A DNA stretch of 64,000 nt, from positions 124,001 to 188,000 of the forward strand of contig NIVC01000337.1 of the NCBI GenBank assembly GCA_002269645.1, written 5' to 3'. The stretch is from Macrostomum lignano. Taxonomy: Eukaryota. Both the position numbers and the translations under genes were made by a program. Under the pieces are notes generated by a model that had not been told where the DNA came from, searched no databases, and saw only the letters and a program-made list of their open reading frames with translations. Shown here in pieces: positions 1 through 64,000 of the stretch (position 1 is its first letter; the number at the start of each line of letters is the position of its first letter).

Positions 1-32
1 ACTCACTAACTAAATAACTAACTAACTAACTG

Positions 33-102
<70 letters not shown>

Positions 103-103
103 C

Positions 104-150
<47 letters not shown>

Positions 151-202
151 CAACTAACTAGCTAACTAATTGACTAACTAACTAACTAACTCACTAACTA
201 AA

Positions 203-252
<50 letters not shown>

Positions 253-253
253 G

Positions 254-284
<31 letters not shown>

Positions 285-313
285 GCTAACTAACCAGCTA
301 ACTAACTAGCTAG

Positions 314-380
<67 letters not shown>

Positions 381-381
381 G

Positions 382-424
<43 letters not shown>

Positions 425-425
425 G

Positions 426-480
<55 letters not shown>

Positions 481-481
481 G

Positions 482-539
<58 letters not shown>

Positions 540-540
540 C
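1..540. repeat. (CTAA)n tetranucleotide microsatellite, inside AXDND1 intron 2
   Basis: Near-perfect ACTA/CTAA array read directly from the sequence. Confidence 0.97.
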
Positions 541-622
541 TAACCCTGTCATTTCCGATTAAGTTGACATCCACTTTGGAGCAGCTGTGCTGAATTTCTT
601 TCCCCATGCGATGGCTACTCAC

Positions 623-1454
623 TTGCCGGCGCCGCATACGCAGATCGTTGAGTCGGTGAGATGCTTGAGCTTCTCACGGCGCTTTGGATAATTCCAAACG
701 TTGGACGGCTTCGGCAGTGCGCGAGGCCGCGCCACCGACGATGGCAAATCGGCGCCGACAAAATCCGGCGGCTGAGTGAGGGAGAAAATCACCTCGTCTG
801 GCAGGTAGTCATTTGGGGCCTGGCCCGGCTGCTGCTGCTGCTTCTGGTCCTCGTCCTGGTGCCTGTTGGCTCCCGACCTGATCTTGGGTAGGACTGCCAA
901 GATAAACGGGTGATCAAACTGTTTGGTTAAGCGATTCTTATTGGCTGCATGCGGCGTCGAGAGGATGATTTCAGGATTAGGACGATTCTGATTGGCCAGT
1001 GAGTCAAGGGGTAGATTGAGGGTTAGGACCAAGGGGGTAGATTGGGGGTTAGGGAGGGTCCCGCAGGACGCTTCTGATTGGCCAGTGTATCAAGGGGGTA
1101 GATTGGGGAGTTAGGGAGGGTCCCGAAGGACGCTTCTAATTGGCTAGAGGGTAGATGGATAGATGAGAGGATAGGGAGGGTCCCGCAGGACGCTTCTGAT
1201 TGGCCAGTGTACCAAGGGGGTAGATTTGGGGTTAGGGAGGGTCCCGCAGGACGCTTCTGATTGGCCAGTGTATCAAGGGGGTAGATTGTGGGTTAGGGAC
1301 GATTCTGGTTGGTTAGAGACTCAGCAGATAGGGGAGGGGGCACAGTAATTGTCACGTGACCCTCACCTTGGTTCTGCGCTCGCGGTGTCGGCCCAGCGCT
1401 GCCCCCGGGCGAGGCCGTCGTGCCGTTGCGAAATTCAACGAGCTGCGAAGTCAT
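623..1454 (-). CDS. AXDND1: Axonemal dynein light chain domain-containing protein 1, 5' part: exon 1 1454-1367, exon 2 893-623; gene continues beyond the window start
   Basis: Exon 2 encodes NDYLPDEVIFSLT...VWNYPKRREKLKHLTDSTICVCGAG, matching the recalled AXDND1 N-terminal motifs (NEFIPKEVLLSLT...[25 protein letters not shown]). ATG at 1454, donor GTGAGG at 1366, acceptor CAG at 896-894 (phase 1 consistent), donor GTGAGT at 622. Confidence 0.8.
985..1310. repeat. Imperfect ~58-60-bp tandem repeat in AXDND1 intron 1
   Basis: Repeated GGGAGGGTCCCGCAGGACGCTTCTGATTGGCCAGTGTATCAAGGGGGTAGATT units. Confidence 0.85.
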
Positions 1455-2456
1455 CTCGCGGCTGCACAACCGGTGACTGGCTGGAAGGCGCAGAAAAACA
1501 GCAGCTGTTTCAGATTGAAGTCATGATAAGTTTTTTATCATTCAACTGTTGATTGGATTTTTGACAGGAAAGACAAAAAATCGAAACCAGAAAACCCAAA
1601 CAATTCAAGCGCAAAATATTCAAAATAGCAACAGAATTCGACTTTATTATTTTACTTCTATAAAACACAACGATACACCGATAAAAATCAGCACACAGAA
1701 GAGTATCAATAAAATATTCATATCGCAGTTATAATAAAATTTCAACATTAAAATGTCGCACAGGATTACTGATAGTGTTGAAAATTTTCATCAAGAAACA
1801 TTTTTAGTCGCAATTGAAGTTTACTGAGCAACGGTGCAATAAATATTTATAAGAATTCAGAGGCTTAACGCAAAAGAGTAAAGGGTAATTAATATCAATC
1901 AAGGAGTGCCAGAAGTTTTAATTTTTTCCTGATTACAAGGATACCAAACTCTGCTACTATTAGTAGTTGATCAAATATTAATCTTAACAAAACACTTAAT
2001 GAGCTGCCCTGCAGCTGCTTGTGACAATATAAAAATCAATAGAGAACTTTTAGGACACTGCAGCCGTATCTGTCCAAGAGATGCAAAAGCCACCAATCCT
2101 TGCTTGCGGCACTAAACTAGCTAAGGTGGATAAAACATAAGAGAAGTGCAGCTTTACAAATGTGATTTGATATGGACAGGTTAGTGTAGTTCTTGTAACT
2201 CATTTGACACTGAAAATTTATGAATAATATTTATTTTAAGGCTTGATGGAGTTCTTTCTCAAGATTTTTTGTTTGAGTCTTTATTTTTGCCAGTGGTAGT
2301 TCTGTTTAAAGTTTACTAAAAATAAATTTAAACTGTTACTCAGTCCCACTGTTAGTATCTCCTGGGAAAATCTCCTATAGACTAAAGCTAATGCTGTCCA
2401 ATGCGTTGAAATCACCCGGCCATTTACTTTATGAAGTCCATGACGCCTGCTAAGTT

Positions 2457-3731
2457 TCAGTAGCCATCGTGGATTCGAACTCGCCGCATCCCGCGCTCCA
2501 ATCCACCGGAGCCGTATTCAAAATCTTCGTAGTCCCTGTCCCCGTCCAGTCCAAACTCGTAGTCGTCCGTGCCGCGCCGGAAGTAGGCGTCGTACAGCCG
2601 GTGCCGCAGCGGGGAGCCGCCGTGCCGGTCCTCCCGGCCGGACACGTAGGCCGATGGCGCCCGGTAGGTGCCGAGGTCCTCGTCGAACTCGTCGCCGTAG
2701 TCTCGTCCGGCCCCGGCCCCGCCGTAGGGCCCCGGGCCGGCCGGCATCGACCGGCGAAGGTCGGAGGATGACCGGCTGCGCCTGAGGCTGGACGAGGCGG
2801 CAGGCGGCCGAACGGGGGCGCGCGGGCCTCCCAGACGAGTCAGCGTGTCGTGCAGGACCGGCTTCCGGCTCACCAGATTCTTGTCGACGTGTCGGACGAC
2901 GAACGGTGGACGACCGTCGACGCGAACAGGAGCTGCCAGTGTCGCGGCCGCCTGCGGCGGTTTGCTCCGGCGCCGTCGCAATCGTCGTTCCTCGGCTTCA
3001 AAGTCGTCGCCGGAAGCGCGCAGGGCGGCGGCCGCGGCGGCGGAGGCGTAGCGGCCTGGCGAGCGGCAGCGCATGACGGCCGACAAGGTCTGCCGGCTGT
3101 AGCCGGGGCGCGCGCGTCGGAGGCGGCGGCGTCTCAGTCGCCTGGTCGGAGTCACCGTCGCGTCCAGGTCATCGTCGTCATCGTAGTAATCATCGTCCAG
3201 ACCGTCGCTGTCCACGCCGAGTAGGTCGGAGTCGAAGTCTCCGGTGGTCAAGTTAGTTTGCTCAATGACGGCTCGGGTGCTGAACTCGAAGCGTGGCCCG
3301 GGGCCGAGGAAGTCGACGGTGCGGATCAGCTGCGCCTGCCGGCTGCCGCGGTGGACGGCGCAGCCGCTGGCGAGAGCTGCCGCGGTGCCGCCGGCCGGGT
3401 AGAGAAAATCCCTGGCGCCGGCGTCAAAGTAGGCGAGCAGGCAGCCGCCAAGGTAGACATCCGTGACCTGGCGCAGCTCCACTGTCACTGGCAGCTCGTC
3501 CAGCATCTCCAAGACGTCCTGGGGATCCGCTGCTGGCCAAAACAGCTTCTCGAAGACGAATCGCTCGTGCAGGCAGAGAGGGAATGCCGGGTCAACCAGG
3601 CGAGTCCGCTTTGCTTGGCCGAACATTTCCACGGTGAGGTAGAGCGGGTCCCGGTTGGGCAGCCAGGCGCCTGGCGAGGCCACCGACTCGATGCTGACCT
3701 CCACGGTGCACTTGAATCCTCTCGGCGGCAT
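2457..3731 (-). CDS. SPATA6: SPATA6-family protein, single exon, 424 aa
   Basis: N-terminus (SIESVASPG...LYLTVEMFGQAKRT...FPLCLHERFVFEKLF...RDFLYP...RFEFSTRAVIE) matches the recalled SPATA6 N-terminal domain. GC-rich ORF from ATG to TGA. SPATA6 versus SPATA6L orthology not resolved. Confidence 0.9.
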   Translation of the reverse strand: MPPRGFKCTVEVSIESVASPGAWLPNRDPLYLTVEMFGQAKRTRLVDPAFPLCLHERFVFEKLFWPAADPQDVLEMLDELPVTVELRQVTDVYLGGCLLAYFDAGARDFLYPAGGTAAALASGCAVHRGSRQAQLIRTVDFLGPGPRFEFSTRAVIEQTNLTTGDFDSDLLGVDSDGLDDDYYDDDDDLDATVTPTRRLRRRRLRRARPGYSRQTLSAVMRCRSPGRYASAAAAAALRASGDDFEAEERRLRRRRSKPPQAAATLAAPVRVDGRPPFVVRHVDKNLVSRKPVLHDTLTRLGGPRAPVRPPAASSSLRRSRSSSDLRRSMPAGPGPYGGAGAGRDYGDEFDEDLGTYRAPSAYVSGREDRHGGSPLRHRLYDAYFRRGTDDYEFGLDGDRDYEDFEYGSGGLERGMRRVRIHDGY

Positions 3732-6700
3732 GGTGCTTCTGTTGAGTTGGAGTCGAAGTTTTTTGAGGTACTGATCATTTGTGAACTGAGAAAATGGACT
3801 GGTTTAAGTGCTTCTATAAACAAGTTTTTTTACTGGTTTAGTTTTGCATTCATGCATGATTTTACTAACTTTGAGATTTTTGAGCTATTATAGCTATTGC
3901 TATAAATAACTATTAAATTGATTTTTAAATCATGGATTGCACATGTACAAGTTTCACTACCATTTGTTATGCAATATTCACATATTTTCCTGACTGATAT
4001 GTAACATATTTTTGCCATGTGCCATAAACAATGTTAAAATATTTTGTCTTAGCTGTATAAAATGTTCTGCAGCATCTGGTTGGTTAAAAAACAATTAAAT
4101 GATGTTGTGTTTTGCATGAGGACCACCAAGAAGGTTTAATATATAATGTTTCTTGATTTCAGCAAAAAATCTGTTAAATACAGAGGTGAAGGTGCAGAGC
4201 TTAGATTGCTTAGGTAAGAACAAACTTATAATTTATGACATATTTGTGATCACAGTTTTTGTTTGTAAGTAGTACCAAGTCCATTAACATCACAAAGTGA
4301 TTTCCTTCTTATTTGGCTATTTCTTTCATAAATCCTGGAAGATTTGAAATGCTTTTGAAGTCTATGAAATCTTACATATTTTAATATGTGACTAATAGAT
4401 AGATGCTCAATAATGTCAGTTTAAAGTCTCAATAAATGCATTGTTAGTCCCTACGAACATTCATTGCCAAGTGAGCCATTGTTGATTTTTTGAGATACAA
4501 ACTGCATAAATAGTATAACAATTGAAGTAAAATAAAGTATGGAGACTAGACAGGTAGTTTTCTACATTATAAGTTCTTCCTTTACAAGCCTTGCCTTCTA
4601 CTTCTTTTAGTTTAGTGCGGTTTCGACAATCTGAACTTGAAAAACACCGAATGTAAACTAATTTAAACTTGCGCGAAATATTATCATGAACTCTAAACGT
4701 TGTCTTAGTTATTTGTTATACTCCATAATATTCAAGCAGTAAAAATAGTCGTGTTTTATGGAAACGCCCTTTTGATCACACGTGACGATACAGTTTCTTT
4801 TTTTAGTATGCAGTTGCTGGAGGAGCCTTTGGATTGTTTTCAGGCTAAATTTTCATAGGAGTTTTGCCATGGGTTTTCTTCTGTTTAGGAACACAAGCAT
4901 TTTGCATTAAGTTCCTTACCGTTCAGCTTTCTACCCTTTTGGGTTGATTTATAAATGTTTAGTTAGGATGGTTGGTTTGTGGTTACTGGCTAATGATGTA
5001 CCTCTTCCTTGTAATTAAATGATAAAATTATTGTCTTTTAATGCACTGGTAAAAACAGTTATTTTAGACTTACACAAAGTTTAGTTTTATTTGTTTAATA
5101 GGTTGGGCCTAAATAATAATGAAATTGTTATTCCTTTACTAAAGCCAAATGCTTTAGTAATAGGCCTATAAAATAAATGGTAATAATTATTATTAAACTA
5201 TGGATTTATTTATATTTAGCTACCTATACTATTTTCAACATTTCTTAGCATTAATATCCTAGTCCCAACAAATCCCAAACTTTTTGCAATCCCATGACAT
5301 GATCCTAGGATTTAGTCATAGAATTTGGCCAATCCTAGGATTCAATCCTAAGATCAGAAAAAAAAGATTTTTAAGCTTCTGAGTTAAAATTTTAAGGCAA
5401 AATATGCGCTTAATATTTTTTGCTTCTATTTTTTATTCTTATAGAAATAATGATCTATTTATAGATAAAAAACAGTATTATCTTGTGAGTATTAGGGCCT
5501 AAAGTAAGTAATATAAAAGTACTAACTTTTTGAGATATTAAAGATGCAAATTGTATATCAAAATTAATATTAGAATAAATTTCACATTTAAATCTGTGAT
5601 GCAGGGTTTAAAAAGGCCCTAAGCAACATAAGGTAATTAATAGAAATAAGGGCAGTATAATAAACTAATTGTAGGCCTTATTATATTCATAATATAGCAC
5701 TTTACTAACAAAAATTAGTCCTGGGATTTGGGCCCAATCCTAGGATTTTGGGATCCCAAGATCTCAGGATTGCAATCCTTAACTAATATACAATTGTTAC
5801 CTATTTCTATTTAATGGGTTGAATGATCTCATTCATTCAAGAGAATTATTGTTAAATTGTTAATAATTCTTTGGCTAGGCTTATATAAATCATAACTGGC
5901 TAACATTGTCTTTTTATACTATGTTTTTCTTAGCCTTATTATTTAATATTATACTTTTTATTATAGTAGATAGATATAGGCCCCTAGTCAATAAATTAGT
6001 CTTTTACTTTCTTATGCGTATTTTTTATATAATGCTAAATAGAAACAATTTGGGATAAGATTGAAATGCCAAACATTTCTAAGGCATTTAGTAAGTAATG
6101 TAAGTTACATTTTATATATTTTAAGTACAAAGCCTAATATAATAAGTTTGGCATAAAGTTATGATTTATTGAATAAGTTATAATTTAATTGATATTAGTC
6201 TATTAAATTATTATTTTATTAAGCATCTAAGATAAGCAACTTTGCAATTTCCTGTTTTAAAATATTTATATAAGTTACTGTTACTTTGCCTTTTCTATTA
6301 TTTTTTTGATGCCAATATTAGTTATAATCATTTACTAATAATAGAGCTATAAATAGGAGTTTATATTAAGGCCTATAACCTATTTTTTTGTTTATATAAT
6401 AGCTAACTAATAAATTTCTTACAACTTATAACTTTTATTTCAATAATATTAAATCTAATCATATTAGACAATAATTGTTTAATTTATCAATCATTAATAA
6501 TATATCATTGCTTTTTTATTTTATAAAAGCTTAAAAAATAAAAAATATTCAATTCTATAAATTTTCTATTACTTTACTTTTACTCATCAAATATATAGCT
6601 CTAATATTCCTTTGAGTCTTAAGTCCTTAAAAGAATTGAGTGGATATTAAGCTTCTTTCTATTTTTTAGCTTTTGATAAATATTTATAAACTCAATGACT

Positions 6701-7551
6701 ATATATCTTCTATCTCTTTACACTATTGGGTCTCTTTGACAGAGAAGTTGCAGAAGTCTATAGGTTCTATGTTTATAGATTAGTCAAATTTATGATTGAA
6801 GTTTTGGAAGCCATATAATTATGAACTTATTGATATTTCAAAAACAACATAAATAACAGAAAATGGAATTAGGCCCTGAAAAATCATGGTGCCAATTGGG
6901 TATCTGGGTCCAAATTCAGGATGCCAACAATTAAAGTGAATGTGGCATGACATAGTTGGCACAATAAACCTAGCTATTATCTGTCCTATTCTATCTTATG
7001 AAAGGACTTAGAAAAGAATATATAAGCAAAAAACTTTTTTTCAATGTAAGACCCATACCCATTGGAAATGGTGACTAGAATCACTAGAGTCATTGCAAAC
7101 AACCATGCTTGGAAACAAACAACTCATTAGCAACTGTAGGAAGACTCTTGTAACTTTTGTAATGACTCTTGTAATCCAACAAAGGCAACTATTGAGTCAC
7201 AAGCGCATCACATGAGTTGCAGAATCCTAAAAGTCTCAAAAAGTTATACAAGCATTGTGTTGCCGCTTGAATTTCTACTAACTCAAGTAGACTTGAGTTT
7301 GTATAAGCGCAAAGTTCGATTCTAATTCATAAAGTGGTGCAGGTGTGCTTTAGAAGCAACTCAGTGATTCTACAGCAACTCTGGCATGCCTCAAATACAA
7401 CTAGAAAACTAGAGTCACTTCTTTCCTATTTTACCTGTGTTATCTGCAACTCTGGGACGCTATTTGGTCTAGGTACCGTCATCTGTGCACTACTTGTTCA
7501 TCCTTTTACATTAGTAGTATAAACGCGCATTAATAGTCAGCATTGTGTTGC

Positions 7552-9402
7552 ATGGCTGCCCTGTCCAAATCCGGCGTCTTTATTGTCGCCGCTAAGCGAA
7601 CGCCGTTCGGCGCATTCGGTGGCGCGCTCAAGGACCACTCGGCCACCGACTTGGCCGAGACGGCGGCCCGCGCCGCGCTGGAGGCCAGCGGCGCTCCGAA
7701 AGACGCCATCGGCTCCGTGGTGTTCGGCAACGTCATCCAGAGCCACCGGGACACCGCCATGCTGTCGCGCCACGTGGCCGTCCGCCTCGGCCTGCCGATC
7801 TCCACGCCGGCTTTCAACGTCAACCGGCTGTGCGGCTCCGGCTTCCAGTCCGTGGTCAGCGCCACCAACGAGATTCTTCTGGGCGACAGCGAAGTCTCCA
7901 TCGCTGGCGGCTCGGAGAGCATGAGCGGCACCCCCTACGCAGTCTGGGGCGTCCGGTTTGGCACGAAGTTCGGCACCGACTACGAGCTGACGGACCTGCT
8001 GTGGCACGGCCTGATCGATAAGCAGATCAAAACTCCCATGGGCGTCACGGCCGAGAATCTGGCCGAGAAATTCCAGCTGACCAGGAAGGAGTGCGACGAG
8101 TTTGCCGTGGTCAGCCAGGACAGATGGCAGAAGGCCAACGCTGACGGCGCCTTCAAAGCCGAGATTGTGCCCATGCAGGTGCGAATTTTTCGTCATTTGG
8201 GAAATATGATCTATTCGAGCTAGATAGTAAATGGATTAAATCTGAGACTTGGGATTAGTGGTCTGAGAATTGGGATTTGGGGTCTGGGAATTGGGATTAG
8301 CGGTCTGGGAATTGGGATTAAGGGTCCTGGAATTGGGATTTGGGGTCTGGGAATTGGGATTAGCGGTCTGGGAATTTGGATTAGGGGTCTGGGAATTTGG
8401 ATTAAGGGTCCTGGAATTGGATTAGGGGTCTGGGAATTGGGATTTAGGATCCTGGGATTGGGATTAGGGGTCTGGGAATTGGGATTAAGGGTCCTGGAAT
8501 TGGGATTAGGGGTCTGGGAATTGGGATTAAGGGTCCTGGAATTGGGATTAGGGGTCTGGGGAATTTGGATTAGGGGTCTGGGAATTTGGATTAGGGGTCT
8601 GGGACTTGGGATTAAGGGTCCTGGAATTGGGATTTGGGTCTGGGAATTGGAATTGTGTCTGGGAATTGGGATTAGGGGTCTGGGAATTGGGATTAGGAGT
8701 CTGGGAATTCGGTCTAAGGTCTAACACTTGGTGTTAGGAAGATAGGACTTGGAGTTAGCAATACAGGTCTCATAATTAGGAACTTGGATTCAATTGATTT
8801 CCTATCCCCCATGCCCCCCCCCCCCTACTCCCCAGGTCAAGGGCAAGAAGGGCCCCACAGAGTTCGCCGTAGACGAGCACCCGCGCGCGGCCACGGTAGA
8901 GACCATGGCCAAGCTGCCGCCCGTGTTCAAGAAGAACGGCGTTGTCCACGCCGGCAACGCGTCCGGCATTTGCGACGGAGCCGCCGCCCTGGTGCTGGCC
9001 TCCGAGGCGGCCCTGAAGCGGCACAGCCTGAAGCCGCTGGCCCGCCTAGTCGGCTATCATTTCGTCGGCTGCGACCCCAGCATCATGGGCATCGGGCCCG
9101 TGCCCGCGGTGCAGGGCCTGCTGGCCAAGACTGGCCGCAGCCTCGCCCAGGTCGACCTTGTCGAAGTCAACGAAGCCTTCGCGCCGCAGTACCTGGCCGT
9201 TGAGCGGCAGCTCAGCCTGGACCGCGCCATCACCAACGTCAACGGCGGCGCCATCGCCCTCGGTCATCCGGTCGGCGCCAGCGGCAGCCGGATCATGGCG
9301 CACCTGGCTCACGAGCTGCACAGGCGCGACAAGAAGCTGGCAATCGGTTCGGCTTGTATTGGAGGCGGTCAGGGCATCGCCATCATGATTGAGCGGTGCT
9401 GA
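7552..9402 (+). CDS. ACAA2: Mitochondrial-type 3-ketoacyl-CoA thiolase; exons 7552-8178 and 8836-9402; 397 aa
   Basis: [12 protein letters not shown] start; catalytic motifs NRLCGSG, NEAF, GHP and SACIGGGQG; phase-0 GT-AG intron joins VPMQ|VKGKKG in frame. Confidence 0.96.
8245..8710. repeat. G-rich minisatellite (GGGAATTGGGATTAGGGGTCT-like) in the ACAA2 intron
   Basis: Direct reading of ~21-27-bp variable units. Confidence 0.92.
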
Positions 9403-9519
9403 CAGTCTGATTAAAAACCTTGCTGATTGATTGATTGCTTTTTAATTGTGTAACATCTTTTGGATTTCAATTGTTGACTATGAATCGATTTTTTCTATTT
9501 GATTTATTCGATTAGTAAT

Positions 9520-9785
9520 CGCATAGCAACGGGAGATTTCAAGCAATTAGCAACCGCATAGCAACCGGATTAAGAGCCTAGCAACCGCACAGCAACCGGC
9601 TTAAGAGCCTAGCAACCGGATTAAGAGCCTAGCAACCGCATAGAAACGGGCTTATGAGCCTAGCAACCGCATAGCAACCGGATTAAGAGTCTAGCAACCG
9701 CATTGCAACCGGCTTAAGAGCCTAGCAACTAGCAACCCCTGTCTCACACAACCGGCTTAAAAGCTAAGCAACCGCATAGCCTTGG
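9520..9785. repeat. Imperfect TAGCAACCGCATAGCAACCGGATTAAGAGCC repeat
   Basis: Many TAGCAACC cores in tandem between ACAA2 and TOPBP1. Confidence 0.85.
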
Positions 9786-10242
9786 GAAAGTATGAATTAA
9801 ACTATAAAATGCTGTGAATCGGTCTACTTTTGCCATTGCGCCTCTGTCAGTGATGTTATTAGGTCAAAAAATTTTGTTCCTAGCTTTTAATTCACGTAGT
9901 TTTTGCCATCCTATTCATCCAATTTCCCGTTCTTTTATTGTACGGCGAAATAGCATTAATTGATTGATACATTTGACATCGCGATTTTCATGAACAATAT
10001 GTAATTGAGCAAGTTTAAGTTACAAACGGTTGAACGTTATTTTATTGCCCTTCGTGTTGGGCTTTGATTGCTATTCATAATAATTATTAAGATTATAATA
10101 ATCAACCTCTGCTTTCTTTTTTTATTGTCAGAAAATAGTTCAGTTTACTATTTAGGCTACTATAAGTAAAAATGAAAGAATTTTACTTTAAGATTCATTC
10201 GGTCAGTCAAAGTAAAAAAATAGCGCTTTAATTTTTCACTTC

Positions 10243-13200
10243 ATGCTTTCTGACCAGAGCGAAGCCAAAGTGAACCCCAAGGCAGATACAACAGCGCGAT
10301 CCTATCCGATGGGCCTGTCCGGGAAGCAACAACAACAGCAGCAACAGAAGCAGCAGCAACAGAAACCGCCGTCATCGACTTCTTCGTCGGCAATGTCGAC
10401 GGCTTCGTCGGCCGCGGCGGCCAGCCTGGGCACCGTGTACTTTGTTGAGCCAACTGGCGGCAGTCGGCACGGCTTGCTGCGCAAGGCCTTCAGCCTGCTG
10501 GATGGGGAGCCCAGCTGCTCGGCCGTCTGGCTGCCGGAGGCTCAGGTGCCATCGGTGCTGGCCAAGCATCAGCAGCGGTCTGGCGGCTCCGGCCGGGCCT
10601 ACTTCGTATTCGATGACTTCCAGGGCGCCGCCTACGAGAGAGCGGCGGCCGCGCCTGGCTGCCGGCTGTTCGGCGCCCAGCTGCTGCTGCAGTACCTGCG
10701 CGATGACTTGCCGCTGCCCAAGTGGGAGGTGCCGCTGTTCTCCGCCGCGCTCAAGGATTTGCAGGCAAGTTTTGGGGGGTGCGGCGAGCTCCATGTGAGG
10801 CTCTGATGATCTGCAGTTCGCGGCTCTGTATCTGGAGATTCTGTATCCGATAGGAGTGCGTGAAATGGTATTTAAGATAGTTCTGCAGTTGCTAGAGGCC
10901 CATACAGGCATTTTGCTCCGCAACGGGGAGGGGCAGAGGTATAAGCTGAATAACTCCCAACTCCAATTGGTTAACTCCATTTCCATTAACCCCACTCCTC
11001 AACCGGCTGCTCCCCACTCCTCAACCTGCAACTCCCCACCCCTCAATCCAAAACTCCCCACCCCCTCATTCCGCAACTCCCCACCTCTCAATCCAAAACT
11101 CCCCACCCACTCATCCCGCAACTCCCCACCCCTCAATCCACAACTCCCCACCCCCTCATCCCGCAACTCCCCACCTCTCAATCCAAAACTCCCCACCCCC
11201 TCATCCCGCAACTCCCCACCCCTCAATCCACAACTCCCCACCCCCTCATCCCGCAACTCCCCACCCCTCAATCCACAACTCCCCACCCCCTCATCCCGCA
11301 ACTCCCCACCCCTCAATCCACAACTCCCCACCCCCTCATCCCGCAACTCCCCACCTCTCAATCCACAACTCCCCACCCCCTCATCCCGCAACTCCCCACC
11401 CCTCAATCCACAACTCCCCACCCCCTCAACCCGCAACTCCCCACCTCTCAATCCACAACTCCCCACCCCCTCATCCCGCAACTCCCCACCCCTCAATCCA
11501 CAACTCCCCACCCCCTCAACCCGCAACTCCCCACCTCTCAATCCACAACTCCCCACCCCTCAACCCGCAACTCCCCACCCCCTCATCCCGCAACTCCCCA
11601 CCCCTCAACCTACAACTCCCCACCCCTCAACCCACAACTCCCCACCCCTCAACCCACAATTCCCCGCCCCTCAACCCGCTGCTCCCCATCCCTCAACCCG
11701 CTGCTCCCCACCCTCAACCTGCTGCTCCCCACCCCTCAACCCGCTGCTCCCCACCCCTCAACCCGCTGCTCCCCACCCCTCAACCCGCTGCACCCCACTC
11801 CTCAACCCGCTGCTCCCCACTCCTCAACCCGCAACTCCCCACCCCTCAACTCGCGCAGATCTCCGTGTCGGGCATCGAGGACCGCGCCACCGTTAAGCGC
11901 AAGATCCGCATGCTGCACGGCAACTTCCAACCCGATTTAACTGACGATGTCAACGTGCTCATTACTACCTGCACCAATTCAAAGAAGTACCTGGTTGCTA
12001 AGCAGTTCAACATTAAAGTGCTGCTGCCCGAATGGCTGGACGGCCTCCTGGCCTGGTCCCGCAGTCGCAGTGTCGTTGAGCCGTTCGGCCTGCCCGACTT
12101 CGCCCGCTACGTGGTGCCGCCATTTCACAATGTGACCGCCACCACTACCAACTTTGAGCAGACCGAGAAGGACCTCATTCAACGGCTGGTGGTGAAAAAC
12201 GGCGGCCGCTACACCGGCAACCTGGTGGTTGGCGAGTGCACCCACCTCATCGTGGCCCGGCCAGTCGGTCAGAAGTACAACTACGCTCGGAATTGGAAAA
12301 TCAACTGCGTCAGCCTGCAGTGGGTGGTGGACAGCGATCGCAAGCAGTGCTGCTTGGACATTGCCGACTATCTGGTGTCGGACGATGGCAAGAACCACGC
12401 CGGCGCCAAGCCCGCCAACAGCTCCACGCCGGACAAGCAGCGGGTGCCGCTCAGCGGGAAGACCGCGCCCGATGTCAGCTGCCTGCTGGACCCGGACCGG
12501 TCCCGGGTCAACGAGACTGTGGCCAGCGTGCCCGGCGACCGCAGCGTCTGCTACCCGGTGTCCTCAACTGCCGCTTCAACAGCGTCCGCGCCGACTCCGC
12601 AGCCGCCTGTTTCGGCGGCATCCAGCGGCATCGACAAAGAGAACAACTTCCGGATTCCAAATCCGCCGCAGCCTCAGCCGCTGGCTCCACTTCGCGACCT
12701 GCGCCTGTTGATCGCCTGCTGCCGCGGTCAGCAAGCGGAGCTGCAGCGCCTGACATCCATGGCTCGCCAGCTTGGCGCCTCGCCAATCTCCGCCAGTTCG
12801 AATCAACGCGTTGTCGAAGCGGACGCTGGCCTGATCATCGAGCCGGATCAGCTGGAGGATTTACCGGCTGGGGTTCAGTGCGGCGTGCTGGTTGCCAAGC
12901 AGTGGCTGCTTGACTGCTCCGAGAAGCAGCAGCGCCTGCCGTTTGACGCCTACAAACTGCTTTGGCGGCAGCCGGCAGCGGCAGATGAGGCGCATGAAAC
13001 TGGGGACAGCACCATGGGCCCCGGCGATGCTGCGCCTGCTGCTGCCGCCGCTCCACCGGCGTCCGACATGCTGGAGGAAAGCCTCAACATCCTGTGCGAC
13101 TATGTCAGAGAAGAGGAGTCCCAGCTCAAGCAGCAGGAGCAGCAGGCTGCTGAGCAGGACGATGAAGAAGGAGATGAAACTGAACTGCCGCCGGTTCGCT

Positions 13201-16200
13201 CTGTGGTGGACAACAATTCCACAGCTGCCAATGTGCTGCCAGAGACCGAGGAGCCCGCTAACAGCTCCACGGCCGCCGACACGCAGAGCTTCCTGACTGG
13301 CCGTCGCGTCGGCATCCTCGGTCTGGAGCCGGCCGCCGCCGCGGTCGCCGCCCGCAGTGTTACCCGCCTTGGCGGCCAGGTCGCCTCCGCGGCCGCTGCC
13401 GAAGCTACTCAGCTGGACTTGGCCGTGCTGCCAGTTGTCTATCAGCGAGGCAGCGGCGGGGCCACCGAGGCCGGCCTGCTGTCAGCCGACGAGCTGGTGA
13501 CCGACGCCTGGCTTGCCGACTGCATTGACGGCCCGGCCGTGATGGTGGCGGACCCAGACTCGGAGCCTTGGTACCGGCCCTGCGTGCTGTCCGCCACAGC
13601 CTCCAAGCCGCTGGCCGGCGTGGTGCTCTGCGTCAGCGGCTTCGAGCTGCGCGATCGGGAGCGCGTGACCACCCTGGGCCGCGGCCTCGGCGCCATCGTC
13701 CAGGACAACCTCAGCCGCGTCAGCAAGCCCGACCGCCAGCTCCGGGTCACCACTCACCTGGTGCTGGCGGCCAGCGGGGGCCACAAATACTCGGCCGCAA
13801 TGGGCTGGGGCAGCGTGCACTGCGTCACCAAGCACTGGCTGGGCGAGTGCGGCCGTCAGGGCCGCCGCCTGCCTGAGGCTGAGTTCCACATCGACTCGCT
13901 GGCCGACTACGAGGAGCGAAAGCGGCGCGAAGCTGCCGCCGCCGCCGCTTCGGCCATGTCGGCGACAATGTCCTCGGCTGCGGATACCCCAACGGCTACG
14001 GCTGTTGCCATGGTGACGTCGACGATGGCGTCCGACTGCGTTGTTCCGGCCAGTCAGGCGTCCCCGATGCAGCAGCAGCAGCGGCAGCCGGCGAATCCGC
14101 ACCGGGCGGCCATGGACAGCCCGAGCGTGTTTCTCAACAGCGGCTATCGGCCGCGCTTTGACCTGCAGGCGCTGAGCGCCGCCCTGCGCAGCCCGGTGCC
14201 GGGGCCGCCGGCCGGCACGCCGGACTCGGTTCAGTACGCCCGCGCCAGGCGCAACATCCGCCAGACCTGCCGGGCGCAGGGCAAACGCGAGCTGCTCGTC
14301 CTGCTGCCGCCGCCGTCCTCAGCGGCTGCCATCGGCGGCTCAGCCAACTCCGCGGTCGCGACGGCCGCCGACGCTAACGGCGACTTTGCCACGCCGCAGA
14401 CCCCGCAGCAGGCGGCCGGCTTGCTATCGGGCGTCACCGTCTACCTGTCCGCCCGCCTCGGCGCCCAGCGGTCCCGCCTGGCCCAGCTGGCCGAGTCTCT
14501 CGGCGCCAGGTCGCGCTGGCAGTGGGACCCGCGCACCTGCACCCACCTGGTTGCCGAGGGGCCGCCGTCTGATGATCCCGAGCTGCAGCGGGCGATGCAG
14601 CCGCAGCCGGCCGCCACTGCCTCGGCGCCTCCGCCCCGACTGGTCAGCCCGGCCTGGCTGCTGCAGTGCAAGCGGCTGCGACGCCGGCTTGACGAGCGCG
14701 ACTATCCGCCTACGTCCGCCTCATCTGCCGCTGCCGCCCAGCCTCACGGGCAGCATCATCATCACAAGCACCATCACCATCATGCGCATCAGGCTCAGCA
14801 GCTGGAGAGGCGAGCCTCCCGCGCCAGCCTGCAGGAGCTGAGCAGCAAGCTCGACTGCTTTGGCAAAGGCGCCGACAACTCCCCCGACGGCGTATCCGGC
14901 GACGTAGCCGGAGCCAACGTCAACGACATCGGCGGCGCATCCGCTGGCACCGGCGGCGGCAGTGGTACCGCGCCGGACAGCCGGCTGGCCCAGAATCGAG
15001 CCCGCCAGCTGCTCGAATCCGAGCCGGACGAGTCCGCCGTCTGCGTCGGTGGCGGCAGCGGCAGCGGCTCCGACGTCCGAGCAGCCGGCAAGGCCGCCAC
15101 TGTCGCTTCCTCCGTTGCCGCCAACGCCGCTGCCGCCGCTACGGCCGCCGTGCGACCCAACGAGCCGCTGCTGGTGGGCTGGCGCTACACCGACTCGGAC
15201 GGAGCCGCGGCGGCGCCGCAACCGCCGCCTCCTCAGCAGTCCACGCCGCCCGAGCCGCCGCGCCTCTTCCAGATCACCGGCTTCAGCGCTCAGGTAAAGT
15301 TTTGCATTCCTTTTTGATAGGTCACATCTTGAGGATATAAATGCCTTTATTTCTAGGAATCGAGTTGAGATTTGTTTTAATTAGAGTGACAAAATAGCGC
15401 GAACTGTTTGTTGTATTGTCTCAGTAAGAAAAGCGCTGTTATTATTATTTAAAAGGACATGATGTACGCATGAGCGGGGTGCACGATTGGCTCAACGCAA
15501 TTGACATAACGTGCGTTATTATTGTTTGTAGCATTATTAGTGATTATTCTAACCCAGGGGTCAGCCAACCCCAGCCAGGGGGTCATATGTGACCCGCAAA
15601 GCCTCTCTATCCGGCCCTCAGGTCTTTCGAAACTTTACAATAGCAATCCGGCCTGCTTAAGGTTTTTTTCTTCTCAGCTCTCTTCTCTCTCCTCTTCTCT
15701 TCTCTCTCCTCTTCTCTTCTCTCTCCTCTTCTCTTCTCCCATTTCTTCTCTCTTTTCTATTGTCTCTCCTCTCTGGCCCTTGAGGTTACGGAGAAAAGTT
15801 TTCCGAACCCCGTATTAATTAACCAACAACACACCAGTAAGGCCTCAAGCATAAATGCCGCTCCGGCAGGACCGGGACCGCCTTGTCAGCCAGATCCGCG
15901 GCCTGGGCGGCTCGCTGGTCTCAGTGGAGTCCGAGGACCCCAGCCACCTGGTCTGCGGCCGCCTGCTGCGCAACGAGAAACTCCTCCGCTGCGTTGCCGC
16001 CGGCCGCTGGGTCCTCCGGCCTGCCTATGTTGAAGCCTCGGCCAAGGCCGGCCGCTGGCTGCCCGAGGAGCCGTACGAGTGGGGCGGCGGCGGCGGCGGC
16101 GCTGAATCTGCGGACGCCGAGACCCGCCTTCTGGCCGCCGCCTGCAGCCGGTGGCGCCAGCGTGGCGGGCGAGCCTTTCGCGACTGGCGCGCCGCCCTGC

Positions 16201-16610
16201 TGTGCCCGCCGGACAAGCTGGCCAGCTTCCGGCGCCTCCTGGAGGCCGGCGGTGGCCGAGTTGTGGCCGACGGGCCGCCCTATCCGGCCGCCGCCAGCGT
16301 CAGTCACGCCTTCTGCCAGCGCGGCAACTACGCCGGCTGCTCGGACACCCTGTCCGGCGCCGGCTCCCACCTGTCCTGGCTGAGAATCGACTTCATCGCC
16401 GCCCACCTGGTGGACGAGAAGCCGCCAGAGCCGGCCGCTTACCGGCTGCCGCAGGCGCGCAAGCGACAGCAGGTCGGCGGGCCGGCGGGCAGCAGCGGCG
16501 CAGCGGACGAGGACGACTTCAGCGACGCGACTTCGACCGCCTCCAGCGGCCGAGGCGGCGGCAGCGGCGGCGCGGCCACCAGATCTTCAAAGCGGATTCG
16601 GCGCCGCTAA
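10243..16610 (+). CDS. TOPBP1: DNA topoisomerase II-binding protein 1 (multi-BRCT); exons 10243-10764, 11859-15293, 15870-16610; ~1565 aa
   Basis: BRCT1/2 (SKKYLVAK...LLPEWL; [24 protein letters not shown]...CTHLIV...KYNYARNW), BRCT4/5 ([12 protein letters not shown]), BRCT6 ([10 protein letters not shown]...CTHLV), and terminal tandem BRCT (FQITGFSAQ|[14 protein letters not shown]; [24 protein letters not shown]). Both introns are phase 0. The start could instead be the ATG at 10309. Confidence 0.93.
10985..11850. repeat. C-rich ~33-bp minisatellite in TOPBP1 intron 1
   Basis: CCCCACCCCCTCATCCCGCAACTCCCCACCCCTCAATCCACAACT-like units. Confidence 0.93.
15555..15812. mobile_element. Degenerate hAT/Charlie-like MITE in TOPBP1 intron 2
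   Basis: Begins CAGGGGTCAGCCAAC and ends AAAAGTTTTCCGAACCCCG, resembling hAT-Charlie termini. TIR match is imperfect and no TSD is visible. Confidence 0.45.
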
Positions 16611-17337
16611 GATTTGTTATAATAATTGTCTATTAATATATTGGCGCGAATTTGACTGTCACCTTAAATTTATTTAAAACTTGTCGCGTTTTAACTGAAT
16701 GTGAGGACTTCTATTATATGACATTGGCTATCTTTTTTATAATTGGAAACTTTCCATTATTTTGTTGCTTCTGAAAGCTCAGATGCTTTGAAAAGTCTTA
16801 ATTGCTTTTGTTGCTTTTATTTTATTCTTGAAAAAATTTGCCACAAAAATTACTAATACAAACAGTTTATACACTACATAAGTTAGGCATTTTTATACAT
16901 ACTTTCTCCAGATCAGCTGTACTCGTTTACTAAGTACAAAGGCCGGTGCTACCGCTATTTTTCTACAAGGCAATTCTCTGCTTCTATCTTGTTCTTGTCT
17001 TCTTTTGCTGCTTTTAGTAGTAGCTGTATTATTATTAATTTTTAACAGTTGGCATTTTCTCTCTTTTTCTTTATTGAATTTGTGCACTGGCACATCACCT
17101 TACTCATAGTAGACTTAATATGTCTATGCAATGCCAGTAATGCTATATTGAACCGGGCCAATGTCACTGCTATTTATTTCCCTAATATTTTTGCCTAATA
17201 TGATAATTATTGTCTACGCTATTTCAATTCACAGCGCAGAACCTAATATTGTCATTTTTTAAATATTTTTTCTTTCATGTTGATTATCACTAGTCACTTC
17301 AGGGCATATATAGACTACTAGGCTAGAGCTAGAGATA

Positions 17338-17425
17338 GAGATGAGTGACAGATGAGTGACAGCTAGAGATAAGTGACAGATGAGTGACAGCTAGAGATAA
17401 GTGACAGAGAAGAGGGACAGCTAGT
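17338..17425. repeat. Short array of GATGAGTGACAGCTAGA units, the reverse complement of the CCM2 intron-1 repeat
   Basis: Reverse complement of GATGAGTGACAGCTAG is CTAGCTGTCACTCATC, the unit at 17680-18035. Confidence 0.85.
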
Positions 17426-17522
17426 GGTATACTAATATTAGGCTAGTAGTGTATCACCTCTGACAGCTTGTAGTATCTAATTAAATATATGAAATGGATT
17501 TCAGTCGGTCCGTCACAGTGGG

Positions 17523-20500
17523 ATGCTGACCCGCCTCTGGCCAGCTGGCGGGGCCGGCAGCAGCGGCGCAGCTGGAGGCGGCAGCGGCTTCACAAGAGCT
17601 GCCAGGATTGTGCTGGCCCCGCCAGACTTCCAGGTGAGCGAATGAAGGGTTGATTTGTCCTTTGCATTACTGAAGAGCTTTCACTCATCCAGCTGTCACT
17701 CATCAAGCTGTCACTCATCTAGCTGTCACTCATCCAGCTGTCACTCATCTAGCTGTCACTCATCCAGCTGTCACTCATCTAGCTGTCACTCATCTAGCTG
17801 TCATCACTTATCTAGCTGTCATCACTCATCTAGCTTTCACTCATCTAGCTGTCACTCATCTAGCTGTCACTCATCTAGCTGTCACTCATCTAGCTGTCAC
17901 TCATCTAGCTGTCACTCATCTAGCTCTCATCACTCATCTAGCTGTCGCTCATCTCTAGTTGTCACTCATCCAGCTGTCACTCTTCTAGCTGTCACTAATC
18001 TAGCTGTCCCTCATCCAGCTGTCATCCCAGCTACTCTCCCACCCCATCACCCCCAGGTGAATCCCAGCTTGCTAATCGACTCCTATCTGGAGTGGCCGGT
18101 TCGCCTGCTGGGCTCCCTGTCCGGTGTCCGCAGCAACCGGGACATCAGCAACCGGGCCTACCTGCTCAGCTTGGTGGACTCAATCGAGCGCGGCATTCGT
18201 GGCAGTCGCTCCCCGCCTGTAGACGCCATGCTCAGCCTGAGCGTCTCCGGCCTCCGTCTGGAGCGCCGCGTCCAGCCGCAGCAGCAGCAGCAGCCACCGC
18301 AGCAGATGCCCGAGGTGCTGCTCCGAGTTCCCGTGTCCCAGCTGCTCTCTGTGGCCTACGTCAGGGACTCCGACAGGCACCTGCTCGCGCTGCACTACAG
18401 CCCGGATGCCAACGGAACCAGCCAGCTCTGCGCCATGTCCGTCCACGCCAGGATCCACGCTCAGGTGAGCAGTTGTGAGACACCGGTGATGGATTGTTGA
18501 TGTGAGACACCGGTGATGGATTGCTGATGTGAGACACCGGTGATGGATTGCTGATGTGAGATACCGGTGATGGATTGCTGATGTGAGACACCGGTGATCG
18601 ATTTTTGATGTGAGACACCGGTGATGGATTGCTAATGTTAGAAACGGGTGATTCATTGCTGATGTGAGACACGAGTGATTGATTTCTGATGTGAGACACG
18701 GGTGATTGATTGCTGATGTGAGATACCGGTGATGGATTGCTAATGTGAGACACCGGTGATGGATTGCTGATGTGAAATACCTGTTGTACATAATGAGACA
18801 CCTGTTGTACATAATGGCACATCTGTTGTACATAATGACACACCTGTTGTACATAATGACACACCTGTTGTACATAATGAAACACCTGTTGTACATAATG
18901 AGACACCTTTGTACATAATGAAACACCTGTTGTACATAATGAGACACCTGTTGCGGATACTCAGTCTCAGCTCAGTGATTCTACAACATTTGATCTTCCC
19001 CAACCCCTTCATCCTCTCAGGAGATCTGCGCGGTGGCCCGCCAGCTGCTGCAGCTCGCCTACACGGAGGCCACTTTGGAATTCTTCGACCGCGCCCTCGG
19101 TGGCGCTGCTTCAACATCCGGCGGCGCCCCTTCGACATCCGGCGCCTCCGTGCTCGGCGGCGGCGGCCACAGCGGCAGCGGGGGTGGCAGCGGAGACAGC
19201 GGCAGGGCCGGCGGCGGCGGAGCCCGCACGGCAACGGACTCGAACGCCACCCCGGTGACCTCGACAGCCAGCAGCCCCGTGATTGGCCGGCGCGACAACC
19301 CGCAGGAGGCGGTGAGCAGCCTCGCCGGCAGCCTAGCGTCCAGCCTGAGCCGCCAGGAGCTGGTCACGTTCGGGCAGCTGTTCCGTGCCTGGTCCTCCGG
19401 CGCCTCCTCTTTCGCTGGCAGCGTCCGGCCTCAGCTGGAGCGGCTGTTCCCGGCTGAGCGGAGCCACCTGCTGCTGGGCCTGCGGCCCTTCATCCCGGCC
19501 AGGGATCACCAGGCTTTCGATGAGTTTCTGCATGACCGCGGCCTTAGACCGACCGGTTACAGTCGCTCGGTGAGCATCGGGAGCACCGCCAGCAGCGTGC
19601 GAAGTCGGGACTCCAGCGAGGTCGATCTGGACCAGGCTCTCGGCTCCATCGTTGCTCAGGTGAGCCATCGGGGATGAGGATTTTGGGACTGAAATCTCTA
19701 AGTTCCCTGGCGGTTAAGAATATATCCGGTAGTACCAATCCCGACTCTAGAAGTCCCGATCCCGACTCTAGAAGTCCCGATCCCAAATCTAGAAGTCCCG
19801 TTCCCAACTCTAGAAGGGCCGATCCCGACTAGTAGTCCCGATCCCGACTCTAGTAGTCCCGATCCCGACTCCAGAAGTCCCGATCCCGACTCCAGAAGTC
19901 CCGATCCCAACTCTAGAAGTCCCGTTCCCGACTCTAGAAGTCCCGATCCCGACTCTAGAAGTCCCGATCCCGACTCTAGAAGTCCCGATCCCAACTCTAG
20001 AAGTCCCGATCCCGACTCTAGAAGTCCCGATAGAAGTCCCGATCCCGACTCTAGAAATCATGATCCCGACTCTAGAAGTCCCGATCCCAACTCTAGAAGT
20101 CCCGTTCCCAACTCTAGAAGTCCCGTTCCCAACTCTAGAAGGGCCGATCCCGACTAGTAGTCCCGATCCCGACTCTAGAAGTCCCGATAGAAGTCCCGAT
20201 CCCGACTCTAGAAATCATGATCCCGACTCTAGAAGTCCCGATCCCAACTCTAGAAGTCCCGTTCCCAACTCTAGAAGGGCCGATCCCGACTAGTAGTCCC
20301 GATCCCGACTCTAGAAGTCCCGATCCCACCTCTGAGATTCTTTAAATCATGATCCTGAATGTAAAAATCCCGAGTCGGAATTTCGAGAAGAATTGACCTT
20401 CATTTGTCCTTAACAAACCTTTCCTCTCCCCAGGTGCAGCGGCTGGACATGAGCCAGCAGCAGTTTGCCCAGCCCAGCTACTCTCGCTCCGTGTCCGCCG

Positions 20501-20655
20501 TCTCCGCCTCAACTGCCGGCCGGTCGCCCGGCCAGCCGCACAAGTACCTCGCGCTGGACGGACTCGAAGATTCCGCCTCCATGGTGGCGCCGGCGGACTC
20601 CGGGCGAAGTCCCGTCAAGGAGCTCTCGCCGATGGGTCACGCGCACAGATTCTAA
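17523..20655 (+). CDS. CCM2: Cerebral cavernous malformations 2 (malcavernin) homolog, PTB + harmonin-homology domain; exons 17523-17633, 18057-18464, 19021-19659, 20434-20655; 459 aa
   Basis: PTB: LEWPVRLLGSL, DAMLSLS, LRVPVSQLLSVAYVRD, YTEATLEFFDRAL. HHD: LSRQELVTF...HLLLGLRPFIPARDHQAFDEFL. Three phase-0 GT-AG introns join in frame. Confidence 0.92.
17680..18035. repeat. 15-bp minisatellite (TCACTCATCTAGCTG)n in CCM2 intron 1
   Basis: Direct reading. Confidence 0.95.
18470..18955. repeat. Two adjacent minisatellites (27-bp GATGTGAGACACCGGTGATGGATTGCT; 21-bp CACCTGTTGTACATAATGAGA) in CCM2 intron 2
   Basis: Periods counted from the sequence. Confidence 0.93.
19735..20330. repeat. 21-bp minisatellite (CCCGATCCCGACTCTAGAAGT)n in CCM2 intron 3
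   Basis: Direct reading. Confidence 0.95.
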
Positions 20656-20659
20656 CTGG

Positions 20660-21315
20660 CCTTGCCGTCTGTTTATCCTTAATCCCGCTGTCTGTTTGTC
20701 CTTAATCCCGCTGTCTGTTTATCCTTAATCCCGCTGTCTGTTTGTCCTTAATCCCGCTGTCTGTTTGTCCTTAATCCCGCTGTCTGTTTATCCTTAATCC
20801 CGCTGTCTGTTTATCCTTAATCCCGATGTCTGTTTATCCTTAATCCCGCTGTCTGTTTATCCTTAATCCCGCTGTCTGTTTATCCTTAATCCCGATGTCT
20901 GTTTATCCTTAATCCCGCTGTCTGTTTATCCTTAATCCCACTGTCTGTTTATCCTTGGTCCCACTGTCTGCTTATCCTTAATCCCAATGTCTGCTTATCC
21001 TTAATCCCGCTGTCTGTTTATCCTTAATCCCACTGTCTGTTTATCATCCTTAATCCCACTGTCTGTTTACCCTTAATCCCACTGTCTGTTTATCATCCTT
21101 AATCCCACTGTCTGTTTATCCTTAATCCCACTGTCTGTTTATCATCCTTAATCCTACTGTCTGCTTATCCTTAATCCCGCTGTCTGCTTATCCTTAATCC
21201 CACTGTCTGTTTATCCTTAATCCCACTGTCTGCTTATCCTTAATCCTACTGTCTGTTTGTCCTTAATCCCACTGTCTGCTTAGCCTTTATCCCACTGTCT
21301 GTTTATCCTTAATCC
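20660..21315. repeat. 23-bp minisatellite (CCTTAATCCCGCTGTCTGTTTAT)n immediately after the CCM2 stop codon
   Basis: Direct reading. Confidence 0.95.
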
Positions 21316-21427
21316 CCACTTACTCATCTCACTCTCCCATTATATCAATTTGAGGTGATCACTATAATTCATAGTTTTTGAGTAATGTTTTTTCGAAAAA
21401 TACAGTTTCATTACTGTTAGGGTCTTT

Positions 21428-21433
21428 AATAAA
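21428..21433 (+). terminator. Candidate polyadenylation signal AATAAA for CCM2
   Basis: First AATAAA seen downstream of the stop; AT-rich context makes it weak. Confidence 0.3.
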
Positions 21434-22099
21434 CTATTATATTACTTTCAGTAGTAAATAGTAGATAGTAGTAGATATAAACTTTCACCACCTGTTTATA
21501 TCTTTGCTTTTGATGAACGCCACTTGTTTGAACGAGAAATTATGTATTAATTAGAATATATACTCGTAGATAAAAAATCCGCCTTAAGAGCCAGATGCTG
21601 CTATTGCTACTTCTGCTGAGTAAGTAGAATGTTGCGGATTTATAATCGCGCTATAATATCTGTTTTCCATTTCAACTAAAGAATTTCTCTAGACCTGCCC
21701 GGCTGTGAATTTTGTGTTTCCTTCAACAATCAAAATTTGTGTTTAGAAGCAACTTGCCTCATCCCTACTTGTTTTCATGTTAGATTAATGTGAATTTTTG
21801 TTTCTGTTGGCTTCAAATTGAATGTACTCTGTAAATACAGTATATGTGCTTTATTGTGTTTACTGTAATCTTTTATTATATACATTAGCCTTTTACCTGT
21901 GACATTCCTCTTAGTAATAGTATAGTGCTTGACTACTCTGAGTATACAGTTAATTCTGCCATTCGTTTCAATCCTGTTCTCGCTTTCAGAACTTTTAACT
22001 GCATCTCGCCTTTATTGGGTTCTGAAATTGCAGTATAATCTCATTGCATATGAATACTACACTTAGTGGGGATCCTGATTGCACTTTGTATGGGATCGT

Positions 22100-23785
22100 C
22101 AAGCATCCCACTCCGTTATGGGATTCTAATCCCACTCTGTTATGGGATCCTAATCCCACTGTTATGGGATCCTAACCCCACTCTGTTATGGGGATCCTAA
22201 CCCCACTCTGTTATGGGATCCTAATCCCACCCTGTTATGGGATCCTAACCCCACTCTGTTATGGGATCCTAACCCCACTCTGTTATGGAATCCTAATCCC
22301 ACTCTGTTATGGGGATCCTAATCCCACTCTGTTATGGGATCCTAACCCCACTCTGTTATGGGATCCTAATCCCACCCTGTTATGGGATCCTAATCCCACC
22401 CTGTTATGGGATCCTAACCCCACTCTGTTATGGAATCCTAATCCCACTCTGTTATGGGGATCCTAATCCCACCCTGTTATGGGATCCTAACCCCACTCTG
22501 TTATGGGATCCTAACCCCACTCTGTTATGGAATCCTAATCCCACTCTGTTATGGGGATCCTAATCCCACTCTGTTATGGGATCCTAACCCCACTCTGTTA
22601 TGGGATCCTAATCCCATTCTGTTATGGGATCCTAATCCCACCCTGTTATGGGATCCTAATCCCACTCTGTTATGGGATCCTAATCCCACTCTGTTACATG
22701 AATCCTAATCCCACTCTGTTATGGGGATCCTAATCCCACTCTGTTATGGGATCCTAACCCCACTCTGTTATGGGATCCTAATCCCACCCTGTTATGGGAT
22801 CCTAATCCCACTCTGTTACATGAATCCTAATCCCACTCTGTTATGGGGATCCTAATCCCACTCTGTTATGGGGATCCCAATCCCACTCTGTTATGGGGAT
22901 CCTAATCCCACCCTGTTATGGGGATCCTAATCCCACCCTGTTATGGGGATCCTAATCCCACCCTGTTATGGGGATCCTAATCCCACTCTGTTATGGGGAT
23001 CCTAATCCCACCCTGTTATGGGGATCCTAATCCCACTCTGTTATGGGGATCCTAATCCCACTCTGTTATGGGGATCCTAATCCCACTCTTTTATGGGGAT
23101 TCTAATCCCACTCTGTTATAAGATCCTAATCCCACTCTGTTATGGGGATCCTAATCCCACTCTGTTATGGGGATTCTAATCCCACTCTGTTATGGGGATC
23201 CTAATCCCACCCTGTTATGGGGATCCTAATCCCACTCTTTTATGGGGATTCTAATCCCACTCTTTTATGGGGATCCTAATCCCACTCTGTTATGGGATCC
23301 TAACCCCACTCTGTTATGGGGATCCTAATCCCACTCTGTTATGGGGATCCTAACCCCACTCTGTTACATGAATCCTAATCCCACTCTGTTATATGAATCC
23401 TAATCCCACTCTGTTATGGGGATCCTAATCCCACTCTGTTATGGGGATCCTAATCCCACTCTTTTATGGGGATTCTAATCCCACTCTTTTATGGGGATTC
23501 TAATCCCACTCTGTTATGGGGATTCTAATCCCACTCTGTTATATGAATCCTAATCCCACTCTGTTATGGGGATCCTAATCCCACCCTGTTATGGGGATCC
23601 TAATCCCACTCTTTTATGGGGATTCTAATCCTACTCTTTTATGGGGATCCTAATCCCACTCTGTTATGGGGATCCTAATCCCACTCTTTTATGGGGATTC
23701 TAATCCCACTCTTTCATGGGGATCCTAATCCCACTCTGTTATGGGGATCTTAATCCCGCTATGTTATGGGATCTTAATCCCAGTA
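22100..23785. repeat. 24-25-bp minisatellite (GGGATCCTAATCCCACTCTGTTAT)n
   Basis: Direct reading; each unit contains a GGGAT..ATCCC mini-hairpin. Confidence 0.96.
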
Positions 23786-23947
23786 TTGCAGGTAAAAGTC
23801 CCATCATTATATGAAAGTTATCTTACAACTTGCGGCGTTGTCGATATGCATATTTATGCATCCAACGCACTGCTCTCCATATTGATGCCGCTTTGAGCGC
23901 CTGATACGAAATTCAACAAGCTGGACTCCGAAAACCAACGTCGTCAG

Positions 23948-25600
23948 GAGGCGGTCGACAGCCTGGTCTGCAGCCTGAGCCGCCAGGAGATGGAGCAGTT
24001 TGGCCAGCTGCTCAGCAACTGGGAATCCGGCGCCGCCTTTGCTGGCAGCGTGCGGCCTCAGCTGGAGCGGCTGTTTCCGGCTGAGCGGAGCCACCTGCTG
24101 CTGCGCCTGCGGCCGCTCGTGCCCGACAGAGACCGCCGGGCCTTCGAAGATTTCCTTCGTAATTGGGTAAGCATTTGCGCTCGTCTCGTGCTGCAGTTTC
24201 TGCACCACCGCCAGTCTCCCAGATCCTCAGTTGCTGGGCCAGCCTCCCAGATCCTCAGTTGCTGGGCCCGCCTCCCAGATCCTCAGTTGCTTTGCCAGCC
24301 TCCCAGATCCTCAGTTGCTGGGCCAGCCTCCCAGATCCTCAGTTGCTGAGCCAGCCTCCCAGAGCCTCAGTTGCTGAGCCAGCCTCCCAGATCCTCAGTT
24401 GCTGGGCCAGCCTCCCAGATCCTCAGTTGCTGGGCCAGCCTCCCAGATCCTCAGTTGCTTTGCCAGCCTCCCAGATCCTCAGTTGCTTTGCCAGCCTCCC
24501 AGATCCTCAGTTGCTGGGCCAGCCTCCCAGATCCTCAGTTGCTGGGCCAGCCTCCCAGATCCTCAGTTGCTTTGCCAGCCTCCCAGATCCTCAGTTGCTG
24601 GGCCACAGCCTCCCAGATCCTCAGTTGCTTTGCCAGCCTCCCAGATCCTCAGTTGCTGGGCCAGCCTCCCAGATCCTCAGTTGCTTTGCCAGCCTCCCAG
24701 ATCCTCAGTTGCTGGGCCAGCCTCCCAGATCCTCAGTTGCTGTGCCAGCCTCCCAGATCCTCAGTTGCTGGGCCACAGCCTCCCAGATCCTCAGTTGCTT
24801 TGCCAGCCTCCCAGATCCTCAGTTGCTGGGCCACAGCCTCCCAGATCCTCAGTTGCTTTGCCAGCCTCCCAGATCCTCAGTTGCTGGGCCACAGCCTCCC
24901 AGATCCTCAGTTGCTGGGCCAGTCTCCCAGATCCTCAGTTGCTGGGTCAGCCTCCCAGATCCTCAGTTGCTGGGCCAGCCTCCCAGATCCTCAGTTGCTG
25001 GGCCAGCCTCCCAGATCCTCAGTTGCTGGGCCAGCCTCCCAGATCCTCAGTTGCTGGGCCAGCCTCCCAGATCCTCAGTTGCTTTGCCAGCCTCCCAGAT
25101 CCTCAGTTGCTGGGCCAGCCTCCCAGATCCTCAGTTGCTGGGCCAGTCTCCCAGATCCTCAGTTGCTGAGCCACAGCCTCCCAGATCCTCAGTTGCTGAG
25201 CCAGTCTCCCAGATCCTCAGTTGCTGGGCCAGTCTCCCAGATCCTCAGTTGCTGGGCCAGCCTCCCAGATCCTCAGTTGCTGGGCCACAGCCTCCCAGAT
25301 CCTCAGTTGCTGGGCCAGCCTCCCAGATCCTCAGTTGCTGGGCCACAGCCTCCCAGATCCTCAGTTGCTGGGCCAGCCTCCCTGATCCTCAGTTGCTGGG
25401 CCACAGCCTCCCAGATCCTCAGTTGCTGGGCCAGCCTCCCAGATCCTCAGTTGCTGGGCCAGCCTCCCAGATCCTCAGGCCTGGGGATGCTGATTGGTAT
25501 TTGATCCTTGCCTTCCATCGCGCAGGCTCGGCCAGACCCGGACACTGGCCGCAGTCCGGTCGACGAACTCGCCCCAGTGGGTCACATGCACAGGCTCTGA
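23948..25600 (+). CDS. Partial CCM2 duplicate: harmonin-homology-domain exon (~23948-24166) plus terminal exon (25526-25600); short paralog, alternative 3' cassette or pseudogene
   Basis: EAVDSLVCSLSRQEMEQFGQLLSNWESGAAFAGSVRPQLERLFPAERSHLLLRLRPLVPDRDRRAFEDFLRNW|ARPDPDTGRSPVDELAPVGHMHRL* parallels the CCM2 HHD and its tail (DSGRSPVKELSPMGHAHRF*). Donor GTAAGC at 24167 and acceptor CAG at 25523-25525 are phase 0. The 5' end is unresolved (in-frame TGA at 23894; Met at 23990). Confidence 0.75.
24210..25478. repeat. 28-bp minisatellite (CCAGCCTCCCAGATCCTCAGTTGCTGGG)n in the intron of the CCM2 duplicate
   Basis: Direct reading. Confidence 0.96.
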
Positions 25601-26082
25601 CCACTGCTCGCACCCGCGTCTGTGCTACTTCCGGCCCAGGACTGACTGCTGTTCATAAGCGCCACATCCCTCTGTCTACTTCCAGTGTGCTGTCAGAAAA
25701 ATCATATCAGAGTTTTCTATTTGTGATTGTAGATTATATTTTTGGTTTAACATTTATTTTTCTACTTTCAGTAATATCTCCTGTAAGTTCAATAGTATTT
25801 GCGTTTCCTGCACGGAAATTGCTGCATTCCATTGGCCGGTTGGCTCAGCTGTTGCTATTTTTGTTTTAATTTTCCACTGGCCATGACTACAAATCGAAAT
25901 ATGCTGCTTTTAAAGCTTTTTATAAAGATGTTGGTAAATACAAAGAGGAATATTTTTTTATAAAATTATGTACTCATTTTTTCATAGATTTTCTGACACA
26001 ACATTTCAAGTTGTTTATTTTCGTCTCTTTAGCCTTAAGACATTATTTCACGGATAAATCATTTACGAGCGTATCTTAAATA

Positions 26083-26591
26083 CCACATTTTAACAATTTC
26101 TTGGACATAAGTGAAGTTTATTTAGTCTTTGGCCAGCTCAGTCCTAAAAGAGTGAGTTTGATTATGTCAGCACTCGGGCTTTACCATAGACTATAGTAAA
26201 GAAGTGAAATCGATTTAGTCAAGTGCCACATTTAAACCCTTCCATGACTTGATTTTAGTCTAAGTGAATTTCATTTAGTCATCATAGCGGCAGCTGCAGA
26301 CATATGCAGAGCCACTATCTCTGAGCAGGACCGACGAAGACTCATCGACGCCTTTGTTGGCAATGCCGATTGGCAGCAACTAGCGAGACAGCTAAACATC
26401 CCACGCCAGTCTGCCAGAAATGTTATCGTTAAATACGAGCAAAGTGGACGCGTTCAGGCCTCGAGCCAACATTTCTTTACTATAGTCTATGGTAAAGCCC
26501 GAGTGCTGCCTAAATCAAACTCACCTTTTTAGGACTGAGCTGGCCAAAGACTAAATAAACTTCACTTATGTCCAAAAAATGTTAAAATGTG
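26083..26591 (+). mobile_element. Internally deleted Tc1/mariner-like DNA transposon with ~120-bp TIRs
   Basis: 26083-26203 and 26473-26591 are near-identical inverted repeats flanked by TA (26081-82, 26592-93). Interior encodes RATISEQDRRRLIDAFVGNADWQQLARQLNIPRQSARNVIVKYEQSG, an N-terminal transposase HTH-like fragment with no in-frame ATG. Confidence 0.85.
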
Positions 26592-26634
26592 TATTACAAT
26601 TGGGGCGAACATATAAGGTACATGTATTTGGGTT

Positions 26635-29600
26635 TGTGAGATGTCTGGGATCGTGGGATATGTGGGATTGTGGGATATCTGGGATTGTGGGATATTGTAG
26701 GATATCTGGGATTGTGGGATATTGTAGGATATCTGGGATTGTGGCATATCTGGGATTGTGGGATATTGTAGGATATTTGGGATTGTGGGATATTGTAGGA
26801 TATCTGGGATTGTGGGATATTGTAGGATATCTGGGATTGTGGGATATTGTAGGATATCTGGGATTGTGGCATATCTGGGATTGTGGGATATTGTAGGATA
26901 TTTGGGATTGTGGGATATTGTAGGATATCTGGGATTGTGGGATATCTGGGATTGTGGGATATTGTAGGATATCTGGGATTGTGGGATATTGTAGGATATC
27001 TGGGATTGTGGCATATCTGGGATTGTGGGATATTGTAGGATATTTGGGATTGTGGGATATTGTAGGATATCTGGGATTGTGGGATATTGTAGGATATCTG
27101 GGATTGTGGCATATCTGGGATTGTGGGATATTGTAGGATATTTGGGATTGTGGGATATTGTAGGATATCTGGGATTGTGGGATATTGTAGGATATCTGGG
27201 ATTGTGGGATATTGTAGGATATCTGGGATTGTGGGATATTGTAGGATATCTGGGATTGTGGGATATCTGGGATTGTGGGATATTGTAGGATATTTGGGAT
27301 TGTGGGATATTGTAGGATATCTGGGATTGTGGCATATCTGGGATTGTGGGATATTGTAGGATATTTGGGATTGTGGGATATTGTAGGATATCTGGGATTG
27401 TGGGATATTGTAGAATATCTGGGATTGTGGCATATCTGGGATTGTGGGATATTGTAGGATATCTGGGATTGTGGGAAATCTGGGATTGTGGGATATTGTA
27501 GGATATCTGGGATTGTGGCATATCTGGGATTGTGGGATATTGTAGGATATCTGGGATTGTGGCATATCTGGGATTGTGGGATATTGTAGGATATCTGGGA
27601 TTGTGGCATATCTGGGATTGTGGGATATTGTAGGATATCTGGGATTGTGGGATATTGTGGGATATCTGGGATTGTGGCATATCTGGGATTGTGGGATATT
27701 GTAGGATTTTTGGGATTGTGGGATATTGTAGGATATCTGGGATTGTGGCATATTGTAGGATATCTGGGATTGTGGCATATCTGGGATTGTGGGATATTGT
27801 AGGATATTTACGATTGTGGGATATTGTAGGATATCTGGGATTGTGGGATATTGTAGGATATCTGGGATTATGGGATATTGTAGGATATCTGGGATTGTGG
27901 CATATCTGGGATTGTGGGATATTGTAGGATATCTGGGATTGTGGCATATCTGAGATTGTGGGATATTGTAGGATATCTGGGATTGTGGCATATCTGGGAT
28001 TGTGGGATATTGTAGGAAATCTGGGATTGTGGGATATTGTGGGATATCTGGGATTTTGGCATATCTGGGATTGTGGGATATTGTAGGATATCTGGGATTG
28101 TGGGATATTGTAGGATTTCTGGGATTGTGGGATATTGTAGGATATCTGGGATTGTGGCATATTGTAGGATATCTGGGATTGTGGCATATCTGGGATTGTA
28201 GGATATTGTAGGATATATTTACGATTGTGGGATATTGTAGGATATCTGGGATTGTGGGATATTGTAGGATATCTGGGATTGTGGGATATTGTAGGATATC
28301 TGGGATTGTGGCATATCTGGGATTGTGGGATATTGTAGGATATCTGGGATTGTGGCATATCTGGGATTGTGGGATATTGTAGGATATCTGGGATTGTGGG
28401 ATATCTGGGATTGTGGGAAATTGTAGGATATCTGGGATTGTGGGATATTGTAGGATATCTGGGATTGTGGGATATCTGGGATTGTGGGATATTGTAGGAT
28501 ATTTGGGATTGTGGGATATTGTAGGATATCTGGGATTGTGGGATATTGTAGGATATCTGGGATTGTGGGATATCTGGGATTGTGGGATATTGTAGGATAT
28601 CTGGGATTGTGGGATATTGTAGGATATCTGGGATTGTGGCATATCTGGGATTGTGGGATATTGTAGGATATTTGGGATTGTGGGATATCTGGGATTGTGG
28701 GATATTGTAGGATATCTGGGATTGTGGCATATCTGGGATTGTGGGATATTGTAGGATATCTGGGATTGTGGCATATCTGGGATTGTGGGATATTGTAGGA
28801 TATCTGGGATTGTGGGATATTGTGGGATATCTGGGATTGTGGGATATTGTAGGATATCTGGGATTGTGGGATATTGTAGGATATCTGGGATTGTGGGATA
28901 TTGTAGGATATCTGGAATTGTGGGATATTGTAGGATATCTGGGATTGTGGGATATTGTAGGATATCTGGGATTGTGGCATATCTGGGATTGTGGATATTG
29001 TAGGATATTTGGGATTGTGGGATATTGTAGGATATCTGGGATTGTGGCATATCTGGGATTGTGGGATATTGTAGGATATCTGGGATTGTGGGATATTGTA
29101 GGATATCTGGGATTGTGGCATATCTGGGATTGTGGGATATTGTAGGATATTTGGGATTGTGGGATATTGTAGGATATCTGGGATTGTGGCATATCTGGGA
29201 TTGTGGGATATTGTAGGATATTTGGGATTGTGGGATATTGTAGGATATCTGGGATTGTGGGATATTGTAGAATATCTGGGATTGTGGCATATCTGGGATT
29301 GTGGGATATTGTAGGATATCTGGGATTGTGGGATATTGTAGGATATCTGGGATTGTGGCATATCTGGGATTGTGGGATATTGTAGGATATTTGGGATTGT
29401 GGGATATTGTAGGATATCTGGGATTGTGGCATATCTGGGATTGTGGGATATTGTAGGATATCTGGGATTGTGGCATATCTGGGATTGTGGGATATTGTAG
29501 GATATCTGGGATTGTGGCATATCTGGGATTGTGGGATATTGTAGGATATCTGGGATTGTGGCATATCTGGGATTGTGGGATATTGTAGGATATCTGGGAT

Positions 29601-32600
29601 TGTGGGATATTGTGGGATATCTGGGATTGTGGCATATCTGGGATTGTGGGATATTGTAGGATTTCTGGGATTGTGGGATATTGTAGGATATCTGGGATTG
29701 TGGCATATTGTAGGATATCTGGGATTGTGGCATATCTGGGATTGTGGGATATTGTAGGATATTTACGATTGTGGGATATTGTAGGATATCTGGGATTGTG
29801 GGATATTGTAGGATATCTGGGATTGTGGGATATTGTAGGATATCTGGGATTGTGGCATATCTGGGATTGTGGGATATTGTAGGATATCTGGGATTGTGGC
29901 ATATCTGAGATTGTGGGATATTGTAGGATATCTGGGATTGTGGCATATCTGGGATTGTGGGATATTGTAGGAAATCTGGGATTGTGGGATATTGTGGGAT
30001 ATCTGGGATTTTGGCATATCTGGGATTGTGGGATATTGTAGGATATCTGGGATTGTGGGATATTGTAGGATATCTGGGATTGTGGGATATTGTAGGATAT
30101 CTGGGATTGTGGCATATTGTAGGATATCTGGGATTGTGGCATATCTGGGATTGTAGGATATTGTAGGATATATTTACGATTGTGGGATATTGTAGGATAT
30201 CTGGGATTGTGGGATATTGTAGGATATCTGGGATTGTGGGATATTGTAGGATATCTGGGATTGTGGCATATCTGGGATTGTGGGATATTGTAGGATATCT
30301 GGGATTGTGGCATATCTGGGATTGTGGGATATTGTAGGATATCTGGGATTGTGGGATATCTGGGATTGTGGGAAATTGTAGGATATCTGGGATTGTGGTA
30401 TATTGTAGGATATCTGGGATTGTGGGATATCTGGGATTGTGGGATATTGTAGGATATTTGGGATTGTGGGATATTGTAGGATATCTGGGATTGTGGGATA
30501 TTGTAGGATATCTGGGATTGTGGGATATCTGGGATTGTGGGATATTGTAGGATATCTGGGATTGTGGGATATTGTAGGATATCTGGGATTGTGGCATATC
30601 TGGGATTGTGGGATATTGTAGGATATTTGGGATTGTGGGATATCTGGGATTGTGGGATATTGTAGGATATCTGGGATTGTGGCATATCTGGGATTGTGGG
30701 ATATTGTAGGATATCTGGGATTGTGGCATATCTGGGATTGTGGGATATTGTAGGATATCTGGGATTGTGGGATATTGTGGGATATCTGGGATTGTGGGAT
30801 ATTGTAGGATATCTGGGATTGTGGGATATTGTAGGATATCTGGGATTGTGGGATATTGTAGGATATCTGGGATTGTGGGATATTGTAGGATATCTGGGAT
30901 TGTGGGATATTGTAGGATATCTGGGATTGTGGCATATCTGGGATTGTGGGATATTGTAGGATATTTGGGATTGTGGGATATTGTAGGATATCTGGGATTG
31001 TGGCATATCTGGGATTGTGGGATATTGTAGGATATTTGGGATTGTGGGATATTGTAGGATATCTGGGATTGTGGGATATTGTAGAATATCTGGGATTGTG
31101 GCATATCTGGGATTGTGGGATATTGTAGGATATCTGGGATTGTGGGAAATCTGGGATTGTGGGATATTGTAGGATATCTGGGATTGTGGCATATCTGGGA
31201 TTGTGGGATATTGTAGGATATCTGGGATTGTGGCATATCTGGGATTGTGGGATATTGTAGGATATCTGGGATTGTGGCATATCTGGGATTGTGGGATATT
31301 GTAGGATATCTGGGATTGTGGGATATTGTGGGATATCTGGGATTGTGGCATATCTGGGATTGTGGGATATTGTAGGATTTCTGGGATTGTGGGATATTGT
31401 AGGATATCTGGGATTGTGGCATATTGTAGGATATCTGGGATTGTGGCATATCTGGGATTGTGGGATATTGTAGGATATTTACGATTGTGGGATATTGTAG
31501 GATATCTGGGATTGTGGGATATTGTAGGATATCTGGGATTGTGGGATATTGTAGGATATCTGGGATTGTGGCATATCTGGGATTGTGGGATATTGTAGGA
31601 TATCTGGGATTGTGGCATATCTGAGATTGTGGGATATTGTAGGATATCTGGGATTGTGGCATATCTGGGATTGTGGGATATTGTAGGAAATCTGGGATTG
31701 TGGGATATTGTGGGATATCTGGGATTTTGGCATATCTGGGATTGTGGGATATTGTAGGATATCTGGGATTGTGGGATATTGTAGGATATCTGGGATTGTG
31801 GGATATTGTAGGATATCTGGGATTGTGGCATATTGTAGGATATCTGGGATTGTGGCATATCTGGGATTGTAGGATATTGTAGGATATATTTACGATTGTG
31901 GGATATTGTAGGATATCTGGGATTGTGGGATATTGTAGGATATCTGGGATTGTGGGATATTGTAGGATATCTGGGATTGTGGCATATCTGGGATTGTGGG
32001 ATATTGTAGGATATCTGGGATTGTGGCATATCTGGGATTGTGGGATATTGTAGGATATCTGGGATTGTGGGATATCTGGGATTGTGGGATATTGTAGGAT
32101 ATCTGGGATTGTGGGATATTGTAGGATATCTGGGATTGTGGGATATCTGGGATTGTGGGATATTGTAGGATATTTGGGATTGTGGGATATTGTAGGATAT
32201 CTGGGATTGTGGGATATTGTAGGATATCTGGGATTGTGGGATATCTGGGATTGTGGGATATTGTAGGATATCTGGGATTGTGGGATATTGTAGGATATCT
32301 GGGATTGTGGCATATCTGGGATTGTGGGATATTGTAGGATATTTGGGATTGTGGGATATTGTAGGATATCTGGGATTGTGGAATATTGTAGAATATCTGG
32401 GATTGTGGCATATTTGGGATTGTGGGATATTGTAGGATATCTGGGATTGTGGGATATTGTAGGATATCTGGGATTGTGGGATATTGTAGGATATCTGGGA
32501 TTGTGGGATATTGTAGGATATCTGGGATTGTGGGATATTGTAGGATATCTGGGATTGTGGGATATTGTAGGATATCTGGGATTGTGGGATATTGTAGGAT

Positions 32601-32935
32601 ATCTGGGATTGTGGCATATCTGGGATTGTGGCATATTGTAGGATATCTGGGATTGTGGCATATCTGGGCTTGTGGGATATCTGGGCTTGTGGGATATCTG
32701 GGATTGTGGGATATCTGGGATTGTTGGATATTGTGGGATATCTGGGCTTGTGGGATATCTGGGATTGTGGGATATTGTGGGATATCTGGGATTGTGGGAT
32801 ATTGCATGGAATATCTGGGCTTGTGGGATATCTGGGATTGTTGGATATTGTGGGATATCTGAGATTATGGAATATTGTGGGAGATATCTTGAATTGAGGC
32901 ATATCTGGGATAATCAGAATTCGGGATATCTAGGA
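26635..32935. repeat. 6.3-kb satellite of 27-bp (GGGATATTGTAGGATATCTGGGATTGT) and 17-bp (GGCATATCTGGGATTGT) units with higher-order repeats
   Basis: Direct reading; rare variants recur at 1955- and 1716-bp spacing. Confidence 0.98.
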
Positions 32936-33659
32936 GGGATGTGATTGGAGGGACTATAGGATCTGTATGATTTTGGGATATGACAAAGAATTCAAGTTGC
33001 TGGGGCATTCGTAAGTACATTGAATTATTTCAGTTTGCTCCCATCCAGTCTGAACAATTTGTTAACAATTAACTTAACTTGCGCCTGAAGTCGGAAGTCT
33101 CAGACCCGCTGGGGACGCTTGAATGACATTCCCCAGGCCGGGCAGAGCCCCGCAGCTTCAGGCCATCATTAGCGCGCACGCAAAGATGCGCAGCGGTCTG
33201 TCTGCTTAATTGTGTCTCCCTCCCACACACCGCGGCTTTCCTGGCTCCTCCAGGTTGGCGCACTTCAATTCATTATCAAGGCTGTCTGAGAGTTGCTTCT
33301 AAGAAGAGAAGTCTGCACGCGGGGTCCATTGTTCTCACTTCCTAGCGACAGGGAACCTAGGAGGTCCAAGTAGCCCAGATCCCTATGCCCGGTGCTCCTT
33401 GGCGCTGCTGATTTGGGCCCAGCCTATCTGCCCATGATCCCCTCCCCACACCCTCTCTCTACTGCAGCCAAGAGGAACTGAGCCTCCTGGTCCAATTAGC
33501 GGCCTCTGCGGCACGGGAAAGGCATGGAGGGAAGGTTGGAGGCCCAAGGAAAGTCAAAGTCAGAGAGTATTAAACCTGGGCACAGCCTGCAGTTCGTGTC
33601 TGCCCGCCTGTAACTCTGTCTGCCGATTGACGAAGTTTTCCGCTTGTTTTTATTCCAAG

Positions 33660-33770
33660 AATACCGCGCGAGACTCCATCTGGACAGGAAGCAGGATTCG
33701 AACCCGGGCCCAGTCATGTCAGAAAGCTGCCCGGTCTGCTGCTCCCCGCTGGGCAGGTGAGCTAAAATAA
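33660..33770 (-). mobile_element. Degenerate tRNA-like SINE head
   Basis: Minus strand has the B-box-like GGTTCGAATCC (33704-33694) preceded by TAGCTCA; no intact cloverleaf. Confidence 0.4.
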
Positions 33771-34237
33771 AGATTCTCATGGCCTAATGGCTCTGCTAAA
33801 CTCGGGCAACTAGGAGAAGACGCGGTGTTGCTGGGGGGGGGGATATCCAATGCGTTACCAGCAGACCGGCCTGTCCATGACGGAACCCTCGGGGCTTGTC
33901 CGTCTCCTGCGAAATCATCTTTCTGCTGAGAGAGAGAGGCGGGCTCGATGCCGCAGGCCCATCCGTCAGGACCTCCTGCGCTGCCACCCCCCGCCTCCCT
34001 TCAGTAGTTTTGCGATGAAGAATGATCGAGAAGCTGGAAGCGGCAGCGTTTTTTCTCTGCCCGCGGGGATTTTTAATTGCCGAACTGCGCATGAATCCCC
34101 CGCTCGTTAAATTCGGACAGCTTGGGGATTTTTTGTCTGTTCGCCTCGCTTGGCTGTCCGTTGCCTTAACCAGCTGGTGTCCGCAGGCTGGGGCACAGAA
34201 CCTCCGGCTATTGCTCGCCGTCAGCCTTGGGCAATGT

Positions 34238-34790
34238 ACCTGACACCCCAGTTTAGCTCACCTGACACCCCAGTTTGACTCACCTGACACCCCAGTTTAA
34301 CTCACCTGACACCCCAGTTTAACTCACCTGACACCCCAGTTTAACTCACCTGACACCCCAATTTAACTCACCTGACACCCCAGTTTAACTCACCTGACAC
34401 CCTCAGTTTAACTCACCTGACACTCCAGTTTAACAAACCTGACACCCCAGTTTGACTCACCCGACACCCCAGTTTAACTCACCTGACACCCCAGTTTAAC
34501 TCACCTGACACCCCAGTTTAACTCACCTGACACCCCAGTTTAACTCACCTGACACCCCAGTTTAACTCACCTGACACCCTCAGTTTAACTCACCTGACAC
34601 TCCAGTTTAACAAACCTGACACCCTCAGTTTAACTCACCTGACACCCCAGTTTAACTCACCTGACACCCCAGTTTAACTCACCTGACACCCCAGTTTAAC
34701 TCACCTGACACCCCAGTTTAACTCACCTGACACCCCAGTTTAACTCACCTGACACCCCAGTTTAACAAACCTGACACCCTCAGTTTGGCT
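34238..34790. repeat. 22-bp minisatellite (CCTGACACCCCAGTTTAACTCA)n
   Basis: Direct reading. Confidence 0.96.
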
Positions 34791-35679
34791 CAGAATCTCC
34801 CTTAGACCGCTTGAGTCCCCACCCTGCAGAAAGGCGGGCCAGCTGCTCCGGAACGGCACCTCAGTTGGAGAGCTTGGGAAACCTTCGCCAAGTGGGGCGA
34901 TGGGGCAAACAGGGAAGTGAGTGGAAAACTGGATTCCACCGTACGGGTAGACACGAAATCGATAGCAGAGTAGATGAAGAATGACGAGAGGCTGGAGGAG
35001 ACACGGCAGCAGCGACTGTCTGTCAACAGAGTCCTCAGCCCCAAAACCCGAAGTTTTCTGGGTAGAGACGAGAAACCAGGAGCTCCCAGTTGTGACTGGA
35101 AGACCGAATCTGCGTGTTCACATGCTTTGTGGGTCCATGCTGCTGTCCCATGTCCCTCTGCCCAGCCGCTCAGCACTGCATTTTTGCATTCTGTTACAAT
35201 GCTGTCACCAATCGTTACATATCTTCAGAATTTCGTGCATATCTAATTCCTTTGCTTGATTTTCCTTTCTTTTGCCCAGGCGCTGGCTCTACCAATCACA
35301 TTGTCATTGTCAGCAAACTACTTAAACTGGCATCTCTTAAAGCCAGTCAGCCGTGAGCTGAGGGGTCTCAAGCCCCTGCCCCTCGGGGTTCGCTGATCAA
35401 TAAAGGGGCCGCCTAGCAGAGAGAGAAATTCATTCGCATGAAGTGGCTGCTATTTTTAGCCTGACTGCATCTTTTGCTGGCAAGCTTGAAAAAGTGCAGC
35501 CAGCAGATCCATTGGCTGCTGCTTCACTGTGCGCGCCTGGCTTTGGCCTGGGGTGCCAACTGGGGCTGCCTGTGCGCCCGGGGCACTGGGAATGGCGATG
35601 CCACTGCGGCCCTAGGAGTTGGAGTCCTAGTGTCTGTCCCAGTGTATCCTTACTACAGACATACAGACAGAGACAGACA

Positions 35680-35695
35680 GAATGAAATGACAGGC

Positions 35696-35740
<45 letters not shown>

Positions 35741-35771
35741 GGCAGACAGACAGACAGACAGACAGACAGGC

Positions 35772-35834
<63 letters not shown>

Positions 35835-35848
35835 GCAGACAGGCAGGC

Positions 35849-35905
<57 letters not shown>

Positions 35906-35968
35906 GGCAGACAGACAGACAGGCAGACAGACAGACAGGCAGACAGACAGACAGACAGACAGACAGGC

Positions 35969-36009
<41 letters not shown>

Positions 36010-36012
36010 GGC

Positions 36013-36055
<43 letters not shown>

Positions 36056-36098
36056 AAGACAGAAAGACAGGCAGGCAGACAGACAGACAGACAGACAG
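35680..36098. repeat. (GACA)n microsatellite
   Basis: Direct reading. Confidence 0.97.
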
Positions 36099-36574
36099 CC
36101 TCGTTCCCCTGCTCACAGGCATCGAACCCTTTCAGCGCTTTTACCGTCGCTCAATTTCGCGCTGAGTGGCGCCTGTCCGTCAATGCTGCAATAAAAACGG
36201 GGGGTTTTACAAAATAGAAACCTGAAAATTACGGAGAAAATGCCGCCCATTTCTCGAACGATAAAGCCGCTCGATTGTCCAAACTGCCCTTGTCCACTCC
36301 AACTCCCAGATGCAAACATGGAGACAAGAGAGAACTGTCCGCTTGGTGAGCCAGCAGGGGCAATTTATCCTCAGGAGACCCGGCCTTGGGGGTGGCTGGG
36401 ACTCTGCTTCTGTCAGCCAACAAAGAAGAGGGCGGAAGAATTTCGGAAGCATTCCAGATCAAAAAATGGAAAAATCTTTTCGCGTTCTGTGTTTTGTAAA
36501 AAAGTTTTCCGTGTCGCTTATTGACTCTTCTAGCTGGGGACATCCTGCTATCACAGGGCCTGCCCGCTGCTTTG

Positions 36575-37255
36575 CTTTATCTCTCCCGCTCTCTCTCCCG
36601 CCCTCTCTCCCGCCTTCTCCCGCTCTCTCTCCCACTCTCTCTCCCGCCCTCTCTCCCGCCTTCTCCCGCTCTCTCTCCCACTCTCTCTCCCGCCCTCTCT
36701 CCCGCCTTCTCCCGCTCTCTCTCCCGCTCTCTCTCCCGCCTTCTCTCCCGCCCTCTCTCCCGCCCTCTCTCCCGCCTTCTCCCGCTCTCTCTCCCACTCT
36801 CTCTCCCGCCCTCTCTCCCGCCTTCTCCCGCTCTCTCTCCCGCTCTCTCTCCCGCCTTCTCTCCCGCCCTCTCTCCCGCCCTCTCTCCCGCCTTCTCCCG
36901 CTCTCTCTCCCGCTCTCTCTCCCGCCCTCTCTCCCGCCTTCTCCCGCTCTCTCTCCCGCCTTCTCTCCCGCCCTCTCTCCCGCCCTCTCTCCCGCCTTCT
37001 CCCGCTCTCTCTCCCGCTCTCTCTCCCGCCCTCTCTCCCGCCCTCTCTCCGCCCTCTCTCCCGCCCTCTCTCCCGCCCTCTCTCCCGCCCTCTCTCCCGC
37101 CCTCTCTCCCGCCTTCTCCCGCCTTCTCCCGCCCTCTCTCCCGCCCTCCCTCCCGCTCTCTCTCCCGCCCTCTCTCCCGCCCTCTCCCGCCCTCTCCCGC
37201 CATCCCTCCCGCTCTCTCTCCCGCCCTCCCTCCCGCCCTCTCTCCCGCCCTCAAA
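36575..37255. repeat. Pyrimidine-rich (CTCTCTCCCGCC)-type repeat
   Basis: Direct reading. Confidence 0.95.
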
Positions 37256-37889
37256 GCCTTAATCCCCAGTCCGCGCCAGTTTCGCCTGTTTACTCAGTCG
37301 CTCCCGCTAGCCGGGGATAAAAGTGCAGGCAAAAAAATATCCCAAGCAGGCAGGCTGGCAGGAGGAACCAGGCGATCCTGAGCTTTTGAAAATTCACGGT
37401 GGGTGGCCCTAACAATGGGTGAAGTCCGGTTTGATTGGCAGGTGCTTCATTGCCCACCTGAGGACCGGGCCGTGCGCAGAGCAATGTGGGAACTGGCTTT
37501 ATCATATTAGAATAAAATAAATGCTCACCAACCCACTCGTGCTGTAAAATTTAGAGTTCAACGTGAAATATAATTAGTAATATCCAGACTATGACAAATT
37601 TCTAATATTAATTTAAACAAGAAACCTTACGCAATTTTTTTTCAAATTTGTACGATAAATTTCCTTCTAACTGGTAGGTGGGCTAAAGTCCAGTGGGTCA
37701 TCCAAGCGGCTTGATCCGCCCCGCCCCCGCTCCGATCACGTGAGGTTATCTTATCCGGCTCCTCTGTTACAGTTAGCGTTAATCCTCCCTTTAGCCAGAG
37801 GACATTATCCGATAGGTTTGATTGACAGCTCAGCGGCTCTTAGAGGCGGTGGCGGCGGCTCAAGCCAGCTGTTTGCGCATTTCAAATGT

Positions 37890-38278
37890 GTGCTGCGATT
37901 CTATACTGAGCTGCCCACCTATGGCTGCTTGTGCTGCGATTCTATACTGAGCTGCCCACCTATGGCTGCTTGTGCTGCGATTCTATACTGAGCTGCCCAC
38001 CTATGGCTGCTTGTGCTGCGATTCTATACTGAGCTGCCCACCTATGGCTGCTTGTGCTGCGATTCTATACTGAGCTGCCCACCTATGGCTGCTTGTGCTG
38101 CGATTCTATACTGAGCTGCCCACCTATGGCTGCTTGTGCTGCGATTCTATACTGAGCTGCCCACCTATGGCTACTTGCGCTGCGATTCTATACTGAGCTG
38201 CCCACCTATGGCTGCTTGTGCTGCGATTCTATACTGAGCTGCCCACCTATGGCTACTTGCGCTGCGATTCTATACTGA
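37890..38278. repeat. 41-bp tandem repeat (GTGCTGCGATTCTATACTGAGCTGCCCACCTATGGCTGCTT)n
   Basis: Period 41 counted (37931 to 37972); no spacers. Confidence 0.96.
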
Positions 38279-38590
38279 GAGAGGAGAGAAAGGAGAGAGA
38301 GGAGAGAGGGAAGATGAGAGAGGAGAGAGATGAGAGAAGAGAGAGGAAAGAGGGGAGAGGAGAGAAGAGAGAGAGGAGAGAGAAGAGAGAGGAGAGAGGG
38401 GAGAGGAGAGAAGAGAGGAGAGAGGAGAGAGAGAGGAGAGAGAGGAGAGAGGAGAGAGGGGAGAGGAGAGAGGAGAGAGGAGAGAGAGGAAAGAGAGGAG
38501 AGAGGAGAGAGATGAGACAGGAGAGAGAGTAGAGAGGAGAGAGAGGAGAGAGGAGAGAGGAGAGAGAATAGAGAGGAGAGAGGAGAGAGG

Positions 38591-38661
<71 letters not shown>

Positions 38662-38700
38662 GGGGGAAGAAAGAGGGGAGAGAGGAGTTGGGAGAGGAAA
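38278..38700. repeat. Purine-rich GA/GGAGA low-complexity tract
   Basis: Direct reading. Confidence 0.95.
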
Positions 38701-39399
38701 ATGGAAAATGGACAGAGTGCAGGGAGAGGGCGCACAGAGTGGACAGGGTGTCAGATGCAGTCAGCAGAGTGCAGGCAAATTGGGCACCGTGGAAGGCAAC
38801 ACAGACAAAAGTTGGAGCAGTTATCGCACCGCAGCCGCAGTGAGAGAAGTAAGCAACCTGCCCGGTGCCCCGGGTTCTCACCCCGCTCCTGGGCAATCCG
38901 TTGTGGCCAGCCAGAGAAAGCAAATGCAAATTCAAATGCATCCACACTACACCAGCCCCTGTCTGTGTTAAACAGCTGAGCCATGCAGTCGCAGGCTGCT
39001 GATGCCACAGCCCCGCCGCTCTCTCGGCACTTCATCTGCCTGTCGTTCACCGCAGGCAAAGCCAGTGCATTACCAGCCAGCGTTTTTTAATCGAAATCGC
39101 TTCAAACTCCGCTTTGCTGCTGGCGATGGATTATCCCGAGACTGGGAGATGGAGAACCGCCCGCCCCCGTCCCCCGGTCGCGGGATCGATGCCCCATTCT
39201 CCCATTTTCTCCCCTGAAACAAGCTGCTTCTCCCCTGAGATCCGTTCCGCACTGCTAGCCAGGTGTTTGGCACGTGTTGGAAATCAATGCCTACGGAATC
39301 TTTTGGGAATAAAAAATTGAAGCGAATTGCATTCGAAATGCGAGCTTAGACGGCAGTTTTTAGGGGCCCGATTCAGGTTGAGGAAAATTGAGGGGGTAA

Positions 39400-41240
39400 T
39401 GAGAGAAGGGAGAGGCAGGGAGAGGGGATCAGGGAGAGGGGAAGAGGAGAGGGGAACAGGGAGAGGGGAAGAGGAGATGGGAACAGGGAGAGGGGAAGAA
39501 GAGAAGGGAACAGGGAGAGGGGAAGAAGAGAAGGGAACAGGGAGAGGGGAAGAAGAGAAGGGAACAGGGAGAGGGGAAGAAGAGAGAGAGAGGAAGAAAA
39601 CAAAGGGAATAGGAAGAGGGGAACATGGGAAGAAGAAAGAAAGAGGAAGAGGAGAAGGGAAGAAAGAGAAAGGATGAGGGAGAGAGGGGTGAGAGAAGGG
39701 TAGTGAGGGAGAATAGAGAAAGAGGGAGGGTAGAGAAAAGGAGGGCAGGGAGAGGGGATCAGGGAGAGGGGAAGAGGAGATGGGAACAGGGAGAGGGGAA
39801 GAGGAGATGGGAACAGGGAGAGGGGAAGAAGAGAAGGGAACAGGGAGAGGGGAAGAAGAGAAGGGAACAGGGAGAGGGGAAGAAGAGAAGGGAACAGGGA
39901 GAGGGGAAGAAGAGAGAGAGAGGAAGAAAACAAAAGGAATAGGAAGAGGGGAACATGGGAAGAAGAAAGAAAGAGGAAGAGGAGAAGGGAAGAAAGAGAA
40001 AGGATGAGGGAGAGAGGGGTGAGAGAAGGGTAGTGAGGGAGAATAGAGAAAGAGGGAGGGTAGAGAAAAGGAGGGCAGGGAGAGGGGATCAGGGAGAGGG
40101 GAAGAGGAGATGGGAACAGGGAGAGGGGAAGAGGAGATGGGAACAGGGAGAGGGGAAGAAGAGAAGGGAACAGGGAGAGGGGAAGAAGAGAAGGGAACAG
40201 GGAGAGGGGAAGAAGAGAAGGGAACAGGGAGAGGGGAAGAAGAGAGAGAGAGGAAGAAAACAAAAGGAATAGGAAGAGGGAACATGGGAAGAAGAAAGAA
40301 AGAGGAAGAGGAGAAGGGAAGAAAGAGAAAGGATGAGGGAGAGAGGGGTGAGAGAAGGGTAGTGAGGGAGAATAGAGAAAGAGGGAGGGTAGAGAAAAGG
40401 AGGGCAGGGAGAGGGGATCAGGGAGAGGGGAAGAGGAGATGGGAACAGGGAGAGGGGAAGAAGAGATGGGAACAGGTAGAGGGGAGTAGGAGAGGGGAAC
40501 AGGGAGAGGGGAAGAGGAGAAGGGAACAGGGAGAGGGGAAGAGGAGATGGGAACAGGGAGAGGGGAAGAGGAGATGGGAACAGGGAGAGGGGAAGAGGAG
40601 ATGGGAACAGGTAGAGGGGAGGAGGAGAGGGGAACAGGGAGAGGAGAAGAAGAGATGGGAACAGGTAGAGGGGAGGAGGAGAGGGGAACAGGGAGAGGAG
40701 AAGAAGAGATGGGAACAGGTAGAGGGGAGGAGGAGAGGGGAACAGGGAGAGGAGAAGAAGAGATGGGAACAGGTAGAGGGGAGGAGGAGAGGGGAACAGG
40801 GAGAGGAGAAGAAGAGATGGGAACAGGTAGAGGGGAGGAGGAGAGGGGAACAGGGAGAGGGGAAGAGGAGAAGGGAACAGGGAGAGGGGAATAGGGAGAG
40901 GGGATCAGGGAGAAGGGAACAGGGAGAGGGGAAGAAGAGAAGGGAACAGGGAGAGGGGAAGAGGAGATGGGAACAGGGAGAGGGGAGGAGGAGATGGGAA
41001 CAGGGAGAGGGGAATAGGGAGAGGGGATCAGGGAGAAGGGAACAGGGTAGGGGAAAAGAGAGAGAGAGGAAGAAAACAAAGGGAATAGGAAGAGGGGAAC
41101 ATGGGAAGAAGAAAGAAAGAGGAAGAGGAGAAGGGAAGAAAGAGAAAGGATGAGGGAGAGAGGGGGTGAGAGAAGGGTAGTGAGGGAGAATAGAGAACGA
41201 AGGAGGTAGAGATAAGGAGGGCAGGGAGAGGGTGAGAGAG
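39400..41240. repeat. Purine-rich repeat with a 330-bp higher-order unit
   Basis: Marker GGAAGAAAACAAA(G/A)GGAATAGG recurs near 39592, 39922, 40252 and again near 41068. Confidence 0.93.
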
Positions 41241-41684
41241 GCAGTGATGGTGAGGGAGATTGGGCTGACAGGTCAAACTCCCTCGTTTTTAAGAAGCGGC
41301 TGGCCGCTCAGAGCGCACTGGGATCTCCTGTTTGAGGGGCTTACGATGCCATGCCGCGCTCGGATGGAGATGCGGGGATCAGCCAAGCCCCAGACACTCG
41401 GAGATTCCATTGCGTGTTGCGGAAGGCTTCAAATGAGGGATTATCCAGTCACAGGAGTCCCGCTATTCAAACTTCAGCCTTCCTTACCTCTTTCAGATTC
41501 TTTTCTATCCCGCGACTTTTTGAGCTGGGGGGAGGGGGGGCTGCGGTGGAAGATTTTTGTGCTATTGAGGATATGGGATTTCCGAATTTCAAGCTCTTTG
41601 AGTTTTTGAGAAATCCGCTTCCCCCACCGGGAAAAGGAAAATTTAAGTTTTTCACGAGTGAAAGGAGTAATACCTGAAAAGTGA

Positions 41685-42600
41685 AGGGATGCAGGAGTAG
41701 AATGGATTGCTAATCTAGCCTATCATGGATGCAGGAGTAGAATGGATTGCTAATCTAGCCTATCATGGATGCAGGAATAGAATGGATTGCTAATCTAGCC
41801 TATCATAGATGCAGGAGTAGAATGGATTGCTAATCTAGCCTATCATGGATGCAGGAATAGAATGGATTGCTAATCTAGCCTATCATGGGTGCAGGAGTAG
41901 AATGGATTGCTAATCTAGCCTATCATGGATGCAGGAATAGAATGGATTGCTAATCTAGCCTATCATGGATGCAGGAGTAGAATGGATTGCTAATCTAGCC
42001 TATCATGGATGCAGGAATAGAATGGATTGCTAATCTAGCCTATCATGGATGCAGGAGTAGAATGGATTGCTAATCTAGCCTATCATGGATGCAGGAGTAG
42101 AATGGATTGCTAATCTAGCCTATCATGGATGCAGGAGTAGAATGGATTGCTAATCTAGCCTATCATGGATGCAGGAGTAGAATGGATTGCTAATCTAGCC
42201 TATCATGGATGCAGGAGTAGAATGGATTGCTAATCTAGCCTATCATGGATGCAGGAGTAGAATGGATTGCTAATCTAGCCTATCATGGATGCAGGAATAG
42301 AATGGATTGCTAATCTAGCCTATCATGGGTGCAGGAGTAGAATGGATTGCTAATCTAGCCTATCATGGGTGCAGGAATAGAATGGATTGCTAATCTAGCC
42401 TATCATGGATGCAGGAATAGAATGGATTGCTAATCTAGCCTATCATGGGTGCAGGAATAGAATGGATTGCTAATCTAGCCTATCATGGATGCAGGAATAG
42501 AATGGATTGCTAATCTAGCCTATCATGGATGCAGGAATAGAATGGATTGCTAATCTAGCCTATCATGGGTGCAGGAATAGAATGGATTGCTAATCTAGCT
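41685..42600. repeat. 40-bp tandem repeat (GATGCAGGAGTAGAATGGATTGCTAATCTAGCCTATCATG)n
   Basis: Period 40, near-identical units, no spacers. Confidence 0.97.
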
Positions 42601-43101
42601 AAATCAGATGAAAGAATTCAGTGAAGCTCGAGTCCAAGCCGCTCACGGATACTCAGGACTGAAGTGTGTCGAACCCAAGCAACTCGCATGGCTGTACAGA
42701 GCTGAGCAGAGCTGAGCACACAGAGCAGAACAGCTCAAGTTGCACGCTAGGGGGTGGGGCGGGGGTTGCGACAGAGGTGGGCTCCGCCAGTCCCGACAGA
42801 ATAATGCGTTGAGAACAAGTGAAAGGTATGAAAAAATCTTCTAGAGGCAGAGCTGCTGCAACAAGAGCTCAGAGAGACATTGTGCAGAGACTTGCACTGA
42901 GGTGGGCGGGCCGCTCCCTCCGTTCTTGCAGAAACTTTCTCTCTCAACAAGAGCCACTCTGGCTGCTTTGTGTTCCAATCTTCTTTTTATCGAGCTGTCG
43001 AGCTTGAGACCTTTTTTCTCTGGAATTAACTCTTTGATTCCTAGAACGCAAGGAATTTGAATTGGCGAACTTCTGTCTGCTTCTGGCCAGCCTGTGAGGA
43101 A

Positions 43102-46100
43102 ATGAAAGCTGAGCGGCAATGGCGGCTGCGGCTTCCCGAGCCTCCGCCGCTGAGGCAGCCCACCTGGTGAGGGAGACTCGCTGGGCCTCCGCGTATATCT
43201 GGGATAGAGTTGAGTGGAGCTGGGATAGAGTTGAGTGGAGCTGGGATAGAGTTGAGTGGAACTGGGATAGAGTTGAGTGGAACTGGGATAGAGTTGAGTG
43301 GAGCTGAACTGGGATAGATTCTCTGATAGATTCAGAGTGGACTGAGATAGATTCAAAGGGACTGGGATAGATTCGGGGAGACGGGATAGATTCGGAGGGA
43401 CGGGGCAGATTCGGGGGGACTGGGATAGATTCGGAGGGACGGGACAGATTCGGAGGGACGGGACAGATTCGGAGAGACGGGACAGATTCGGAGGGACGGG
43501 ATAGATTCGGAGGGACGGGACAGATTCGGAGAGACGGGACAGATTCGGAGGGACGGGACAGATTCGGAGGGACGGGACAGATTCGGAGGGACGGGATAAA
43601 AGTGTTGACACAGTGCAGTAGTTCTGTCCCAGCCGAAAGCAGAGAGAGCAGAAAGCAGATGCAAAAGTCAGATGCAAAGCGCGCGGAACTCCGAGTCGGG
43701 TCGCCCGCACAACCGGTTTGAAGGCAGAGGCTCTGGCAAAAGAAAAAAAGAATCCCTGACAGACTTGGGGCAGCGGCGGCAAATATTTGCACTGGGCAGA
43801 GGAGGCGGCCTGGCAACCATCCCGGCGGATTGCTTTGGTTCCGCCCGGCCCGCCGAGCTCGAAATCCGATATTATCGCTGTGCTTTGTGGGGGTCGGGGC
43901 GGGTAGCCAGCAGCCTTCTGACTGCCAGTTGATTGACTGAACAAATTTCCGAGCATCTGTTCCGCTCCAGGTACCCCAGACTGCTGGCCAACCGGCCTTG
44001 GCTGGTGATTTCAGTGATCTTCGTCCTGTCCACCGCCTGCATGCTGTTCTGCCTGCTCACCTACGGACCGCCCAACTTCAAGCTGTCGCACAAGGTGAGG
44101 CGCGGGCGGAATGGGAGGGGGTCGGGTGTGCGGGGAGGCTGGATAGGGTGTGGAGGGGTTGGGAGGGATCAGAGAGCTTGTGAAGGGATCAGAGAGGGTT
44201 TGGTGGGGTCAGGGAGGGTGTGGAGGGATCAGAGAGGGTGTGAAGGGATCAGAGAGGGTGTGGAGGGATCAGAGAGGGTGTGGAGGGATCAGAGAGGGTG
44301 TGGAGGGATCAGAGAGAGTGTGTAGGGGTCAGAGAGGGTGTGGAGGGGTCAGAGAGAGTGTGGAGGGATCAGAGAGGGTGTGGAGGGATCAGAGAGAGTG
44401 TGTAGGGGTCAGAGAGGGTGTGGAGGGGTCAGAGAGAGTGTGTAGGGGTCAGAGAGAGTGTGTAGGGGTCAGAGAGAGTGTGTAGGGGTCAGAGAGAGTG
44501 TGTAGGGGTCAGAGAGAGTGTGTAGGGGTCAGAGAGAGTGTGTAGGGGTCAGAGAGAGTGTGTAGGGGTCAGAGAGAGTGTGTAGGGGTCAGAGAGAGTG
44601 TGTAGGGGTCAGAGAGAGTGTGTAGGGGTCAGAGAGAGTGTGTAGGGGTCAGAGAGAGTGTGTAGGGGTCAGAGAGAGTGTGTAAGGGTCAGAGAGAGTG
44701 TGTAGGGGTCAGAGAGAGTGTGTAGGGGTCAGAGAGAGTGTGTAGGGGTCAGAGAGAGTGTGTAGGGGTCAGAGAGAGTGTGCAGGGGTCAGAGAGAGTG
44801 TGTAGGGGTCAGAGAGAGTGTGTAGGGGTCAGAGAGGGTGTGGAGGGGTCAGAGAGAGTGTGCAGGGGTCAGAGAGAGTGTGTAGGGGTCAGAGAGAGTG
44901 TGTAGGGGTCAGAGAGAGTGTGGAGGGGTCAGAGAGAGTGTGTAGGGATCAAAGGGAGTGTGCAGGGGTCAGAGAGAGTGTGCAGGGGTCAGAGAGAGTG
45001 TGTAGGGGTCAGAGAGGGTGTGGAGGGGTCAGAGAGAGTGTGTAGGGGTCAAAGGGAGTGTGTAGGGGTCAGAGAGAGTGTGGAGACAAAAAATAGCGAC
45101 ATCAAACGACAAGTGAATTTTTAAGGTGTTTTGATGGCCATACCTTTTGGAATTACAATACGAGTACTCGTATCTGAGGCCCAAGCCAGCCAAATAGCAG
45201 TGCAATTGCCTGATTACAAATGAAGGTGAAGAAGCAAAGCAATCAGCGGTTATTATTAGTAATCAGCTGATGCGAACTCTCTGCATAATTAATAAATTCG
45301 AAGAGCTCTTGCGAGGCTAGCCAACGGGATGGGTGGGTGTGGCCATTGGCGCTGATGAAGTCCAGTTCTCGAGTGGGGTGGCCGCCTCTCCCTCACTTCG
45401 CTCCAAGTTTAGTGCACTTTTCAGCCGTGGTGAATTGTTGCTTATGGGAAGTCGGACAGATGACCGGAGAGTGGGCTGCTGGGGGCTGGGGCTCGAAGTC
45501 CAAGTGCACTTTCTGATCCGCCCGCCGCTCGGGGCTGACAGTGATTGACTCGAATGGACTTGACTTGAATCTTGAATCACTTCAGCGAAGTAGCCAGGGG
45601 GCAAAGGGGGTCCGCCCACCCCCCTCCACTCGGTTGGCTTTCGCCCCCGGTGCTTTCGCCCCCGGTGCTTTCGCCCCCGGTGCTTTCGCCCCCGGTGCTT
45701 TCGCTCCGGTGCTTTCGCCCCCGGTGCTTTCGCTCCGGTGCTTTCGCCCCCGGTGCTTTCGCCCCCGGTGCTTTCGCCCCCGGTGCTTTCGCTCCGGTGC
45801 TTTCGCCCCCGGTGCTTTCGCCCCCGGTGCTTTCGCCCCCGGTGCTTTCGCCCCCGGTGCTTTCGCCCCCGGTGCTTTCGCCCCCGGTGCTTTCGCCCCC
45901 GGTGCTTTCGCCCCCGGTGCTTTCGCCCCCGGTGCTTTCGCCCCCGGTGCTTTCGCCCCCGGTGCTTTCGCCCCCGGTGCTTTCGCCCCCGGTGCTTTCG
46001 CCCCCGGTGCTTTCGCCCCCGGTGCTTTCGCCCCCGGTGCTTTCGCCCCCGGTGCTTTCGCCCCCGGTGCTTTCGCCCCCGGTGCTTTCGCCCCGGTGCT

Positions 46101-49100
46101 TTCGCCCCCGGTGCTTTCGCCCCCGGTGCTTTCGCCCCCGGTGCTTTCGCCCCCGGTGCTTTCGCCCCCGGTGCTTTCGCCCCCGGTGCTTTCGCCCCGG
46201 TGCTTTCGCCCCCGGTGCTTTCGCCCCCGGTGCTTTCGCCCCCGGTGCTTTCGCCCCCGGTGCTTTCGCCCCCGGTGCTTTCGCCCCCGGTGCTTTCGCC
46301 CCCGGTGCTTTCGCCCCCGGTGCTTTCGCCCCCGGTGCTTTCGCCCCCGGTGCTTTCGCCCCCGGTGCCTGCGCCCCTCCGGTGCTTTCGCCCCCGGTGC
46401 TTTCGCCCCCGGTGCTTTCGCCCCCGGTGCTTTCGCCCCCGGTGCTTTCGCCCCCCCGGTGCTTGCACCCCCGGTGCTTTCGCCCCCAATTTCAAAAAAA
46501 AATCCTGCAACCCCCCTGAATGATTTCGAAGCCACAAGAAAGGCCATCCCCTCTGCCGATCCTCCCGCCAGGATTTTCTCACGGTCAACACGGACTACTC
46601 GGCCCGAATGATCCAAGTCAGCAGCCTGATCAACAATGGGAAAAAGTTTCCCAACTATATCGTGGAGGACTCCGGGCGCTGGAAGGAGAACGGCTCCCAC
46701 AGGGCGGACAGGCTGGCGAGAAACGCGGCAAGGACCAGTGAGGGGACCGAAGATGCGGGGAAGACCGACGAGACCGCTGAAGGACTGCGGCAGCTGGGAC
46801 GTGAGTGACTATTGGCTTTTCAGCATCTCACTCCGGGTCTCACTCTGGATCTCACTCTGGATCTCAGTCTGGATCTCACTCTGGATCTCAGTCTGGATCT
46901 CAGTCTGGATCTCACTCTGGATCTCACTCTGGATCTCACTCTGGATCTCACTCTGGATCTCACTCTGGATCTCACTCTGGATCTCACTCTGGATCTCACT
47001 CTGGATCTCACTCTGGATCTCACTCTGGATCTCACTCTGGATCTCACTCTGGATCTCACTCTGGATCTCACTCTGGATCTCACTCTGGATCTCACTCTGG
47101 ATCTCACTCTGGATCTCACTCTGGATCTCACTCTGGATCTCACTCTGGATCTCACTCTGGATTTCACTCTGAATCTCACTCTGGATCTCATCTTGAATCT
47201 CTCTGTGAATCTCACTTTGAATCTCTCCCTAAATTTCTGACAGCGTGCACTTAAGGTCTGCATGCATCAGCCGTGTTAGCTTTTCACAGTTTATTCCAAT
47301 GAAACAGCAGGGTCCGGGTTGTGTGCTTCATCAGCTGGGAGATGTGGCACAGTTTCCAGATTGCGCCGCCAGGCGGACAGTCTGGCAAGCAGGCAATTTC
47401 AGACTGATTGACTGGAAGGCGGGGAAGGAGAGGGCAGAGCGGAGAAAGCCGAGACTGTCCCCCGCACCCGAACACCCCAAGCCGAACCAGTTGATGGACC
47501 AAGCTGGCTGGCAAACTCTGCCGTGCACACACGCAAGCATAAAAGGTGTTTTTACGACTACTAAGCCGGCCGGCCCAGTTCCCCGACATCCTGCTGGGTC
47601 TTGTTGCTGTTCAAAATACAAGCTTTAATGCTATATTTACCCTCAACAAATGGAAGCCTACTAATAGTAGGCTATGATGGGAAAGCTGTTTAAACCCAGC
47701 CTTAATCCGTTAAGCCACCACTTTCGTAAACGCAGATCTGGACGCTGAACCTCGCTCCCTGCTGGAGAACCTGGCCGTGGTGTACTCTCTATCCGACGCG
47801 TACATTGCTGATCAGCAGGCGGCGGCCAGAGCAGGAAACTCCAGCAGCGACACCGGCGGCAGCGGGCCCGCCCCATCCGTGATGGATTTCGTACCGATGC
47901 GCAGCATCTGCGAGCTGGAGGAACGCCTGGCGGAGTCGCCAGCTTACAAGGACAAATGCTTCATGTTCGCTTCCTACACCAGGTGCAAGCCGGCGCTGTC
48001 GCTGCCCAACTTGGCCGCTAGTCTGGCCAACCTCACCAGCTGCAGGCAGCTGCGGCCCCGCCAGGTACGGCAGTGCTGCAGCTCATGCAACACAAAGCAC
48101 ACTGTTTGCTACAACACATGCAACACGAAGCACACTGCTTGCTGCAGCTCATGCAACACAAAGCACACTGTTTGCTACAACACATGCAACACGAAGCACA
48201 CTGCTTGCTGCAGCTCATGCAACACAAAGCACACTGCTTGCTGCAGCTCATGCAACACGAAGCACACTGCTTGCTGCAGCTCATGCAACACAAAGCACAC
48301 TGTTTGCTACAACACATGCAACACGAAGCACACTGCTTGCTGCAGCTCATGCAACACAAAGCACACTGCTTGCTGCAGCTCATGCAACACAAAGCACACT
48401 GCTTGCTGCAGCTCATGCAACACAAAGCACACTGCTTGCTACAGCTCATGCAACACGAAGCACACTGCTTGCTGCAGCTCATGCAACACAAAGCACACTG
48501 CTTGCTACAGCTCATGCAACACAAAGCACACTGCTTGCTGCAGCTCATGCAACACAAAGCACACTGCTTGCTGCAGCTCATGCAACACAAAGCACACTGC
48601 TTGCTATAACACATGCAACACAAAGCACAGAACAAATTCTCAAGCTCAACAATAGATTTAAAAAATATATATCTGCTGCACATCAGGTGGCGAAGTTCGT
48701 GGAGCTGCTGACTGACTGCGCGTCCTACCTGGACGGCAACTCCACCGGCCGCTGGCAGCCAACACCCGCCCGCTGTCAGCCGTGGCAGCTGGAGGCCGCC
48801 TATCGCTTAAACCTGCCCATCAACGCCGCTTCATCGCATAAAATTGTCCAGTCGGTGTTCCAGTTTCCTAACAACCGCTACGAAGTGTTTGCCGAGCTCG
48901 AGCGCCTGCAGAAACAGCCGCAGCATCATTCGATTCGGGTGGCTGGCATCTACATCAGCCCCACGGCAGAGCTTCAGCTTTACGGCGAGATCGTATTGAG
49001 CAGTCTGTCCTGGCTGTCCTTGGCAATCCTGGGCATCGCTCTGATTACCTGGGTGTACACCGAGTCGGCGCTGCTGGTGGCAGCCACTCTCTCCGTGATC

Positions 49101-52100
49101 CTCTGCAGTCTGGCACTGGCTTACGCTGTGTGCACAGTGGTGAGCGGCTCGAACAGCTTCAGCATGCTGAACTCAATGGCCGTAGTGCTGGCCGTTGGTA
49201 TTGGATCTGACGATGTGTTTGTCATCGCGTCCGCTTGGAGGCACGCCAAGAAGGTACATGACCAAGCTAGGCTTGCAAATTTAGTTATGCCGCCAAGTTT
49301 GGGACAGAAAAGGTAGACTTTTACTCGTAACTGTTCGAGGCTTAGACTGAACAAAGTACTGCATCCAAATCAACATCCATATAAGAATCCGCATCTGCAC
49401 CACATCCACACCACATCCGCATCCACATCCACATCCACATCCACATCCGCATCCGCATCCGCATCTGTATCCACATCCGCATCATCCACATCCGCATCAT
49501 CCACATCCGTATCATCCACATTCGCATCATCCACATTAGCATCATCCACATCCGCATCACATCTGCATCCATATCGAAGCGAATATCAATAACTGCACAG
49601 AGCTTAGCAGGACCATGTACAAATTCCTTAAGGACCACCGCGACTGCCGCCTAGAGAAGCTGCTGTCTGACACGCTGCAGCATGCCGGACTCTCCGTCAC
49701 CGTGACGAGCCTCACCACGATAGCCGCATTCGCCACCAACATAATCTCGCCCATAGTAGCTATCAACTCATTCGCAATCTACGCCTCTCTAACTGTTGGC
49801 TTCAATCTGTTCTTCATGCTGACCGTGGTGCCAGCAGTCATCGTTGTCGCCGAGCAGACCTGCCGAGCCCCGGCGGCAGTGTGCGATCGACTGCGACGTC
49901 CGCTGGCAGGCGGCGGCTTTCTAGCTGCGATCACCGCTGGCTGCGTCCGGCTTCTGTCCCTGGTGAGCGTTTGAAAAAGTTGAATCTGCTGGTCTGCAGA
50001 GAAAGTCAAAGTAGAGTGGAGTTTTTGTCCATAGGGAATCCCTGTTTACTTGACGATCATTTGAAGCATTAGAAATTTAGAAACTAGATAATCGCTTATT
50101 CGAAAGTCAAGATGTACGTGCAACAACTTTAACGCGGCAACAGGTTGCCATCCGGTTGCGTTACCTGGTGCATCTAGGCGTCGTAGGCGTCATCATATTC
50201 TGCTTCCTTTCGGTCGCCTACTACCCCGGCCTCCGGTTTCCTCGTTCCAATCGGAGATCATTATTCACGCCGGACAATCCGGTTGAAGGCTATCACGCCA
50301 GATACGCAAAGGTAAGCTGGCCCTTGGACTAATTAGTCCAAACCGATGGTGAAGCAGTGGGAGTTTGAATCATCTTCTCGTGCGACTTGAATTCCTAAAA
50401 CTTCTAGGCTTTCCGACTGCAACTCCTGAAGCCCCAGCCGAAGGTTCGAGTCCACTTGGTGTGGGGCGTCCTGCCCAAGGACGGCCGGCACTTTCTGTCT
50501 CCCGCATCTGAGGTGCCGATCAACTACCAGCAGGTAGGCGGCACGACAGGCGAGCTGTTCTCTTCCAACGCGACTCGGATGTGGTTTGAGCGGTTTTGCA
50601 CGACCACGGTGAAGCGAGCGCCCTACATTGCGTCATTCATCAGCCACGAGAACTTGATGTGCGCTTTCAATGGCCACGAGACATTTAGCCTCCTGCACGG
50701 CTTTCAGTTAATTAGCCGGAGGCCGTTCTGCAACAAGGAAGACGCCTGCTGTCGGGAGGGCCCTGGCGATGTCATGGGGTCCAGCTATGGCCGCTTCAGG
50801 GCCTGCTTGGATGACTACCTCAGAAAGATCAGGTAGGTGACAGTCGGTTAACCACTAGAATATACATATGAGCTTCAATGTGAATGGCTATTGTGGGCGC
50901 AACACCTTCGGCGACACCATCCCACACCAGCGCTGAAGCGATTCTGAGCGTTCCGCTGACTTCTGAGTACTTGCAAGCGCGCTAATACTGTACGCAGACA
51001 CGCACTCATGCACACGTTCACACAGGGTGTAAAGCGGCCCTGACTTTCTAATCGTCAGGCCTGTACACTTTCTGAACCTTGGTTGTTGGAATCGCACAAC
51101 AAAACCGACCAATTTTCGTGCAAAAGACCCAAAATTACTAGTGGTTGCGCACGGAATCGAACCAGGGGTCGTGTGGAGCGAAAGTCAGAGGCGTTTAGTG
51201 CTGAGATGCTCTGCCCCTATTATTCTGACTAGACCCATGCACCTATCACAGGACCCAGGTTTTGGCGTAAGCAAGATACTTTAAAGCAATATTCACGAGT
51301 TTATCCCGCATTCTGCAGGCACCGACCGCAGGGTTTCGCAGAAGACCTGTTGACGTTCTACTTCGACGACTCCGACCGGCCGATTGCCTTCCGCGCGTCG
51401 TACGCCACCGACGTACCCGCGGGAGGGGCCAACTTCACGGACCTCTCGCGCATGGTGGCCGAATTGGAGGCCTGGTTTGCCGGCCTCTCAGCCGAAACTG
51501 GCCTGCCCGGATTCGTCTACGCTGAGGGCCTGCTCGAGTGGGAGCTTCGACGGGCGCTCAAATCCGCCGTGCTGCTCTCGGCCGGAGCTGCCCTGGCTGC
51601 CGCGGCTGTCACCTTTCTGCTGACTATGCTCAATCCCCTGCTCGCTCTTCAGTCACTTCTGGTGCTCACTGCCACCCTGTGCGGCACAGCCTGCGTCCTA
51701 TTGTGGCTCGGCTGGTGCGTAGACCTTGTGGAGTGCGTCATCCTCACCTCATCATTTGGCCTGGCAGTTGATTTTACCCTGCACTACGGCGTTGCATTTC
51801 GCACCCATCGGGAGCCGCTCCGGGAGGTCCGAGCCGCTCTGGTGCTGCGTAAAACTGCGCCGCCAATCACCTTCGCCGCTGCAACCACCTGCTTGGCTGG
51901 CGTCGTGGTCGTCACCTCCAGCGTGTACGTGGCTCGCATGACTGGCGTATTTCTCATCACAGTCTCAGGAATGGCCTGGCTTGGCGCCTGTCTAGTATTC
52001 CCCAGCGTCATCGTTACTCTTGGCAACGATCGGGCTGACTTGTGCCAAGCGGGCTGTCCCGGATTCGGCCCGCTGGCCAGTCCCTGCCAGTGCCTCTGCA

Positions 52101-52384
52101 CCGCCTCCGAGGTGCGGCAGCGACGCGATCTGACGCCCTACGCCTCGGAGGTGGTTCGCGAGGCCACGGATATGGCCGAACTGTCTGGCACCGAGTCGAG
52201 CAGCGATCGACTCTTGAACAGCAACTGTCACAGCAGCGCTGGCGCCGGCCACGCAGCTAACAACTGCCGCACTGGCAGAGGAAGCGCGCGAGCAGCGAAT
52301 TCCCCTCCAGCAAACAACGGCGGCAGCAGCCACGGCGGAGACATTCTAGACTCTCCAGTGTGGAAAAGGCGAACTGAAGTGTAG
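43102..52384 (+). CDS. DISP1: Dispatched-family RND/sterol-sensing-domain transporter; exons 43102-43166, 43971-44094, 46572-46800, 47736-48064, 48687-49253, 49633-49962, 50144-50311, 50408-50832, 51319-52384; ~1100 aa
   Basis: [11 protein letters not shown] (TM1); MRSICELE...C...SLPN (ECD1); GIGSDDVFV (GxxxDD); [16 protein letters not shown]; VWGVLPKD (ECD2); [10 protein letters not shown] (GxxxD). All eight GT-AG introns are phase consistent (2,0,1,0,0,0,0,2). Exact paralog identity uncertain. Confidence 0.88.
43200..43600. repeat. 21-bp and 19-bp minisatellites in Dispatched intron 1
   Basis: GGGATAGAGTTGAGTGGAGCT and GGGACAGATTCGGAGGGAC units. Confidence 0.9.
44150..45085. repeat. 20-bp minisatellite (TGTAGGGGTCAGAGAGAGTG)n in Dispatched intron 2
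   Basis: Direct reading. Confidence 0.96.
45638..46490. repeat. 15-bp GC-rich minisatellite (CCCCCGGTGCTTTCG)n in Dispatched intron 2
   Basis: Direct reading. Confidence 0.97.
46826..47225. repeat. 12-bp minisatellite (CTCACTCTGGAT)n in Dispatched intron 3
   Basis: Direct reading. Confidence 0.97.
48070..48630. repeat. 33-bp minisatellite (GCAGCTCATGCAACACAAAGCACACTGCTTGCT)n in Dispatched intron 4
   Basis: Direct reading. Confidence 0.96.
49385..49570. repeat. (CATCCR)n hexamer repeat in Dispatched intron 5
   Basis: Direct reading. Confidence 0.9.
50880..51215 (-). mobile_element. Putative tRNA-derived SINE, antisense, in Dispatched intron 8
   Basis: Minus strand has CCCTGGTTCGATTCCGTGCGCAACCA (B-box/T-arm at 51163-51153, ending CCA) followed by ~250 nt of body; boundaries approximate. 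Confidence 0.45.
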
Positions 52385-52399
52385 AGTAGAGACCGAACT

Positions 52400-52520
52400 G
52401 ATAACTGAGCTGATGACCGAGCCGATGACCGAGCTGATGACCGAGTCGATGACCGAGCTGATTACCGAGTCGATGACCGAGCTGATGACCGAGCCGATGA
52501 CTGAGCCGACGACCGAGACA
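52400..52520. repeat. 12-bp repeat (GATGACCGAGCY)n just after the Dispatched stop
   Basis: Direct reading. Confidence 0.9.
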
Positions 52521-53561
52521 ATAGCTGACTGTATGCTGGTGCCAAAGCGTAAAGTTCTTCAAACTACTCGTAGTTGAACCATCTATTTAGTGTCCGTATT
52601 AAAATTTACTTTTCATTTATAGATTTGCATTGCGCAATTCACACTACTCGTAGTTAGAACATAAAAAAATGAATACACTGCACGCTGTACTTTCTCACTA
52701 ACGTTCAGATTGCCCAGCCTACGAGCTAGACAAATGAAAAGTGGCTCGATTATTCGATGCGCTGGGGAACGTTTACCTACAATCTCAGAATATGGTCTTT
52801 TTTTAAGCAAACTTTGCAGTACCTACAGCTTGGCATTTTCAAGATTTCAGCTTGTTGGCTAATGTCTGGCTACTTACAGTAAACATGCAAAACTTCTAAT
52901 TTAGGTATGTTATGCAACCCACTGCGCTGAAGAGTTTAAGAGTGGTGATCAGTCACTCGAAAAGTCCCACTTCTAGGCACTCAAATACTCAAATAAAATC
53001 AAATACTCTTACTGCAGCGGATCCTCTTGCGGTCGGTAGTCGTCGGAGTTGTTGGTTGTAGGTCTAGCTAGCTTGTTGAGCGGTGGCGGCGGCCGGTTTC
53101 GGTGAACAGCTGTTGTCTCTTGGAGTCCTTAACTTTATGTGTGAGTCGACTAAAACGAGAGCGAATCAGAATTCTTGACGGTCCTTGAGCTCGGAATTAA
53201 CAATAGAACGTGAGCCTAATGAACATTTGAATTCTCTGATTTCTGTAATAGGTCCTCCTGAAGGGCGCGTCTTCTTCGTTACGTCCGAAAGGCAACGGAT
53301 AACTCAAATGAAATCAATAAATCCTTTAGGAATATATCCTAGGAAACAAGGCCTTTCTCAAATGTGTCGACAATAAGTGGCTCTCGTAAACTCAATTAAT
53401 CAACTTATTAGTGCTATAGCAAAGAACTAAATCTGGTAAACGCTTACCAATAGGTCCGGATTTCCTCTCTCAGAGATGGGCCTTCTTTGTTAACGTATTC
53501 CAAAGTCTTCTTTAATACCGCTCCGAGCCTGAATTTTTGACTCGGATTTTCGCTTGTATTT

Positions 53562-54007
53562 GAGTAGCTCCGAGTCGCCTGTGCCCACCCGGATACAAGC
53601 ACTCTCAGTTCGGATCCTCATACAAGGTGTCGGCCTCACCTGTGATCAATTGGGCTGACGCTCTCTCCCGGTGCGGCCAGGAGGCCGGACTGTCGAAGTT
53701 CGCGGACGCTCTGGACTCCGACGAGTCGCGTCACCTGATGTGGATCAAGGGCGTGTCGAACAGCCCTGTAGAGAGTTTGTACCTGGGTGGCCATCAGATT
53801 TTGGGCTCTGCGAACAAGACTGAAGGCTGGATCTGGGACGCCTGCAATGAGGGCATCCGGGCCGACGTCCAGGAGCCCGGGAGGCCGAAGGGTGGGTGGC
53901 CGAAGTAAGGCTGCGCGGCTGTTTACGCTAATCACAAGATCGGCATCAATGATATCAGATGCTCTAGCAACCTGAAGTACCTTTGCGAGTGCCTGTCCGT
54001 GTTCTAA
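53562..54007 (+). pseudogene. C-type lectin copy A: 5'-truncated, premature TAA at 53906-53908
   Basis: Homology to copy B starts at GAGTAGCTCC (~53562); reads RLCPPGYKHSQFGSSYKV...GWPK*GCAAVYANHKIGINDIRCSSNLKYLCECLSVF*. Confidence 0.85.
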
Positions 54008-55049
54008 CTTACGATATTTTTTGTGGCTCAGTAGTTTCAATGCTTGTCGCATGGCACCAAAGAAAGTTGAAGATTGAATTCTCTGCCAACTTTATCCCCA
54101 GCTTTTATATCAGCTCTTATCATAAGCATATGTTTTCCATGTTTTCCACTGCAGGAAAAATTTACGACGGGTTAAGAATAGAATTTAGATTACAAACTAA
54201 GAAAATTTCTATTGTGGTGCTATGGCTATTGTAGCCGTGCTTCCCTTCTATTGTTTGGGACAATAGTCTCTATAGAAAAAGGCGGGAAACAATGCTTGTA
54301 CTTATGTTTATCCTTATAATGAGGCCACTTGCGGTTTTGTAGTGATCTGGACCGGCTTATCCTTCATTGCCTTGAAATTCAGCTCTTAGATCTCCTGGGA
54401 AAGCATCAATGGACGACTGGTAGAATAGCTCGTATATTTAATAACACAAAATTAATAAACATTTCTATTAGGATCATAAGACCTGTGAATGATACTGTCA
54501 CTGCCTTGCAACAACAAGCTGAGGAGCGAGTTAGATTCTAATATAAATGCACATCTTGGGTGGCACCTGGTCAATGATTCGTGTACGTCGTTGCATTCTC
54601 ATTTGGAGCCTCAAATATATTAATGGCGAACTTGGCCAGTCAGTTCCTCAGCTTAAACCGCCGTCTTCAGACTTTAAAGTGGCGTTGCAAGCCAAGCCCA
54701 CTTTGGCTAGCCACTTATTGTTCAACACATCTCACTGCCACCCCTGAGCATCAGCACTAGTGCGAATCAACGGAATGCCAGTAAACGCTGGAACAAATGG
54801 TCATTTTTGTGACTCCGTCGAAGCGTCAGGCATCGCAAGCTTCTGGCCTACACGGTCTTGCAGAGAAATCGCGAAAATCATAAAGGACCTGTCAATCGAT
54901 AAGACTCGTAAGCGTTCATGAATTTCATTCTTACTAGAGCCATTCTCCCCCTTCACTGAATTAATTTTATATGTCGGCGTGAAATAAAAAAAGCACAAAG
55001 ATCGATTTATTTTTAACCCCCTCTCTCTTTCCTCCCTCCACACTCTCTG

Positions 55050-55885
55050 TGTACAGTGTTGTCGGATTCAGCGCGCAGGAATGTCGTTCCCGCACTCGTT
55101 CGCGTGCCGGAATGCAACTGTCTATGGGAAAAACGCCATTGAAATCAAGCAGAAAATCAGTGCAGGAATGATGTGCGATTCTTGCACTACGAGTATAAAG
55201 GAAACGGAACATTAATTATATAGTATATTTTGTTCATTTAAATTTACTTTGGTTAACTTTGGTTTAAGTGTCTATGGTCTCGTATTACTGCGTCCCCTTG
55301 ACCCCTGCTTCCTACCACTCTTACTGTGTGCAAGAATGAATCCAACAACACTGCAATTTCCGCACTCTAACAAGTGCGTCAATGGCAAAAGCACGAGTGC
55401 GCGTAGAATATACCATTCTCTCTCCTCCCCATACATTTGCGTACAATTTTAAATAAATTGTTTGCGTGCAGGAACGGAGAGTGTCATTCCTGCACGATGT
55501 CCATGTGTAAAACAGTGGAGATTGTGCCATAGATTATTTAATTCCTGCACGACTGCCTTCATTCCCGCACGCTGGGTCAAATAAGAATGATATATTCCTG
55601 CACGGTCACGAGTGCGGGAATGACATCTGCACGAGTGCGCGCTAGCGCACGAGTGCACGATGTCCTTCACGCACGAGTGAACGTGAAGGAATTCCATTGT
55701 CGGATGATTCATCGTGCAGGAATGCACAAAACCGTGCAGGAATGCATTTCTGCGCCTAATGCTTTTTCAGTGAGATTTTACCATAGACATCCATTCCTGC
55801 ACGCAAAAGAGTGCAAGAATGCCATTCTTGCATGGAAAATCAGCCGACAATGTTCAGACTAGCTCGCGCATATTTTGTCTATGGT
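55050..55885. mobile_element. Nest of MITE-like fragments with CCATAGAC/GTCTATGG ends and many GTGCAGGAATG/CATTCCTGCAC motifs
   Basis: More than a dozen copies of the motif in both orientations; one CCATAGAC...GTCTATGG-bounded unit at ~55781-55884. Family not identified. Confidence 0.5.
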
Positions 55886-56595
55886 TCAAGTCTAACTCCA
55901 CACCCCAGCTCCACCCTTGTCTACTTTAGCCACACATGTTGGATCAAATAAGAATGGGAATCAAGCACTTTGACGTCAGCGTGCTAGATTCCTCCATTCT
56001 ACAAGCTCCTGAAAAGTGGCGAGAGATTAGAAAAAATTTTCCGCCACCGGTGCTTGCGTGAACAATAAAAGCAAGCTCTGTTTTTATCCAATCGCCTTCC
56101 GGTCCGCCTTTGCCATAGTAACAAAGGGACCGAAAGCATCTCCCTAAACCCATGTGATGCGAGCGGGTAACACAAGTTGCTGCGAATCAGCTTGAAACGG
56201 CACAAAAAATCAATAGGTTTTTTTCTCTTCCCATCCTGTTTCAAGCTGCCAATGCTGAGGGAAATGCGACGAAGCAGGCTCTTCTGCCCCTGGCGCAGAG
56301 AGGACTCATCTCAGAACTCCATAAATTCCAAATCTACTAGCTCTTGCTCTAGAAGCAAAAATTTTTACGATTCCTCTACCACTTTTCGACAGAATACAAA
56401 AGCACAAATACTTTTCCACTGGATAGTGTCTTAATCTGCTGGCTCTGGTTTCACTAATTGGATCATTTGCTCTCAATTGTAAGTTGCTGATCGGACTCAA
56501 ACCTGACATTTTCCATATTTCATTAGACTTAAAGCGAATACATACTCAGTAATGCGACAGAAAACTGATTTCCTGTCACCAGACGGCCAGTTGAA

Positions 56596-57357
56596 ATGCT
56601 GCTATTGCTGCTACTGCTGACGCTGAGTGTCGTGGTAAAAAGTGAACCAACTTGTGATTCTCTGAAAGCGACTTTCCACCCGATCTCTGGCGCTGACTGC
56701 GTGACGTCCAGCTTCACCCACACCGTGTGGGGCTCGTGCGATCCGCAGTCCTGCAGCCTGCACTGCGCCAAGATGCCGAACTGCCGGGCCTTCTCGCTGC
56801 CGGATGGCGACTGCCTCTGCAAGCTGTTCCTGTTCGACAAGTGCAGCCACCGAGTGCAGTCAGTGGCCAACTGCACTCACCGAGTAACCGTGTACGTGAG
56901 ATCGCTACCTGGAGTAGCTCCGGGTCGCCTGTGCCCACCCGGATACAACTACTCTCAGTTCGGATCCTCATACAAGGTGTCGGCCGAATCTGTGACCAAT
57001 TGGGCTGACGCTCTCTCCCGGTGCGGACAGGAGGCCGGACTGTCGAAGTTCGCGGACGCTCTGGACTCGGACGAGTCACGTCACCTGATGTGGATCAAGA
57101 ACGTGTCGAACATTCCTGTGGAGAGTTTGTACCTGGGTGGCCACCAGATTCTGGGCTCTGCGGGCAAGACGGAAGGCTGGATCTGGGACGCCTGCAACGA
57201 GAGCATCCGGGCCGATGTCTGGGAGCCGGGGAGGCCGAACAACGGATTGCCCAGTGAGGGCTGCGCGGCTGTCTACACTGGTCACAAGCTCGGCGTCGAT
57301 GATGCCGGATGCTCTAAAAGCTGGAAGTACATCTGCGAGTGCCTGTCCGTGTTCTAA
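56596..57357 (+). CDS. Secreted protein, 253 aa: signal peptide + Cys-rich PAN/apple-like module + C-type lectin domain (copy B, intact, intronless)
   Basis: Signal MLLLLLLLTLSVVVKS; CSLHCAKMPNCRAF module; CTLD hallmarks CPPGY, WADALSRC, LYLGG, WIW, GCAAV, DDAGCSKSWKYICE. Confidence 0.9.
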   Translation: MLLLLLLLTLSVVVKSEPTCDSLKATFHPISGADCVTSSFTHTVWGSCDPQSCSLHCAKMPNCRAFSLPDGDCLCKLFLFDKCSHRVQSVANCTHRVTVYVRSLPGVAPGRLCPPGYNYSQFGSSYKVSAESVTNWADALSRCGQEAGLSKFADALDSDESRHLMWIKNVSNIPVESLYLGGHQILGSAGKTEGWIWDACNESIRADVWEPGRPNNGLPSEGCAAVYTGHKLGVDDAGCSKSWKYICECLSVF

Positions 57358-58456
57358 CTTACATGGTCGTAGCGCAGAAGCTTGAATGCTGTCGCATGGG
57401 ACCAATGAAAGTTTGAAGATACGAGCTACCTTGACATTCTCTATAAGTGAACAATATTTAGAGTCAACCAACGCAGCCCAACTGTTGCATGTTTTGTGTT
57501 TGTGGTAATATCAACCAACCTCTCTTGCTATCCTAAGTGGAATGCCAACGCAAACTGCCTTTATATCCTGTAAGGAAGCTGTTTGACTTTGGTCCGTCTC
57601 TCTGTGTCAACAAGTATAGCTTAACATCTGGAATACACACTCAAACACCAAATACCTTTTTAATTGGCAAATTTCAATGCCATAAGCATGTTTTATCTAA
57701 CACCAACATGCGTTCAAATGCAATAACTTTTTACGGCTTGTTGGAACAACTGTAGTGAGCTTATGAGCCACTGACATTTGTGCGGTCTGTGATCCGAAAA
57801 TGATGGTCACACAAACGAGCGAGCGGCATCTGCTTCTCAGATGGGGACAAGAGAAGTGAAACAGACGGCAATGCCAAGAGCTGGCAGCAACCTCACCGAA
57901 AAGCGGTGAGAAATTTGCAATTTTCTGAGCCACCGTTGTTTGCGTGGATAATAGATGTGAACTCATGCTCCGCTTTTTCCCAATCGCCTCCCTGCCCGCC
58001 GTTGCCATCGTAACAAAAGGGACCCGAGAGCTTCTCCCTAAGCCCATGTGATGCGAGCGGGTAACACAAGTTGCTCCGAATCAGCTTGGAACGGTAATGC
58101 AAATTCCAATTAATGCAAATTATTAATTGGTTTTTCTCTTCCCATCCTGTTTCACGCTACTAATGCTGTTTGAAGTGCGACGCAGGAGCCTCTTCTTCTC
58201 CTGGCGCAGAAAGGACTCATCTCCGGGCCTATTACTCTAAGGGAGCAATAACTTTTAAGATTCCTGTACCACTTTTCGACGCGACGAAAGACTAAAACAG
58301 AAAACCGGCGTGCTTTTCCACTGGATAGTGTCCGAATCTGCTGGCTGATATAAACCTGATATTTTCCTTATTGCATTAGACTTACAGCGACCACATTAGA
58401 GCTACTCAGTAATACGACCGAAAACTGAATTTACTGTCACCAGACAACCACATGAA

Positions 58457-60307
58457 ATGCTGCTACTGCTGCTGCTGCTGACGTACTTCAGCGTTACGGT
58501 AAAAAGTGAATCAACTTGCAACTCTCCGAAAGCGACTTTTCACCCCATCTCTGGCGCTGTCTGCGTGACTTTCAGCTTCTGTAGAGTGTTCTACATCCCT
58601 CAAAAAGTGATAAAATTGTGAACGTACTACTTACATAGTAGTAAGACAAGTAGCATGTATACGAATAAGCGTTGAATCACATATATATCTTAATCAACCA
58701 ATCAGAAGAGCGAAAAGTCGGACATGTAATTTTTAGCAACCAATCAATCATGTGACCTACAATTGTCAGTTCAAACCCCATCTGCGATTCATCATTGGTC
58801 AAGTGTGACCTACATTTGTCAGTTCAAACCCCACCTACGATTCATCATTCGGCTTGCACCCGGATGAACCAATCAAAGGTATCTAAAAATAGCTCAGCTA
58901 CGGTAACAATCATGCGCGCTTACACTAGACTAGTTGCTTAACTTTCTACCCTGTCATGCTTGCCAGCAACCAAAGCGTGACCCTTTGACATTTACGAAAA
59001 AGGTGATGGACGACCTCGAGAGAGGTCCATTTGCCTATAAATACAAGTGGTCCGAAGCGGACCCGGAGCCAACTCCCGACGATAGAAGCTCCGAAGAGGA
59101 AGCCTTAGGAGGACTTCCTGATCACCAAGTCAAGTTGAGTTGTTGCGGTAAGCCTTGCTCATTTGCGCCCGTGGTTTGAGTCGACTCACTCAAACTGAGT
59201 GATAGTGTTAGAGTCTGTTGAGACTCTTGAGTCCATCTGAGACTCCATTGGTTGTAGTCACCCGAAGGACTACCCTAAAAGATCTTAGAGGATCTATTAG
59301 AGATTACCGGAGCAATACCTAGAGTGCATTGAGGCACTACTAGAAGGAGAAGGTTTAAGTGAAACCGCAGGTCGGCGCAGGGTACCCATTGTTGACACGA
59401 GGCCTCTGATTGGTCCTGACTGCAGATACCGGCCGGAAACAACTTCATCGGAAGTAAAAGAAGATACAGGACCAGATCGACCGATTCTAGACGTCTACAT
59501 TTCCTGAAGGACAGGAACGCAACAGATTGCGAGAACAACTCGTTGGACGAGAACTACAAGGAGATCTGTCAAACCGGAGTCAAGGTAAGCAGTACCTTCA
59601 TTTGATAACTGGGTTGCCTAGCAAAGTAGCTAGAAGTAATTGTTCCTTGATTACTGAGAGAGTCTTGGTAGTAAGGAGCATCACTTCACCCACACCGTGT
59701 GGGGCTCGTCCGATCCGCAGTCCTGCAGCCTGCACTGCGCCAAGATGCCGAACTGCCGGGCCTTCTCGCTGCCGGATGGCGACTGCCTCTGCAAGCTGTT
59801 CCTGTTCGACAAGTGCAGCCATCGAGTGTAGTCAGTGGCCAACTGCACTCACCGAGTGACCGTGTACGTGAGATCGCTACCTGGAGTAGCTCCGGGTCGC
59901 CTGTGCCCACCCGGATACGAGTACTCTCAGTTCGGATCCTCATACAAGGTGTCGGCCTCACCTGCGACCAATTGGGCTGACGCTCTCTCCCGGCCGGACT
60001 GTCGAAGTTCACGGACGCTCTGGACTTGGACGAGTCGCGTCACCTGATGTGGATCAAGAACGTGTCGAACATTCCTGTAGAGAGTTTGTACCTGGGTGGC
60101 CACCAGATTCCGGGCTCTGAGGACAAGACGGAAGGCTGGATCTGGGACGCCTGCAACGAGAGCATCCGGGCCGACGTCTGGGAGCCGGGGACGCCGAAAA
60201 ACGGATTACCCACTGAGGGCTGCGCTGCTGTCCACAAGATCGGCGTCGATGATGCCGGATGCTATTTCAACTGGAAATACATCTGCGAGTGCCTGTCCGT
60301 GTTCTAA
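58457..60307 (+). pseudogene. C-type lectin copy C disrupted by a solo LTR, a nonsense codon and a frameshift
   Basis: Codons 1-41 at 58457-58579, resuming at 59688; in-frame TAG at 59829-59831 (CAG in copy B); 13-nt deletion at 59993/59994; paralogous stop at 60305-60307. Confidence 0.9.
58580..59683 (+). mobile_element. Solo LTR, 1104 bp, TG...CA termini, 4-bp TSD CTTC (Gypsy-like)
   Basis: Comparison with copy B gives exact boundaries; CTTC at 58576-58579 and 59684-59687; several CCAAT boxes in the 5' third. Orientation inferred from those promoter motifs. Confidence 0.88.
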
Positions 60308-60744
60308 CTTACGGCATGTTCGTAGCTCAAAATTTTCTATACTTGTCGCATGGGACCAACGAAAATTTGAAGATACACTGCAAACTTCATCCCCAGCTTT
60401 CCAGCATAACTAATCTCTTATGTTATCCTGATACTGGGTTCTCGAGTGATCTGGAAGGAATTCTAGCTATTCACCATTGTCTAAAAATTCAGTCCTTAGA
60501 TCTAAGGAGAATTGGTAGTAACAGAATATTATCGCGATATCTTAGCAATCGCATATTAATATATAGTCTTTGTTCTCGCAATATCTATTCTATGAGCTAA
60601 TTTTTAATAGTAGAAAATGAGATTTTTGTGACGTGGCGTTGATTTGATTTTATGCTCAACATTGGAGACGAAACCGGCCGTTACACAATAAAGATGCAAT
60701 TTCGAAAAAGTTAAATATAATACGAGCGTAGCCATATTAGATCG

Positions 60745-61245
60745 ACCTCAGCGGAACGGCTGAGTGGAGTGGCGCCCGCAGACATTTGCTTTCCTGAGAA
60801 GCGCCCAGAAGCAGCAGAGCACAGCAGCCCAAAAGGCGGCGTCTGCAGGGACTTCATCTGTTTTGCTAGTGAAAGCGGAACCGTCGGGGTGATGGGGTCT
60901 TTCTGCTTGACTGAATGGCTGCTTGTCCGTTTGGCGCTCTTAACTGCCAGATCGATCAGGCCGGACTTGGTGATGTCGGGGAGTTGCGCCAGCTTGAAGC
61001 TCCAGCTGATGGCCGCCAGGTGTCCACCGAGGCTACCAGGTGCCACGCCGCGCTTAGCCAGGCGTCGCACGTACTCGACCAGGTGCACCGGGGATGCCGC
61101 TAGTGGCTGAACACCCTCGAGGTCGCAGAAGCGCTACCACTGTTCGAGGTTTGAAGCGTACGACGCCCTCGTACTAGGAGCCCAGGCGTCGGCGAGGAAG
61201 CGAAGGAGCAGCCCGCGGGTAGGCGGGAGGCAGGAGGTACCGGAC
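60745..61245 (-). pseudogene. Tyrosine recombinase N-terminal part, truncated shortly after the first catalytic Arg
   Basis: AWAPSTRASYASNLEQW*RFC...LAAISWSFKL...KDPIT, then (frameshift) FWAAVLCCFWALLRKANV; HxxR/Y motifs absent. Confidence 0.85.
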
Positions 61246-61319
61246 CTGCAAAAGTAAAAGGGAGACGGAGGCAGGGCAGAGCGCGTGGCGCGAGATGCAG
61301 CAGGATTCAGCAGCTAAAT

Positions 61320-63057
61320 CATGCAGGCTACGGTAGAAGCGGAGAAAAAAATTCTGTGCCCCGCTTCTAGAAGCAAGGCGAGAGGCCGGATCTGCCAGGA
61401 CCTAGAAAGCGCCTGGAACGTGAAAGGCCCGCAGCCGCAGACCCCACGCGTCGCAGGCAAGGGACAGCGTGTGCAGGAGCCGGTTGACGTCGTTACATGG
61501 CGAGCTGAGCTTGTTCAGCGCACCGACAGCCGTCGAGCTGTCGCTGTATACGACGATGTCCGCACCGGCGAAGCGGGCCGGGGCCGCGAGGATGCTGAGG
61601 ACAGGCGTGATGGTCTCCTTAACGTTGATGTGGGCCGAAGCAAAACGGCCACCAGCGTCATTCTTCCAGTTGATGAAGAGCCAGTCGGACTTATTGGCCT
61701 CCCGAACAATGCAGCCACCCCCGAGTTGCAGGCGTCAGTCTCGATGACGATCCTTCGAGCGTAGCGAGGCCAGATGGGCGCGCAGCCAATGGACTGAAGG
61801 CTTCTCGTCTACCAGTGCAGCAACTCGGTGAGGTGCGGGGCCCGCTGCAATTTGTCCCCAGGTCTAGTCGCCCGGCTCGCCAGCATCAGTAGAGGGCGGA
61901 TGGAAGCTCGGCCTTTCCTGGTCACGCTGCTCACCCAGGACAGCTTGCCGCAGATCCGCTGGAGGTCGCGCTTGCTGATGGCACCGCGTCGATGCAAGCA
62001 GCTCCCGAGTGCGTCTTCGGGTGCACTGAGCTTGGCCGGTGGGATGCTCAGCGTCCCCGACTCTGTGTCAATCAGGACGCCCAGGAAAACCGTGCGCCGC
62101 GACGGCCCGCTAGACTTTTTTTCGTTGATGGTGAAACCGAGGCTCGTCGCCAGGCTTCTCAAGCTCTCGTAGGCCTCGAAACAGGCCTCGTAGGTGCTCC
62201 CGGCCACAGCGAAGTCGTCGAGGTAGCCAACGCAGGTGAACCCGCGCCGTTGCATCATGCGCACCACCGCCTTAGACAGCCTGTTGAAATGGTACACCGA
62301 GGCCGCAGCGCCGAAGCTCAGCCGGGTGTCGACCAGGCTCGCTATCGCCGCTAATTGCCATTTGACGCCCAGAGCGTCGAGAGAAAAAGGATGGACACCT
62401 ACTGAGCAATACGCCTCCTTGAGATCGATCTTGGCCGTGAAGTCACCGGGATTGAGTTGTAAGCAGAGGCCGCTAACCGTCTCAAACTTAATCTTGTGGT
62501 CTGCGATAAAGTGGTTGTTGACCGCACAGCCTTCCGGACGACTGCAGTTGTGGATGATATGGACTCCACCGTCCTCTTTCGGGATGGCACCAAGCGCGGA
62601 GATCTTGCACGGACGTCGGCTGACTGACACATACCGCCCGCTGGCGATCTCACGCTGCAATTGCTCTTCCGACCAACGTCTTGTACTCAATGGCGGACGA
62701 GTAGTTCCCAACTTCGGAAGGCTTAAAATCTGTTTCAGTAGTGAGCACGAAGCCGTTTTGGACTCCGTCAATTAAAAAAGGCCCGTCGGGGTCGCCGTCC
62801 AGCTCCTTCGTCCAGGCATTTGAGTCAAGGGAGCCACTTGGATTGAAATTGATGTCGCGAATGGAGTAAAAACTTGGGATTAAAAGTTGCGGCTGCCAGC
62901 TTGCCGGGGCACTGGAGCCGCGGCTATTCGTTTTTTGCCGCGTGTTGCGTCTCGCCGTGGTCCGAGCGCAAGCAGACCCGGCACGCATGAGTGTGCTTGC
63001 AATTCTGGAACTTGCAGCCACCACGGGTGTTGAACTTGAGGCAGACGGGCGCTCCAT
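61320..63057 (-). pseudogene. Pol (reverse transcriptase + RNase H) with frameshifts and stops
   Basis: AWTKELDGDPDGPFLIDGVQNGF; KIDLKEAY; LSFG; GYLDDF; IETDAC; HINVKE; YSDS; HVPG..*VLADPASR. Confidence 0.92.
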
Positions 63058-63907
63058 GAATCACCGGAATCTTCCTGTCCAGGCGAGAACGGGCATGTTG
63101 TGGAGTCTGCTACGGGGCGATGAGGTGCCGTGCCACCAGCGAGAAACTCGGTCGCGCCCAGTCTTGCATGCCCGCCTGCTGCTCTCTTCTGAATGCGTCG
63201 TCGAACCGCATGATCCTGGTGGTGTCATAACCTGCCTCGACCAGCTCACCGATCTGCACGTTGTACTGCAAGTACTGCCGAACGCCTTCCAGGTCGAGCT
63301 GTCCCCTAGAGATCAGGGCGTCGAGGATGCGCGCGTTGCCGACTATCCACTGACCGATTCCCTGCGATTCGGGTTTAGGCTGATTGGCGGTTGCATGCAA
63401 CACCTTTTCCCTACGACTCGCCGGCGCCGTCCGAGGGTCACAACCGCAGAAATCCGTAACGACGAGTGGTGCCGCCCGTAGCCCTGGTTGAGTTACTGAG
63501 GGCTCGAACCCGGGACCTCTGAGCATACTCGGGATATTCATGTCGCTACTACAATCAGAGGGCTCATTAAGAAGCTGATGGTCCACCTCACCTGGTCTAA
63601 ATTGGCCTTCCAGCTGCTGGCGCATTGCTGCCGTCTCCGATTGCAGGCTACTAGCTATCTTCCGCTGGAGCTCTGCTAGGTCCAGCGCCTCCCCTGCCTC
63701 CAGCCGTTGTCGCTGCTGCTGCCGCCGCCCTTCGCTGTCGGTCTCCGCGGAGTTTGATGCCACTTGTTCCCGACGACTAGCTGCTTCGCTCTGGCTCATC
63801 GCAGTGGAGAGTCTACTGACCAGGTCTTTCTTGTAGCCGTGCGTGCTCAGGCCCCTATCTCTCAATTCTTCACGTAGCTAATTTACAGTCATCCTACGCA
63901 AACTCAT
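62924..63907 (-). pseudogene. Gag-like ORF with N-terminal SAP motif and C-terminal Cys/His zinc knuckle; two in-frame TAG stops
   Basis: MSLRRMTVN*LREELRDRGLSTHGYKKDLVSRL; YNVQIGEL...RFDDAFRREQ...W; after TAG at 63112-63110 the same frame gives CLKFNTRGGCKFQNCKHTHACRVCLRSDH. Confidence 0.85.
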
Positions 63908-64000
63908 AGTACCCAGAGTAAGTTGGGCTAGCCAAAAATCGCAAAAGAACGCACGCAAGCTGGCGAGGAGAGATAGGCTGAGGCGGGCACAACGCACGGG

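Follow-up and report, generated by a model that had tools for sequence, protein, structure and literature searches.

The window analysed here, a 64-kb stretch of Macrostomum lignano contig NIVC01000337.1, carries a CCM2 gene with four exons at 17523-20655 on the forward strand (CDS exons 17523-17633, 18057-18464, 19021-19659 and 20434-20655). All CCM2 introns are GT-AG and in phase 0, and the 459-aa product, the malcavernin orthologue, is identical to GenBank PAA85278.1 (BOX15_Mlig011054g1). This product matched the malcavernin PTB domain (PDB 4wj7, E = 1.3e-12), the malcavernin harmonin-homology domain (HHD; PDB 4ykc, E = 5.9e-9) and the Pfam profile CCM2_C (E = 3e-10). The 5′ end of the CCM2 transcript is annotated at 17505, immediately 3′ of a TTTCAG. 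An AATAAA at 21428-21433 (+) is the only one in the CCM2 3′ region and is therefore the probable CCM2 poly(A) signal. A 25-bp satellite in 68 copies (22105-23782) occupies most of the spacer downstream of the gene. Searching the whole 64-kb window with the full CCM2 protein (tblastn) failed to identify a second PTB domain.

A partial duplicate of CCM2 lies 3.3 kb downstream of the gene and covers its HHD-coding part and its last ~20 residues in an intact two-exon reading frame. Exon 1 of the copy, defined by ORF analysis, Pfam, tblastn and structure prediction, is an open frame of 90 codons (23897-24166, +) predicted to encode a five-helix HHD; the HHD-coding part spans 23945-24166, with parent homology beginning at ~23945. 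An in-frame TGA at 23894-23896 (+), kept in all three assembled loci described below, closes this frame upstream. The copy intron (24167-25525, +) is in phase 0, with donor TGG/GTAAGC (GT at 24167-24168) and acceptor GCGCAG/G (AG at 25524-25525), and consists almost entirely of a 28-bp satellite (45 copies, 24210-25478). Exon 2 (25526-25600, +) encodes ARPDPDTGRSPVDELAPVGHMHRL followed by TGA; the final 19 residues correspond by homology to the C-terminus of CCM2. When spliced, 23990-24166 and 25526-25600 form an ORF of 83 aa ending in this TGA.

The homology between copy and parent was verified at several levels. At the nucleotide level, blastn gave 79.4% identity over 204 nt (23956-24156 versus 19326-19529) and, for the tail, 73% identity over 63 nt (25539-25601 versus 20594-20656). 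The corresponding tblastn matches had 66.7% amino acid identity over 78 HHD residues (E = 1.4e-17) and 68% over 19 tail residues (E = 5e-4), a similarity that, by these sequence scores, is far above chance. Alignment to the copy placed the source segments in CCM2 at 19303-19529 (+) for the HHD-coding block and 20594-20655 (+) for the C-terminal peptide with its stop. Consistently, the copy matched Pfam PF16545 CCM2_C with 40.9 bits (E = 2.3e-10, profile positions 11-85 of 100), above the curated gathering cutoff of 27.3 bits, and the human malcavernin HHD with 39 bits (E = 7.9e-9), a score equal to that of the parent. The PTB, the domain that binds NPxY/F motifs of KRIT1, is absent from the copy, as tblastn of full CCM2 matched the HHD and tail segments only. 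An earlier note, made from the letters alone, had described a frame-preserving, spliced-looking duplicate limited to the HHD and tail, with its own phase-0 GT-AG intron, exclusively in-frame indels and a change of LLLGLRPFIP to LLLRLRPLVP; the searches, the ORF and the alignment bore out all of this. Its description of the differences as synonymous did not hold, since we counted ~26.5 synonymous versus 31.5 nonsynonymous ones. The supposed 12-nt deletion in the copy is actually a tandem duplication specific to parent CCM2 (19318-19341), because the copy has the same length there as human CCM2.

Between its two homology blocks the copy has 1.36 kb of DNA at the place taken in the parent by the 3′ end of exon 3, all of intron 3 and the 5′ part of exon 4, and it lacks the sequence coding for the parental linker (~95 residues). 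No poly(A) tract was found after the copy stop. These three features led us to reject a processed retrocopy. Intronisation of a parental exon (GGTGAGCAT versus GGTAAGCAT) was also dropped: when the ends of the copy intron were aligned locally to the parental exon-3 tail and exon 4, the alignments did not exceed shuffled controls except for one 17-mer. The partial tandem duplication was at the DNA level and took in the 3′ portion of CCM2, starting in mid-exon 3 and running through the stop. The copy was then, as we see it, remodelled into a compact coding unit of two exons: the first keeps the whole HHD, the satellite-filled GT-AG intron stands in for the stretch from late exon 3 to early exon 4, with loss of the ~95-residue linker, and the second retains just the final ~20 residues with the stop.

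To compare alleles, we used three assembled loci: the window locus, L002 (NIVC01001238.1) and L003 (NIVC01000916.1). Each of them preserves the copy ORF with its stop, the GTAAGC donor and the CAG acceptor, and internal stops, frameshifts and splice-site losses in the copy were not found at these M. lignano loci; L002 has a copy intron of 895 bp and L003 one of 1146 bp. Coding differences among the loci amount to three synonymous and one nonsynonymous, and the L002 allele carries an R to L change at R354, a residue invariant from human to flatworm. The loci diverge by 1-2% alike in exons, introns and spacers, so that their agreement has little power; we therefore rejected the comparison as a general selection test and used the local flank contrast alone. 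Flank and exon columns varied at 6/59 versus 3/308 (P = 8e-4), and in a second contrast at 14/200 versus 1/131 (P = 6e-3).

The flanking gene order, thiolase, TopBP1-like, CCM2, copy and Patched-like, is the same on the three scaffolds, and several contigs of an independent older assembly (ML2) show the same arrangement. It is highly improbable that a mis-assembled or chimeric repeat region, or its annotation, mimics a duplication here: although the region is embedded in satellites and redundancy of the assembly has been documented (PMC5730564), the arrangement with its flanking genes recurs across scaffolds and assemblies, and the copy is ~20% diverged from its parent and is therefore not a collapsed or duplicated read. 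The copy is thus real.

Next to its parent, the copy has a dN/dS of 0.32 (bootstrap range 0.16-0.60), which never reached 1 or more in 10,000 bootstraps. This comparison of the two HHDs had been proposed in the earlier note, and the result lies away from 1, with disabling mutations absent from the three loci; the marks of a pseudogene were thus lacking. A neutral copy beside a constrained parent predicts at least 0.5, and since the bootstrap P for such values is 0.08, the observed ratio is still compatible with that situation. For the tail alone, omega was 0.15 (Fisher P = 0.004) at a dS of 1.3, close to saturation of synonymous sites. Conservation of the tail protein despite this requires that exon 2 was long read in frame and hence joined in phase to exon 1. 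The copy-parent dS of ~0.55, compared with 1-2% between loci, indicates that the frame has outlived the recent polyploidisation by far. In a relative-rate comparison with human as outgroup, the ancestral residue was kept by the copy at 3 sites and by the parent at 4, and the ancestral loop length is retained in the copy and altered in the parent. Retention by the copy of ancestral states that the parent lost is unexpected if the copy alone were decaying (P = 0.02-0.10), a range in which the selection tests on the copy are marginal.

Partial duplicates are usually pseudogenes, and it is possible, if rather doubtful, that the copy is a non-functional relic, a partial duplicate without 5′ exons, promoter or start that is slowly decaying and possibly present in read-through or non-coding RNA. 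In that case the open frame, the splice-like GT-AG and the low dN/dS would be owed to constraint on the parent, to limited time, to possible gene-conversion patches and to chance. The compatibility of dN/dS with 0.5 fits this explanation, and in ORF-survival simulations an open frame of 83-97 codons is expected in 20-27% of cases under neutrality, so that its survival is non-significant. Over a block of 66 nt, FAGSVRPQLERLFPAERSHLLL, copy and parent differ at just 3 positions; this block could be a gene-conversion tract. Decay is opposed by the relative rates, by which the copy is not accelerated, by the exclusively in-frame indels, by the conserved tail, by the age of the frame and by the new donor and acceptor, which are strong and exactly in phase. 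We infer that the copy is probably still coding and under relaxed purifying selection.

The 5′ end of such a coding unit was considered in light of the trans-splicing system of the animal. Spliced leader (SL) trans-splicing of polycistronic precursors is common in M. lignano, and its spliced leader is 35 nt long and ends in AUG. Operon genes trans-spliced in this way have a YTNCAG acceptor, lie on the same strand and are spaced by a repeat-adjusted distance of <1 kb (PMC8629364). The copy is on the same strand as CCM2 at ~2.4 kb, which after removal of 1.68 kb of satellite leaves ~0.73 kb between the AATAAA of CCM2 and a candidate (trans-)splice acceptor at 23853-23858 (+). This site reads TTTCAG, a YTNCAG, in L002 and L003 and TTTATG in the window, and it also starts a stretch that is 100% identical across the three loci. 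Consistent with its use, the 5′-partial UniProt model P0005 begins at the first full codon 3′ of the TTTCAG acceptor. The acceptor of CCM2 is intact in the window and lost in L002 and L003, whereas that of the copy is lost in the window and intact in L002 and L003. Loss of the acceptor in the window allele would also suit a relic, as would the lack of any AATAAA within 950 nt of the copy stop.

The start codon can be placed in several ways. The earlier note had reported a 16-codon uORF at 23846-23896, and this ORF and its terminal TGA are present; its ATG, however, precedes the TTTCAG acceptor of the sister loci and is therefore probably outside the mature mRNA there. The first ATG of the copy frame, at 23990, is preceded by a 3-codon in-frame uORF, with the TGA at 23894 closing the frame; translation might also begin at a CUG at 23921, whose Kozak context is good. 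A relic would account for the absence of an in-frame ATG before helix H2 and for the in-frame TGA just upstream. The CAG at 23945-23947 is the homologue of a parental mid-exon Gln codon and follows an A-rich, pyrimidine-poor tract; nothing marks it as an acceptor. An N-terminal peptide such as EAVDSLVCSLSR would separate initiation at Met 23990 from initiation at an SL-AUG or a CUG.

Structure prediction with AF2 modelled the exon-1 frame (23897-24166) as five helices (residues 4-26, 29-44, 48-59, 66-70 and 77-89) with a pLDDT of 85.8 and a pTM of 0.67. The best Foldseek matches of this model were all CCM2 HHD crystals, among them 4ykd (TM 0.78/0.83, rmsd 1.3 Å), and superposition on CCM2 HHD crystal structures gave TM ~0.8 and rmsd 1.3-1.6 Å. 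As modelled, the exon-1 frame encodes a complete five-helix HHD, a confident prediction that argues against a relic. Met 23990 aligns to human I315 and corresponds to model residue 32, inside helix H2, so the 83-aa product would be without H1. The earlier note had offered structure prediction as a check on an 83-aa HHD-only decoy starting at this Met; it is the exon-1 frame that folds as an HHD, whereas the proposed decoy, whose ORF exists and matches annotation, lacks H1 and is an incomplete HHD unless its translation or splicing begins further 5′. Its model was poor, with a pLDDT of 65.9, a value that is uncontrolled against that of the exon-1 frame (single sequence versus two-sequence alignment).

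In human CCM2 HHD, H1 (L299, M303) joins H2 and H4 to form the groove for the MEKK3 helix and makes up half of it. Where human CCM2 has the contact residues L299, M303, A319, A320 and L322, the residues are R, V, G, Q and L in the copy and P, V, G, Q and F in the parent; L322 alone is kept, and by the copy only. The parent diverges as much as the copy at these positions, so the human contacts may not transfer to M. lignano. The copy also carries G352R, F356L and I357V in the most conserved HHD motif (H4-H5); these substitutions, together with R354L in L002, speak for a relic. The flatworm C-terminal tail is proline-rich, is modelled as disordered and had no PDB match. We rejected its identity with the TLNRD1-binding helix, since the human helix (413-438) is hydrophobic.

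The 83-aa product from Met 23990 is exactly UniProt A0A1I8IDC5, an automated prediction, and the model put forward earlier therefore agrees with the annotation and had been predicted before. The junction 24166>25526 is shared by seven independent automated models of ML2. GenBank lacks the copy in its core annotation at all three loci, as might be expected of a relic; this missing call is uninformative, because the annotation dropped transcripts that were called non-coding by TransDecoder or overlapped repeats (PMC5730564). A search of 5.8 billion proteins and a phmmer search with P0001 of 1.84 billion representatives gave no matches outside M. lignano gene models. No mention of CCM2 in M. lignano or of the Mlig gene ids was found in papers or supplements.

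Two ML2 models, A0A1I8G9P7 and A0A1I8F1R8, fuse the copy to CCM2 and thus contain a tandem HHD, an arrangement that the earlier note had also envisaged. The copy exons might accordingly be distal terminal exons of CCM2, cis-spliced from 19659 or from an exon-4 donor, although we consider this unlikely. CCM2 introns are in phase 0 and the frame 23897-24166 is open, and therefore a junction 19659>23948 would keep the frame; a fusion would moreover supply a start codon, keep H1, which is conserved in frame, and explain why no ATG precedes H1. However, A0A1I8G9P7 joins ...KELSPM/APDTKF... from a donor ATGG/GTCACG at ~20634 to an AG at 23896-23897, while A0A1I8F1R8 uses a different acceptor, and such disagreement around a weak GTCAC donor is typical of ab initio gene merging. 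The fusion models do exist, yet their donor lies inside exon 4, not at 19659, and the proposed acceptor CAG is the unmarked Gln codon, with a pyrimidine-poor tract before it, described above. At all three loci the transcript-based models in GenBank stop CCM2 at 20655, and in five further ML2 models the copy stands as a gene of its own. Across UniProt, a published survey counted exactly one HHD in each CCM2 protein (PMC8048344).

We tentatively prefer to interpret the copy as a lineage-specific, PTB-less HHD mini-gene of M. lignano, an interpretation to which, judging from sequence, we give somewhat less than an even chance. For a coding unit we count the Pfam and human HHD scores, the predicted fold, dN/dS, the in-frame indels, the relative rate, the three intact loci, the flank divergence, the seven gene models and the ~0.73-kb spacing; against it we count the ATG inside H2, the TGA at 23894, the TTTATG allele, R354L, the absence of AATAAA and the poor conservation of MEKK3-contact residues, even in the parent. 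The most likely product would be a free-standing HHD protein without the PTB and also without the downstream linker of the parent. By analogy, a free HHD could engage HHD ligands such as the amphipathic N-terminal helix of a MEKK3-type kinase, and it would not be tethered to KRIT1. We infer that the copy most likely has its own mRNA downstream of CCM2, which could arise by SL trans-splicing of a polycistronic precursor.

A bolder proposal, which we regard as improbable, makes the copy the trans-spliced downstream gene of a CCM2 operon. Were the SL joined at CAG 23945-23947, its AUG would be in frame and would restore almost all of helix H1, giving a complete free HHD of ~98 aa without the KRIT1-binding PTB and the downstream parental linker. 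Co-transcribed with full-length CCM2, such a protein would be a built-in competitor (microProtein), coupled in stoichiometry to CCM2, for the MEKK3-type ligand that CCM2 binds. The opposite losses of acceptors at the homeologous loci would then be early signs of subfunctionalisation following polyploidy.

CCM2L, a vertebrate CCM2 paralogue, has been proposed to modulate CCM signalling by competition. It is full-length (PTB and HHD) and stems from an old vertebrate duplication, whereas the copy is a partial, flatworm-specific tandem duplicate. Id, LITTLE ZIPPER and other microProteins are small single-interaction-domain, dominant-negative competitors derived from larger paralogues; the copy resembles them, as far as its sequence tells, in having 83-114 aa, an interaction domain only and an adjacent multi-domain parent. 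With the CCM2 HHD itself (Pfam PF16545; PDB 4FQN, 4YKD, 4Y5O) it shares the profile match, the predicted five-helix fold, the LLLxLRPxxP motif and H2 residue L322; it differs in the substituted H4-H5 motif, in its first ATG within H2 and in a coding unit without PTB, linker or the hydrophobic helix downstream of the HHD. Strand and spacing relative to CCM2 are like those of downstream genes in M. lignano SL operons (PMC8629364), whereas the YTNCAG acceptor is present in 2/3 loci and the window allele is unlike them. Human CCM2-1209 is an HHD-only C-terminal isoform made from alternative promoters (PMC6825194). Like the product proposed for the copy, it derives from CCM2 and is essentially an HHD lacking the KRIT1-binding PTB. 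The human isoform is made from the CCM2 gene itself through alternative transcription starts, whereas the flatworm product would stem from a separate, diverged duplicate that has a new intron of its own. Given this isoform, the way to tune CCM-MEKK3 signalling that the earlier note had called unusual would not be without precedent.

Either way, UniProt already lists the predicted protein, and the finding applies to a single lineage. If the copy is a relic, it would add to the numerous partial duplicates of a neopolyploid, repeat-rich genome and would counsel caution on automated models. If it is expressed, an HHD-only product would have arisen by partial duplication and a new intron as well as, in human, by alternative promoters. 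The locus would then be a natural experiment separating the two halves of the CCM2 adaptor, with a free HHD encoded beside, and possibly co-transcribed with, full-length CCM2 in an animal in which transgenesis and RNAi are routine, and it would offer a simple in vivo handle on the HHD uncoupled from KRIT1.

CCM2, the malcavernin orthologue (17523-20655), has four coding exons (17523-17633, 18057-18464, 19021-19659 and 20434-20655) separated by introns that are all GT-AG and phase 0. The assembled 459-aa protein is 100% identical to GenBank PAA85278.1 (BOX15_Mlig011054g1; scaffold NIVC01000337.1, assembly Mlig_3_7) and matches the PTB (4wj7, 1.3e-12) and harmonin-homology domain (HHD; 4ykc, 5.9e-9) of human malcavernin, as well as Pfam CCM2_C (3e-10). 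The GenBank model is 5'-partial, its first base (17505) lying directly 3' of a TTTCAG that conforms to the M. lignano trans-splice acceptor motif YTNCAG. The M. lignano spliced leader (SL, ending ...GCATG) joined at 17505 would yield an AUG in the CCM2 frame, six codons 5' of the native ATG at 17523. The CCM2 3' region contains one AATAAA only, at 21428. On the same strand, a TopBP1-like multi-BRCT gene (about 1560 aa, 10246-16610) ends some 0.9 kb 5' of the CCM2 acceptor, with a thiolase gene farther upstream; the downstream neighbour is a Patched/NPC1-like gene.

Downstream of CCM2 lies a partial copy in two blocks, 23956-24156 against parental 19326-19529 (79.4% identity, 204 nt) and 25539-25601 against 20594-20656 (73%, 63 nt); the encoded residues are 66.7% (78 aa, 1.4e-17) and 68% (19 aa) identical to CCM2. 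Its conceptual product passes Pfam CCM2_C (40.9 bits, gathering score 27.3). The intron (24167-25525) is GT-AG, with donor TGG/GTAAGC and acceptor GCGCAG/G, and holds 1.27 kb of 28-bp satellite; its removal would join ...AFEDFLRNW in phase 0 to ARPDPDTGRSPVDELAPVGHMHRL and a stop. These findings confirm the description in the earlier note of a CCM2 HHD-plus-tail duplicate with its own phase-0 GT-AG intron. Homology begins midway through parental exon 3 (about 19303), and the parental linker (roughly 95 residues) is missing. Because the blocks are split at the position of a parental intron and a poly(A) remnant is absent, the duplication is genomic, and a retrocopy was ruled out. Within the copy intron, a 17-mer (24195-24211, AGTTTCTGCACCACCGC) matches the parental EFLHDR coding sequence (19523-19539) at 15/17 positions, just above 300 shuffles, and may be a further remnant of the segment coding for helix H5. 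The in-frame 12-nt difference in loop length is real, but it is an insertion in the parent and not a loss from the copy: the parental H1-H2 loop (19318-19341) carries a tandem duplication (AGCCTCGCCGGC followed by AGCCTAGCGTCC, encoding SLAG and SLAS) that is missing in the copy and in human CCM2, whose length the copy shares there.

The DNA is eukaryotic and repeat-rich, tandem arrays making up 35% of the window. Between 17676 and 25478, the satellite family differs from one CCM2 intron to the next and again in the 3' UTR, the spacer beyond it and the copy intron (units of 15, 27/42, 21, 23, 25 and 28 nt). Past the copy lie a MITE-like element (26089-26587), whose 263-bp core is flanked by inverted arms of 118 nt each (26089-26206 and 26470-26587) that are 92% complementary, and a 6.2-kb G-rich satellite (26629-32882; GC skew about +0.75, units of 8, 27, 44 and 71 nt) from which a spurious minus-strand ORF of 2102 aa arises.

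The copy had been said to differ from CCM2 by synonymous changes; in fact, nonsynonymous differences (31.5) exceed synonymous ones (26.5). By the NG86 method, dN/dS between copy and parent was 0.32 (dS 0.55, dN 0.18), with a bootstrap 95% interval of 0.16-0.60 and no replicate reaching 1; it was 0.39 for the HHD and 0.15 for the tail (tail pS 0.62; Fisher P = 0.004). The main rival explanation, that the copy is a decaying relic, is a serious though lesser possibility. A neutral copy beside a constrained parent would be expected to give a dN/dS of at least 0.5, and the evidence against this is marginal (P = 0.08); that the frame has stayed open does not by itself reach significance (P = 0.2-0.27). 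When human CCM2 serves as the outgroup, the copy agrees with human against the parent at three sites (Q317, L322 and a glutamate in H5), and the parent against the copy at four (G352, F356, I357 and Q363; Tajima chi-square 0.14). Such a split is improbable if the copy alone was free to change (P = 0.02 if 9% of the changes fall to the parent, 0.10 if 17% do). In similarity to human CCM2 the copy (37% identity, 39 bits) equals the parent (38%, 37-38 bits). Each signal alone is indecisive; combined, they favour ongoing, probably relaxed, constraint on the copy.

Two sister loci, L002 (NIVC01001238.1) and L003 (NIVC01000916.1), share the gene order of the window, copy included. The three are probably homeologues or haplotypes of a neopolyploid (PMC5730564, PMC10733133), and the CCM2-to-copy duplication (dS about 0.55) far predates their split. 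In all three, the copy keeps its ORF, donor, acceptor and stop undamaged, while intron length (1359 bp in the window, 895 bp in L002, 1146 bp in L003) and satellite copy numbers vary. In L002 and L003 the G-rich satellite is far shorter, and the Patched/NPC1-like gene begins about 2.3 kb past the copy. Coding differences comprise three synonymous changes and one nonsynonymous, an R-to-L change in L002 (15738, window 24111; CGG to CTG) at the residue aligned to human R354, where R is kept in human, the parent and the other two copies. Positions 23859-23989 show no differences between the loci, against six variable columns in the 59 bp just 5' (P = 8e-4) and 14 in the 200 bp past the copy stop (P = 6e-3); this contrast is weak evidence because the loci diverge by only 1-2% overall.

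The invariant stretch directly follows a TTTCAG in L002 (15480-15485) and L003, a perfect YTNCAG equivalent to window 23853-23858, which reads TTTATG. P0005, a 5'-partial UniProt model of the copy, begins at the first full codon past this TTTCAG, with an in-frame ATG five codons upstream. This suggests that the exon begins at 23859 in the L002 and L003 alleles. Such a start would drop from the mRNA the ATG at 23846, from which an in-frame uORF had been proposed. At the CCM2 acceptor, the window has TTTCAG (17499-17504) and both L002 (9995-10000) and L003 have TTTCTG; acceptor differences are thus reciprocal between the homeologous loci. After adjustment for repeats, the copy acceptor lies about 0.73 kb from the CCM2 poly(A) signal, within the 1-kb operon criterion for M. 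lignano (Ustyantsev et al., PMC8629364). A single transcription unit may include the TopBP1-like gene, CCM2 and the copy.

As a prediction the copy protein is not new: the spliced 83-aa product of L002, R-to-L change included, is identical to UniProt A0A1I8IDC5 ('CCM2_C domain-containing protein'). Four further UniProt models, from the older and indel-rich ML2 assembly, are frameshifted forms of the same two-exon unit, and the 24166>25526 junction is present in all seven models. Two of them, A0A1I8G9P7 (497 aa) and A0A1I8F1R8, join the copy to CCM2, as would an alternative 3' cassette yielding a tandem-HHD CCM2. They do so through a weak donor within CCM2 exon 4 (ATGG/GTCACG) and two differing acceptors, and we regard the cassette as unlikely. 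At none of the three loci does the transcript-based GenBank annotation place a gene on the copy. This silence carries no information on an 83-codon ORF whose intron is satellite, because transcripts scored non-coding by TransDecoder and those overlapping repeats were deliberately left out (PMC5730564).

AlphaFold2 modelled the full exon-1 frame (23897-24166, two-sequence alignment) as five helices (pLDDT 85.8, pTM 0.67). The top PDB matches were all CCM2 HHD crystals (4ykd: TM 0.78/0.83, rmsd 1.3 Å, 35% identity), and the HHDs of RTEL1, whirlin and harmonin came next, so exon 1 is predicted to code for a complete HHD. The frame is closed upstream by a TGA (23894-23896), and the next in-frame ATG, 23990, aligns to human I315 (model residue 32), within H2. 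In the complex of the human proteins, a groove between H1/H4 and H2 takes up the N-terminal helix of MEKK3, and mutating L299 or M303 (H1) or A319, A320 or L322 (H2) breaks binding (PMC4526114; canonical HHD binding mode, PMC8048344). The 83-aa product from Met 23990, suggested as an HHD-only decoy, would lack H1 and leave this groove incomplete; its model, with a pLDDT of 65.9 and a disordered tail, is of lower confidence than that of the exon-1 frame, in an uncontrolled comparison. Unless the functional product begins 5' of 23990, it is not a canonical HHD. Such an upstream start could come from cis-splicing out of CCM2 (donors all phase 0), from SL trans-splicing at CAG 23945-23947 with the leader-end AUG (...TTGCATG) in frame, or from a CUG at 23921, whose context is A(-3)/G(+4).

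Our best, if tentative, reading of the copy is a lineage-specific PTB-less HHD mini-gene, which would have arisen by partial tandem duplication with gain of a new in-phase intron and would probably be expressed downstream of CCM2. A decoy mechanism is suggested by likeness to human CCM2-MEKK3; the human MEKK3-contact residues are poorly conserved, in the flatworm parent as well. Nor would such tuning of CCM-MEKK3 signalling be as unusual as proposed, since human CCM2 likewise makes an HHD-only isoform, but from alternative promoters (PMC6825194). The mini-gene product would bind HHD ligands without a tether to KRIT1.
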